Origin: Takakia lepidozioides
Taxonomy: Eukaryota; Plantae; Bryophyta
Direction of reading: 5' to 3'
Length of the DNA: 64,000 nt
Assembly: GCA_030704615.1 (NCBI GenBank)
Contig: CM060733.1
Coordinates: 33,914,001 to 33,978,000 of the forward strand
In this document: positions 1 through 64,000 of the stretch, one piece after another
How the letters are laid out: each line of letters starts with the position of its first letter
Numbering within the stretch: the stretch's first letter is position 1
The notes under the pieces: model-generated
Told to the model about the DNA's origin: nothing
The model's input: the letters and a program-made list of their open reading frames with translations, nothing else
Databases searched by the model: none
Made by a program: the position numbers and the translations under genes

Positions 1-317
1 TATGGATGAAACCCTACTATATCCATTAGGGATTATAAGAATTCCACACTAGGTATAGTATTGGAAAAAATGTTAAAATCCCAAACAAGTATCTGGAGAG
101 AGGGAGGGAGGCAGGCAGGGTGCGAGAAAAAAAAAAAGGTGGGGGGGGGGGGGGGGGGGGTGATTCAGTAGCAGCAACAGCTACTCAGTCAGTCCCCCCC
201 CCCCCCCCCCCATTTTTTTTTTTCTTCTCCTCCTCTCGCTCTCCCTCTCTTTCTCAATCTTCTATCACTCCCCAAAATATGTATATATATATATATAGAG
301 GGAGAGAGGAGGCAGAA

Positions 318-2527
318 GAGAGGGAAGATATTCATGTCATGTCAAGACATGGACAAGACCCACTAGGGTCATTGTCAATTAAAGACATAAACAACCCAAA
401 ACAGGGCACCATCTAACATTTCCATTCTTGTCATAGCTTCCCATGAATTGACATCACCCAATCAGTCATGATAAAACAGGGTGGGAGGGCGGGGTTTGTT
501 CATGTAGGGGATGCAAGCATCTTGAACACCCGAGATCTGGCCATCTTGGCCAATGAATCATTAAATTGCGATGTTACGAGCCTGGTGTCATGACAAGGTC
601 AGAATCACTGATTGCAGCACCTTACCTTATGAGCATAGGGTCATGCATCAAGCAAAACATAAGGACCAACTTGCAATATTTCAGACTCAGGACATGCCTC
701 CAAGCAATCCACTTGGGCATGAAAAAACAGATTCCATACCATTTATAATCATCCCAAGACGTGTAATCATACAAGGCGTCAAGGGAATGTGAGATCAGCT
801 TGTCATATTGCAAATTCAAGACATGTACACACAAGCATCTTGAAAACTCAGATTGCAGGTCATAGACCTGATGTCATGACAAGGCCAAAACAATAGGTAG
901 GATTTCATTACAGCTTACCATCATCATCCTTCAAGAAGTCCATGCTAAAGCTTGCAAAAAACACCTCACTATGATCCATCACACACCAGAAATAGGCCCG
1001 AAAAAGAGCAGTTCGGTTCTTTATTAGGCTGCCACCATAACATTCAAGGCCACCGCGTCCTTAGAGCCCCAAAACTGCCGAAGCATCCCCCATAAAATCA
1101 GATCCTCTTTGACCAAAAGAACTTATAACCTAGCTCAATAATCCACAGGCCCTGCTATCAAAGATCAAAAGGTAGGGTATGGTTTGTATGCAAGCCCCAG
1201 GAAACAGGCCAAGCAGGGCGAGCTGCACATCGACAGCAGAACAACAAAGGCCAAAACACAGGCTGTAGAATGCCAAACCAAGAGCAGTCGGGTTGAAATC
1301 GGGGCTGCAGACAGCAGCCACCTCACTGCGCAATAACCCACAGGTCTCCTCAGCCCATATCCCAATCTGCATGCTCAAGAAACTTCAAAGTAGGTGAGGG
1401 TCCTCACCTAGTCCCATCACAAGCCCCCACAAAAACCAACAGGTTAGTGAGGATTGTGGAACCCCGGGTGAATCACAGACCCTCACACTTGTCATCGATG
1501 TCAACTAAGAAACTCAAAAGCAAGAGAAAGAGATAAGAACATGAGAATCCATCAACTCCAAAGGCACCTTAAGCAATTGGGGAAGAGGGTTATGCGCCAT
1601 CACCACCCGCAGCAAGCCGCCTCCACAAAGCACATAAGCAATGAAGCAAAGCAGGCACAATCGCAAGGCACTAGAAAGGAGGGAGAGAACTTCCCATCAT
1701 AAGTATCCTTGCTACGCACAGAAAAAGCCAGAGGAGAGAAGATGCCACTGCATTCAAAGCGGTGTTTCCCGCTGCAAGAGAGACAAGGCGCCGCCTTCGC
1801 GTCCCTCCAAGCGCTCGTCCAGCATGGGTACGACACCACAAACGGGGCAACCACCGAAGCACGTCCGCCATAACACTCTCCTCGTGAGCTCAGAAGCACA
1901 TCACGTGCTTCTGACAGCGGGAGAGACGACATAGGGTTGTCCCCCGATTATTCATCCGTGGATGAAAAATAGTAGGACGAATCCATATACCCTGACGGAT
2001 TTCATCCGCAGCAAGGTTAAAAATAGGTTTTGGGGTAGGGATTAGGGTTTCCACCGTAATTAATCATAATTAGGGGTAGTAAAGATCAATTCAAAGATCA
2101 ATTCCAGGCCATAATCACATCATCCATAGACAGATCACTTGTGTCAGGATGAAAAAGTAGATAATATCATCCGTGGCAGCGCCTTACCTCCATCTAGGTA
2201 ATTCTATCATTCCTTACCAGACCATCCGGTATGGATAAAAATAGTCAATAAAAGAGGAATGAAAAATTATCACCCTGGTAGTTTTTCATCCGATACGGAT
2301 GGAAAAATAGGATGTTGTTGGCAACCTTCATAGAGGTAACTCTTTTCTTCCATGATGACTCATCCGGTATGGATGAGAGTCAATAAAAGAGGAATGAAAA
2401 GGCCAAAAGAACCATCCTAGAGGTAATTCAGTGTCCATCCTGGTGGCTCATCCGGTATGGATGAAAAAGCCTAATAGAGGATGAGAAAACAAGAAGCCAA
2501 CACTGATAGCAAACTGCCAATTCCCAG
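318..2527 (-). repeat. Array unit 1 (~2.2 kb, apparently non-coding)
   Basis: Begins gagagggaagatattcatgtcatgtcaagacatggacaagacc, also found at 5221. Ends caacactgata..gccaattcc, also found at ~5190-5217 and ~7938-7962. Colinear with units 2 and 3. Strand is inferred from the telo-box and the CpG-rich end. Confidence 0.85.
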
Positions 2528-2602
2528 TAGAGAGGGAGAGAGAGAGTGCATGAGAAATTCCAAAAAAAAAAAAAAAAAAAAAAAAAAAAACAGCAGCAGC
2601 AC

Positions 2603-5220
2603 CTAACACTTCCATTCTTGTCATGACTTCCCAATTGATTTCACCCAATCATTCATGATAAAACAGGGTGGGAGGGCGGGGTTTGTTTATGTACAGGTCA
2701 TGACAACAAGACAAGCATATAAGCAAGTATCTTGTGTACTGGTAAATCAGATTGCTGCAGCATGTTCAAATTCATGTAAGTAACCCAAGACATGCACCAT
2801 ACAAGGCTCCTTGGGTAGGTAAGAACAGCCTGCCCTGCTACAGATTCAAGGTATGTTCATACAATCACCTTGAAGGACCAGCTTGTAATTTACCAGATTT
2901 CAAACATGCAACCAAGTAATCTTCTTGGGCATGACAAAACATATTGCAGCTTCACTCTTTGCCATTTGTAAGTACCCCAAGACATGCATCATGCAAGGCT
3001 CCTTGGGTAGGTAAGAACAGCCCGTTCTACTACAGATTCAGGATATGTTCATACAAGTACCTTGAAGGACCAGCCTACAATTAATCAGATTTCAAGCATA
3101 TAACCAAGTAAACTTCTTGGGCAAGACAAACCATATTACAGCTTCACACTTCACCAATTGTAAATACCCCAAGACATGCATCGTGCAAGGCCTCTTGGGT
3201 AGGTAAGAACAGCCTGCCATTGTACAGATTCAAGACTTGTGTACACAAGCATCTTGATGAACTAGCTTGCAGTTTATCAGACTCCAAACATGCAACCAAG
3301 TGACCCACTTGGGCATGACAAGACAGACTGCAACTTCATTCTACACCATGTACAGTTGCCCCAAGATATGCATCATGTAAGGCATTTTGGCATGGAAGAA
3401 AGGCCTGCCATATTATAGCTTCAAGATATGGACACACATACACTTAGAGTGCCCGAGACCAAGCCCACTTGGCCAAAAAAATAAATCATACATTGCAGGT
3501 GGCTGGTCTAATGGCAAAATGAGGCAAATAATCACTGGCAAAGGTCCAGTAGAGCTTACCACCACTATTTTCCAGGAGGCTAATGCCATGTTTTGCAAAT
3601 AAAACCTCACTATGATCCATTCCACATCAAATCCAGGCCTGAAAGAGGCCTGTCATTGCCTTATCAGGCTGCCATCTTTAAAAATAGGCCCTCCTCTTCC
3701 TTAGAACCTAACAGCCACTGATGCCTTTACCCATAAACCATCATTCCTCTTTTAAGGCCAAAACTGTACCTAGTTTAAAAATCCACAGACAATGCTGTCA
3801 AAGATTCAAGACAAGGTAAGGTCCAGATGTTGGGCATCAACAGGCCTGCCAGGCCGAAATGCTCCATCAAAGGCAGCAAAACATAAGTCAAAAGTAAGCA
3901 TCAACATGCCAAACCAGGAGCAAGCAGGCCAAAATCGGGGCTGCAGGCAGCAGCCAAGTCATGACGCCATACAAAATAGGTTCCCTTTGCCCACATCTTT
4001 ATCTACAAGCTCAAGAGAATTCAAAGCAAGTAGGAATCCTCACCTGGTCCCATCACAAGCCCCCACAAAACCAACAGATTAGTGAGGATTGTGGAACCCC
4101 AGGTGAATCATGGACCCCTACACTTGTCATCAATGTCAACTAAGAACCTCAAAAGCAAGAGAGAAAGATATAAAGTAAAAGAAACCCTAATCACCAAAAG
4201 CACCTTGAGCGATTGGGGAAGATAATTGTGCGCCATCGCCACCAGCAAGCCACCTCCAGCACAACTAAGGAGAAGTGAAGCATACAAGCATCCTTGCTAG
4301 GTTTAAGAAGGGAGAGAGAGATACTTCCCCACACAAGCGCCGCTGCGAAACATAAAAGCCAAAGGAGGGAAAGAGACGATGCATTCACAGTATTGTCTCC
4401 CGCCTGTGAGAAGAGACAAAATGCCATCATTGCGCATCCCCAGGAGCTCGTCCAGCATGGGCACGAAGCAGCAGACAAGGTAACAACAAAACGCAGACGC
4501 CATAACTTTCATCCCGCGAGCTCAGAAGCACGAGGAGTACTGCTGATGGCGGGAGAGATAGCCTAGGGCCGTGCCCGATTTTTCATCTGTGCAAGATGAG
4601 TAATCAACACCACTTTTTTCAAAACCCGACGGATGTCATCCGTTAGCTAGGTTTAAACAATAGGTTATAGGGTAGGGGTTAGGATTTCACTCCTTAATTA
4701 GCCATAAGGGTAATTACTCAACAGTCCAGGGCCATCACAGACTGCATATTTCATCCGGTTCAGATGAAAAAGTCAATAAGTTCATCCAGTTGGAGAAGGT
4801 TCGTCAATAGGATGGAAAAACAGTACATAACATCCAAGGCAACGGTTTCACATCCTAACAGGTAATTCAACATCCCCAAACAAAATGCCTCATCTAGTAC
4901 GGAAAAAAACCATAAAAGAGGAATGAACAAATTAATATCCTGGAATTTTTCATCCGGTATGGATGGAAAAAATTATATATAAGATGTCAGTGTCAACCCC
5001 TACAGAGGTAATTCCTCATTCCCTGGTGACTCATCTGGTATGGATGAAAGTCAATAAAAGAGGAATAAAAAAATCATAGACTCGGTTTAGTGTCCACCCA
5101 GGTAATTTATCCAGTATGGATAAAAAATTGTTATAGGGCGGGTGAAAAAACTGTTAGAGTCCATCCGGTATAGATGGAAAAACAGGAAATCAACACTGAT
5201 AAAACCGGCCAATTCCAAGG
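2603..5220 (-). repeat. Array unit 2 (~2.6 kb; first ~95 bp of the unit missing)
   Basis: Colinear with units 1 and 3. For example, cccatcacaagcccccacaaaa..ttagtgaggattgtggaacccc occurs at ~1413, ~4049 and ~6819. Confidence 0.9.
2784..3400. repeat. 192-bp tandem repeat inside unit 2
   Basis: cccaaga(c/t)atgca recurs at 2784, 2976, 3168 and 3360. Confidence 0.9.
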
Positions 5221-7965
5221 AGGGAGGGAAGATATTCATGTCATGTCAAGACATGGACAAGACCCTACTAGGGTCATTGTCAATTAAAGACATAAACAGC
5301 CCAAAACAGGGCACCATCTAACATTTCCATTCTTGTCATAGCTTCCCATGAATTGACATCACCCAATCATTCTTGATAAAACAAGGTGGGAGGGCGGGGT
5401 TTGTTTATGTACAGGTCATGACAACAAGACAAGCACATAAGCAAACATCTTGTGTACTGGTAAATCAGATTGCTGCAACATGTTCAAATTCCTGTAAGTA
5501 ACCCAAGACATGCACCATGCAAGGCTCCTTGGGTAGGTAAAAACAGCCTGCCCTGCTATAAATTCAAGGTATGTTCATACAAGCACCTTGAAGGACCAGC
5601 CTACAATTCAGATTTCAAACATGCAACCAAGTAATCTTCTTGGGCATGACAAAACATATTGCAGCTTCACTCTTTGCCATTTGTAAGTACCCCAAGACAT
5701 GCATCATGCAAGGCTCCTTGGGTAGGTAAGAACAGTCTGTCCTACTACAGATTCAGGATATGTTCATACAAGTACCTTGAAGGACCAGCCTGCAATTAAT
5801 CAGATTTCAAGCATGCAACCAAGTAAACTTTTTGGGCATGACAAAACATATTGCAGCATCACTCTTTGCCATTTGTAAATACCCCAAGACATGCATCATG
5901 CAAGGCCCATTGGGTAGGTAAGAACAACCTGCCATTGTACAGCTTTTCATTTGGCCAATTGTAAGTACCCCAAGACATGCATCGTGCAAGGCCTCTTGGG
6001 TAGGTAAGAACAGCCTGTCATTGTACAGATTCAAGACCTGTGTCCAAGGAATCTTGCTGGACCAGCCTGCAATTAATCAGACTTCAAACATGCAACCAAG
6101 TGACCACTTTGGGCATGCCAAGACTGACTGCGACTTCATTCTACACCATGTACAGTTGCCCCAAGATATGCATCATTTAAGGCATTTTGGCATGGAAGAA
6201 AGGCCTGCCTTGTCACAACATCCAAATATGGACACACGTACATTTTGAGTGCCCAAGATCAAGCCCACTTGGCCAAAATAAATCATACAATGCAAGTAGC
6301 TGTTCAGATGGCAAAATAAGGTAACTAATAACTGGCCAGAGTCCTTTAGAGCTTACCATCACTGTTTCCCAAGAGGCTAATGCCATGTTTTGCAAATAGA
6401 ACCTCACTATGCACCATTCCACATCAAATCCAGGTCTGAAAACGGTCTGTCGTTGCATTATCAGGCTGTCTTCTTCCAGGCCTCCTCTTCCTTAGAGCCT
6501 AACAGCCACTGATGTCTTTGCCCTTACACCATCAATCCTCTTTTAAGGCAAAAAATGTACCTAGTCTAGAAATCCACAGGCAAAGCTGTCAAAGATTCAA
6601 GACATGGTAAGATTCACATGTTGTGCTGCAAGAGATATGGCTGCCAGGCCGAAATGCTCCATCAACGGCAGCAAAACATAAGTCAAAAGCAAGCATCATC
6701 ATGTCAAAACCGGGAGGAAGCGGGCCGAAATTGGGGCTGCAGGCAGCAGCAGTATGTTCCTTTTGCTCACATCCTTATCTACAAGAGAATTCAAAGCAAG
6801 TAGGGATCCTCACCTGGTCCCATCACAAGCCCCCACAAAAACCAATGGGTTAGTGAGGATTGTGGAACCCCAGGTGAATCACAGACCCCTACACTTGTCA
6901 TCGATGCCAACTAAGAACCCCAAAAACAAGAGAGAAAGACATGAAGTAAAAGGAACCCTAATCACCAAAAGCACCTTGAGCGATTGGGGAAGGTAGCTCT
7001 GCGCCATCGCCACCAACACGCCACCTCCAGCACAGCTAAGGAGAAGCGAAGCATACAAATGCTAGGTTTAAGAAGGGAGAGAGAGATATATACTTCCCCA
7101 CCCAAGCGCCGCTGCAAAACATAAAAGCCAGAGGAGGGAAAGAGACGATGTCATCACAACGGGGTCTCCCGCCTGTGAGAAGAGACAAGACGCCGCCATT
7201 GCGCATCCCCAGGAGCTTGTCCGGCATGGGCACGAAGCAGCAGACAAGGTAACAGCAGAGCTCAGATGCCATAACTCTCAGCCCGCGAGCTCAGCAACAC
7301 GATGAGTGCAGCTGACGGCGGGAGAGACACCCTAGGGCAGAGCCCGATTTTTCATCCGGAGGATGAATAATCAACACCTTTTATCTCAAAAACCCGACGG
7401 ATGTCATCCGTTAGCTAGGTTTAAACAGTAGATTATAGGGTAGGGGTTAGGGTTTCACTCCTTAATTAGCCATAATTAAGAGTAATTAAACAAATCTCTA
7501 GGGCCATCATAAGCTGCATTTTCCATCCGGTTCAGATGAAAAAGTTAATAAATTCATCTAATTTGGAGAAGGTCCATCATTAGGATGAAAAAACAGTACA
7601 TACCATCCAAGACGGCGGTTTCTCATCCTAACAGGTAATTCATCACCCCCTAAGAAAAGCCTCATCCAGTACGGAAAAAAAGGCATAAAGGAGGAATAAA
7701 ATGAATTAATATCTTGGTATTTTTCATCCGGTATGGATGGAAAAATTATAGATAGGATGCCAGTGTCAACCCCTACATAGGTGATTCCTCATTTTCTGGT
7801 GACTCATCTAGTATAGATGAAAGTCAATAAAAGAGGAATGAAAAAATCATAGACCCATTTTAGAGGTATTTTAGTGTCCACCCTGGTAGTGTCCACCCTG
7901 TCATAATCCATCCAATATAGATGGAAAATAGGAAATTAACACTGATAAAACCGGCCAATTCCAAG
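5221..7965 (-). repeat. Array unit 3 (~2.75 kb)
   Basis: High identity to unit 2 throughout, and to unit 1 at the left end. Confidence 0.9.
5502..6200. repeat. 192-bp tandem repeat inside unit 3
   Basis: The same anchor recurs at 5502, 5691, 5883, 5969 (partial copy) and 6160. Confidence 0.9.
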
Positions 7966-8185
7966 GGGGGAGGGAGAGAGAGGGAGAGAGAGGGAGAGGG
8001 AGAGAAAGAGAGAGAGGGAGAGAGGGAGAGGGAGAGAGGGTGCATGAAAAAACAAAAAAGAAGGTGGGGGGGAGAGTCGGAGAGTGACTAAGCAGCAGCA
8101 GCAGCTCAGTCAGTCTCCCCCCCATTTTTTTTATTTTTTTTTCCATGCACCCTCTCTCCGTCTCTCTCCGTCTCTCTCCCTCTGG
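7966..8185. repeat. Foldback module: (GA)n-gggtgcatg-An-Gn-core hairpin-Cn-Tn-catgcaccc-(CT)n
   Basis: The arms are reverse complements (agagggtgcatgaaaaaa / ttttttccatgcaccctct). Related modules lie at ~95-265, ~10555-10790 and ~10820-11010, with a half copy at 2528-2602. Confidence 0.85.
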
Positions 8186-10487
8186 AAACTATGGAATTGT
8201 TGTCCCAACTTCCATCCTTGAAAAATTTGAAAAATTGGGTTGCATGAAATTTGGATGTTTTCCATCCAGAATACATTTCTTTTTTCCCCCTAGTGAGACA
8301 TTTCTTTATGAGGTTTTGCTTCATCCGGACATCAACCCGGAATATATTGATTGCAAAACTCCCGTCAGTATTTATTTTTTCAATCCAACCTGGATGAAAA
8401 AAGGACTTCATCTAACAGGACCTAAATACGAGACAAGACAAGTATACATTAATTAAAAAAACCCCGATGTTTTTCATCTAACCTAGATGAAAAACGGACT
8501 GCATCCGTCGAATTCAAGACAAGATGAACACACGATGTTTTTCATCTTCCATGAATGAGAAACAGACAACGTCCGTCGGGCATACTGGCTGGTGGATGTT
8601 TTTCATCCTAATAAGGATGAATGACAAGCTAGACAGGGGAAAACCCTGCGCAACCCTAATGTCTTTCTTTTTGTGCTGCAGGAGTGCACGCAATGGCGGC
8701 TTGGAGGTAGCGATGGTGCTCGTGCTGCAGATACCATGAGCTGCCGATCCCTGAGTGTTTATGGCTCCTGTGAGCGCCGCCTCTGCGGGCTCTTTAAGGC
8801 GATGGCGGTGGCTTAGAGATGAGGGAAGATTCATTGTCTCATTTGTTTGTTTTTTTGCTGCACAAGGGAACAAGGGCAGTGATGGCGGAGATACCACCTG
8901 CCTGCTTGTGAAGTTTCCGTAGGAGCCCTCATCTGGATCTTTGATGAATGGCGACGTCTTGGTAGAACAAGGAATTCTCTCTCTCCCTCCCTTTATAAAC
9001 CCTACCTTAGGAGACAAAGCTCTTTTTTCTTGTGCTTGGCAAACTTTGCTTTTGGTTAAGGTAGCAGTGCTGTGGTGTTGGCGGAGACCTCCCTGCACGG
9101 TTGGGCTTATGGAGAGATGGCGACCATCCCCCAAACAGTAAAAAAGGTTCTTTTTCTGTTTGTCTTGCTTCCCTATTTTCTTTGGCATTCTCTGTGCTTA
9201 GATTCAAGTGTATTTGACCTCGATAGCAAGTGTGGAAGCCTGCTACTCACCTCGTGCATCCTCACTAACTCACAATGCGTTGTGGTTGTTTTTGGGACGG
9301 GCACATGTGAGGGCTTCCACTTAATATACTGATGTCTAGGTGTTGCTGGATGCCTAGTGGGTTGCAAAGCTGGGGAAGGAATCGCTGGCCATGGACTCAT
9401 CTTAAAATGTTGAAAAACTAAACTACTCTATGGTTTTTCTTGATCATACCTCTTTCCTTCCTTTATTTATGAAGAACAAGTGTAATGCTATCTACGGTGG
9501 GCTATTTCGGCCCAGCCAGTGGAAGACCTCTGCTTTGTTGTGACAACCGGGTTTATGATGGCTTGTGTGAGAGACACACATCTGTTTTCCAGGCCCTAGT
9601 TTGCTTTACTTACCTTATGGTAGTTGGAAACAAAATGAGAGGCTGCGGGGAACTGTTTGCTGCAGCTACTTGGGTACCCATGTTGGTAAAATGCCCTTGT
9701 TATGTTCCAACCCGGATGGCTTTGTTAGCTAGATGCTTAGGCAAGGGTATGGTGAAGATTCTGCTTGTGGCTATTCAGCTGACACTGAAATATGACAGCA
9801 ATATAATTGGTAACTAGTTTTTGAGGCAGCCAGGGTGGTTAAGTGGAAATACCCTCTGGACATGGTGTAATGACATGGTCAAACGTGGAATGATGTGAAT
9901 AGGGTGTGTTGACAGTATCATATACTGTCACATGATGTGTATGCAGTCATTTATTTTTACCTTGTTGTGTCATGAACTTTGATTTTCAGCTGTAGCAAGA
10001 AATAATGTTATAGGGGTATTCTGGAAAACTTACTAGACATATCCACCTCCCCTGTGGGGGCAAGCTGTGCTGTAGACTAGTTTAAACAAATACTTGCAGG
10101 GCAAGGTATTTAAATCTGTGATATCCAAGTGTTCTTTCTTCTTTTTTTAAAACAAAACCCTCTATGACACCCATGGGGTTTGAGTAAGTATGTTTGGATT
10201 ACAGCTTGCGGACAGTAAATCTGTATCACCATTTGACCTGCACCACATCAAGGCCAAAAGATGGCCAAGTACCCGCCATGCCACCCAGAGCATCAGTGGA
10301 ATACTCTTTGGGTTATGAGTAATACTGACATGAACACATTACTGTGCATGGATATAATTCTGGATTTTCTAAGCTTGGTGATTGATGGTTGGTGCCATTG
10401 TTAAGTGGCTGATATGTCTGTTTCATGACAACAACCCTAGGGGTCCTGTCTTTGTCTTGACATGACAAAAAATATCTTCCCTCTCTC
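8186..10487 (+). repeat. Diverged, inverted array unit 4
   Basis: 10430-10487 (ccctaggggtcctgtctttgtcttgacatgacaaaaaatatcttccctctct) is the reverse complement of the unit start at 318-370. 9258-9312 matches the conserved core. 8200-8660 carries the same CATCC/GGATG motif block, ending in caaccctaatgtc. Confidence 0.7.
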
Positions 10488-10516
10488 TGTGTCTTTTGTC
10501 ACCCCCTTCCCCCCCG

Positions 10517-10552
<36 letters not shown>

Positions 10553-10978
10553 AGAAGAGAGGGGGCAGAAGAGAGGTAGAGAGAGGGAGAGAGGGAGAGA
10601 GAGAGAGTGCAAGAAAAAAGAAAAAGAAGGTGGGGGGGGGGGGGGACTGACTGATCAGCAGCAGCTGCTCAGTCAGTCCCCCCCACCTTCTTTTTCGTTT
10701 TGTTTTCCTCGTCTCGCCCTCTCTCTCCCTCTCTCCCTCTTTCCCTCTCTAAACCTCTCACTTTCTCTCTCCCTCTCTCTCTGTGTCTTTTGTCACTCCC
10801 CACAAAAAAAAACAAATCGGAGAGGGACAGAGAGGGCAGAAGAGAGGGAGAGAGAGGGAGAAAGGGTGCTTGAAAAAACAAAAAAGAAGGTGGGGGATGT
10901 GTTGGGGGGGGGGTGACTGAGCAGCAGCAGCAGCTGCTCAGTCAGTCCCCCCCCCACATTTTATTTTTTTATTTTTCC

Positions 10979-11012
<34 letters not shown>

Positions 11013-11084
11013 TCCACTCCCCACAAAAAAAAAAACTAAGCAAAGAGGGAGAGAGGGGGCTGAAGAGAGGCTTGAAACATTAGC

Positions 11085-12341
11085 CCTGGAGGATTGGGTA
11101 GCTCTTGGAATTTGTGTAAACAGAGGTAGCAAGTACCTTGAAAGACTCAAGGAGTACAATGCCAAATTGGCTAAGATATTGGAACAGGATGCTAGTGAAC
11201 TGTCTTATTGGGAGGAAAAAAGAGCTGCAATTGAAGAAGCACTTAGGTTGGCAAACCCGGATAATGAACAGCCTGCTTCCACATAGAAATCTTCCAACGC
11301 CATGGAAAAAGATTTTATTCCATCAGTGACTAACCATCCTATTCTAGGACACATGATTCTGCCTGAAGGAGAAAAAGATGCAATAAGGGATTTCTGTGAG
11401 CAGGTTGAGCTCTCTCAAGTGGAGAAAGAGAGGACTGCTAGAGCAACACCTGGTAACCAACAGTTCGTCCCTTGGTTGCCTCCAAGGGCCGTGGAGCTTG
11501 AGGTAGCAAATAACGACCACATGATGTGGCACCCGCATGCAAACATCAATCTGATGGCTCCCATATCAATTGATATGTGGGTGAAATGGGCCAACCTCAC
11601 ACCTGCAGAATGCAACAGGTGTGCAGCAGATGCAAAAGAAGGCTTCCAAAGGTTAAAAAAAGAACCACTTGTGGTCTCATGGCCTTTGAGGACCTTCTAC
11701 TACAAAATGTGTGATAAGGGGGACAACATGACTTTGAGGACCAAAAATGACCTCCCGACTGGTTTAGCAAGATCTAAGAACCACAAAAGTCAGTTGTTTA
11801 ATTGGCATATGCCATACATCAGATGCAATTGTGGACAAGGTGGTGCGCCACCAGCATGCATCGAAAGTGTAGCATGGTTCGATCACATCGTTTGGTACAT
11901 GCTAAACAACCTTACGATGTTCTTCCCTGTTGATGCATTTCCTTCTATTCAGACCAAGTATTATAATTTCTTGGTGTGGATGATGAAGCTCGATCTGCTG
12001 TTCTGGCACATGTAACCTTTCAGATGACTCAAGAGATTATCATGGAGGCTGCCTGTGAGTTTGCTGCAGATCCTGAAGGTAACCGAATGCTGGTTGAATC
12101 CATCGACAAGATCCATGAAACGAACCTGCAAATCGAGGAAAAGGTAACAAAAGCGCAGGAATTCTTGTTACACACTCAACTCGATTATTTTAAGCTTCGA
12201 GACAAGGAACTAAATCAGACTCAAAAGGATATGGTCTCAGCTATAACGGGCCTCACCAAGGTAATGGGACAAGCCTTTCTAAAGAAAAATGGCATTCCAA
12301 ATGCAGATATCGACAAGGATCGTAGTAGCAACGATGAATGA
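11085..12341 (+). pseudogene. Harbinger companion (ORF2-position) gene, 5'-truncated, with a stop and a frameshift
   Basis: ORFs 11302-12015 and 11976-12341 join across a frameshift near 11975 (..YYNFLVW / DDEARSAV..). The frame extends upstream past a stop at ~11284. The gene converges on the transposase and has a coiled-coil-like C-terminus. Confidence 0.6.
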
Positions 12342-13531
12342 ATGTTGACATAAGCAGCTTGATCAACTACAATTTCCATGAGTCTTTCGACATCTGCGTA
12401 GTTTCTACTACGAATCAGATTGTGTAAAAGACAGCAAGCTGTGAATACGTCTGGCACAATGACGACGTGTAATTCAGTTTTGTGGAGCATTTCCCTGAAA
12501 GTTTTTTTCATGATTCCAAAACTATTTTCTACAACCGACCTTCCTCGCCTGTGCTTTCAATTATAGAGCAATTCGAGCACTGTAGGTTGCCCATCTCTAA
12601 AACGGTGTCATGATCCAAGAAATACAAGGATACCCTTGTCACCCAATAGGTATGGGGTAAATCCTTCTTGACAACCCTTGGCTCGGTCGAAGAGTCCATG
12701 ATACATTGCTTTGCGGTACAAACCTGAGAGGCGAAGGACTCGGTTGTCGTTCACACTCCCAGGCATGCCAACGTACAAGTCAAGAATTGTTTTTTGGCTA
12801 TCTACTACTGCCTGGGCAACCATTGAGTAACCTGAGGACTTGAAGTAGTAGTAGTCTTCTGCTCCTGGACCTGGTGGTTTTGCGATGGCTATATGCGTGC
12901 CATCTATGGCACCGTGTATGCTTGGAAGGCCATACCACTTCTGGAAGTCCTCCATAACAGTGACCATTTTATTTCCTGTTGGCCATGATATCAAATTGCG
13001 AATGGCCCTAACAACCTCTCTGATAATCAACGATACTGTGGATTTGCCAATCGCGAAGAACTCGCTGCAAGTCAACAGGTTTGCTCCTTGAGCAAGTTTG
13101 TACCGTGTGCAGCACACCCAAACTTCTACAGGAATGGCCAGGCGATATCTGGTGTCTTCTTTTCGAACATGACGTTTTATCTTGTTGCCAATGTAGAGCA
13201 CTGTATCTTTTGTCATACAAAAGTTCTGTATCCAACGTTCACTGTCATATTCGGTGACAAGAAAATGGCTGAACCATGTTGTGCTGCGTGGTTTTACCCA
13301 GTCTCCAAGCTCTGTTCCCAATACTGTGGCAAGATTGCATGACATTCTTCGAGTTCTAATGACAGAGGTCGCAAGAACAAGTTGCATGTTTGCAAGCATC
13401 GATTCTGTATCAAAATCTGGAAGAGTGAAAGGAGGAAATCCATGCGTAGCCCCCAAAGATTGAACGGACTTTTCTGACAAAAGTACAACGAATGTCGTGT
13501 ACATGATGAACTCCTCCAGCGAAAAATCCAT
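12221..13531 (-). pseudogene. PIF/Harbinger DDE transposase (HARBI1-like), disrupted
   Basis: Motifs GAIDGTHIAI, MPGSVND.RVL, YLLGDKG/YP, RSVVENSFG and CCLLHNL are present. There is a frameshift after GDKG (~12630) and an in-frame TGA at ~12558. Confidence 0.92.
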
Positions 13532-13659
13532 GCTGAAAAAATGAAGAGCAAAGAATTCACTTCGAAGAGCGAAGAGCGAAGAGCAAAGAGCGGTGAATGA
13601 GAGAGACGACCGTGTCTCGATAGTACCTGTCTCTCTGCAGGTATAGACGTGGGCTAATT

Positions 13660-13843
13660 TGAAAAGGTGGTAAGTAGTTTGTCAGTGGTAAATATCCCTA
13701 GGTGTGTACACATGTAGAAAGTGGTAAATCACACCTCTGTTAGTTTGGGGGTAAGGAAATCCCAAAAGCTTAAATTAAATATTCCGCTAGTGTTAAGGGA
13801 CTTACCACATGCGAGCGTACCACTAGGTGTGTACTGACCTTTA
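13660..13843 (-). mobile_element. Probable Harbinger terminus: TIR AGGTCAGTACACACCTAG with flanking TTA and subterminal repeats
   Basis: The + strand reads ctaggtgtgtactgacct|tta at 13823-13843, with repeated gtggtaa and ctaggtgtgtac nearby. TWA is the known Harbinger target site. No partner TIR was found. Confidence 0.6.
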
Positions 13844-13976
13844 GTGAAAAAACATGAAGGCTAAATCTTAATTGTCATGGGCAGATCAATGAACATCTAT
13901 GATAGTTTTTTCAATGTGTTTCTTGCTGACATAAAGAGCAAATTATAATGCTAACCATAAAAGCGTAACAAGGTGC

Positions 13977-16371
13977 TAATCTGCTTCATCGTCAATCCCC
14001 TCAAACATATCGCCGTCATTGAGCTCGGCTTCTGCCTCCTCGATAAGGTCCTCCTCAGCACGTAAGAAATCTCAGAATGAAGTACCAATTATTGGACCCT
14101 TCGGATCCACACAACCAACTCTAGGATCAGTAGGCCAATTCTTCATGATAACAACTAGCTTGTCCAAGTTTTGAGTGCCAAGACGACACCTACGCAAGCT
14201 TGTGAGAACCCCAGTAATACTGAAAATTCGCTCAGTTTCGATATGAGATCCTGGAATACCGAGAATCTGTCGAGCAATGAAACCCACATGGGGAAATTGT
14301 GTCTCATGTGCCCTCCGCCATGCCAAAGGGTCATCCAACTTAGGATCCACTACCACACGACGAAACACGTTGAGCTCGTTCTTTAACATGGCTCTCAAAG
14401 TATCTCCACTGGAAGATGGCATCCCAAAGATGGAATCCTCCTCATTGGGGGTCGAAGCTGGAGCCTCATTGGCCAAGCTAGGGTTCAGCCATGTATATGC
14501 AGTGACAAGTAATGGCAGCAGTAGCTTAGTGTCGTATTCTAACACCAAGGCAACCATATTGTCCCTGCCACTATAATCAATCATACTTACAAGTGTCTTG
14601 TATCTGTGATCCAACATCATAGCAAGCATATTGTGCCCTTGGTGGCTGAATATCTCACAGCAAAGGAAATAAAAGGATCCAAAACAGTAACAACCTCACG
14701 CATCATGCCAAGACGCAAAAGAACCAATTCATCATCAAAATCAGGGCGAGTTTGAGGAGGAGGCCCTACGTGCTCCAAACGATAAATCTCATGCTTCATC
14801 TTGGTACATATAGTGAGAGCACCATTGAGCACGTCAGACAATAGCCAATATCCTCGATTTTGGTTCAATATGCACTGGTGCACCACTGGAACAAGTGTTT
14901 CAGCAACAATGGAAGCCACAGCCCAAGTCAGAAATGATGGGATTCGTGATTGCAAGGTCAAGGTTTGTTTGCTATAGCACAACTGAATAGCTTCACGAAA
15001 CTCCAAGGTCTCCTGAAAGAGGATTACCTTACTTGCGAAACATGTTTTCACTGGGGTTTTAAGTTTTCGAGATGGCAAGCCGACATCTTTACATGCCCTA
15101 TCTCATTCATGTCTACCTTTTCCACTTTTCTTTGGCCACGTGATCGTCTTCTGCAATGCAGCTTGGGCAGTCTTCAAGTTCACGTGCCTTAAACCAGCCC
15201 CAACCTGAATGTCATTGGTAGCATATTGACATGCCTTGGAAAATGCATGACCAAAGCAGGACCCTACAAATGGCACATTCAAGCTCAAACCATCACATGA
15301 CACAACACTGCTAAGCGCATAAGTAAGGGTGTTCAAAGTCGCACCCTCATCTTTCACAAATGCTATAATCTTGTCTGTCAAGTTATAAGTTGCCAAGAGT
15401 TGTCGCAACTGTATTGCCATGGCATGTCCTGTAGTCTCTGGAGTCTCAAAGAGTCCAGTTGTAATGTGACAGGGCTCCCATGATTCATTCAAGAAGTGCA
15501 CAACCAACACAAATTATGTATCATACCCTGATCGGGACATCCACAGATCGAAGGTAGCTGTAGCCGATACACAACCAGCAAGCGATGGTAACACATATCT
15601 CTCAAGTGTTGTTGCCACCATTTGAGGAAGAACATCCTCCACAAATTGCTTGCGGTTTGGAAATCGAACCCTCCCAGCCTGTCTGAGCATCATCCTTTTG
15701 AGCCAAGTATTTTCAACAGAAGACAAAGGCTGGTAAGTTTTGACAATGTACAAGACCAAGTCCTCATTGAAACGTTGTTGGGCTCCATCTTCCTGCTTGT
15801 AAGGGTTTTGGGAGCCAAAAAAATTAGTGATGGCCCCGGCTGCCACACCTTTCCGCTTCTTGGCACTTTGTCGTTCACCCTCAGCGGCCTTCTTGGCTAT
15901 CTTAGACTTCAATAACTCTTCTCCATGTCGATCAGTGACGTGTTTCTTTATGGCTGTTGTGCCATGCTCTTTATTTTAAGTCACGATGCCTATCCGAGAG
16001 CGGGTCGAACTCCCCTCAGTACTGCAGATTTGAGTGGCAGAATGGCATATGATGCACCTCATCAACTGGGGACTTTGCAAATCAACTTGCCCACCATCAT
16101 TCACCACAAAGAAACCCCACGATGCTGAATTTCTATGATGCACATGCCAGAATTTGAAGTTGGCTCTCAAACGAGGTAGTAACAAGTTCCACACTGCATC
16201 TGGATCAGCACCTAGTTCAGGCTCGGGCTCGGAAGCTTCATACACGATCTCACTGTCCTCAATAGCCTCATCAGTCACACGGCCTTCATACTCTGTCATA
16301 GAAATTGGGGTGATAGTATCAAGGCTGATTGCTTCTTCCAAATTTCCTCTAACCTCTGACATTGCGCACAA
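13977..16371 (-). pseudogene. hAT transposase (BED finger, DDE, hATC dimerisation domain), disrupted
   Basis: RCIIC...KKHVTDRH BED finger, TFDLWMS, FVKDEGA, CFGH, then FPHVGFIARQILGIPGSHIETERIFS. Several stops and frameshifts split it into ORFs 15976-16371, 15514-15912, 15103-15510, 14617-15078 and 14072-14629. Confidence 0.92.
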
Positions 16372-16729
16372 AAATTAGGAAAGAGTGCAAGCCATATCCC
16401 TAAGTGCACAGAGTACCATAAATAGACCTGCATCGAAGAAGTCATATCTGGAAAAGATGGAGCATGAGTATGAGGAGATGAACATCCCTGCAACATTGTC
16501 CATAATTACGGATGGCCGCCAAAGATCTAGAAACTTGATGCCCCCAGACCTACCGTAATACTCAAAGTCTACTGTCAATCTTGAGCAGTGCACAACGCGT
16601 GCACTAAATGTCACATGCAGGGTGGCGGCAAAAAGCAATATGTCGAGCCACTTGATATATGTATTTGATATTGATATGTGGGAAATATAGTTTTTTTTAG
16701 CCCTCAATCAATATCATCAAAGCCTTATC

Positions 16730-16884
16730 CAAAGGGTATGGGTATGGGCATCAATATCAGCTGAGCACTTAACCGGGTTATGAACCGGGTATTGTCCAAC
16801 AATGCACCATGTAAGTCCGGGTCCACATACCCGCATTGATACCCGTGTTGATACCCCTACGTACCCAATACCCTTCCAACACTG
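16730..16884 (-). mobile_element. Probable hAT 5' terminus: TIR CAGTGTTGG.. with ATACCC/GGGTAT subterminal repeats
   Basis: The + strand ends ..cccttccaacactg at 16884, preceded by multiple gggtat/ataccc motifs. It lies upstream of the transposase. Confidence 0.6.
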
Positions 16885-18144
16885 ATTGCGACTTTGCATA
16901 TGTGATCTGAACATACTTATGCATGTGTGTACCAAATATGAGCTTCAACCAAGTTCGTTCAATGGGTCATTCAAGTGTTGAACGCAGCTACGTGTCGTAG
17001 AGACGGAAAACTGCATTTTGCCTACACATGATTTTTTTTTTATTCCATTCTGAAGTCATATGCTTAATGACAGCATATGCAATGTGCATGCAAAATTTGG
17101 GAGTAAAGAAAAGTCATTTGGACCCAGAACCATATTTTCTTCTCTCATTTGCACTCCAAAGTTGAGTTATCTTCAGCTTCATGCACTCTTCATAAAAAGT
17201 TTTGCTTCAACAGTTGCTATGCATCCTTGTGAGGCTTGAACTGGAATTTGCAGCGTTGGAGAGACTGAGTAGGTGATGGAAGCAGGGGAATGGCTGCTAG
17301 TGGGACAACTGATGTGACTGGCTGCGACACCGGGGGCGCTTCAATAGATAGAAATTGAGATACTTGCATATCGGAGGAGCTGGAGGAATTGTCTTGGCCC
17401 TTATTGTACTTGGAATAGTTGATGTGTTCTTCAAGACGGTTCTTTTAATCTGCTCATTTTCCTCATGAACTTTAGATTTCAAAATGGCATGTAAGATGGT
17501 GAACCCATTCTGCAGGATGATCTTCTGATCATTGTGGGGTTGTCCACAACTGTTGGAAGATTGAAGGGGTCTGGTTGGACCCAATCTTCCCTTGATACAA
17601 GCCCTGGTTGCAACATGTCTTTCTCTTCCATAATTGCTAGAATCTGTGTGGAAGGGGTAAGGCTGGCCCCAAGCCCCGGACAATCCTCAATATATGTTCG
17701 GGTCAGATAATCTCAGAGTGCAGGTGGAGAGTAAGGTGAGTGAGGTGAACCTGGAAAAACCTTTGAATTTTGTTGTGAAATGTAGGAATAGGGCTGCAGT
17801 CCTGAGTCAATCGGCATAAAATTGGAGATGTCCTGCACTGTGATCCAAAGAGATTCCATGTCGAATCCATCATGTCCGGTGATGAGAAAAGATGTTCTCT
17901 TCCATTGAACGAGAGTATAGCCCAAGAGGAGGGTGCGCACCTTTTGCCGTTGTGGCTTCCACCAAAGCCACTTCAGCAGATTGTGTATAAGCTCAACACT
18001 ACAACCCACATCGATCCATTTGGGTTGCTGACAGGTGTAGAAGTGTTGGGCTATCGCATTGCACTCTATATTCACAACACGTTCATTTATAGGTGACTGT
18101 TTTTTGTTGCTTGCATCGCTAGGTCCCAAGGGAGTGGATATTGG

Positions 18145-18354
18145 GTGAAGATGAGGGAGGAATGGAGCCCTTGGTATACGGCAATCCCGAACACTGTCAG
18201 TGCCACTGGTAGTGTTGAGTGCAACATATGTGGATTAAAGCTTTCTTATCGTAAGGATCGGTTGCTTGCTCACCTCGGCTATAAAGGTGTGAAGAGCGCT
18301 GGGGTGGGTTTATGCCCCAAAGCATCTATGCAGGTAAAAAGCCACTTTGCCTAG
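18145..18354 (+). pseudogene. Orphan BED-type zinc finger fragment (hAT/DUF659-like)
   Basis: VECNICGLKLSYRKDRLLAHLG..VGLCPK gives a Cx2C..H..C pattern. Confidence 0.6.
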
Positions 18355-20199
18355 TGTGGAAGCAATAGGAGTAGGCAGGCGTTTGTAGATCATAGGTGTG
18401 ATATAGATTGACTTGGGGTCTGCTTGCGCCAGATCCTGGGGGGTGCCTTTGAGATAGAGGGAAGGGAAGGATTGAAGCTTGGTGCAGGTTCTGCCCACTA
18501 TTGGATTGTAAGCAACATATGATCTGATGGCCAGAGGGAAGACCTTGGCTTGCAGACGAAATCTTCTACGCTCAATAGAAGAGGGCCGAAAGCGCTTGGG
18601 TGCATGAATCTTGGGGATTGAATGGATTCCTCTGCCGTATAGGTCCCTGCAATTGGAATAAGCGGTCTCCGGGTTGTTTCTCCAGCTTCCAGGCCTGGAA
18701 TGTAAGGTAGAGCAATAATCCTTGGGCTCCAGATATTACCATTCTTGTTCCCCATAGCCTTGGACCAGGGAAATTTGTTGACATTGAAGCCTATGAGATG
18801 GGGGTTAAACGAAAGAGCCTTCTTAGAGGCCTCTTTGGTTTCCAACAAAATAAAAAAGAACCAGTGTTCCCCCTAGCGTGACAGAAATGCTGCTTCAGAT
18901 AGCCCTAGCCTCCCAGATGTTTAATTGCCCAGTCCTTGACAAAGGTACCATTTCCATTGGAAGGAGGGGTGATCTTTGGCCATTGCCTCCTGGAGGTCAA
19001 TGCCTGGGGACAACTGAAGCAGTTCATCACAAAGCTCGTTGAGTGAAGATGCGACTGGGGAGCCATAAGCCTGACGATCGCCGACCCATTGGTGGGGAGG
19101 AGGAGGGGAAATTCCGCGATAGCGAGTTGGGGAGCGCGATCGTGAGGCTGTGGATTGAGCAAGACCCAGTGCAGGCCCAACACGAGCTTCAAAAGCTTGG
19201 GCTTGGTGGGCCTGGAAGAAATTGGTACCTGATGAAGGTTGCTACCAGCGACGAGGTGGGAAATTGATCTCTCGTGCCAGACCATTACGCCAGGGAGCTC
19301 CCTTGGAAGAACGCGGGATCGGGGCCATTGGAAGGGAAGAAAACAGTATAAAAGAAACCAGATGTAGAACTAGGGAGAGAGAAAAAAGATAAGGAGAAGG
19401 AGAACTAGATAGAATAGAGCAAGTAGAGAGAGAAAACACCACTAACTGAGAATAGCAGCTAGAATGGCGAAGGAAAACAACCCTGCTACCCAGAAAGCAG
19501 GAAAAGAGGAGGAGAGACCAAGAAATTCTAAGAAACGAAATATATAGAGATTTCGATGCAGGAGGGATATATCTGGAGCTAGAAACGGAAGTTGTGGATA
19601 GCAACTCCAAGACAATCCTAGATAAAGGTACCAGTCGAGCACAAATATCAGTACCGGGAACACTTCCAATGCAGACAAAACAACCAAACAAGCACAATAT
19701 AGGCAGGCCGCTAAACACTTGCGAAGACCCAGAGCAGCGCAAGTTGGAAGGAGGCTAGGAATTGACTCGGATAGCAAACACAGGGGAGCGGGAGAGATAG
19801 AATGAATGAGTGAGTTAAGGGGTTGATTGTGAGTTAAAGTTTAGCATTCGTTGTCAGTCTGGAGACTGCACGAGTGATGAAAGTTGCCTGAGAGCGACTT
19901 AGGCCTATTCTCGTTTAGAAGCTGTGAGGAAGGAAGGGTGACCAAAGGGGCAGGGATATAGAGAAGAAAGTCCGGGGAAGGCACTTCGCCATAGACAGCC
20001 ATTGGGGAGCTTCCTCTCTCACCGCAAAACGTGGAGCTCTCGTGTGCTTCGCCATCTCATTCTCTGGATTTTAACTTTTATGATAGTGAATGTAAACATT
20101 AAATATTAGATGCTAACCTTTTGCAATTTTCTTAAAGCATTCATGTTTAAACTTTATAGGCCAAAGCTGCCTCCAATGATATATCGCCATTAGTGCTAC

Positions 20200-21850
20200 C
20201 AAGTACATCAGATACAATATTTTGCATTGCATGTTCATGTTACATGTATGTCTTTGATGTCTTTGTCGTATCTCATATGCGTTTCTTTTGTCTTATGCTT
20301 GGTCATGCCAATCTCGGATCTCCCATTCAGTTCAATCGACCGGTGCAGTCAGTCAACGAGCTCTTAACAAACCCGCTTCTCCAAATGAATATCTTCGAGT
20401 TGGAATGCGACTTCAACTGCTTATATTTCTCTTGCTTTTTTAATTCGATTAAAGGGGCCTTAGGCTGTCCCCTTTCTTATTTATATGAAGCAATTATTAT
20501 ATTCTAATCAGCTTGGATGCCAACTGTACATTGGAAAATAGTCAGTGTTTTTTTGGACATCATCTCCTCCCATTTACCCGAGGCTGTTGTCTCCTCATAT
20601 TCAAACATAGTCGAGGTCTGTCCAATATATTTTGAGGGTCTTGTCGTCTTGTCTCTAGATAATAGATAACTACATCAGTAGTTCCCATATTGCAAACATT
20701 GCTTTCACAAGGAATGTATTGACATTTGGCTGCAAGTCAATGTTGGTTGTCCAGTTTACAAGTAGATATTTATAGAAGAAGAATCGTGTCTCGAATCGAG
20801 AAGAATCTGCAATCATTCTATTCTTCGGTTGCTGTTTTCCCTTCATCTGAGGAATATAAGATTATTAAGACTACTGTGTGTTTACATGACAAAGAATCCG
20901 TATGGAAGCTCAGGACAATTATTTTTTAATTCAGCTCAAAACAATATGACAGATAGTCGCTATATAGAACAAGTGGGAGTGTCGATCTATGGACATTGAA
21001 TGATTTTGAACTATTATGAGAGTATAGATGAGTGCCAAGTTGTTTGAAATAAAAAAAGACAATTGCTCAATATTTTATTTAAATCCTTGATACATTGCTT
21101 GGATTGAGCAGCTGTAGTCAATCTACAAACACAAAGTAAATCAAAGAGTGCTCTATGGGTTCAACTCTAATCCTAGGTTTCACACTGCAGGTTTCAATTG
21201 AGGTATCATCTTGCATTGAAGTATCCACATTATCATTAATTTTAAGCCTATGCGATGGAAGAAAATTGATTAGGTTGTCTATGTTGCAAATTGTGATGAA
21301 ATAAATGTCCTCATATATGATTCTCAGGATTGGGTACATAATGCAGGCTGCTCTTGTTGCGAAAGGATTGCCTATACTTGGGGATGAGAAAAAGACGATG
21401 CTGATCTTCGGAATATTGATCGCTGAAGAAAATGATGGCACACCAAAGATCCTAATTTGTGAACAACCAAAGAAACATGTTGCTCGGGACAAATAGTAGA
21501 TTTGATAACTACTTTCTGAGATTATTTGGATAATCTTATTTGAAGTTAAAAAAAAGACCAATTTGAGACGAGAAGGGCTCCCACCTTCATCAACATGGAC
21601 AATCCAATACTGAGCTCTTATTGGATCGGAAACCCAATCCAAAATTTTAAAATAAAACAGTTCAAACTCTTTGAGCATCAACTTGTAAACTGCCTCACAC
21701 ACAATCTCAACAATAACATCTCCCCGAATTGGTTTTCCGACATGAGAGCAGCCGAGAGTTCTAGGCATTTCACTGCAAGTCAGGAAAACATTAGAAGAAA
21801 ATGAACTGAGTCCGAGAAATGGTGAACCAAAAGTTTCAAATGATAGTATG
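20200..21850 (-). mobile_element. Highly decayed L1-like reverse transcriptase fragment
   Basis: ORF 21118-21768 has degenerate RT motifs in the expected order: LKLVF (~LKLDF), TRAACIMYPIL (~RQGCPLAPYL), SMQDDT (~QYADDT). Boundaries are approximate. Confidence 0.45.
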
Positions 21851-22909
21851 GATAATAAACCATCACAAATTTTGATTGTGTAATTCCATCAAAGATATCA
21901 TAATCACCACTAGAATTACTAGATAACATCCCACCTACTACTCGAAGTTCTTTTGAGCTCTCAGTTCATTGAAATATGAGTTGTTACTTCCATTAACCCC
22001 GATTCACAAATACTCAACACTATAATTTATGGCTTGCAATCAGATCATGTTTAGAATTAAAACTTTGTTAGGCTTGAACAACACTGCATATCTGATATTA
22101 AAGGAGAAATTATATTGGATGGACCCTAAACATGTATTTTTTGCTTTTTTAAAGTCACCTAATTATATTGAGACATTCAATCAACATAATAAATTACTTC
22201 ATTTCAACATATTAGATTAAGATTTCTTATAAATATAATATAAATTGTGTTTCTTATAATTTTTTTTTCCAACAATTATAATATGAGATTTTAATGTAGA
22301 AATTTATAAAATATTCCGTAGCAATCTTTCAAAAATAAGAAGAAACCAAATAAACTATGTTTTGATCCAACAATTCAATTATAGTATGAGATAGTAGATA
22401 TTTTTAATATAATTCTGTAGCAACAAAGAACTTATAAATATTCATCTCCAATTCATCTCATAAGTACTGAGGTTTACCACTCTCAATTAGATTCTGAAAG
22501 GGGGTTAATTTTTCCCCCTCCTCAAGGGCCTGAATTGCTCCCAGGTTTCCTTTTTGAAAAATAAAAAATAAAATAAAAGATCATGTTTGGACAATTGCAC
22601 CTTACCAACACTGAGTATTCGATAGTACAGAAGCATCATATTAGACGGACCATAAACCTGTATTTATTGCTTTTAATATACCTAATTATATTTCTTCGTC
22701 CTTATGGGAAGAGTCGCTTATTTTTAGAGCTATGAACAACCAAGTTGTAGCCGAGGGCACTAGCCCTTTAGGGTGAAGAGACACCACAACTTACGGCGTC
22801 ATATATTTATTGGCTCTTCTTTATTTTAAAGAAGAGAGTATACATCAGTGTCAAAAATCGCTAAAATCACGAAGCCTGTGTTGTGCCTCCTCTCTTTTGC
22901 TGAAAACTA

Positions 22910-23383
22910 CCGTAGTGACCTAGCTTATTAGGCACTTCCGCGCCTAATAATGAATAAAAATGGATATTATTAGGCAGATTCGTTTTTATTATTTAGGCAC
23001 CTCCCTAGGTAATTTCCCCAAACATTAGGCATGTATTACAGTCGACCCTGGATAATAATGAACAATTGTTTTTTACCTCCCTCAAAAACTATTGTTGAGG
23101 TAATTGTCTTTTAAAAAAAACATAATGGTCTTGAAAATAGATATTACCTCAACAATTGGAGGTCAAAAACAATTGTTGAGGTAATTTTTTTGGATTTTAA
23201 ATATTACAATTTAGGCATTTCTCCCACATATTTGGACATTTTGGCGTTTTTCACAATTTTCGAGCAATTAGGCACTACTCAGGATTTTTTTCCAAGTTTT
23301 AGGCACATTTTCCAAAAATGTTCTAAGTTTAATTAGGCACTTGATTTTGAATTAATATTACGTAATAAGCTAGGTCAGTATGG
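22910..23383. mobile_element. Tc1/mariner(pogo)-type MITE with TA target duplication
   Basis: ta|ccgtagtgacctagcttatta ... taataagctaggtcagtatgg|ta, with a 15-bp perfect core TIR and many internal ttaggca repeats. Confidence 0.8.
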
Positions 23384-23964
23384 TACTTCCTCATATGTTT
23401 TTTTAATTTGTTTTTTAAAAATAAACAGGGGACAGAGCCCTGGATGAAACTTTATTGATGATTATTGAAGGGAAAAAAATTAAAACCCTTGATTGCCTGA
23501 AGGCGGCCATAAGGCTTGACACACGGAAGGCCGTGCTTGATAACTATCGAACAGTTTGATGAAAACACGACACCAGGGATTAATGCGATCAACACCTCGG
23601 CACCATGAGGTAGGAGGCCAGAGCTTACTGCGCCCAGTGGACGAAATTTACCATAACGAAAGACCATATCCTAACATGACGGAAAGCAGCCGCACCCTGA
23701 TGAGGGTATCTTCTTCGCAAAACGGAGGAGGGCGGGCAAAGAGAAGGGAAAGAAGGGAATCATTAGAGAAAAAGGCAAAGCGAATTGGAACGGACGACTA
23801 CTTGTCCATTAAGTGGTGTCATCATGAGCATGTATGAGTTAATACGGTTCATTGGAGTGACCTAATTTGGACCACTTGTGATCAAAGCACCTTTTAAAGA
23901 TGGCATATGGTTAGTTTATGTATTTTTCTAGGGGTCCGTTTTGGGTACCCTCTCCATTTTAGGT

Positions 23965-24130
23965 GTTTCTACCTTAGCTGAGTGGTAATGGGCACATATC
24001 AGTGGTTGTTCCATCAGTTAAACTCACCGACTGGTGTCACAAAAATGTTCACCAGCTTCCCGCCCAAGGAAGGAGCCCTTCGAGGTCATGAGACACCATA
24101 ATTTAGGTTTTCCTCATGGCATCAGTTTTA
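23965..24130 (+). mobile_element. Putative tRNA-derived SINE
   Basis: A-box TAGCTGAGTGG at 23975-23985 and a degenerate B-box gttaaactc at 24017-24025. The tail gagacaccataattta is shared with 22778 (+) and 51642-51657 (-). Confidence 0.45.
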
Positions 24131-25579
24131 TTTAGAGCTTTGTGATTAGGATGTAACTCGATTTATTTAAGAGATAAACAAGCCTCACATTGCAATGGGC
24201 TCTCTTGCTTTGGCAAAACATAAGAGGAAGGGAAGACTAGGGAGCAAGCACAACACACCAATCGGAGTCTTGATATGGTGTAAGGTCCTTTGACCACGTA
24301 GACTTCATCATCTACAAGAGAGCCAATAAACAGGGGAAAGTGGCCCTGGAATGAAATCTGCCCTTAACTGTGAATTTCTCAATAGATGCCCTTTCCAGTA
24401 TATGACTGATCAAAGGCCATGAACCACACAAGGTAGCAGGATTTCAGCTCCATAATCACCTAGGTAGCATGCACAGTGCACTATCCAACTGAGTCGCTGC
24501 TCTTTTCTTTTTCTAAAATCGAAGTACTGCTTCAACGTGTCACGTTTTTAGCCTGTATTCCATTGTAGGATACATCCACCAAGAACAAATATTAATTAGC
24601 AGTCTTCATCTTCCACTTTCAGTCACAAATCCTCGAGTCTTTGGTCCAGCAAATCCACAAGAATGTACAGTAACAGTTGGGTGGTAGGCCAGGACAAGAT
24701 GAGGGAGGCAGAAAGGCACACAAAAGACAAAGGGCAGATGAAGGCTGGTGCAATCAAAGGCAGGCACAGCATGCCTGCATCCAATTGTCTCCACTCTGTT
24801 CCGAAAAGTAGCACTTAGTATATTTGCTACTGTCTTCGTCAGTTGTTCCAGGGTAACCTTCTGACAAGTGGATTGGTCTGATGGGAATGGACACTTTACC
24901 AAGAGACGTCTGCATCCATATCAAAGTAGCAAGTGAGTATCGTCTCAAAGATAAGCTCGACTTCCCACCATTTCCTTGCTCTTGGGGACACATCTGCCCC
25001 CCCCCTCTTTCACAGAGCTACACATATGCTTCTGAAATCTAGGTGGAATCTTCCAGCGAAAACAAAGCACCATCAATAAACATATGACATGGTTCCCTTC
25101 AGTACAGCAGCCGATCATCAAAACCAAGACCTAAACTAAACAGATGTTGTCAAGCAACAACAGAGCGCAAAAATGATGTCGAGTAGGTAACCTGGAGAGA
25201 AAGGAAGAGTTTATTCCATAAAATCATACACATTGCTTACATTGGTCATTGTACAAATTGCTCTAGTGGGCTGTTGCAAGACATCCGCACTAGGTTTTTA
25301 CAAAGGAGAGTGGGAGCTCAGTCACTACTTTCTTAAACCAGAACTCACAAGACATCCCATCAAAGGCTTGGATACAAAATCTATAGCTCAATTCGGATTT
25401 CCAACTCTCACCTCAACTATATGCAAGTCAACCACTTAAGGAAAACAAGGGCAGCTAATTGCTACCACAGCCCACTCAACACATGTGTAGCACCGTTGTG
25501 GCCAGCATCCAAGCCACAGCCAAAAGCCGACCTATACCAAGATAATCGCCAGCATCACAAACACACTGCTCGAAACAGT

Positions 25580-27127
25580 CTAATAGGGTACAACAATTGT
25601 ATCTCCTGCACACAATAAATCTCCAGCTATTATGCCATTTGCTGCTTTCAATGATTCCACTGATACCTGCACAATCCCAAAAACCAACATCCCACTCAAT
25701 TTAGTTTAGAAGGAGGCCCCACCAAACAACAAAGGTCAAGATCCTTGCATGTGTGGAACTGCTTACACTAGGCAAAGAAGTTGCTGCATGTGAGCAATGT
25801 GGCGCATTGGACACGAGGATACCAACACTACGGAAGAAAGAAGCTACTGAAGGCCGAAACTCCAGCCTGCACACACAAGATTGGGAAACGCAAACAAGCA
25901 AGCAATTTTGATTCAGGGACAGGGGCAAGAAGAGTGTCTGGATGGAAGTCGTACCCCGTGTTTTCGGGAAATGCCCCAGAGAGTGTCACCCTTGTTGACC
26001 TGAACTTGCTTGCCGTCCAGCCGTTTCTTGCTGTCTTGAGCCTTCTCATAGTAGCGGGAGCCAGTTTCCTGGGCTTTGCCCTTCACATCCCTGCTAGTCT
26101 CCTGCACACCGCCCTTCAGTTCCCTCCCCTTCTCCAGCAAGGTGCCCTTCAAATCCCTGCTAGTCTCCTGCACACCGTCCTTCAATTCCCTCCCCTTCTC
26201 CTGCAAGCTGCCCTTCAAATCCCTTCCACCGTCTTCCACACTGCCCTTAAAGTCTTTCCCCTTATACTCCGCCTCTTTACCCTTGTTTTCAAAGCTCCTC
26301 TTCACCTCCCGGCCCTTCTCCTCTGCACCAGCCTTAGCCCCCCAACTCTTGTTCTCGGTCTCCTGGCCCTTACCCTCGAAGGTGCTCTTCACGCTTCTGC
26401 CTGCTCCTTCCAAGCTGCCCTTTAGTTCGCTCCCAGCATTTTTCAATGTGCCCTTTATATCCCTGCCGGCGCTCTCAAAACTGCCTTTCGCGTCCTTACG
26501 CTTATCCTCCGCGTTGTCCTTAAATTCCCTGCCCTTCTCCTGCATCCGCACATTGACCTTCAGACAGTGAATATTTTTCTTGTTCACCTCCCTCACCTTG
26601 CTGACAACAACCTCTCTGGGGAAAAAACAAGATATAATTGATGATCAACAATGACAACAAGCTTTAAATCCTCGAGCGAAAATGTTGCTGGAGCAAGTTT
26701 CTTTTAACATCCCTTCTTGTCTTTCACGAATATGCTGCATACATCCGCCTCACGTCTTGTATGTTATCTAATCTTCTTAAAACAGCTCCACCAGCAACAA
26801 CTGTCATTTTGTGAAAGTCTGCCGCAAGCGACAGCAGGTAGTAGTTTAGAGGAATTCTATACACACCTTGGATGCGCCCCAAACGTTGGAGGCATCCCTG
26901 GATAAGTCCTCTCCAGATTCTGACAGAGGTTCTTCGCCCTTTTGGTAGTTGCGGATTCCTTTGTACACGGTCCAGGCAATGCCAGCTGCAACCACCACAC
27001 CTGCAGCCTTGGCTATGTTCTCATCTACCCCACAGCCGCCCTTGTCGCCCTTTTCACCCTTCTCTCCCTTTGGCCCACGATGACCGGCTCCATTAGGAGC
27101 TGCAGGGGCAGCACCGGCGGCTGACAT
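25580..27127 (-). CDS. Single-pass membrane protein with Gly-X-Y triplets, group 3 LEA-like 11-mer repeats and a C-terminal LysM domain
   Basis: Exons 27127-26867, 26539-25955 and 25666-25580 splice in phase 0 with GT-AG. LysM reads VQVNKGDTLWGISRKHG|VSVESLKAANGI..DLLCAGDTIVVP. The 11-mers include EKGRELKGGVQ and ETSRDLKGTLL. Confidence 0.85.
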
Positions 27128-28118
27128 CTCACACCTTATTTCAACATCACATGTACATCACTGTTAGAATCTTAGAACTGTCAGTGACTAACCATCAAGA
27201 AAGAAAGAAACCTCGAAAGAACGTCCAGCAGGCCAAAATGCTACACGCCTTACATAATAAAACAGGGAATCACACACCCGCCTTCTTTCTAGCACCTGAA
27301 TATACATAAAATGTTATAATTACATCAATGATTCAGTTTCATGCTAAAACGATTTCTAGCTGTGTTCTGTGACCTTGTATTGTTACTCCCCATAGAATGA
27401 CTGCGCTTTTCACAGTTTTTCCCCAAGAACCATTACTCTGGCTACTCCTGAGCACAATTCAAGCATTCAAAGTACTTTGCCCGCAGCGAGACAGAAAAAC
27501 AGACAGAAAGTAGTTTCAGAGCCACATCAAAAGAATGCCATCAACAAGAACTTTCAAAGACGCCAATACAAGGCAAAATAGAGCTAATAACTGACTTCAG
27601 AGAGAACAAGCAATCCAAACCAATACAAAAAAAAGAAAACAAGAAGCGCTTGCGCTTGCAACACGTCCAAAACACAGGTAAGGAAAGGAGCGACAGAAAC
27701 ATCCGCGACCTCACCGGTCACAAGCGCCTAAATTCGAAATGAGTCCTCCGACGGAGATCTCGCTGTCAAGCAAAGCGATCACCAAAAAAGTGTCGAAGAA
27801 ATTCACAGAGACAAGAAGAAAGAAGACGAAACGACGATCAAACGACGATCAGGACGCTTGTAAGTAATTGCTGGCGCGATGTCGAGAGCGCAAGACAGAG
27901 ACTCGAGCGCCGCTGCGATGCTGTGCGCTGCTCCGTCTGCACTGCCACTGTTAACAGACCCGCGCATGGAGACCCTGTGGGGCCCAGCCTCGCTACTAGG
28001 TTCGGTCCAGCTTCGTTTTAGGTTCGAAGCCAGGTTCGAATACGCGCGGATGGATCCGAGCCGCTCCCATGTTCAAACTCGGATCATGCAATGCTGGTCT
28101 GGTCGCTTGAGATTTCCA

Positions 28119-28226
28119 CACGTGGCTGTTTATAATTCGGTGTATTCACTTACTGTTGCCGCGTGTGGCCACCTATATGGCCCACTTGGGCGCTCTATGC
28201 AAATGGGGGGTTCGGGCCACGTGCCG
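28119..28226. promoter_or_regulatory. ABRE/G-box cluster upstream of the LEA-LysM gene
   Basis: CACGTGGC at 28119-28126, gccgcgtgtggc at ~28158 and GCCACGTG at 28216-28223. Confidence 0.45.
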
Positions 28227-29389
28227 TGAAATGAAAGGCTGATGATCTGGCCACCTACCACAGGAGGTTGGAGCGGCCAATCAGGTGCATCTTGCTTGGT
28301 GGTTTTCGGATGGATGAAAAGAGGGAATGACGGATGGAATCTAGATTTCCTCGTATCGAATGAGTTCACCTCTGTTTTTGTGGGACCTCTGTATGGATAG
28401 TGGCTCCAGGTGGGAGGCAGGGTGTGGCCGAAGGAGATGGAGGTGGGCATCCACACTTATCACTGCAGCAGCTCCGAGAGGGATGGGAGAGCGTTGCATG
28501 CGTCCACACAGCTGTCTATCGACTCCCATCTGGTCATCATCCTATCAAAATCCCTCGAGGCTTTTCGAGGATCAACCTGCTGCACGCTGTGAAAACCTAA
28601 CGCTGGCTTAACTTAGCTTGTGATGCAAAGAGCACGACCACGGACTTTGGTGGAACGAGCGTGACGAATTCGAATCACATGTTCTTTATGGATTCTCTAA
28701 CAGAAAGTGGAACAAGGACCTGGGTAAGGAAGGCCTTGGAGGCTCATGTGGTACTGTTCCAACAACATGGAACGAATCTAACTTAATGGTGACAAAACAT
28801 GAGTACAACCCATGCTCCCAGGATACGATCCGAGATCACAGTCAGTCACAGCAATTTCTTATACATACTTTTTCTCAAGTGACAAAAATTGGTAGCATGT
28901 GGCATGAGAGTCATCACGTGGAGGTGGAGTGGACAAAGATACCTATAAGCACTTTGTATTAATTCTATTCCAATCCCCTTGTTAGAGGGCTTCTCACACT
29001 TCCACGTTTCAAAAATCAAGCACTGTTGTCACATTACTTCTGCTATTGTCCAACTAGTTGTGATCTTGTCTAAACCATCTGAACAGTAATCACCTTTGAC
29101 CTCCCCGCTATCTTTTCAGCAGATGTCTCCCCCTTGAAGTTTTTGATGTCTGACTCTCGACGTACAAAATCTGCTGGACCTAAGACTTCTAGTAGAAATA
29201 AACATGTACATAATCATAACTCATCAAATCAGAACATTTCTCAGCTCATGAGGTCTAAAGGAAAATGTAGCCGATGTATCTTTGGATTAATTTTATAGCT
29301 CAGATTAGCAGCTGATCACATTTTAGAGGGAATTCAGCCGACAAGTAAAACAAATCAACTACGCGACGACGATGGCCAGGAGTCCATGA

Positions 29390-31378
29390 CTATGTGCCAG
29401 CTGGTGCCAGCTCATCAACAACATAGCGAACCTCTTGCATGTTCTCAAGGATGGCTATCACTGCTTCCTGCTCTGCCTGTGTGGCTTCCTTGAAAGCTGC
29501 ATCATACTCAGCTTCAGCCTCTGCTAGTTCCAACGCACTGACCCCTTCCTCATTCCCATGGCAGCTGTGTGGCTGCCCCCTGCTGTCTGCATGAGCTCGC
29601 TCTGATGGTCGGCCTGCCCTTCTTAAGACTTGGAGTGTTGCCGTCTGTCACAATCGAAAGTGATCCTCAAGATCATATATGCTGTCGCCATGGAGAATCA
29701 TTGCAATCCTTCCAACAAAAATACTTGCTGTTTGAGGCCAAAGCAGGCAATTCACGACAACCTTTGACAGAGAAGGATTGACAATGTGTCGGTGACCAAC
29801 ATAGCAACAAGGAAAATGATCCAGAAAGACTTTTCACTTCTTTGGTGACTCACCATGCGCAATTTCTCTTTTTCTCGCACTTGGACATCTGCGAGCAGTT
29901 GTGCAAGATCTTCCCTCCCAACCTCAGGTTCCCTTAGAGCTGACTCAATTTCTAAAACCTGCCATATGATTGGCAATGTATCAGCACCAACCACAATGTA
30001 TCCAGGCTACACCCATAAGGCCAACCATGTTCTCTCCCCTACTTTATTGAGACACAATTGATGCATACTAACCCTTCACATCCACGACAAAGCACAAACA
30101 GAAGATATATTTCTCCTTTGACGAGCAATAAAATTACTAGATGGAGAAGGGATTTATCCAAAAGTTAGGAGACAACTGTACTCAATTTCTATGAGTCAAC
30201 CTGTTTCAAAACTGCTTGCATTGAAGACCAGTATCCAACTTTGTTGCCTGGTTTTTATTGCTCATATCCGCGCGGGAAACCTTTGAAGCCCGGAAACACT
30301 CGGTGGCCTATTCGCACTCTTGGCAAGTCATCCTGTCTCTGACGAGAGTATTTGCAATCTACCCACCCGGACCCACCTGCCTAGAGCAATTGTTGAAGTC
30401 TGTTGTGATTTGGCCGCAAAGTTCCTTGTACGTCAGCTCTGAGCCTGTCTTTAGATAGTCTGTAAATCCACTGCAGCCCATGCATTCTCACAAATCATTA
30501 GCTTCCCTGCCCCGGGCCCAACCAACAAGTCTCAGGTACTACACCTGACAGCTGAAAAGGACATCCTATCATAGAGTGACGCCACTTAGGATCATACACA
30601 GCCTCAGCATCTCAGTCAAACGTTGATACCAGCATTTGCAATTCACATAAGCAAACCGTCCCTATCTCATTGGGCCCGTTCCAGAGACCATGTCGTAGGA
30701 CAATCCCCTACTGCTTGCCTGCAGGCCATGTACTTGACATATCCGTACTTCTGAGTACCACATGAACTCGGACCCAGCTTGGACATCCCAAATTCACCTC
30801 AATCGTAACATACATGTGAGGCATTCTAGAATAGCACCGTACTCATGGTACAAGGTGCTGGGTGGCACCAAATCGATAAGAACCTGAAACCCTAGACCGG
30901 GTGGTGGGGGGGAGGGGAGCGGGACCCAGAACTTTCTGCAGTTTCAAACCGCACCCAGGAGACATGAAGGAGGAGGATTCCTATGTTGCAGGAGGATTCC
31001 TATGTGAAACCTAACAGTGATCCATTTTTCTTTCCGTACCCCCACAGTCCACGAGCATGCGCTAAAGCAGCAGGTTCAATAATGAAAAGATTCAGTCTTG
31101 TTAAGAGTCCATGTCCACTCTTCGGCCCATTCCCGTTATCCGCCACAGACTTCAGCGAAGTTGGAACTGAACTCCGAAACTCTACCATCCTGGAACTCAA
31201 TCACATACAAAAATTCCCTCACAGAAAAAGATGGGAGGCACAAATTGACATCCACGGATCAGTGTAGCGAAAATTACCTCTTGAGCGACGAGTAGAGATG
31301 AGCTCGGTCCTGCTGAAGCTCCAGAAAGCGCCGCAGCAGCTGCGTCGCTCGAGTATCGGAGCTCGCTCCGGCAGCCAT
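29390..31378 (-). CDS. Required-for-excision 1-B (REX1-B / C19orf60-like) domain protein
   Basis: Exons 31378-31278, 30470-30377, 29958-29854 and 29644-29390 splice in frame. The product includes LLRRFLELQQDRAHLY, LCGQITTDFNNCSRQVLEIE, EKEKLRMTATLQVLRRAGRPSER and EVRY. Confidence 0.85.
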
Positions 31379-31786
31379 GTCGCCCTCTTCCCCCGAGGTA
31401 GGGCAACCCTCATCGAGCTCGCTCATCCTACTCCATCCGTTCACCTTCGGTTAGATGATGGATGTTCATCCACTGGATCGTGGTACGTTCGTCCAACGCA
31501 TATTCAGTGGTGATGGGAAGCACGTGAAGGGCACTTGCGGGGTCCCGGTTTAGCAGCTGCTTTAAAAATTAGCTGAATTTGGATGAATACGGATGAACAT
31601 ATCGCCTATGCTACCTGTCGACGCAAGAGTGAGGAGTGGCTTTGATGGCTCCGCGCCAAAACCCTCTGACCTCGTGCTGTGCCTTTGCAAGAATTTGGAA
31701 TGCAAAACAGTGTTCGTGTTGATTGGATCTGCGGAGGAGCAGTATTGATGGATTGGAGCTGAGGACTGATGCAAGGGGGGGTCAGA
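31379..31786. promoter_or_regulatory. Bidirectional promoter / 5' UTR region
   Basis: 408 bp separate two divergent ATGs. It contains a G-box at 31521-31526 and several CATCC/GGATG motifs. Confidence 0.6.
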
Positions 31787-34700
31787 ATGAGAGCGTTGAC
31801 GGAGTTGTGCGATGTGCTAGCAGAGAATGAGGATATTTCGGAAGAGGGAGTTGCACTGCTGTGGAGTCAGTGTCCGGCACCTGGTTTCCTGCGGGAGGGA
31901 TCAGTGCACCTTACATGGCGCCAATGCAATGGCATCCGGGCCGTTGCCCGCTATCTTTCGCGTTCTCGAGGTGCTGAGAAACGGAAGGAGTTTTTCTCCC
32001 TGATCTTGGAATTTTTGGAGGCTGTTCCTTCTTTGGATAATGAGGACTGTTGGCCTTCGTTCAGCTCGGATGATTTTGACGCTTATTTTTTGGAGATCAT
32101 CAGCTACGTAGCTCAATTCGTGGAGGTATGTCCAGCAATATTAGACGATGTGAGTGGTGTTATTGCTGGTGTGATCCAGAAGGTGACGTCAGCGACGAGT
32201 AGGGGGGACGTGAGTTTATCCAGGGCAAGCTCCCCGGTAAGCAAGTCACTCATTACAGCATTGGCGCAATATTGTCCCTCATTGAATGGTTCTGATGCAG
32301 ATCGTTTGGGGACGTGTTTGCTCCAGCACTGGATTTTACCTGTTCAGTCAGCATACTTGGCATCATCCTCATCCGAGACCTCAGCTGAAACCTCCCCTTC
32401 GATGAGTCACACACCCTTATCCAATGGAAACTCTAGGTCTTCCAAGGAGCTGGAGCTGAAGGTAGGTCAGGGAAATATAAGTGATGGACCAACTGATGGA
32501 AGGATATCAATGGACGGAAGCCCTAATTTTCGGTCCACAAAGTGTTCCCCTTTGTCGACCCCTTCCAGATCAAGCCCAGGAGTTGATGCTGAACAGCAGG
32601 GTGCACCTAGTTCTGTGAAGCTCAATGGGATTGATGGAACGAACGGTGGCCTCGATAAATTAAATCAAGGGGGCATAGGCTCGAGGCAACTTCTAGCAGC
32701 ATTGGAAGCAGAGTCAGTGGAGGCTTTAGAAAGGCACGGGCTTGCATTCCGATTGTTTGTGAAGATTCTTGAGAAAGTGGTGCTCAAGGAGCAGCTGGTC
32801 TCTCAGCTGAGGTCTGCAGCAGTGGGCCAGCTCAAGGCTCTTCTTCCTTTATTGAAGGCAGGTGTTCTGATTCAATTGGTCTTGCTGGAATTGCAGTAAG
32901 AGCTGATTCATCCAATGCAGTGTTTAATTCTGAAGTATCTACAGCGGTTATTGAGTTGTAGGTTGTCTCTCTTTCAGAAATCAGAGTCATGAGTGCAGTG
33001 TACATGTGGACCTTCATTATTGGATGAGGCTTAGGGGAAGAGGGTTGTTAAACTTAGCTACGGTGGTGCAATTTTGTTGTGGAGCTTACCAAGTACTGAT
33101 CTAGTTGGAAAGGGAGGGTTGGAGAGAAGTTCAAATTAGTGCATGGTTGAGCTCCATGATCATGGGATGACGCATATGCAGAGTTGTTTGGTGGAGGCAT
33201 GGATACTTTTAACTAGGGTCTCATGGTTGCTTCCGCAGATACGGAAACGAGACTGGCCTGTGGATGGGATGCCACTTCTTGCCAAAGTGAACATGAAGCT
33301 GCAGGCCTCTCAAGCAGCAGCTGTGGTTCACACCAAGTTGTTGTTGATGTCAGAGTCTGATGGGAAGTTGCTAAAGGGCGAGCCAGATGGCAGATTGCCA
33401 AAGGGATCTATCAGAGAGACTCTTTTGCTTCTAATGGATACAGCAGATGCTGGCATTGCATCACCCTGGCGAAGGCTGAAATCGTGTGAATTGTTATTTG
33501 GAACCCTTCTTGTAGGCGTTGCCCAAGTTGGTGCATTACAAGGAGGCCAGATGTTGAAAATTCTTCTTCTACGGTTCAAGGCACTTGTGTTGGCTACTTG
33601 TTCTCAAGTAAGGGGGTAGATCAAGTAGTACATGCTTTATACTGAGACTTTCCCTTTAGCAGATTGGTCTTCATTTAAGAAACATGAAGTACTGTGCTCA
33701 GTTGAGGACAGGGCTGATGTGATTCATGACTGATTGTTGTGCAGGCAGATATTTGGGCCACAAACCAGGGGCCTGTTTTTGAGAGTGTTTTGAAGGCAGG
33801 TTGTGTGTTGATCGAAGCTGCCTGGAACTCAGACAGGGCAGCTGTTGAATCCCTCGTCATATCCCTGGCTGCAGATGTCCGAGAGAGGTTGGAACAGGTA
33901 TGAGCTGACCTGGTATTTGGATTTAACTTGTGACCAGGACTTTCCACTATATTTACAGGTTGTGCTATCTTTGTAGTAGCTGGTTTGCAAAGTGACTTTT
34001 ATTGCTGTTCAAGGCTGGTACAAGTCAATTTGTTGAGAAGAGACTCTTGTCAAGTTTTATCCTTCTCATTTACAGGTTGCAGCATGACTGGAAATCTTTT
34101 GACACTGTGTGGCTTGCGGACCGGGATGATGGTACAGGAGAAGAAGGAAAGCGAAATTGCGGCAGTGACCCAGCTGAATGTGATACCATTACTGGCTGAT
34201 ATGGCAGTTCTGCTCAACAAGGCAGAGGTTGTTGACCGAATATTGCCTCTCTTCATCGAAAGCTTGGAAGAGGGCAATGCATCTGTTCCTAGTCTTGTGC
34301 GACTGAGGGTGCGTGTACCACCTCTTTTCTTCAATGTGCATATGTCAAATGGGTTTCGTTTTGGTTGCTCAAGCACACATACTGTTTATTCCTTCTCACT
34401 CCTTTGGAACTGTGCAGGATTTGTTCGATTCTGGTCACTGTGTGTAGATTCTGCTATATTGGTCAAGTTCCAACTTTGAGTTTGACTTGGAATGGAAGTG
34501 ATAGTGCAAAGTTGCATGACAGGTACTTGATGCAGTGGCACGGATGGCATGCTTGGATTGTGTCAAGTCGTATAGGGAGGTAGTAGTGCTGCTTACACGT
34601 AGCTATCTCAACAAGCTCTCTACAGTTGGCTCCACCCATAGCCGCACTCTTGCTCCTGAAGCCACAACTGAGCGTGTAGAGGTACTGTCCTCTTCACTTC

Positions 34701-37700
34701 TCTGGGCAGCTTCTGTTAGATCATTTAATGAAGGAATGGGGTTGCACAAAAGATCTGTTCATTTGTGGACCTGAGTTTAGATTACTTGTATGTGGTTTGG
34801 TGCAGACTCTACCAGGGGCTTTCTTGCTTATTGCACAACGGCTAAAAGATGCAAAGCTACGCCCTGACTTTAGGCAGCGGCTGCTGGTACTGTGTACTGA
34901 TGTGGGCCTGGTTGCTGAGGCCAAGAATGGCAGGTTGGCGCTTCACTTCTTCTGCTTGTTTGTGGAGTCTTGGGCTCCATGTTACCCATGCTCATCACCT
35001 GGCACTATATCATCCATGTGCATGCTCATGATGTCCACTGGATTTTGTAGTTTATCATTGGTGGAAGCTGTCTTGTTATTCATTGTGAAGTGCTGCTTAT
35101 GAGCTGTCTTGGTTGGCAGGAGTGGCGCTGATTTGCTTGGGCCTCTTCTTCCAGCAGTGGCAGAGATATGTGCTGATTTAGATCCATTGCAGGAGGTGGA
35201 TTCATCAATGTTAAAATTGTTCCGCAATTTGTGGTTTTATATTGTGCTATATGGTCTAGCTCCTCCTATCCAAAAGATACAGCATACCCCAAGGTCCATG
35301 AGCACAGGAAGCCAGGGAAGCATGAGTGTAATGCAAACAGTTGGCGGCCCTTATGTGTGGAATCCTGACTGGTCTGCAGCTGTGTGCCGACTAGCTCAAG
35401 CTACCCCACCTCTGGTGATAGCACTCTTTCCTTCCTCCTTTGTCGTGATTATGGATGAATAACATTGTTTGAGCTCTCTGAAGAACTTTGTATAGTGACT
35501 TTGTATACTATCTAAGAACCTTCCTCTCCTATTTCATTGTATATATAACCTGGTGTAAGTTCTTCAAAGTTCCTTGTTTTACTTGTCCGGAGTATCAAGT
35601 ACCTGATCCAGCTTGATGATTTTGTCATTGGGGTACGTTTGGCATTGAATGGACTGGCCAACCACAAGCTGTCACCATGCACATTTCATGCATGTAGGTG
35701 ACTTAGAACTATGTTCATATGTACTTTAACATCTAAGTAGATGGAAGGGGCCAGGGAATTGCTTGCATGGTATCAAACCCAAGAATTGTGAGTCTGGGTT
35801 TGTACAGTGGCTGAACACCTGCTCCCATTTACAGATGATTAACCTACCATGTATTGATGTTTTTTGGCTTTAGGTTGTAAGTTCCGTCAAATGGTTGGAA
35901 GATGAGCTGGAGCTGAATGCGCTGCATAATCCTGGCAGTCACAGAGGATCCTGCAATGAGAAAGCAGCTGTCGCTCAACGCAGTCTCCTCTCTGCTGCAT
36001 TGGGTGGTCGAGTTGATATTGCATCTATGGGCAGCATTTCAGGTACTACTTATTGCAATGATTGGCGCAGATTGATCAAAGCACTTCCTGTTTTTATATA
36101 TACAGCTGGTGTGGGTCTGTTGCCTTCATTTTCACTTCAGGATATACCCTTGGAGTGGAACCTGGTCACAACTGGAGGTTGAAGGTGCTCTTCTTGAAGC
36201 ACACACATCAGTGGAGGGTCATCTGCTTTGTACTGCTCCAGACTTCGGATCTGGGGGGTAGCCGCACATCTGGACAGGCTCCAAACGATGAGTCCCATGA
36301 AACATTAGGTTTTATGGATCTCCATGACTGGATCCATCACTTGGTTGTTGAGTTGGAGATATCCTGGCCTTGTATGCAAATCCCTGAGGCAAAATTTACA
36401 CGTCAATCAATCGAAGTGGTTTTGGGAGGTTGGACATAAGAGGTTCATCAAAGCTTGGGCCTGGATTTCTTGGGTTTATTATCCATGGACGTTGTTGTGA
36501 TGCTCAGCTTCTGTAGTGGTTGTGGATCAGGTGTGAAGGCAACTTACCTTCTAGCAGTTACTTTTTTGGAGATTTTACGCCTGAGTCACCATGGAGGGGT
36601 TCTCAGGGGCACGTGGTCAGAGGGAGAATGTAGAAGTGCGCTAAGTTGCACATTTGAGTATTTGGAGACCCCAAATTTGATGCCTGCTGTCTATCAGTGT
36701 CTAACGGCAATCGTCCACCGTGCCTTTGATGCTGCTTTGACATGGCTGGTACTTCCAACTCATTTGATTACTGTTGGCTGGTTTGAGCCTCAGATAGGCT
36801 GATTTGCATTGAGGTGATGTCCCACCAGCCAATTTCATGGGGTGTTCAGAATGTCTCTAATTGTAGCAAGATTACTGGGCATGGTTTTTATGGTATTTTA
36901 TCCATTTGTTAAAATGCCTATGGGCAAGTTGAAATCTCGTTTTTGAGCATGTGGGAGGTTGTGGGTTGTGCTCATGTGATGTTAGTCCTCCTGAAGGTGT
37001 CCAAGACAAAGAACTGGTGCAGTGTTTTAACGAGCTTGGCAGCTTACTGGAGGATGTCTGATTCACTTTGCTGAGGCGTTCTACATGACAAGGGTGCCTA
37101 CTTTTGCAGGAAGAGAAGGCTGCATCAAGTGGGAAAGAGGTGGAGGAGAAGGAGGGAGTGCTGACTGCACACGCCTGTTTCCTCATCAAGCATGAAATGC
37201 ATCATAATGAGACTGTTCGTGAAATTGCTGACAGTCTCCTCAGTCAGCTCAGGAACCGATTGCCACAAGTATGTTGGTGTGTTTGAAAGATGAAGGAGCA
37301 GAAGCTTTCAACCTGCTTCCCTCTTTTTCCTTTGGCTGTTTCCTATCTCTCTCCCTCTCACTCCCCTCTCGTTCAAGGACATTGTCCCTGCACCTCTGTC
37401 CACCTCTCCCCTCGCATAGGTAGTGTCTGTCCCCTTTAGTTCTGCCCAAATGGGCGGGGGGCTATGGCCACAAGGCTATGGCAAACAACGTCTTATTGAG
37501 TACGTTCTTCTCTCTCTTATTCCACCAAAACTGGGCGCTGGGTCTATGGCCAGAGATTCTTTCTCCAGGTGTTGAGTTCTCCAGTTGTAACTGGATGTGC
37601 ATCTACAAAAAGTGGTTCAAACAGCTAAACACAAAGCTTTAGCTCTCCCTCAATTTTTCTGCTGCAGAGGGATTAATCTGAAGCAAAAAGGTCCATGCTT

Positions 37701-40700
37701 TGCATCGTTATTAGGCCTACCTTGGAGTACACATCTGCCTTGGGAAGGCAACTCCAAATTGGCTAAAGCTTTAGAATCCATTCTGCTTTCAGTGCTCAAA
37801 CAGAGCATGTTGGTGTGCTCTTGAACAGCTAACATGGCTGTCGGGGGCGAGTTTGGCATTATGCCCTTGAGCTCTTGGCATGATGAGTTCAAGGTCAGAT
37901 GGTGGGGTCAGTTGAATCGCATTCCTGATATCAGATATCCTACCAGATACAACTGGAGGAGAACTCAACACCAACTTAGCCTGTTTAATAGAAATAGAGT
38001 CCTGTAGCTAAGTCTTGGTGGAAGGGAGATTTTCAAGTCCGTTAGGCCGGAAGAATTGACTCTGCCAAATGAAGCTGAGTTGGAGACTGAATTGTCTAAG
38101 GCCATGTCGAAAGCAGGAAAATGGTCTGAACAAAACAAAGTAACGCATAAAACTTCCCTGAACTTGTTTCCAACCTGGGGTGAGGACCTAAGGATGACCT
38201 GAATGTAAACTCAGGGTGGGGAGTCTACCTTTGACCAATAATTTGATGCATAGAGGAAAGGGCGATTGTCAATAGCCGATGTGTGGGTGGTCTGAAGACA
38301 AATATCCATTTTCTGATACAAAGTCTGGGGTATTCTCATCAGCGACCGACTATCCCGCGGTTTTGTCTTTTGGTTCCTCTCTTTGTTTGAGTAACTTCCA
38401 TCTCTGTTTGTATGATTGTAACCCGCTTAATTGATTATTAATAGAAGACTTTTGGGGCCCATGATTTTTCCTTATTCAAGTTTGGGCTGCTCATGAACTG
38501 TGTGCGCCTTTGGTCATTCATTAGTTTCATTATTATGTGGTGTTGATTATTGGTTCTGATGATCAGGTACTGTGGAATGGACACTGCCTAGAGGCACTGC
38601 TGTGCTTGTTGTCTGAGCAGCCTGTGGTAATACCCAGTACGGATGCTGGGTCAGTACTAGCCACTAGGTCTCTCATGCATCAGCGGGTGCGCGAGTGGGT
38701 AACCTATGCTTTGCTGCTTGCTCCATCCACCACGCAAGGCCTCTTACAGGTACACACCCTTCCCAGTCTGCAGAGGTCCTTCAACCTGAGTCGTGATTGC
38801 TCCTGGTTACTTACATCAGAGAAGCGAGAGACCCTTCTGCTATTTACTCCAGATACAGCACAGCTCTTGGTGCACATGTGTTTCTCTGCTTTTACAGGGC
38901 CCTTTCTCTGGCAGCTTTGCAAAGCTCTGGGAGAGATGTGAGGAGGTAAGAGTCCATCTATAGTGAGGGGATTCGTGCTCCTTTGTGTTTAGCGACTTTG
39001 GGTACCCCCCATACTCCAGGTCGGAAGCGCAGGAAGAGGCAGGGCCGGGTCAAATTTCGACAACACTGTCTAGGCTGAAGGGTAACCATGTGGTGAGGAA
39101 TGTTTGAGCAGGAATATGTTCGGCACGTGGGCACAGGGCACAAGGTGTCCCACTCAAGCGACATAATTGCACTGTTGTCAGAGATTCGGCTTGATCCAGG
39201 CAACTCTACTATGGCCACTGTGCCTGCCGTCACAGCAGCTGCCGCAGCTGCTGCTGGTGGTGACATGGGCAGCATGGAGGTGCTTTCCATTGGAATCACA
39301 AGTGCCAATGTAAAGTCAAATTACGCTGGCGAGATAGCTGGCATGAAACGGCTTTTTGGTGTTGGCTTAGGTAATCTAGCTCCCCATTCCAAGATGGTGG
39401 CAGGAAAGTGGGGGGTCGCTGGTACAGTTGGCATCCAAGATAAAAAACACGATGAGGAGTCACTACATAGTATTCTAATTGATCGGTTTGTGCAACAACT
39501 TCAACAATTTGTCACAGATGCACAACATGGCCACCATATTGATGGTGAAAAATTTCGTGAAGCCTGCTTGCAAGCTGCTGCTCTTCTTTTATCGGACATG
39601 GTATGACTCTTGTTGCCTTGGCATCTTGTGGGATTGTAGGGTAGGATGACCTCATTCCTAGTGGACTTGTAGGCGTGGTACTGGGAATGTACTAGTGAGC
39701 TAATGCACATTCTGTGTTGGTGTCCTCCTGTGCAGGATTTATGCCAAGAGGTGGTTTCAGAGGGAGCTTCACAGCTACTGCGCTTGCTGTGTTGGTGTCC
39801 CGCGCATTTATTCACAGCTGGAGTGATGGAGACGGGGGTGTTTGTGTGGACGTGGCTTCTGGCGGCAGCCCCTAAGTTGGGGTCACTGGTGCTAGCGGAG
39901 CTTGTAGATGCATGGCTCTGGACAGTGGCCAGCAGTCGGGGACTGTTTGCATCAGGGGTGGAAAACTCAGGGCCAGCAGCACAGCTCCGTCCCCAACTCA
40001 CAGCTGGGGAGCCCACACCTCCTCCCACTCAAGACCCTGTTGGAGGAATCACTGCACACCGGGTGTGGCTTGGTTTCCTCATTGACCGTTTTGAGGTGAG
40101 ACGCTCCAATTTGCAATTTCTCTGAAGTAGGTTCTATGTCATCATGCAGTGCTGGGTATTCTCGGTGAACGTGAGGACTTGCAGTGTTGCAGAGAAGTTT
40201 CGAATTGTGACTTGCATCCTTGAACCCCATCTTTCCCGGAACGTGTATGTAAACCATTCATCCAACGATGTGAAGCAGAAATTTGGGTGATAGCACTAAT
40301 ACCGAGTGTCATTCTTAACCGTTCCTTGTCATACTGAGATAGCTCATGGGAGAAGTGATCCCGGCATTGCTTTCACTGAATATTTACGTGGGATCTTGAC
40401 TTCCATTGTGCTAAAACCTTCACCTAAATAGCAGTGGGGCTCCTATTTTGTTGCTCCATGGAGGGTACATCGTATGTGAAGTTGTTGTGTTGCTTAGCAT
40501 GTCATGCAAGGAGTGGGGGTGGATAGGTGCTTGTGGAAATCAGCATGCAAAGTACGGGTCTTATAATGAACTCCCAAAAATTGTTTCTGGACTTCAGGTT
40601 GTGAGACACAGTGGAACTGACCAACTGCTGCTCTTAGCACGCTTGATGCAAGGGTCCTTGCGGACACCATCTCACTTCTCATCTCATCCAGATGCTGCCG

Positions 40701-43700
40701 GTGCCTTCTTCACACTCTTGCTCTTGGGTCTAAGGTTGTGCGATTGCCTACTCCAAATTGGCCCTCGTACTGGGAATGTTGGCGTGCACTTGCTTCGGGA
40801 TAGTATTTACAGGTATATCCAATTTGTCTTAATGATCATGCCTTCATCAAAAGTGGTTGCATTTTCAAGACAGCAATTGTGGAAAATTGGCAACGATTAC
40901 TTCCTTGGTGGCCACATGTTCTTATCACAAAAGGATCGGATTTGCGTGTCAGGTTATCAAATTCAAGAGACTACGTTGGCCTTAATTTGTGGAATAAAAG
41001 TGTCATTGTTCTCAGCCATGCATGAATATGTTTGGGTGTTGATGGAGAGGGGTGCTTATGTGCATGGGGATGTCAGAGCTGCATTTGCATGGTTTGCAGT
41101 GGAGCCTGGGTGGTTCGAGACAGACACAGAGGGCATGGCCGTGGCAGAAGCACAGGCAGTGACTACTTTTGCCCGACAATTAGCTCTCGACAGGCCTGAG
41201 AGCAGTGGCCAAGAGGAAGCCAGACGCACTTCACGAAGTGGGCCTTTCGCTGGCCCAAGTGGTTGCTTGCAGGTGGTTTATATATTCTGACATAAGAAAG
41301 TTGTACACAACTGATTTTCTATCTCATTGCTTCTGATCACCACGAGTACGTCTGATTAGTTTCTAACTGATATGTACAACTCCCATCAAAGCAATGTAGG
41401 GCATGGTTTTGCTGAACTAGTTAGGCTGTGGTACTGCTATGGGATTTCATAGACACTCCCCAATTTATCTATTGATATGCCATCTCAACAATAGCTGGTG
41501 TCTTAACAGGCAATTGATGAACACCCGGTGTGGGGAAAGGTGGATAATGAACTACTTGCAAGGGAAAGGCGTAAGCAGTTGCTGTTGGTCCTTTGCCAAC
41601 ATGAAACGGACAGGCTGGACACTTGGGCTCATCCACTAAAGTAAGGTCCTCTTGGCAATACCCCCGTGGTTGTCTAGATTTCTCTCTGTTTTGGGGGACT
41701 CGACCATGTCAAATCCTCTGTCCTCTTGTGTCATAGGCTAGAAAACTACCCATTTTTCCAAGGATGGTCGTACAAATGCATCCAACAGATGGCCCAGTGG
41801 TTAGGGCGCAACGCCTTACAAAGCCACATAGGATGTCACTCATTATAGCCAACCCAGCCATAAAGGCGGTGGGGGGGGGTGGTGTAGCCAAGTCAACGGG
41901 AGACCTAATGTGTGGGTCCTTTTGAGTCCTTGGGGGAGGTTTAGGTGACCGCCTCGTCCTTGTTACGGCCGTTAGAAGGTGTCCACCTTCCAAACAAAGG
42001 CAACATCCCTTTCCTTTGGGGTGAACTGACATCATTTACGCCTGATTCGGCAGAAGTCTTCCTATCTGTCTCTCTCTCTAGTTGTACAGTAATTGCCCGA
42101 TGTGCGGGCAGCCTGAAGACAATATTCATTTTCTGATACATTGTCCGAGCTATTCTCAACAGCGAGTGACCCTCTTCAGGACCCTCAAGAACATTGTCCT
42201 TGCACCTCTGTTCACCAACTACCATAATCTTGAGGCTGAGCTTAAAGCCCTGGCCCTGTTGGAGTCTAATTGCTGGACATAGCAAGTTGATGCTTGTGTG
42301 AAGGGCTTTCTAGAGGATATCTGGAAAGCCTGAACTAATTGTCTCTATCAAGGTAAGTCACACACACCACTGGAGTGAGCCCCTGACATGACAAAGAGAA
42401 CTGCTCCGTTTTGTTCTGCCCAAACTGTGCACGGGTCTATGGCCACAAGGCCAAGGCAAACAACGTCTTATGAGTACATTCTCTAGTTGTACAAGCAACA
42501 CTCTTTAGAAATATACCAGTAAATTTCTTTGTCCATGGCCAGCTCTGGGGAGATTTTAATGTGCCTCCATTCCCTCAGTGGCAACAACTTCATGGGCAGA
42601 AACTTGATTTGTGGCTGATGTGGTGAAGGTCTAGAAATCTTGCTGAATAGCTTTCAGAATCCAACAATTTTGCTAATGAAGATGTTCTTGTCTTGAGATG
42701 TACTCGGCTTCTGTGTAGCTCTGGTTACTCTTCACAAGAGGGTAAGTGGTCGACATTGTCTCAGGCATTGGAAGCAGCAAGTGCTTAAGACGAAATCCTT
42801 GTTGCAAGGACATATGCATGAAATTGTACAGACTAATGTACTGAGCTCAAAATAAGTTGTAGTATTTAGGTCACTCTTAATTTAAGAAAGCTACAACTGT
42901 TTTGGCAACTTCTGGTCTTGCAAATGCTTTGTGCAGAGTAGTATCACAGTGAACTGATCCAGATGTCATGTTGCGCTTGCGTGATCATTGTGATTATCTT
43001 TTAGGGAGATCATGGGGCCGCGCTTTCGATTTAGTTTGGAGCGATGGGCTGATCATGTGAAGACAGCTTGGGCAGTGGACCCTCGCATTGCTCTGGCCCT
43101 TGTGGCCAGATTTCCTGGTGCAATTTCTCTGAAGGCGGAAGTTTCTTCAATGGTGCAGGTGTGGCTTCTTCTGTAATCAGTAGAGTGAAAGGATTGTGTG
43201 ACACTGGCACCTCATTTTACTAGCTGTGCCTGCCAACCATTTTCTCAGGACACTTGGAGATTTTTACCAGACTCTTCCTATGAAAATGTCCACACTGCTC
43301 CCCAAATCATCCTATTACTGGTTCCTTCGACAGTTTCAGAATCGTTTTTATGATGAGTTTATATCCCTTCTATCTGAGAAGACTTGAAATCAAGTACGTA
43401 TCAAATATGCAGGTCAGTGTTGTGTGCAATGGAGGGAGACAACCTAGCAGTTAGCCTGTTGGACTGCTCTCGCCTAGAGTTGGTGACATGACCTGATAAT
43501 GAAGATTCTTGAAAGTTTATATACACTAGGAAGCCCTTTACTGGCAGCAACCAGACTAATTGTGAAGCAGAGAAGTAGTTACATATAGTATTTGAGGTAT
43601 GCCTGTCAGCAAGTGCTAGCTATGGAAAATCAGCACCAGTGGTCGTCCAGGGTGTGAGTTGAAGCCAGGCTGGTTTGATGGGTTCGTGATGCATGCAGGC

Positions 43701-46700
43701 ACATATACCAGAGCTCACCCAGATACCTGGTGCACTACCGTACTTTGTAACACCCAAGGCAGTGGAAGAAGACTCGGCTGTCTTGCACTGGCTACCCCAC
43801 TGGGCACCCTGTTCCATTACTCAAGCTCTAGATTTCTTAACTCCCCAATACAAGGGCCACATCCGCGTCATGGCCTATGTTCTTCGCGTCCTGGAATCGT
43901 ATCCTCCTGAGAGGGTCACCTTCTTCATGCCCCAGCTTGTGCAATCCCTTCGCTACGATCAAGGAGTTAGTCTCTCTCCTCTCTCTCTCTATCTCTTGCA
44001 TCGTCTTATGACTACATTCTCTCTTGCATTGTTTCCAGTTTGTGACATGGGTGAGGACCTTAAGGATGATCTGAAGGGCCTACCTACCCTCGGGACCAGA
44101 CTGAAGCTTAAGCTCAGGGCAGGGATTCTACTTTTGAACAATAAACAGATGCAGAGAGGAAATGGAGATTGTCAATGCCTGATGTGTGGGCTGCCTGAAG
44201 ACAATATCCATTTTCTGATACCATGTCCAGGGTGTTCTCATCAAAGAGCGACCCTCTTCAGGCCATCAAGAGCATAGTCCCTGCATCTCCGTGCACTAGC
44301 TTTTAAAATGTTTGCACTGAGCCTTAAGCCCTGGCCCTGGGGTCGAATTGCTGGTCTGCTCTCACACAGGAGACTGATGCTTCTGTGAAGGGCTTTCAAG
44401 AGGAAATCTGGAAAGCCCGAACAAAGTGTTTATATCAAGGTAAGTCCACTACTGGAGTCAACCCCTCACAAAGGTAGTGTCTTGTTCCGCCCAAACTGCC
44501 ACACTTCTACACAGCAAATGAGCTTATGAGTACATTCTCTTGCATTGTTCCACCCAAACTGGGTGTGGGGTCTATTGCCATAAGGCTACTGCAAACAACG
44601 TCTTATGAGTACATTCTTCTCTGTTGCACGGAGGCCTTGTGCATGCTAAAGAGGATTTTTCATTCCTGATCTCCAAAACACGTGGAGTGTTCCCTGGTCA
44701 ATGACCCTGCTTGATGCTCCAGTTAATTATCAAGTGCTTTTATCTGAAAAAGGAAATGGACAATCTAGACCGTTACAAGCTCATTCTATATGAGGCCCGT
44801 TCCTGACATTATTTGATGGATTTGGTGCAGGAGCTAGTGGAAGGGTACTTGATGGTTGCCGCACAACAAAGCAATTTGTTTGCGCATATTTTGATATGGC
44901 AGCTTCAGGTAGGCACGCACCTACTCAAGGGGCCCGAGGTTTTTGTAGAAGATTGTTTACCGTCCAAATGTCGTCTTTATTTAAAGCTGATCTGATGGTT
45001 TCTGTAATTGCAGGGTGAGGAGCTACCACCTGAAGAAGCAGGAAAGGAAGCTACTGTGGGCAAGGTATGTATTCATCCCTGAAACTGGGACCGTGTTTGT
45101 ATTGACGGAAAGCTGGTATTGACTCTCTTGCTTGTTTTTGACTGGTAGGACTGCTCTATTATAGGGAATAGGGCCCAAGCCACCAGTAATATTGTAAAAT
45201 TGCATGGCAGGCAAATGCGCTGTATGAGATAGGACCTAGGGTGAAGCAGCGGATTATTGACGGTTTCACCCCAGAAGCCCATGATGTTTTCATCCGAGAG
45301 TTTCGCTTCTTTGACAAAGTGACCTCCATTTCTGGGGTACTTTACCCCTTGCCCAAGGATGAACGTCGGGCAGGCATTCGCAGGTGAAGATTCCTGCTCT
45401 GATTTTTGTCTTGTCGCTGTGAAGGTTGCATCATCTGTCTGTAGTATCAGCTGTTTCAAAGCAATAAAAATGTATGTGCTCAACATCACACTTCTATCAG
45501 GTCAGTCAGGTAGGGCTGGTCTAGTGTCTCTGTGGTTTATCTCTTAGATGATCTATCAGTACATGAAAGTTGCATGGAATGGGACCTGTGAGTCACTGTG
45601 GGATCTTGCCTTGTGGACTTGGATAGGGAGCTGGAGAAGATAGAGGTGGAGGGAGAAGACTTGTATCTGCCAACTGCACCCAATATGCTTGTCAAGGGTA
45701 TTGAGGTGGACAGTGGCATCCCATTGCAGTCAGCGGCCAAGGTGCCCATCATGATTACTTTTGATGTGATCGACAAGGATGGTGACCCACAGGATGTCAA
45801 GCTCCAGGCCTGCATCTTCAAGGTTGGTTTGGTTGTGTGCATGTCAGGGTTCTCATCCTACTATGATGATAGTGATTGTGAAGGTCATACTGGCTGTACT
45901 ACGTTACAAAGGTAAGTATCCCTGGGCATGTATGGCTGTCGTAGTTCTCAGCTTTCAGATGGGAAAGCCCAACAGCAGTCAGGTTTACAGTGTGGTGATG
46001 TGCTGCAGGTGGGAGATGATTGCCGGCAGGATGTGTTGGCTCTGCAGGTCATAGCACTCTTGAAGAACATATGGGAAGCAGTGGGTCTCCACCTTTATCT
46101 CTTTCCATATGGAGTTCTTCCGACTGGTTATGGCAGGGGCATCATTGAGGTAGTTCCATTGAGGAAGTTTTTCCTTTGAAGTAGCTGCAGCAAGGTGGAC
46201 ATTTGCTTTTGTCTTTGTTTATTAACAAACCCATGATGCAGAAAGGTGCAATTAGCTGCAATTATAACTGGTTCTCTGACAATCCTGGCTGTTGTTGCAG
46301 GTGGTACCTAACAGTCGTAGTCGAAATCAAATGGGAGAGGTGACAGATGGGGGTTTGTATGAACTTTTCCAACAGGAGTATGGCCCTGTGGGCTCTGCAC
46401 GCTTCGAAGCAGCTCGTGACAACTTTGTTGTGAGCAGTGCTGGTTATGCCGTAGCGAGCCTTTTACTCCAGCCCAAGGATCGTCATAATGGCAATCTTCT
46501 GTTTGACAAGTACTCCCTTCTTTGCTCTTCTTCCAACTCAGCTCACCAACTGTCACAAGCCTTCACTATCTGAGATAATAAGGAACCCAACAGCCCTCTT
46601 GAGCTGCTGAGTTTTAAAGCTAAGGGAAAGCTTATGGAAATTACTCTGGAAAGTATGTCCAAGATAATGATGTTTTGTCATGGGAGCCTTGGGGTCTGAT

Positions 46701-47494
46701 GGTTTGTTGTACCTTTGAGGACACTCAACTTTGTCCACACATTGATGCAGTTCAGCATTTAGCCCTCCAAGTATTGATTTGAAGATGTAAGTAAGAAGCA
46801 TTCAACAAGTGCTGTGCAGGTTTGCCACTTAGTACTGGCTGAGGATTGACAGAACTTGTGGAATGGCATGATCAGTGAGGGGAGGTTGGTGCACATTGAC
46901 TTTGGCTTCATATTGGAGACATCTCCGGGAGGTAATTTGCGCTTTGAGAGTGCACAGTTCAAGTTGAGCCATGAAATGACACAGCTCCTTGATCCTTCGG
47001 GAGTGATGAAGAGTGACACTTGGCACCGCTTTGTCAGGTCTGCATTCTGTCTCTCCGCTCATCTTCTCCATGTGCTTGAAAGGGTCTTGGCCGAGTACGC
47101 AAGCAGTCAAATATCACTGTGTGTGTTCACGGGATGTTAGTGCTATAGCGTAGAATTTGCATTGAATCAGGATTGAAAAATATTGCAGTTCCTCCTGACA
47201 TCTCCAAAGGAATTTGGGTGTTGCATGGATGGCAGTTTGTGTGTGAAGGGGTACTTGGCAGCCAGGCAACACATGCACGGAATTGTGAGCACAGTACTTC
47301 TCATGGTTGATAGTGGGCTGCCGTGCTTCAGTCGAGGTGATCCAATTGGCAATTTCCGCAAGCGATTTCATCCGGAAATGAGTGAGCGTGATGCTGCCAA
47401 CTTCATGATCAAGACTTGTGCTGATGCATACAATAAGTGGAGCACTGCTGGCTACGATTTAATTCAGTACCTGCAGCAGGGCATTGAGAAATAG
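31787..47494 (+). CDS. PI4KA1: Phosphatidylinositol 4-kinase alpha (type III alpha), ~26 exons
   Basis: The N-terminus MRALTELCDV resembles plant PI4Kalpha. Internal motifs: IRKRDW; helical domain LPHWAPCSITQALDFL..FFMPQLVQSLRYD; kinase GIPLQSAAKVP, IFKVGDDCRQDVLALQ, QPKDRHNGNLL, HIDFGFILE; C-terminus YDLIQYLQQGIEK*. Confidence 0.97.
37428..38360 (+). mobile_element. RTE/RTEX-like LINE pieces in a PI4K intron (two 3'-end fragments followed by an internal thumb/zinc-knuckle fragment)
   Basis: The tail gcaaacaacgtcttattgagtacgttc is followed by (ct)n. Decayed coding sequence reads GVEFSSSCNWDVHL..RPTLEY..AV.GEFGI..WWGQL and matches 61790-62880. Confidence 0.8.
42080..42484 (+). mobile_element. 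5'-truncated LINE copy in a PI4K intron
   Basis: CPMCGQPEDNIHFLIHCP knuckle; ends gcaaacaacgtcttatgagtacattctct; preceded by (ct)n. Confidence 0.85.
44000..44622 (+). mobile_element. 5'-truncated LINE copy with extra 3'-end fragments in a PI4K intron
   Basis: TRLKLKLRAG..CLMCGLPEDNIHFLIPCP. The tail motif occurs at ~44003, ~44514 and ~44591, and the copy follows (ct)n. Confidence 0.85.
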
Positions 47495-49871
47495 AAAACC
47501 CATTATGCACATTCTGATTCTGGTATGAAACAGGCATTGTGGAGAGAATTGGACTCTACACGGGCCAGCTAGAGTAGGTACATGCATTTTTGGTAGTGGC
47601 ATTTGGCCCTGCCTAAATAAACCCCTACTCCACGGAGTGAGGTTAGAATCTGTAGATACAGTCAGATTTATGAATATTTATCCTCACTAGTTGAAAATCC
47701 CCAGTTAGTAGCAGCTGACTACCAAAGGTAGCCATCAAATTGTAGACCTCTCAGTCTTCGTGTATCATAGCAAATGGGATTTTCCATGGAGGTATGAAGA
47801 GCCGTTATCCAGTTGAGGTGATCTGGTGCAGGCATTCATCTTTTCTTATTTATTTGTATCATGACCTTGCCACACTTCTTATTGCTTCATGGCACATATA
47901 TCATTCTTTGTAGTAAAATCTTATCTTCAGGAATCATCTGCGCTCTTGGGATGTGGTGAGGATGTACTGCTGGATTGGGTAGCAACCTGGACTTCATTGT
48001 GGGGAAGAGTACTGGACCTCATCAAATTCAGCAGTGTGAACACAACCTAAGATGATACTTTGGTGGTTGCCAATCAAACACCTGAGAAGATGGTGTTGGG
48101 GTTAAGTAGATATCTGTTATCACGCATAGAGTTTGCTTGGAGCGGATTGTTCAAAGGAAATTGACACTTGACACCCTGTGCAAGTGTACCACAGCATGAA
48201 ACAAGACAAGCGTCTGATTTCTGGGCCACAAGTTGACTTCATTCACCTGCAAACTATCAACTGTCATGTCACCGGAGAATCACTCATCAGGTGACTGCTC
48301 TTCCCTTCTTTCTCTCAGAAAAACTGTAGACCAGACAGACATTCTGAAACCAAATTGGGTTTCTTCACTCAGCAATTGTGTCAATTGTTTGATTCTTTCT
48401 TTTTCTTCTGCGGATTCGGATCGCCCACCACCTGGCGGCACTATCCCACAGGGCTAATCCACTCATGCATAGATGCTTGCTTGGTTCATATGCAGAGATA
48501 AGAAGAGAATGTTTGAGGACCTCCTATGTGTGCTCCATACATCTGTGGGCCCGCGCCGCACACATTGTGGGCACAAGTGGGATTTGTCTTTTGGTGGATG
48601 CTTGCACTAAGTCTGGCCCTTCCATACTATCACAGCTATGCCTATCAGACTTTTTTTTTTTTTTTCGTTTTTGTTCTCTCTGAAAACGGGAGCAGACTCT
48701 AGTCCCACTGAATGATAGCATTAAAAGTTACCATGAAAAAAATAAGCATGGAGGGAGCCATGAGATATCAGCAAGCCTTGAGAAATTACACATATACTAC
48801 CTGGTAACAAATAAGGTAATTAGGTTTTACCCAACACGTGTCTAATTGATGACGTGGCTCCGCTCCAAGAAAATGGGCACACCAGGTTTTCATCCACGTA
48901 TGCGGATGAATTTCCTAAATACGGATAAGAATCCTGAGAACGTGCACTCGGATATGAATCTAGGGCGTGCGGATATGGTTTACCTCCCCGCCCCAAATTT
49001 AGCTGCAGTTTACTGCTGCTAAATTTGGCTTGGCTGTGTAGACTAATTAGCTCAACTAGCTGGCACGGGAACTGTCTGGGAAGATGGGACCAACAATGAT
49101 ATATATACATATATACATATTTAGGAGAAATCAGTGCAGTGAAACTTGAAGGAGAAAGCAAATTACCTCCCAGAGTAACCCCCCACCCGGGGGAATACTC
49201 TTTTTATAAATAGTCTAGAGTGCAGGAGGCTGTCAAGCAGAGGTGATTAGCATTGGCATTTAATACTTAGCCAAGTTTGGACTTACTCAAATTTCGCCTT
49301 TGTAACCCAGTGTCACCCTGATCGGAGGTTACACTCCCTACAGTTCCATGTCACTCTCAGAGGGGGTGGGGTCCTGTCCTGTCTGATATCGCACATGTGA
49401 GTGGGTTAAGTTCTTACATTATTCCTAGTGTTCTCCGCCAGTGAATTTCATATAGTGTTCTCCGCTTTCGATATTACATTTATTTGTTTATGTTTATGTT
49501 TAAAGGCGTGACAGCTCACAATTCATGTGGGCATCACAATTCATGTGGGCCTTTACAGAGGAGGAGGGGGGAGATTTAACTCCCTTCCATATAAGCCATA
49601 GAGCCACATAGATTTAACGTGAGTCAACGTGACCATGGCCGTGTGAGAGAGCGCATCGGTGCTTCCCGCCCCAGCATATGAGTATGGGAGTGCCCTACGA
49701 AAACAGGGTTGGGAACAGCGGAACTGGGGATAGCACAGACGATTCAGGAGCCAAAGGGTGTACGCGAGTGGGGACTGCCCCGCAAATAGGGCCTGAATGT
49801 ATCACGTTATCTTTGGCGTTACATGGAGCCTTTCGGGCTCAAGGGTGGGGAATTGCCTGCCTGAGCACCAC

Positions 49872-50400
49872 ATATATATATGACGCCAGCTGAAGCTAGC
49901 GTAAAGCTCTTTCCCATGCGGGTACTGCCCCTTTACAGGGGTGGGCTCTATCGGAACCTGTAACGTCACACCGTGACTAGGTGGCCACTTTCAATCTTGC
50001 GTTTGTTGAGAATAAGGGATGTGAGCAAAGTGATACCCTAAAGTATGGTGCGTAGAAAGGGTGTGGTATGGTAGGCAGTAGTTTAAGGTTTTCTTTAAGG
50101 ATGTGGACATTGTGTGTATGTGCGGCTCCTCTGATACCTGCAGTAATAATAGTCGGGGGAGCCGTGTTGGCGAAGGGCCTGTATAAGGGGTTCATATTTA
50201 TCTCGTTTGTATTGGATTGATTGATGTGGGTATCACTGCACCATAGTTTTTAATGGCAACTTCTATGTGTTTCCAGTTGGCTTCCAACTTGTCAAATTCA
50301 GGGGAGGCCAAAGATCAGATCATTGCCTAGTGACCTTGCCATAGATCAGGATGTGTTGGAGCCTTGTCGATGTACATATGTGGCCTCATTTTGAATATTA
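49872..50400 (-). mobile_element. 3' fragment of an RLE-type non-LTR retrotransposon, ending in a hairpin and (TA)n
   Basis: Decayed PD..IEV.IK..CSDT followed by IITAGIRGAAH..ILKENLKL resembles a restriction-like endonuclease C-terminus. A short 3' UTR ends acgctagc-ttca-gctggcgt-ca(ta)n. Confidence 0.5.
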
Positions 50401-52243
50401 GTAATACCTCAAACAATGAAACTTTGCATCATTGTCAATTTGAATTTTGGATTGTGATATTTAGTATGCCTGCAGACTGGGGGATGAATGCCAAGGGCAG
50501 TCACATAACATATCTTTTTTCTCTTTCTAGACATTTCTCATAAAGACCGGCCAAACTTACTTTGAAACAGGCTATTTTCTCCTCTCACTAAGTTGTAATT
50601 AAGGTGCCTGATTTGTGAGCCATTCAATCCCCAGTGTTTCCATTTAACCATCCAATAATAATAGTAGAAAAGTTTTCCTCAGGCTTTTGGATTTGGTTGT
50701 GTATATAAATAAATCTATATAAATCTTAAAAAAAATCTATCAACATATTCTATCCCTTTATGTGCAACTTTGTTTTACATATCTTTTCCTTAAAAGAAAA
50801 TCATCCCTTTAAGACTGATTAATATACATATCATCTCATTTCTTTCATCTACTTGGCAATTACTTTAGTGTAAAGTGAGTGAGAGGTCAGACTCATCATC
50901 TCATTTTTTGTAAATTTGAATTTTCCATTGCCGCTCTTCTAACGTGGGTTTCACTTTGCTGGCAGGGATGAACCTTGCAAGTTCCGACAGCTGAGTTTCA
51001 TCCGGGGACAGCCCAATTGATGGGCCAGCACACAACGCTGCTACGTGGCGGGACATGTGCGGATGAGTAACTGCAGCTGTCCCCGCCATCAATGCGCTGC
51101 TCCCTGTGTCGTGGATGAACCCTTTCATCCGTTATTGTGTTCTGGCAGCGTTCATCTTGGACTTGAATGCGCCGAGGACAAATGTTCAATTCCGACATCG
51201 CCTCCGATATTAATGCAATCCCATAAAAAGTGACATTTTTTGTTTTTTAAAACATTTATATATATATATATTTTTAATAGTGTATGGGTCATTCGAGATT
51301 CCATGCTTGCGGCCGATAAAGCATTCCCGGATTCCCGATCAATGCGGTGTAATTTGCGAGGGTCGGCAGGGTGGACCATTTGCAACACGGGATTCTATCA
51401 ATCTTGGTGGGCCTTGACCAACTCATACGCAATGGTTTGGCCATCCACATTCGAAGCTCACGGAACATTTGAGAATAAAATCAAGCTCTTAGATAATTGC
51501 GTTCCCTAAAAGAATTTTGCACGACCGACCGGTCGGTGGATGGGGACCGGTGGATGGTGCACCCAGGCCGGGACGCCGGGCTCAAATCCAGCTACCTCGT
51601 CCTGTGTGTGATAATAATATATGACGCCTCCTGAAGGAAGCGTAAATTATGGTGTCTCTTGACCGTGAAGGAAAGGGATGATATTATAGCTCAGTCGCCT
51701 CTATCTCTCATGCATGGCTCATAAATGAAAGAGGGTTATATTCCCCGCTTCCATGTTTCCTTTATGTATTATGGAATGCGCCGGCAGAAGACATCCGGTA
51801 AGCTGCTCGCCGAAGAAAGTGGCGAGCAAGACCTTTTCGGGGTGGGCAAATGAAAGATTGTCATTTGCCCCGCTCATTACATTGCGTAATATGTCCATGG
51901 GTCGGCAATTCTGACCACGACCAGAAAAGTCCCTAACAAGCCCGCAAAAAATGGTCACGATTCTACCTAGTAACAGACCTAAAAAGCAGCAGAAGCGACT
52001 ACCTACTAACTATTACGAAAAAATGGAAATCTCCGTATGTGACAACCGGTCAAATTCTAACATCCGGCCGGGCGGAATGAATTACATTTCGACGGCACAA
52101 TCCAAGGACTACCAAATAGATCAAATCCTGAAATGTGCATCATAGTTTTCAAAATTTGGGCCACATAATTACAGGGAGCCAGAAAAAATAAAAAATAAAA
52201 AATAAAAAGGTTCAAGGGGGGCTACGAACTGGATAAATAAGTA

Positions 52244-52316
52244 CTAGATAATGGCCACCGGGCCGACCCGGCGAGGGGCGGGGCCGCCAGCAGGGTCAAC
52301 CGGTGGCCATTATGGA
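52244..52316 (-). mobile_element. Possible minimal non-autonomous Helitron
   Basis: The - strand starts TC and ends gccggg-tcgg-cccggt, 9 nt, CTAG|t. It has a 14-bp perfect inverted repeat at 52248-52261 / 52300-52313. Confidence 0.45.
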
Positions 52317-52932
52317 ACGTAATTGGAATAGGGGAGTATTACTCGGGCTACAAACCCAGATGTCGATATCAGAGCTAGGATAGCCAAGAAAAACGTGCCA
52401 CGTGGTGAAATGTGGCAAACTCCCTTGACAAGTGAAGGGCCAAACCCTGAGAAACCTTGGGTGGCAGCTGGAATACGACCCCATGTCCAATTACGTATTA
52501 TGAATGGCAGGGTCTCGGGACTTGTGATCGCGACATCTTGTCCCGTGGCGACGGCGCCGTCAGCAATCGGGCGTCGCCGTCCGACGGTGGCAGGCGACCG
52601 TTGGCGCGCGGCAACTTACACGCACGGCACTGACGGCGCCATCGCTCCTGACGGCTCCGTCCTTCGCCATCCGTTTGAACTTTGAACGCCGTCCCGTCCG
52701 CAGACGGAGCAGACAGTCGAGGGAGACGGCACGTGTGGGCGAGCTGTGATTGGCGAGGCTCGGCGCCCTCGCCGAGGCTGCGCTGTGCCTTGCATGCTGC
52801 TGCTTAGTCTTTTTTCTCTCTCGCTCGCTCTGTCGCTGCTTCCTCTTTTCCTCTTTTCCTCTGGCGCTTTGCCGAGCGAAATTTGAGGCGTGAGGAATTG
52901 GGGAAGGAAGGGGGCAGGGAGAGCAACATAAG

Positions 52933-55900
52933 ATGCCTTCGGGGCCAAAGAAGCGGAAAGCAGCCAGGAGAAGGAAGCAGGGGTCTCCGGGTTCGCCATA
53001 TCTTGATGGTCACAGCGATGTGCATTCGGGTGTGTTTTCTTGGGCATACTCTCTCGTCGTCCTGTCGGTATGGATCGTTGTGCATTTTGGGTTTTCTGCG
53101 GTTCTGTGATTGTTCCAGTATGCTGCTTGTGCTCATAGTTTGATGGATTCTCTCCGTGATTCAGAGATGGATCCCACTTGCCCGTGAGATGGATCTCACT
53201 GAGTGGGGTAGTCGATGACATGCACTTGACTGGTATATTTTTTCCGGTCGTTTTGGAGGAGGTGGTGAGGGCTAATCTGGTTATGGTGCTTACAGTTGCG
53301 CTCTTGTTGTTTGCAGATAAGGACACGGAGAGGGCGTCGGTCGGTGAATCTCACTTGTCGGATGAAGGCATACCGAGCCCCGACGCGTCTGAAGTAGTGA
53401 ACCGGAGATTGGAGTTGGACACGAAGGAGGGGGCGTCTTTCCAAACGGAGGAGTGGGTCAGGGTCTCGGATTTTGATGTGGGCACTCCTACGTCAACCAC
53501 AGCTCACTCGAAGGTTGATTACGATGGAGCTGCGGAGGATAGCTGTGGTGATGCAAGGGATCATGACAAGCTGGCTGATTGGGAAACGGTTTCCAGGTAC
53601 ACTGGCGGAGGGGAGTCTTCTGCCGAAGACGTCACTGATATTCTGGATGCAGACCAACTGGTTGTTGACGATGAAGGGAAGTCACCGAGCGAAGGCCATG
53701 GAGAGGAATCCGGCAGTGGATTGTTACGTGTGAGCGAGGGGAGTTTCGAACTTCCTTCATCAGATAAGCAAGACTATGGAGAGCACAACAATGGCTGTGC
53801 CAAGGAGGAAGACCGTGCCAGCAGTATTGTGGTAGTAACGTCGGAGGATCAAGATTCATCTCTGCACAGCAGCATCGTCGAAGTTACTTCGCAGGAGGAT
53901 GATGACCATGCTAGCAGTATTGGGGAAGTGGCTGAAGAGCAAGAAGATGAGGGACGGACCTGCACTACTGCCCATGAAGAAGAGGACGATGGAGACCAAT
54001 CCAGCAACAGCGGGGAGCTTGCTTTACCAGAAAAAGACAAAGGTTGGAGCTTTCAAACTGCTGGAGTTTCTTACCCGGAGAAGCCTGAGGATGAAGAACA
54101 AGCCAGCAGAATTGAGGAAATCGTTTCACAGGCAAAGCAGGAGGACGGAAATCCGGGTGCTGGGGACGTAGATGGGGGCGATGGGGGACCTGGAACAACG
54201 GAAGTATATTCACGAGATGGGGAAGACCGAGCCAGCACTGCTACGGAGAACCGAGTGGATGAAGGCCAAGTCAGCTGTGCTTTGGAAACACCAGTGGAAG
54301 AAGAGGGAAGCATTGAAGCTGTAGAATTCACTCCACCAGGGAAGGAAGACGATGAGGACCAAGTAAGGATTGGTGCTGAAGTTCATACCCCAGGAAAGGA
54401 AGAGGACAAAGATCGAAGCATGGAAACAGTGGAGATCGCTCCGGCAGAGGATCAAAAAGTCATTCGAGAAGCTGCAGAGTTCACTCCACCAGAGGAGCAA
54501 GATGATGAGGAGCAAGAAAGAAATAGTGGGGAAGTTTCTACCCCAGGAAAGGAAGAGAACGAAGATCAAGGCAGTGGAACAGTGGCGGTCTCTCCTTCAG
54601 AGAGTTACGAAGATGACCATGGCAGTCCCATTGCTGAGCTCACTTCAGCTGATAAGCTAGGGGATGAAGAGGGTCACCTCTCTATTTCTAATGTTTCTCT
54701 TCTTCTGCAACAAGAGGAAGAAAGACTAAGCATGGATACTACAAAACCTCCTGCTGACAAATTAACCAGTATAGAAGCATCTTGTGGTGAGGTGTATTTG
54801 CAACCTGTAGCAGTTGAGGCCACTCCTTTGAACGAAGAGAGTGACGAGCTGCATGATGCCACCTTGAGGGTAGATGCTCTACCCACTGATGGACAACAAG
54901 AGTTTAGTGACTCTGGGCCTGGAGGGAAAATTGGGATGGTAGAGACTGACAGTACGACGAGCCACTCGGAGGAGAAAGAGGCCACTCCCACCGCACAACC
55001 TTCAAGTGGAGATCTTGGTGTAAGTCCTGATGCTACATTAGCCAAAGGAGAGGAGGCGGATAGCTTGGTGCACACCAGCAGTGAGCCTGGTGCTGAATTG
55101 CCAAATGTGGATGCTGAACCAAGTAAGGATGCTGATGCCGCAATTTTATTCGGCAAGGGACTCAACATAGGTAGCCCTGGAGGACCTGCGATCTACCTTT
55201 TTCACTTCAACTCAGTACCTTCAGTAAAGTCTGAGGTGAGTCCGTAAGCCTGTAGCAATTTCCAGTTATACGTTTATTTTTTGAAAGTTGCTATGTTTGA
55301 AATCTTGATAATGTCCAAGCATTGAGTTAGCAAACTATTGCTCTAATTGTTTGGGTATTACTGTACGTCGTCTCACCCAGCCCTCAACAGGTCTTGAAAT
55401 TGTCATTCACAACCAGAATATGCTGGTATTCAAACAAAAGAGTCCAATATTTTTGGCAGGGCTATGTGTGGTAGTATGACACACTAACAGGTTTTTGAGA
55501 CATTACAGCTGGAGTTGTTTGTCTCTAAATGTGCATGTTATTATCAAGTGGGGAAAGCTCCCTGCACGGGTACTGGGAGTACTAGGGTATGTTAGAATTT
55601 CATTCTGAAGAGAATAAGAACCTGTGTATCCATGATTGCCCACAATTGAAATGAGGATGACAATGGCCCTCAAGAATAAGCATGTATATGGCGTTTTAGG
55701 CTTCACAAACAACCTTCTTGTTTTTCCTGATTGAATACCAAATGTTTACCTTTGCTGAGTCTTCCCCTATCGACATAGAAACTCAGTTGTTCGCACCCTT
55801 GGGAACTGACGCAGTCAATGGTGGTAGTCAAAGAAGTCACTGTTATGCAGGATATAGTTGATTGTCTGGCACTCTTAAATTGACTAGTCTGAGTTCTGAG

Positions 55901-56200
55901 ACATCTTGGAAATCTGTTATTTATGTTTTGGTGGCTATCTCACTTCATCTTTCATTTAATCTTTTGTTACCACTTGAATGTGAGTTCAGAGCTCACTAGG
56001 TTATTATATGTTTATACATATTTGTATACCCACCATTGTGTTGAGTAGATGTGTGACAGAGAATGCCTCTTTCTTTACTCTGTTTCTTCTTTCAGGTTCA
56101 GGCAAGATCCAGAGAGCAGGTGGAGGAGCCAGCATCACTGAAGGGGTGCTGTGGTCCCATTAATTGGTTAGTTGGCCGGTTGCTTGGCCGCACTGATTAA
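52933..56200 (+). CDS. Uncharacterised acidic, disordered plant protein (MPSGPKKRKAA N-terminus, CCG C-terminal motif)
   Basis: Exons 52933-53029, 53317-55235 and 56096-56200 splice in frame with GT-AG. The terminal motifs resemble a plant family I recall as MPSG(A/P)KKRKAA...CCG. Confidence 0.85.
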
Positions 56201-57567
56201 GATATCATGGCTGTTCTATGTAGGAGGACACTCTTTTTTCCAATGAAAATGGTAGGACCAGGGATAGGAATTGGAAACACAAGGACAATTCATTTTCGCA
56301 TCTCTCAGCAAGGCTCTAAGAGAGTGTAAAGATTTTTGTTTGACTAATGGTTTGCTTTCTTCACACTTGTCATGTCGAGATGAGCACTTCAGGCTCTGCT
56401 ATATATATGTTAAATATTGATAGCTGTAACATAGTACTGTATGCAGGGTGTAGAGGGTAAAGATGGTACGTAGATTGCTTTCCGGAGACAGCTATTTCCG
56501 CGCTGTCTTTACTGTGGTGTCAAACAAAATCTAGCTGTTGTCATCCACTTGCTAATAATAATACCCCCGATTCAATGCACTGACTAAAACTTCACATCTA
56601 TTGTGATTTTTTGCTTCACTATTGTTCATTATTGTCTGTTCTGTTCTGTCTATCGATGCTATTAGTTTGGATACCTTTCCTCAAACCACTCCTCAGGTAG
56701 GTTGTACGTTGATCTTTCATTTCCAGTGGTGTACACAAATGAAATGTGGTTTGTCTTGCAGGTTATGTTTTTCTCACCTATTGTATATACTTCCAATTTT
56801 GTTGCTGATCAGTTTTGGAGAGTGATGTTCATGGTGCATCATACCATACCTATTGCAATTGTCCGCAGAGATTAGATAACATGTTTTGTTGCCAGCAAAC
56901 ACTTTCAATACTTGGCTCCAATGTGAATAACAGGTGTTATCAGGAAGGTTTCTGTGAACCAAGTTTTTGGACTTTTGTGCACATACAAACTAATTGCAGC
57001 TATGGAAGATTCTGGTGATATGGTCAAGCACCCTAGCCTAACACCTCGTATCATCTTCATCCTTGGTATTATAACCTGTGCCTAAGCTGAGCACAGGCAT
57101 TGATCAGCCATGAGGATGGGGACATGTCTGTGATGGCCCAAGTCTGACTTCCGGTGCTCCTCTTCTGCAACAATCACAGTTCAATTGCCAGGACATGTTT
57201 TGGCTTGCTGATAGCGGGAATGTATTTTTTTCTCTTCTTGTTAACCAGGAAATGGATTATCTTGAATTTGTTTGCGCAAAGTCAACAAGTGGAAAATGTG
57301 AGATAATCAGAGATACTAGCATGCAACTATTTTCTTCACATGATACAAAGAATTTTAAATTGAAAACAGTTCTTGCCACATGTCCACACTTCTGTCCAAA
57401 TAATACTGGTCCACACAACCACCAAAGACAACTCTTCCAAAAAGGTTCAAGCGCGGAGGCTAGTCTGCAATGGAGAATCCTCCGATCCTCAATTCTGATG
57501 AGTTTTCTAGCAGATTTCTAGCAGATTTTCTAGCATATTTGCACGAATTTGCCTTCCATCAATCCGC

Positions 57568-60500
57568 CTACTCTGATGACGATTTGGGAAGATCGAGACT
57601 ACCAAGCCTGCTTTTCCGAAATTGGTTCCAAGTGCTTACAGCTTTCTCGAGTCCTTCTGAGGCTACGAGCCTTACTCCTTCGACTCCTCGTTGTAGAGAC
57701 ACATCCAGCTACACCCCACATCATGTTCCTGAATATACTACAGGGTGATTCTACAGGATGACACTGCTGACTACAAAGAGGACTGTCAGAGAGACGAGAT
57801 GTACACATCTAAACAACCCCTGCAAACCTCTTAAGGGCATAGAGCCAGCACGATAGAATGACACAGATTGTTTGGCAGCAGCACGAAGTTCTGGTGCCAA
57901 GAGGTGTCCTGAAGAGCCCTGACGAACTTGGATTGGTAGTTCTTACACCTTTATCTAAATTCAGTCTACCTGTCTTTGACTGACAACGGAGTATGGCCCT
58001 CCTGACATAGCCAGATAGGCCACCCGAGTGAAGTGATGTGTTGTCAGCCTTCAATAAATCGAAACATCAGGGACAAATCGTAAATATAGACAGGACATTC
58101 TCCCACACCTTTGCAGTGACCAGTTTTTACGAATTACTCTGTTTCGCCTCAACAGAGCACACTGAAGGACAGTTACATCTGTTTTGAATAGAACTATCTT
58201 CCAGTCCTCCTTTCAAAAGCAACCACTCTTTAGTCGTGATGCTGCAAACAAACCCAAAAGCTCCAACATGTGCCACGGACTCACCTCTTCCCTTTCATCT
58301 GAGCTAAATTTTTGAAGCACATATGCCTTTGGATCCATTCTTCCCGGTGGCCTCCCTATGCCTGTACCCCATCCATTGAAGACAATCCGTCCACGTGAGA
58401 ACACATCTTACTTCACTTCAATCAATCTATTTGGTTCAATATTTTCCTATGCAGCAGGTGAATCGATAGGTTTCTACTTGTAATTTCTGTAATCTGATGG
58501 TGCTTGTTGTTCTTGTTAGATTCAGTTTATTTAACCAATTTCTGAATAACCAGCAGACATTTTACAGGTACTTACTGCAACAAATCCGGCATCCCTACTC
58601 TCAGCATGAAAAAGTAACTGGTGATGAACAAAAGATCACCACACGAAGTATGGCCTACATCCATTGGAATACATATGATGGAATGTCATTGTCATTTGTT
58701 CATTTGTTTATTTCTCAAAGAAGCACGGTTCTTCCATGCAAGTTCCAAAATCACATCCTGAATGGCATGCTTCGCTCATCAGTACTGTAAAACTTAATGG
58801 CCATTTATGAGGTGGCAACGGAAGGCAAGGCAAGGAGTACCAATGCGCATACGGGGAAAGTCACGACTGCCTCTGAGATGCTGGATCAAACTCTTCATCC
58901 TGCCAATACAACCATTATTCCCCTATACCTCCTTGTTACAAACAGCACGCACCAGGGACAATTTGCACTCATTCCAACATGTTTTTAGTCTAGTTTCAAA
59001 TCAGGCATCGCAAATGATGAAGAAAGATCCTTCCACTGCCCTCCCACCACAAAACACCTATTGTAGTTCTCCCTGACCTTCCTCCCTCCCCTGCTACCTG
59101 GCTGGTAACTTTTAGAGCTGCAGCATCCAATGATGCTAAAGTGAATGGGTTTCTATTTAGGATCTGGAAGGCCAGAATCAGCTACAGGAGCAACTTCCAC
59201 CATGTGTGGGCACCATTCCTGTCCCCCCTCCCCACTTTCTCTGGCCCCAACCTACTCCCCTACACAACAGCTACAGAAATTATGGTTGCAAGACGGTGGT
59301 GAGTAATGCCTAGTGACTACTCTCTCTCTTTCCTGAAAGATACTGAAAATCACCCGTTATGACCTCCATGACCACCCTTGGGTAACATGCGCATCACAGC
59401 AAACTCCAGATCAAGATCATCGTAGATCTGAAGCCAGCACAAGATAGCACAGATAAAACTGGAATTAAAACAATCTACATCACTTACTTTGAAAGAAATG
59501 GCAATCACTAAGAAGAGAAACACGGGTAAATCCTCAGTACCTGTAAACTGTCAAAAGGACTTTCTGTGAAGTACTTCATGCATGAATGATTGCAGAAGTA
59601 CAAAAATGCTCTTCAGATGTGCACTTGAAATAACAACCACAGATAAATCACACAAGACATTTGTACTAAGCATACACACCACAAAAACACGATTCACTGG
59701 GATTTTATAGTAGGATGCAATCGGCCCCACCTGCACCATCACACAAAGAACAACCACAGCAACCGTTGTTTTACACACCATATGTATACTGAGTTTAGTT
59801 CAATCAAGAGGACAAGTGGCCACAGATTTACTGCTTTAAACGCATATGGCACAGACCCAAATTTTGAACATCTACACATGAAGAGTGACGAGAAAGAGTG
59901 CTTACAGATTCTCCACTCAAATTCACATATGTTTGTGGTTTAGCAAGAAGAACTGGTGTGCCTTCAATATGCCCTGCACATACAGGCTTGTGTACACACA
60001 CCACAAACCCATGTATTTAATTGACCCCCTTTTGATAGTTCCATCTTGTCTGTTGTTGGCCTTGGTTTGACACCCTAGGTATCATATCCGAGGCACACCT
60101 AAACATGATGGTACTTTAAAAGGAACTCAAACTGCAGTCTGCCACATTGATGCCCGCTACAGGTTGCAGTTGAACAACAATTGGCCCTACATAAGAAACT
60201 TCTACCTTTTCCAAGAAGAGATTTGTGTTGAATAGTTGTGAGGGGAATGCCCTCTGCTTGCGAAATGGCATCAATCATCTCAAACCCAACCTAGCCACAG
60301 AAAACCACAAGCCACTTTTCTTACTTTGAACCTGATTGCAGACCTGCATTCAACAACACTGACTGCAATAATTGTGCAGAGTGTTGCAGTTCAATTACAA
60401 CAAAGAAGACATTACTATGCCTGGACAGAAATTTCACAGACAGTGTGGTGTACATTTCAACAAGCCCAGAAAACTGCGGCATGCACAAACAATGCATGGA

Positions 60501-60870
60501 AAATTCTCTCTTCAGTGTGTCTGTCAATGCACTGCAAATTGAGAGAATGGCAGGAAACAGCAGCTGAGGCACCAGACATGAAAAGTTAAAAAGTTAAAGA
60601 CCCACATACATACAAGACACAAAGTGTGAAATGAATCTGAGCAAGAAAAGGAGTAAACAGCAGACAGACATTGTGACGAGTGCCTTGATACTTGGAGCCC
60701 GGATTTCCCAATCCCACCAGCAACCAGGGAGGGGGCCGTGCAAGAGCCTCCGACGAACAGGCCCTGACGGACATGCAACCATGCTTGGCACGGCGCTGCC
60801 ACACTGGTATCCCTGCCCCCAACGGACCACTCACACGCTGCAGCCGCACCCACGGTTGCACCTGCATCAT
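57568..60870 (-). CDS. PTH: Peptidyl-tRNA hydrolase (Pth1 family), probably organelle-targeted
   Basis: Eight exons (60870-60670, 60290-60206, 59973-59906, 59730-59680, 59427-59354, 58899-58841, 58361-58285, 57708-57568). Motifs: VGLGNPG..TRHNVG, LAKPQTYVNLSG, IYDDLDL, GGHGGHNG, RMRIGIGRPP. The N-terminus looks like a transit peptide. Confidence 0.95.
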
Positions 60871-61631
60871 CTCCTTCGTGAAAGCCCCCACCCAAACGTC
60901 TCTCTTTGAAATTCTCTATATCTCCCCTTTCCTCTCTCTCCCTTTGTCTCCCCTTTCTTGTGTCTAATCTTCGCTCTCTCTCTCAAGTGTGAAAAGAAAC
61001 GGGGGATGAATGAACACAGCAACCAAGACGGATGGCAGAGGGGATGACCTAGACTGTAGGACACACGGACAGGTTAGCTACCAAAACTTTTGAGCACGTC
61101 CACATTGGAAAGTTATTACAAGCATTCGTGAGGCGCTGCGAGATGTTCCTGCGCATTGCGAAGAGTTTATACTCGAATCTCATTGTATGCATTGGAGCAC
61201 TGAATGATCACCTCTGTGTATTATCGAAACGATGAAAACCGTGTGGTGCCATGGCAAAAAAATCTTGGTTCTATTTAAGTAGCAAGCTACCAGGTTTCAA
61301 GACGAATTGCCAAAGGTATGGATTCGGAGTGCAACTGAAATCAGAATTTGGGGTTCTAGTAGAGTGAAGCAGGGAGTCAGATGAGCACAGGGAAGATCGT
61401 ACTGTTTCAAAGTGAACATGGGTCTTTTAAATGGCTTAAGATCTCTTCATGCGTCAGCAGATGGCTGTAGTACGTTCCTTTTCCTCATCGCTTCGGAATT
61501 GGGAGGTGGACGACTCTACAGTCGAACAATTGTGACAGTTTCCTCGTGGACATTATAAGCGGAGCATCTGTTCTGTGTATTTTGGGTAGCTCAGTCTGCT
61601 ATTTCTACTTGTGGGGCAGTGGAGAGGAGCG

Positions 61632-61763
61632 ATGATGGCAGGGGCGCCGGCAGAGACACAGGGCAGCACAGCGCTCAAGGCGCTGGCAACGGAACGCATA
61701 TCACAGTGCATCCAAGGCTCCGCCAAGCTTCTACATCTTATTCGCAACTCCTCGCACTCTGAG
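61632..61763 (+). CDS. Possible first exon of a BORCS7-like (BORC subunit 7) gene
   Basis: MMAGAPAETQGSTALKALATERISQCIQGSAKLLHLIRNSSHSE aligns by eye with my recollection of the human BORCS7 N-terminus. It is divergent from PTH. No downstream exons were identified. Confidence 0.4.
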
Positions 61764-61805
61764 GCCTGTCGCAAATTCACTCTCTCTGCATGTATAGTGA
61801 CTATT

Positions 61806-62882
61806 CAGAGAGAATGTAATCATAAGACGTCGTTTGCTATAGCCTTGTGGGAATAAACACTACCTTTGTGAGGGGCTCGCTCGGTAGTGGGTCTTATTGG
61901 TATAAACAATTAGTACGGGCTTTCCAGATATCCTCTAGAAAACTCTTCACACAAGAATCAATCTGCAGTGTGTGAGCTGCCCAGCAATTAGACCCCAACA
62001 GCGCTAGGGCTTTAGGCTCAGCCTCAAGATTTTCAAAGTTGGTGAACAGAGGTGCAGGAACAAAGGTATTGCTGTTACTGAAGTGGGTCATTCTCTGGTG
62101 AGAATACCCTGGACAATGTATCAGAGAATGGATATTGTCTTCAGGCTGCCCACACATCGTACCCTAGGGAGCAAGAAAGCCAGGAAAAAATAACCCTGCA
62201 AGGTCAATTACAATCTCCTTTCCTTTCTGCGTCTGTTTTTTGTTCAAAGGTAGGCTCCCCACCCTGAGCTTAAATTTCAACCAAGTGCCTAGGGAAGATA
62301 GGCCCTTCGGATCATCCTTAAGGTCCTCCCCCATGTTACAGACTGGAAACAAGTTCAGGGAAGTTTTACCCCTAACCTCTTCATCGGCCAGTCTTTGGGC
62401 ATCTGACACATGGGCTTAGACTCAACAACCTCCAGGTCAGCTTCATCTAGCAGGGTCAATTGTTCTGGGCTAAAATTCAGATACTTGAAAATGACTTGTA
62501 CCCTCTTCCCCCAGGATTTACCCTGTTTAACAGGATAGTGCTTCCACGATATAGTCCATTATCATAGGGTATCTGGTATTAGACATGCGATTCAACTGAC
62601 CCACCTTGAACAACTCATCACGTCTAGAGCTTAAGGGAGGTATGCCAAACTTGCCCCGAATAGCCATTGATAGCTGTTGTGGAGCATGCTCTCTTTGAGG
62701 ACCGCAACCTCATGGACTCTAGAGATTTAGAATGGTTGGAGTTGTACCCACACAGCAGATGCGTACTCCAATGCAGGCCTTATGACCCTGCAAAGCATGG
62801 TCCTTTTAAATTCAGTATTGATCCCTCTGCAGTGGAAAATTTTATTGAGACCCCAAGCTTTGCGTTTAACTGATTGAAATGT
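61806..62882 (-). mobile_element. 5'-truncated RTE/RTEX-like LINE copy
   Basis: Reverse complement of the tail lies at 61808-61836. Coding remnants include CGQPEDNIHSLIHCP, WLKFKLRVG and a thumb region matching 37600-38360. Confidence 0.85.
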
Positions 62883-62884
62883 TC

Positions 62885-63412
62885 AGAGAGAATGTACTCA
62901 TAAGACTTTGTTTGCCGTAGCCTTCAGAGAGAGAGAGAGAGAGAGAGAATGTACTAATAAGACTTTGTTTGCCGTAGCCTTCAGAGAGAGAGAGAGAGAG
63001 AGAATGTACTCATAAGACGTTGTTTGCCGTAGCCTTGTGGCCATCGACCCCGTGCCCAATTTGAGCGGAACACAAAGGGTCAGAACCTACCTCTGTTAGG
63101 GGCTGACGTCGGTTGTAAGACTTACCTTGAAATAAAACATTGATCCGGGTTTTCCAGATATCCTCTAGAAATCCCTTCACACAAGCATCAATCTGCTGTG
63201 TGTGGTTTGCCCAATAACTAGGCCCCAGAAGGGCCTGGGTTTTTGGCTCAGCCTCAAGACTTTCAAAGTTGGTAAACAGAGGTACAGGCACAATTCCCTT
63301 GATAGATTTGAGGAGAGCGTCTCTCTGGTGAGAGAACCCAGGACAGTGAATCAAAAAATGAATATTGTCTTCAGGTTGCCCACACAACGGGCAATTGCAC
63401 TCTCCCTTTCCT
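62885..63412 (-). mobile_element. 5'-truncated LINE copy with three tandem 3' ends separated by (CT)n
   Basis: agaatgtact(c/a)ataagac(t/g)ttgtttgccgtagcctt at ~62889, 62946 and 63001. ORF 63010-63519 carries CPLCGQPEDNIHFLIHCP. Confidence 0.9.
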
Positions 63413-63439
63413 CTCTCTCTCTCTCTCTCTGTCTCTCTC

Positions 63440-63549
63440 CTACAGCCAAGAGATCCCGGTCCTCCCTTCCTACACTTACCTGGGCGTTGAGTTTTCCTCC
63501 AATTGTAATTGGGATGCACATATCCGGAAAGTTGTTCAAACTGGCAAGG
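63440..63549 (+). mobile_element. Inverted internal LINE fragment
   Basis: Encodes EIPVLPSYTYLGVEFSSNCNWDAHIRKVVQTGK and matches 37565-37625. Flanked by (CT)n and (GA)n. Confidence 0.75.
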
Positions 63550-64000
63550 AGAGAGAGGGAGAGAGAGAGGGAGAGAGCAGGAGAGAGAGGGAGAGGGAGA
63601 GAGTGGACAAAGTTATAGAGGCAAAGACAAGTTGCAAGGGAGGGAGACAGTATTTAGATAATGAAGATCCTCCAGTCTACAGCTATTTGACTCCCTGTCC
63701 ATCAGATTGTTCCTGCCCAAGCCATGTCTCTCCCCTCCCATTGTGCATGTCTCCATGATCACCTGAAGCCTTGTCTTGAAGTGGATTCTTGAAGGTGGCT
63801 ACAAATTCAACTATTGTGTCTAGTTTCACTGCCAACCATTCTTTTGAGTGAAATGACAGTGTTGTTGTTGAACTGTTTTGTCCAAATATTTAAATCAGGT
63901 TGGGTGGTTGGCCATGGCAGGTTGTAGCAAAGCTGCCAAGGGACCTGTCTGTGAAGCTACCCAACATTAAGACCACCGGGGAGGTAACAATTCCACTAAT

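Follow-up and report, generated by a model that had tools for sequence, protein, structure and literature searches.

Four units of 2.2–2.8 kb (u1–u4) that encode no protein, with decaying palindromic spacers between them, make up positions 1–11070, the first 11 kb of the window (the whole 64-kb stretch of DNA that was analysed). They form an old array that grew locally. The units and spacers are arranged as follows.

1–95, plus strand: putative tail of a further unit (u0), with half-hairpin motifs resembling tails
96–255, no strand: palindromic module P1 (GA-rich, A-run, G-run, CAGCAGC centre, C-run, T-run, CT-rich)
256–313, no strand: linker (CT-rich, TCACTCCCC, A/TA run, GA-rich, ending in GGCAGAAGAGAGG)
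314–2527, plus strand: unit u1, with one copy of an inner 192-bp repeat
2528–2602, no strand: half module, consisting of the left arm, A29 and the CAGCAGCAGC centre and continuing into the u2 head at its position ~95
2603–5217, plus strand: unit u2, without the first ~95 nt of the head; 88–89% identity with u3
5218–7965, plus strand: unit u3, joined to the u2 tail via GGAGGGAGG only
7966–8185, no strand: module P2, between the tails of u3 and u4
8186–10487, minus strand: unit u4, inverted and very diverged, recognisable by its head, mid-block and tail hairpins
10488–11070, no strand: right end of the array (linker with A35, P3, linker, P4, linker)
10572–10750, no strand: module P3, in the linker/module tandem beyond u4
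10835–11010, no strand: module P4, in the same tandem

The three direct copies named in a preliminary description of this DNA were recovered at essentially the coordinates given there, with 88% identity between u2 and u3 (K2P 0.117, ~0.12) and 69% between u1 and each of them (K2P 0.43 in both cases). The inverted copy that it placed at 8186–10487 is real, but is only ~50% identical overall to the other units and can be aligned only in blocks. A profile of u1–u3 was significant in u4 at just two colinear inverted blocks, the head (10500–10382, E 1.4e-11) and the mid-block (9323–8926, E 9e-15), with a third block weak (8562–8478, E 0.09); the BLAST blocks agree with these. Units were not found in the other 53 kb of the window. 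Positions 1–95 had been taken for the end of a further copy, a reading that was not confirmed, as their local alignment scores against the four unit tails lay within ~2 sd of those of shuffled controls and neither nhmmer nor BLAST gave a match. To judge from these distances, the copies have long been diverging in place and are not the product of a recent burst.

The units show no sign of coding. Their substitutions lack three-base periodicity, their indels do not come in threes, none of the 21 unit ORFs matched Pfam (E ≤ 0.1; 0.01 for one ORF) and the ORF searches returned no homologues, in agreement with the preliminary description, which had seen no conserved ORF. Remnants of Rep/NS1 (HUH), reverse transcriptase (RT), GIY-YIG, transposase or recombinase domains were likewise absent from these 21 ORFs by Pfam. 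No known Rfam family, MIRNA families included, reached its gathering score in the window, and u1 gave no match at E ≤ 1; no ribozyme was found at gathering scores, and the 150 matches listed for 1–11200 at E ≤ 1 include none. The spacer gave generic hairpin matches only, below threshold on either strand, its module scoring ~60 bits on both strands with the MITE-derived miRNA models MIR1858 and MIR1437 (gathering thresholds 137–168 bits). The neighbourhood of the array is rich in transposon remains, and the only recognisable enzyme remains near it are those of PIF/Harbinger and hAT elements. Strand composition (A > T, C > G) is a property of the unit and is reversed in u4. Within the units the following features can be distinguished.

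333–351 and 352–376, plus strand: head stem-loops H1 and H2 of u1; also u3 5237–5281 and u4 10469–10427 (minus strand)
408–506, plus strand: best-kept head stretch, with CCAAT-like, A-rich TATA-like and GC-box-like words; also 2603–2700 and 5313–5411
1372–1570, plus strand: slow mid-block of u1; u2 ~4008–4205, u3 ~6782–6977, u4 in part within 9323–8926
1394–1486, plus strand: mid hairpin of ~95 nt in u1; u2 4030–4121, u3 6800–6892, u4 9320–9232 (minus strand)
1876–1925, plus strand: second hairpin of u1 (alignment fold z −8.8); u2 4507–4558, u3 7276–7327
2775–3430, plus strand: inner 192-bp tandem repeat of u2, 3.4 copies, with short CCAAG..CTTGG palindromes; ~4 copies in u3 (5493–6183), one in u1 (661–867)
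4580–5185, plus strand: tail block of u2, degenerate ~90-bp subrepeats each with a TCATCC-N5-GGATGA hairpin; u1 ~1950–2490, u3 ~7350–7930, u4 ~8230–8640

The TCATCC-N5-GGATGA motif is concentrated here, 15 of its 20 matches in the window lying inside the array. Decay among u1–u3 is uneven, with the opening ~190 nt and a mid-block of ~200 nt retaining 84–96% identity against 66% for the rest (91–96% for the head block; 84% for the mid-block, Fisher p 5e-8 to 8e-8). The best-kept head stretch includes a 21-nt word identical across u1–u3 and may be promoter-like, on the strength of words picked by eye. In u4 the 6-bp stem of H1 is retained via two double changes, and H2 via two G-U pairs on the unit-sense strand. 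The mid hairpin folds in all four copies (z −2.6 to −4.0), with 93.5% of cells paired in the four-copy alignment, and six of its pairs have changed on both sides compared to 2.4 in shuffles (none of 500 reached six) and 0–1 in slid controls. Its outer stem of 8 bp has no mismatch in u1 or in u4, which differ there by four double changes, and five of the eight pairs vary on both sides over the four copies. Base pairs kept by compensatory changes, as in structured non-coding RNAs, are thus found in a sample of four copies, three of them close, the signal being largely that of u4 versus the rest. The second hairpin is not evident in u4. The hairpins fold on both strands, and the G-U evidence leaves the strand unfixed. 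The slow blocks of u4 are only 62–76% identical to those of the other units and are therefore not recent conversions, while part of the slow-block signal could reflect old gene conversion.

Given the slow decay of two blocks and the stems that they keep by compensatory double substitution, we read the unit as a structured non-coding RNA or cis element. Our best explanation, to which we attach a probability of about 45%, is that the array consists of copies of a structured non-coding transcription unit, grown by unequal exchange between GA-rich spacers and with one copy flipped. Clusters of plant MIRNA or hairpin-RNA genes resemble it in the protein-free unit, the imperfect hairpin of ~95 nt, the pairing kept while sequence changes and the local array; they differ in that the unit is far larger than the usual pri-miRNA, carries two further hairpin arrays and has no Rfam match, and in that no 21-nt stretch is common to all four copies, because the u4 arm has a 6-nt deletion.

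The palindromic module (160–190 bp, n = 4) was confirmed at all four places where it had been described. Its arms bear specific sequence beyond the low-complexity runs, and as single-stranded DNA it folds strongly (P1 −60.4 kcal/mol, z −9.8 versus shuffles; a second module, z −10.5). The two arms of one copy resemble each other no more closely (0.63–0.68) than do arms taken from different copies (0.58–0.67), hence the hairpin is not maintained. Linkers like that at 256–313 also follow P3 and P4, and in 10488–11070 module and linker form a tandem of ~263 bp from which the unit is absent. Three junctions are head-to-tail (u0?/u1, u1/u2 and u2/u3) and one is tail-to-tail (u3/u4). The claim that the module borders both ends of the unit fails at two direct junctions out of three: only half of it is present at u1/u2, where GCAC is shared at the joint, as would fit a microhomology deletion of ~250 nt, and it is absent at u2/u3, the youngest, where a 9-nt GA stretch stands alone (~5215–5222).

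Wherever they are readable, the ends of the unit are constant. In u1, u3 and u4 the first base is constant, GAAGATATT standing immediately behind ..GAGAGG (u2, with its first ~95 nt deleted, is the exception), and the last stretch, ..CCAATTCC(A/C)AG, is constant in u1–u4, the putative fragment at 1–95 excepted. The head is always preceded by ..AGG, which is trivial within a GA tract. GA-rich tracts border the unit on either side as parts of a ~170-bp palindromic spacer and ~80-bp linker, and both flanks are of such low complexity as to mask any short target-site duplication. The array edge at 11070 is exactly the position where a head would start. No inverted head-tail match, and thus no terminal inverted repeat, was found in any unit.

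An inserting element, too, could have such constant ends and leave an edge at the head-start site. We regard it as possible, if unlikely, that a non-autonomous mobile element gave rise to the units by landing repeatedly in GA/CT-rich tracts and hence becoming stacked in tandem, with a rolling-circle/HUH enzyme (Helitron- or Replitron-like) or a LINE as the driving agent and the terminal stem-loops as the recognition site of the enzyme. In its favour are the two conserved stem-loops within 60 nt of the 5' end, the strand-specific A-rich composition and the linker/P4 joint (10751–10834), which resembles an unfilled copy of the site. Non-coding derivatives of rolling-circle transposons may likewise be kilobase-sized with terminal hairpins, and their one-orientation insertion beside a short target can leave tandem arrays; such arrays borne by Helentrons have reportedly been the subject of a study. 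The hairpins of the present unit, however, lie at its 5' end as oriented here, no Rep gene is nearby and the copies are old. Helitrons have 5' TC and 3' CTRR ends, a hairpin 10–12 nt before the 3' end and insertions between A and T; our unit reads GAAGATATT.. / ..CCAATTCCAAG in one direction and CTTGGAATTGG.. / ..AATATCTTC in the other, with G/G (C/C) flanks, and does not fit. Replitrons are present in mosses, their non-autonomous copies may outnumber coding ones, and they are marked by short direct terminal repeats, a hairpin at the right end, a Y1 Rep partner and insertion that takes one orientation after a short target (PMC10288648). By comparison, no short direct terminal repeat was identified in the unit, its hairpins are at the head and no Rep was found in the window.

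The youngest junction lacks terminal inverted repeats, primer-binding site and poly(A), and no target-site duplication is visible in its low-complexity flanks. Without inverted ends, the unit does not fit a cut-and-paste DNA transposon (MULE, hAT, CACTA, PIF) or a foldback element; the 160–190 bp module alone is a near-complete foldback, as in foldback elements and palindromic MITEs, but its arms are decaying and no target-site duplication is visible. An LTR retrotransposon, solo-LTR or TRIM array was rejected for want of TG..CA ends, which the preliminary description had also not seen; a single primer-binding-site-like word (two mismatches) lies on the wrong strand inside the unit, and the GA tracts are palindromic and far longer than a polypurine tract. 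Also against mobility are the lack of Rep, RT or transposase remnants in the 21 ORFs, the long divergence of copies in place and the want of any further copy in 64 kb, and block duplication of spacer plus unit accounts equally well for the constant ends and the edge.

We think it rather doubtful that the array is a neutral segmental duplication (macrosatellite) without function, its hairpins and slow blocks having been left by gene conversion or by an ancestral sequence rich in palindromes. The likeness to macrosatellites and tandem segmental arrays is considerable: the units are kilobase-sized and head-to-tail, their similarity is graded by age, the junctions lie in short repeated tracts and fit unequal exchange plus microhomology deletion, and the inner subrepeat varies in copy number (1, 3.4 and ~4). 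The heads of u1 (314–506) and u3 (5218–5411) are 96% identical inside copies that are 69% identical, which looks like a gene conversion patch. Neutral decay of the spacers and the transposon-rich surroundings are also in keeping with this explanation. Here, however, one unit is inverted over a palindromic spacer, and uneven decay and compensatory stems point to a constrained product. Rate heterogeneity is strong in two independent comparisons, the identity of the slow u4 blocks argues against recent conversion, and the outer stem of the mid hairpin has stayed perfect in u1 and u4 despite its double changes.

The preliminary description had favoured a mobile or amplifying element with the symmetric hairpin as its terminus. 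Amplification of the segment did occur, in place. That the unit is a replicon or cassette ending in a symmetric ~200-bp hairpin (of rolling-hairpin, recombinase-cassette or Penelope type) we consider highly improbable: the module is a truly strong palindrome, present where the orientation inverts and at one of the head-to-tail junctions, but it is halved or missing at the other two direct junctions, is found twice in succession without an intervening unit, and has unmaintained arms. A rolling-hairpin concatemer is contradicted by junctions that are mostly head-to-tail, with no alternation of head-to-head and tail-to-tail, by unit ends without the palindrome and by the lack of Rep/NS1; parvovirus-type concatemers share the palindrome at the tail-to-tail junction (u3/u4), and differ in that the other junctions are head-to-tail, some without palindrome, and the units are 12–50% diverged with no coding capacity. 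A tyrosine or serine recombinase cassette array was rejected, no recombinase gene adjoining and the junctions differing among themselves, as were Penelope-type partial tandems, no RT or GIY-YIG ORF being found by Pfam and no ribozyme among the Rfam matches listed. An artefact of assembly is scarcely credible. Long homopolymers (G20, C18, A29, A35, whose run lengths may be unreliable) and palindromes are difficult to assemble, but copies differing by 12% to ~50% with many indels are not what mis-assembly yields, and their divergence is too great for a duplication made in assembly.

Under the preferred reading, an array of structured non-coding units, the direct copies would have arisen by unequal exchange or slippage between flanking GA tracts, leaving tail, 9 nt of GA and head at the youngest junction, and the microhomology deletion would have removed the beginning of u2 together with one half of a spacer. 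The inversion of the oldest copy, u4, most likely came about when two symmetric spacers underwent exchange at opposite arms; the proposal that a symmetric spacer explains both orientations is reasonable in this form, by ordinary exchange, and not as a replicon terminus. The 190-nt patch shared by the heads of u1 and u3 would be a later copy of one from the other. Most of the unit sequence decays freely, with resistance confined to the head, with its two stem-loops followed by the promoter-like stretch, and to the mid-block with its ~95-nt hairpin. As far as the sequence can suggest, the unit may thus be transcribed into a structured non-coding RNA, with transcription and its direction predicted, or be a cis element that depends on its hairpins.

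An array whose structure is real fills the first 11 kb of the window and extends past its left end. The array is rather old and has both tandem and inverted members, which are listed below; the repeated unit is rich in hairpins, is protein-free and shows signs of constraint.

Unit copies of the array
314-2527, + strand: unit u1 (self-comparison)
2603-5217, + strand: unit u2 (self-comparison)
5218-7965, + strand: unit u3 (self-comparison)
8186-10487, - strand (inverted): unit u4 (matched in two blocks by a profile of u1-u3)

Self-comparison bore out the three direct copies of the preliminary description. The inverted copy it had placed at 8186-10487 is also real, but can be detected with the u1-u3 profile only in two inverted, colinear blocks, one in the head, or unit start (10500-10382, E 1.4e-11), and one in a slow-evolving mid-block (9323-8926, E 9e-15), plus a third, weak match in the tail, or unit end. 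Copies u2 and u3 are 88–89% identical (K2P 0.117), u1 is 68–69% identical to either (K2P 0.43), and global identity of u4 to the others is approximately 50%, marking it as a very old copy; these graded ages fit slow local growth rather than a burst. Positions 1-95, previously taken for the end of a further copy, contain motifs resembling unit tails but their homology to them could not be demonstrated. The other 53 kb of the window yielded no further unit or spacer. Metagenome contigs were also scanned for exact matches to a 21-nt word of the head and a 22-nt word of the spacer centre, and none was found.

The palindromic spacer occurs in four copies (P1–P4), which align in both orientations on a common plan: GA-rich tract, GGGTGCATG, A-run, G-run, a centre lying around ACTGACTGAGCAGCAGC and its complement, C-run, T-run, CATGCACCC and CT-rich tract. 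The spacer is a genuine inverted repeat carrying specific words, and folds as single-stranded DNA with z about -10; the matches it gave to miRNA models, on both strands, were far under threshold and generic to hairpins. Its arms are no more alike within one copy (0.63–0.68) than between different copies (0.58–0.67), and the hairpin is therefore decaying rather than maintained. Nor does it form the constant unit border originally proposed. At u1/u2 it is halved: what is left is the left arm with an A29 run and the centre, and these are fused to position ~95 of the u2 head via GCAC microhomology; this joint is a deletion of ~250 nt. It is missing from the youngest junction, u2/u3, which consists of tail, GGAGGGAGG and head with nothing else, while to the right of u4 the spacer and its adjacent linker stand twice in succession, a ~263-bp tandem that no unit interrupts.

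In u1, u3 and u4, the copies whose head start survives, the unit begins directly after ..GAGAGG, and all four confirmed tails stop just before a GA tract. These constant head and tail contexts mean that each unit is flanked by direct GA-rich repeats, which could serve as a substrate for unequal exchange; the u2/u3 junction is exactly the product that such exchange would be expected to leave. The symmetry of the spacers means that an arm of one and the opposite arm of another are inverted repeats, and exchange between them would flip the intervening unit while leaving junctions of normal appearance, as at u3/P2/u4. A patch of 190 nt (314-506 compared to 5218-5411) is 96% identical within units that are otherwise 69% alike, showing later, recent gene conversion between non-adjacent members of the array. 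We consider the unit most likely to represent a putative structured non-coding gene-like family, grown through GA-rich palindromic spacers, for which the functional evidence is modest.

Unit layout is fixed: a head bearing two adjacent stem-loops (H1 and H2), a well-preserved stretch in which A-rich words occur alongside CCAAT-like and GC-box-like ones, a 192-bp tandem repeat (1 copy in u1, 3.4 in u2 and about 4 in u3), a body of ~1 kb, and a tail of degenerate ~90-bp subrepeats with one TCATCC-N5-GGATGA hairpin apiece. The strand composition (A 0.33, T 0.21–0.23, C>G) is reversed in the inverted copy u4 and is thus a property of the unit itself. The reported absence of a conserved ORF held up: substitutions between copies lack three-base periodicity, indels do not come in threes, and none of 21 unit ORFs matches Pfam, including a 224-aa ORF of u4 for which a homologue search also found nothing. 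Exact-sequence look-up of 10 window ORFs in the protein collection found none (0/10). The window contains no RNA family at gathering score and no tRNA gene; primer-binding sites and telomere-like words, sought as LTR signals, yielded nothing usable.

Decay of the copies has been uneven. The mid-block (1372-1570) is 84% identical between u1 and u2/u3 compared to 66% elsewhere (Fisher p about 5e-8), and the head stretch 408-506 of u1 is 91% identical to u2 and 96% identical to u3, although the latter value falls inside the conversion patch. Only the mid-block and the first ~120 nt of the head (u1 297-418) remain detectable in u4. Within the mid-block a hairpin of ~95 nt folds in all four copies (z -2.6 to -4.0), with 93.5% of alignment cells paired and six pairs altered on both sides, compared to 2.4 in shuffles (0/500 reaching the observed value) and 0–1 in slid controls. 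Its 8-bp outer stem is perfect both in u1, where GTGAGGGT pairs with ACCCTCAC, and in u4, where GTGGAAGC pairs with GCTTCCAC, the two differing by four double changes. A covariance model of this hairpin, searched against the 64 kb, matched only the four known copies. In the head, H1 retains six pairs in u4 via two double changes and H2 is retained via two G-U pairs; a further hairpin at 1876-1925 is retained in u1-u3 only. For the hairpin strand, the signals from fold energies and from G-U pairs are mixed. With four copies, compensatory pairing is suggestive of constraint, not proof of it.

The remainder of the window contains transposon remains, a multi-exon gene and several ORFs.

Features to the right of the array
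11302-12341, + strand: two overlapping orphan ORFs (237 and 121 aa), immediately right of the array edge
12608-13531, - strand: remains of a PIF/Harbinger DDE transposase fragment (DDE_Tnp_4)
14072-16371, - strand: hAT transposase remains, split across several ORFs (Pfam: C-terminal dimerisation domain only)
31769-~50000, + strand: multi-exon PI4-kinase alpha gene (PI4K_N and PIK domains in several exon ORFs)
53178-55247, + strand: 689-aa ORF with no Pfam match

Neither orphan ORF beside the array matches Pfam, and a word-index protein search with the 237-aa ORF found no homologue. The best relatives of the PIF fragment in the protein collection are 44–61% identical. CpG depletion is alike in the units, the neighbouring transposon remains and the PI4-kinase gene, and is therefore not discriminating. 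The sense strand of that gene is T- and G-rich, a skew opposite to that of u1-u3. A repeat-rich stretch at 25781-26596 reads open on both strands; its minus-strand 227-aa ORF encodes a K/G/E-rich repeat protein with weak apolipoprotein/YtxH-like matches and, at its end, a borderline LysM match (21.4 bits vs a 20.9 cutoff, first 18 of 43 profile positions). The 689-aa ORF, overlapped by long antisense ORFs, sits where GC content peaks in the window (53%).

The reading we rank second is that the unit is a mobile element inserting at GA/CT tracts. Constant unit ends would fit, the array edge at 11070 coincides exactly with a head-start site, and the joint between linker and P4 looks like an unfilled site. 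However, we found neither inverted ends nor a primer-binding site, and Helitron ends were lacking too. No target duplication is visible, although GA-rich low-complexity flanks would hide a short one. Enzyme remnants and young copies were likewise not found, and on these grounds mobility is placed second. It is improbable, in our estimation, that the unit is specifically a non-autonomous rolling-circle moss element (HUH, Replitron- or Helitron-like), with the twin 5'-terminal stem-loops kept by compensatory change as a candidate Rep recognition site and GA/CT-tract arrays arising from read-through or repeated insertion. Replitrons, which are HUH transposons present in mosses (PMC10288648), are the closest nameable candidate driver, although nothing ties them to the unit. 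A purely neutral array is disfavoured, being countered by rate heterogeneity and by the compensatory stems. The readings first suggested (rolling hairpin, recombinase cassette and Penelope) each fail their defining tests, and mis-assembly cannot yield copies 12–50% apart.

Should the hairpins under constraint belong to a transcribed product, the units would constitute a hitherto undescribed family in a bryophyte, made up of structured non-coding genes residing in old arrays. A mobile unit would instead be a protein-free passenger whose preference for GA/CT tracts is unusual, and were the rolling-circle reading true, its anatomy would be the first described for such passengers among bryophytes. 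Under either reading, the locus cleanly illustrates how symmetric, low-complexity spacers can drive the intervening DNA to duplicate, delete and invert.
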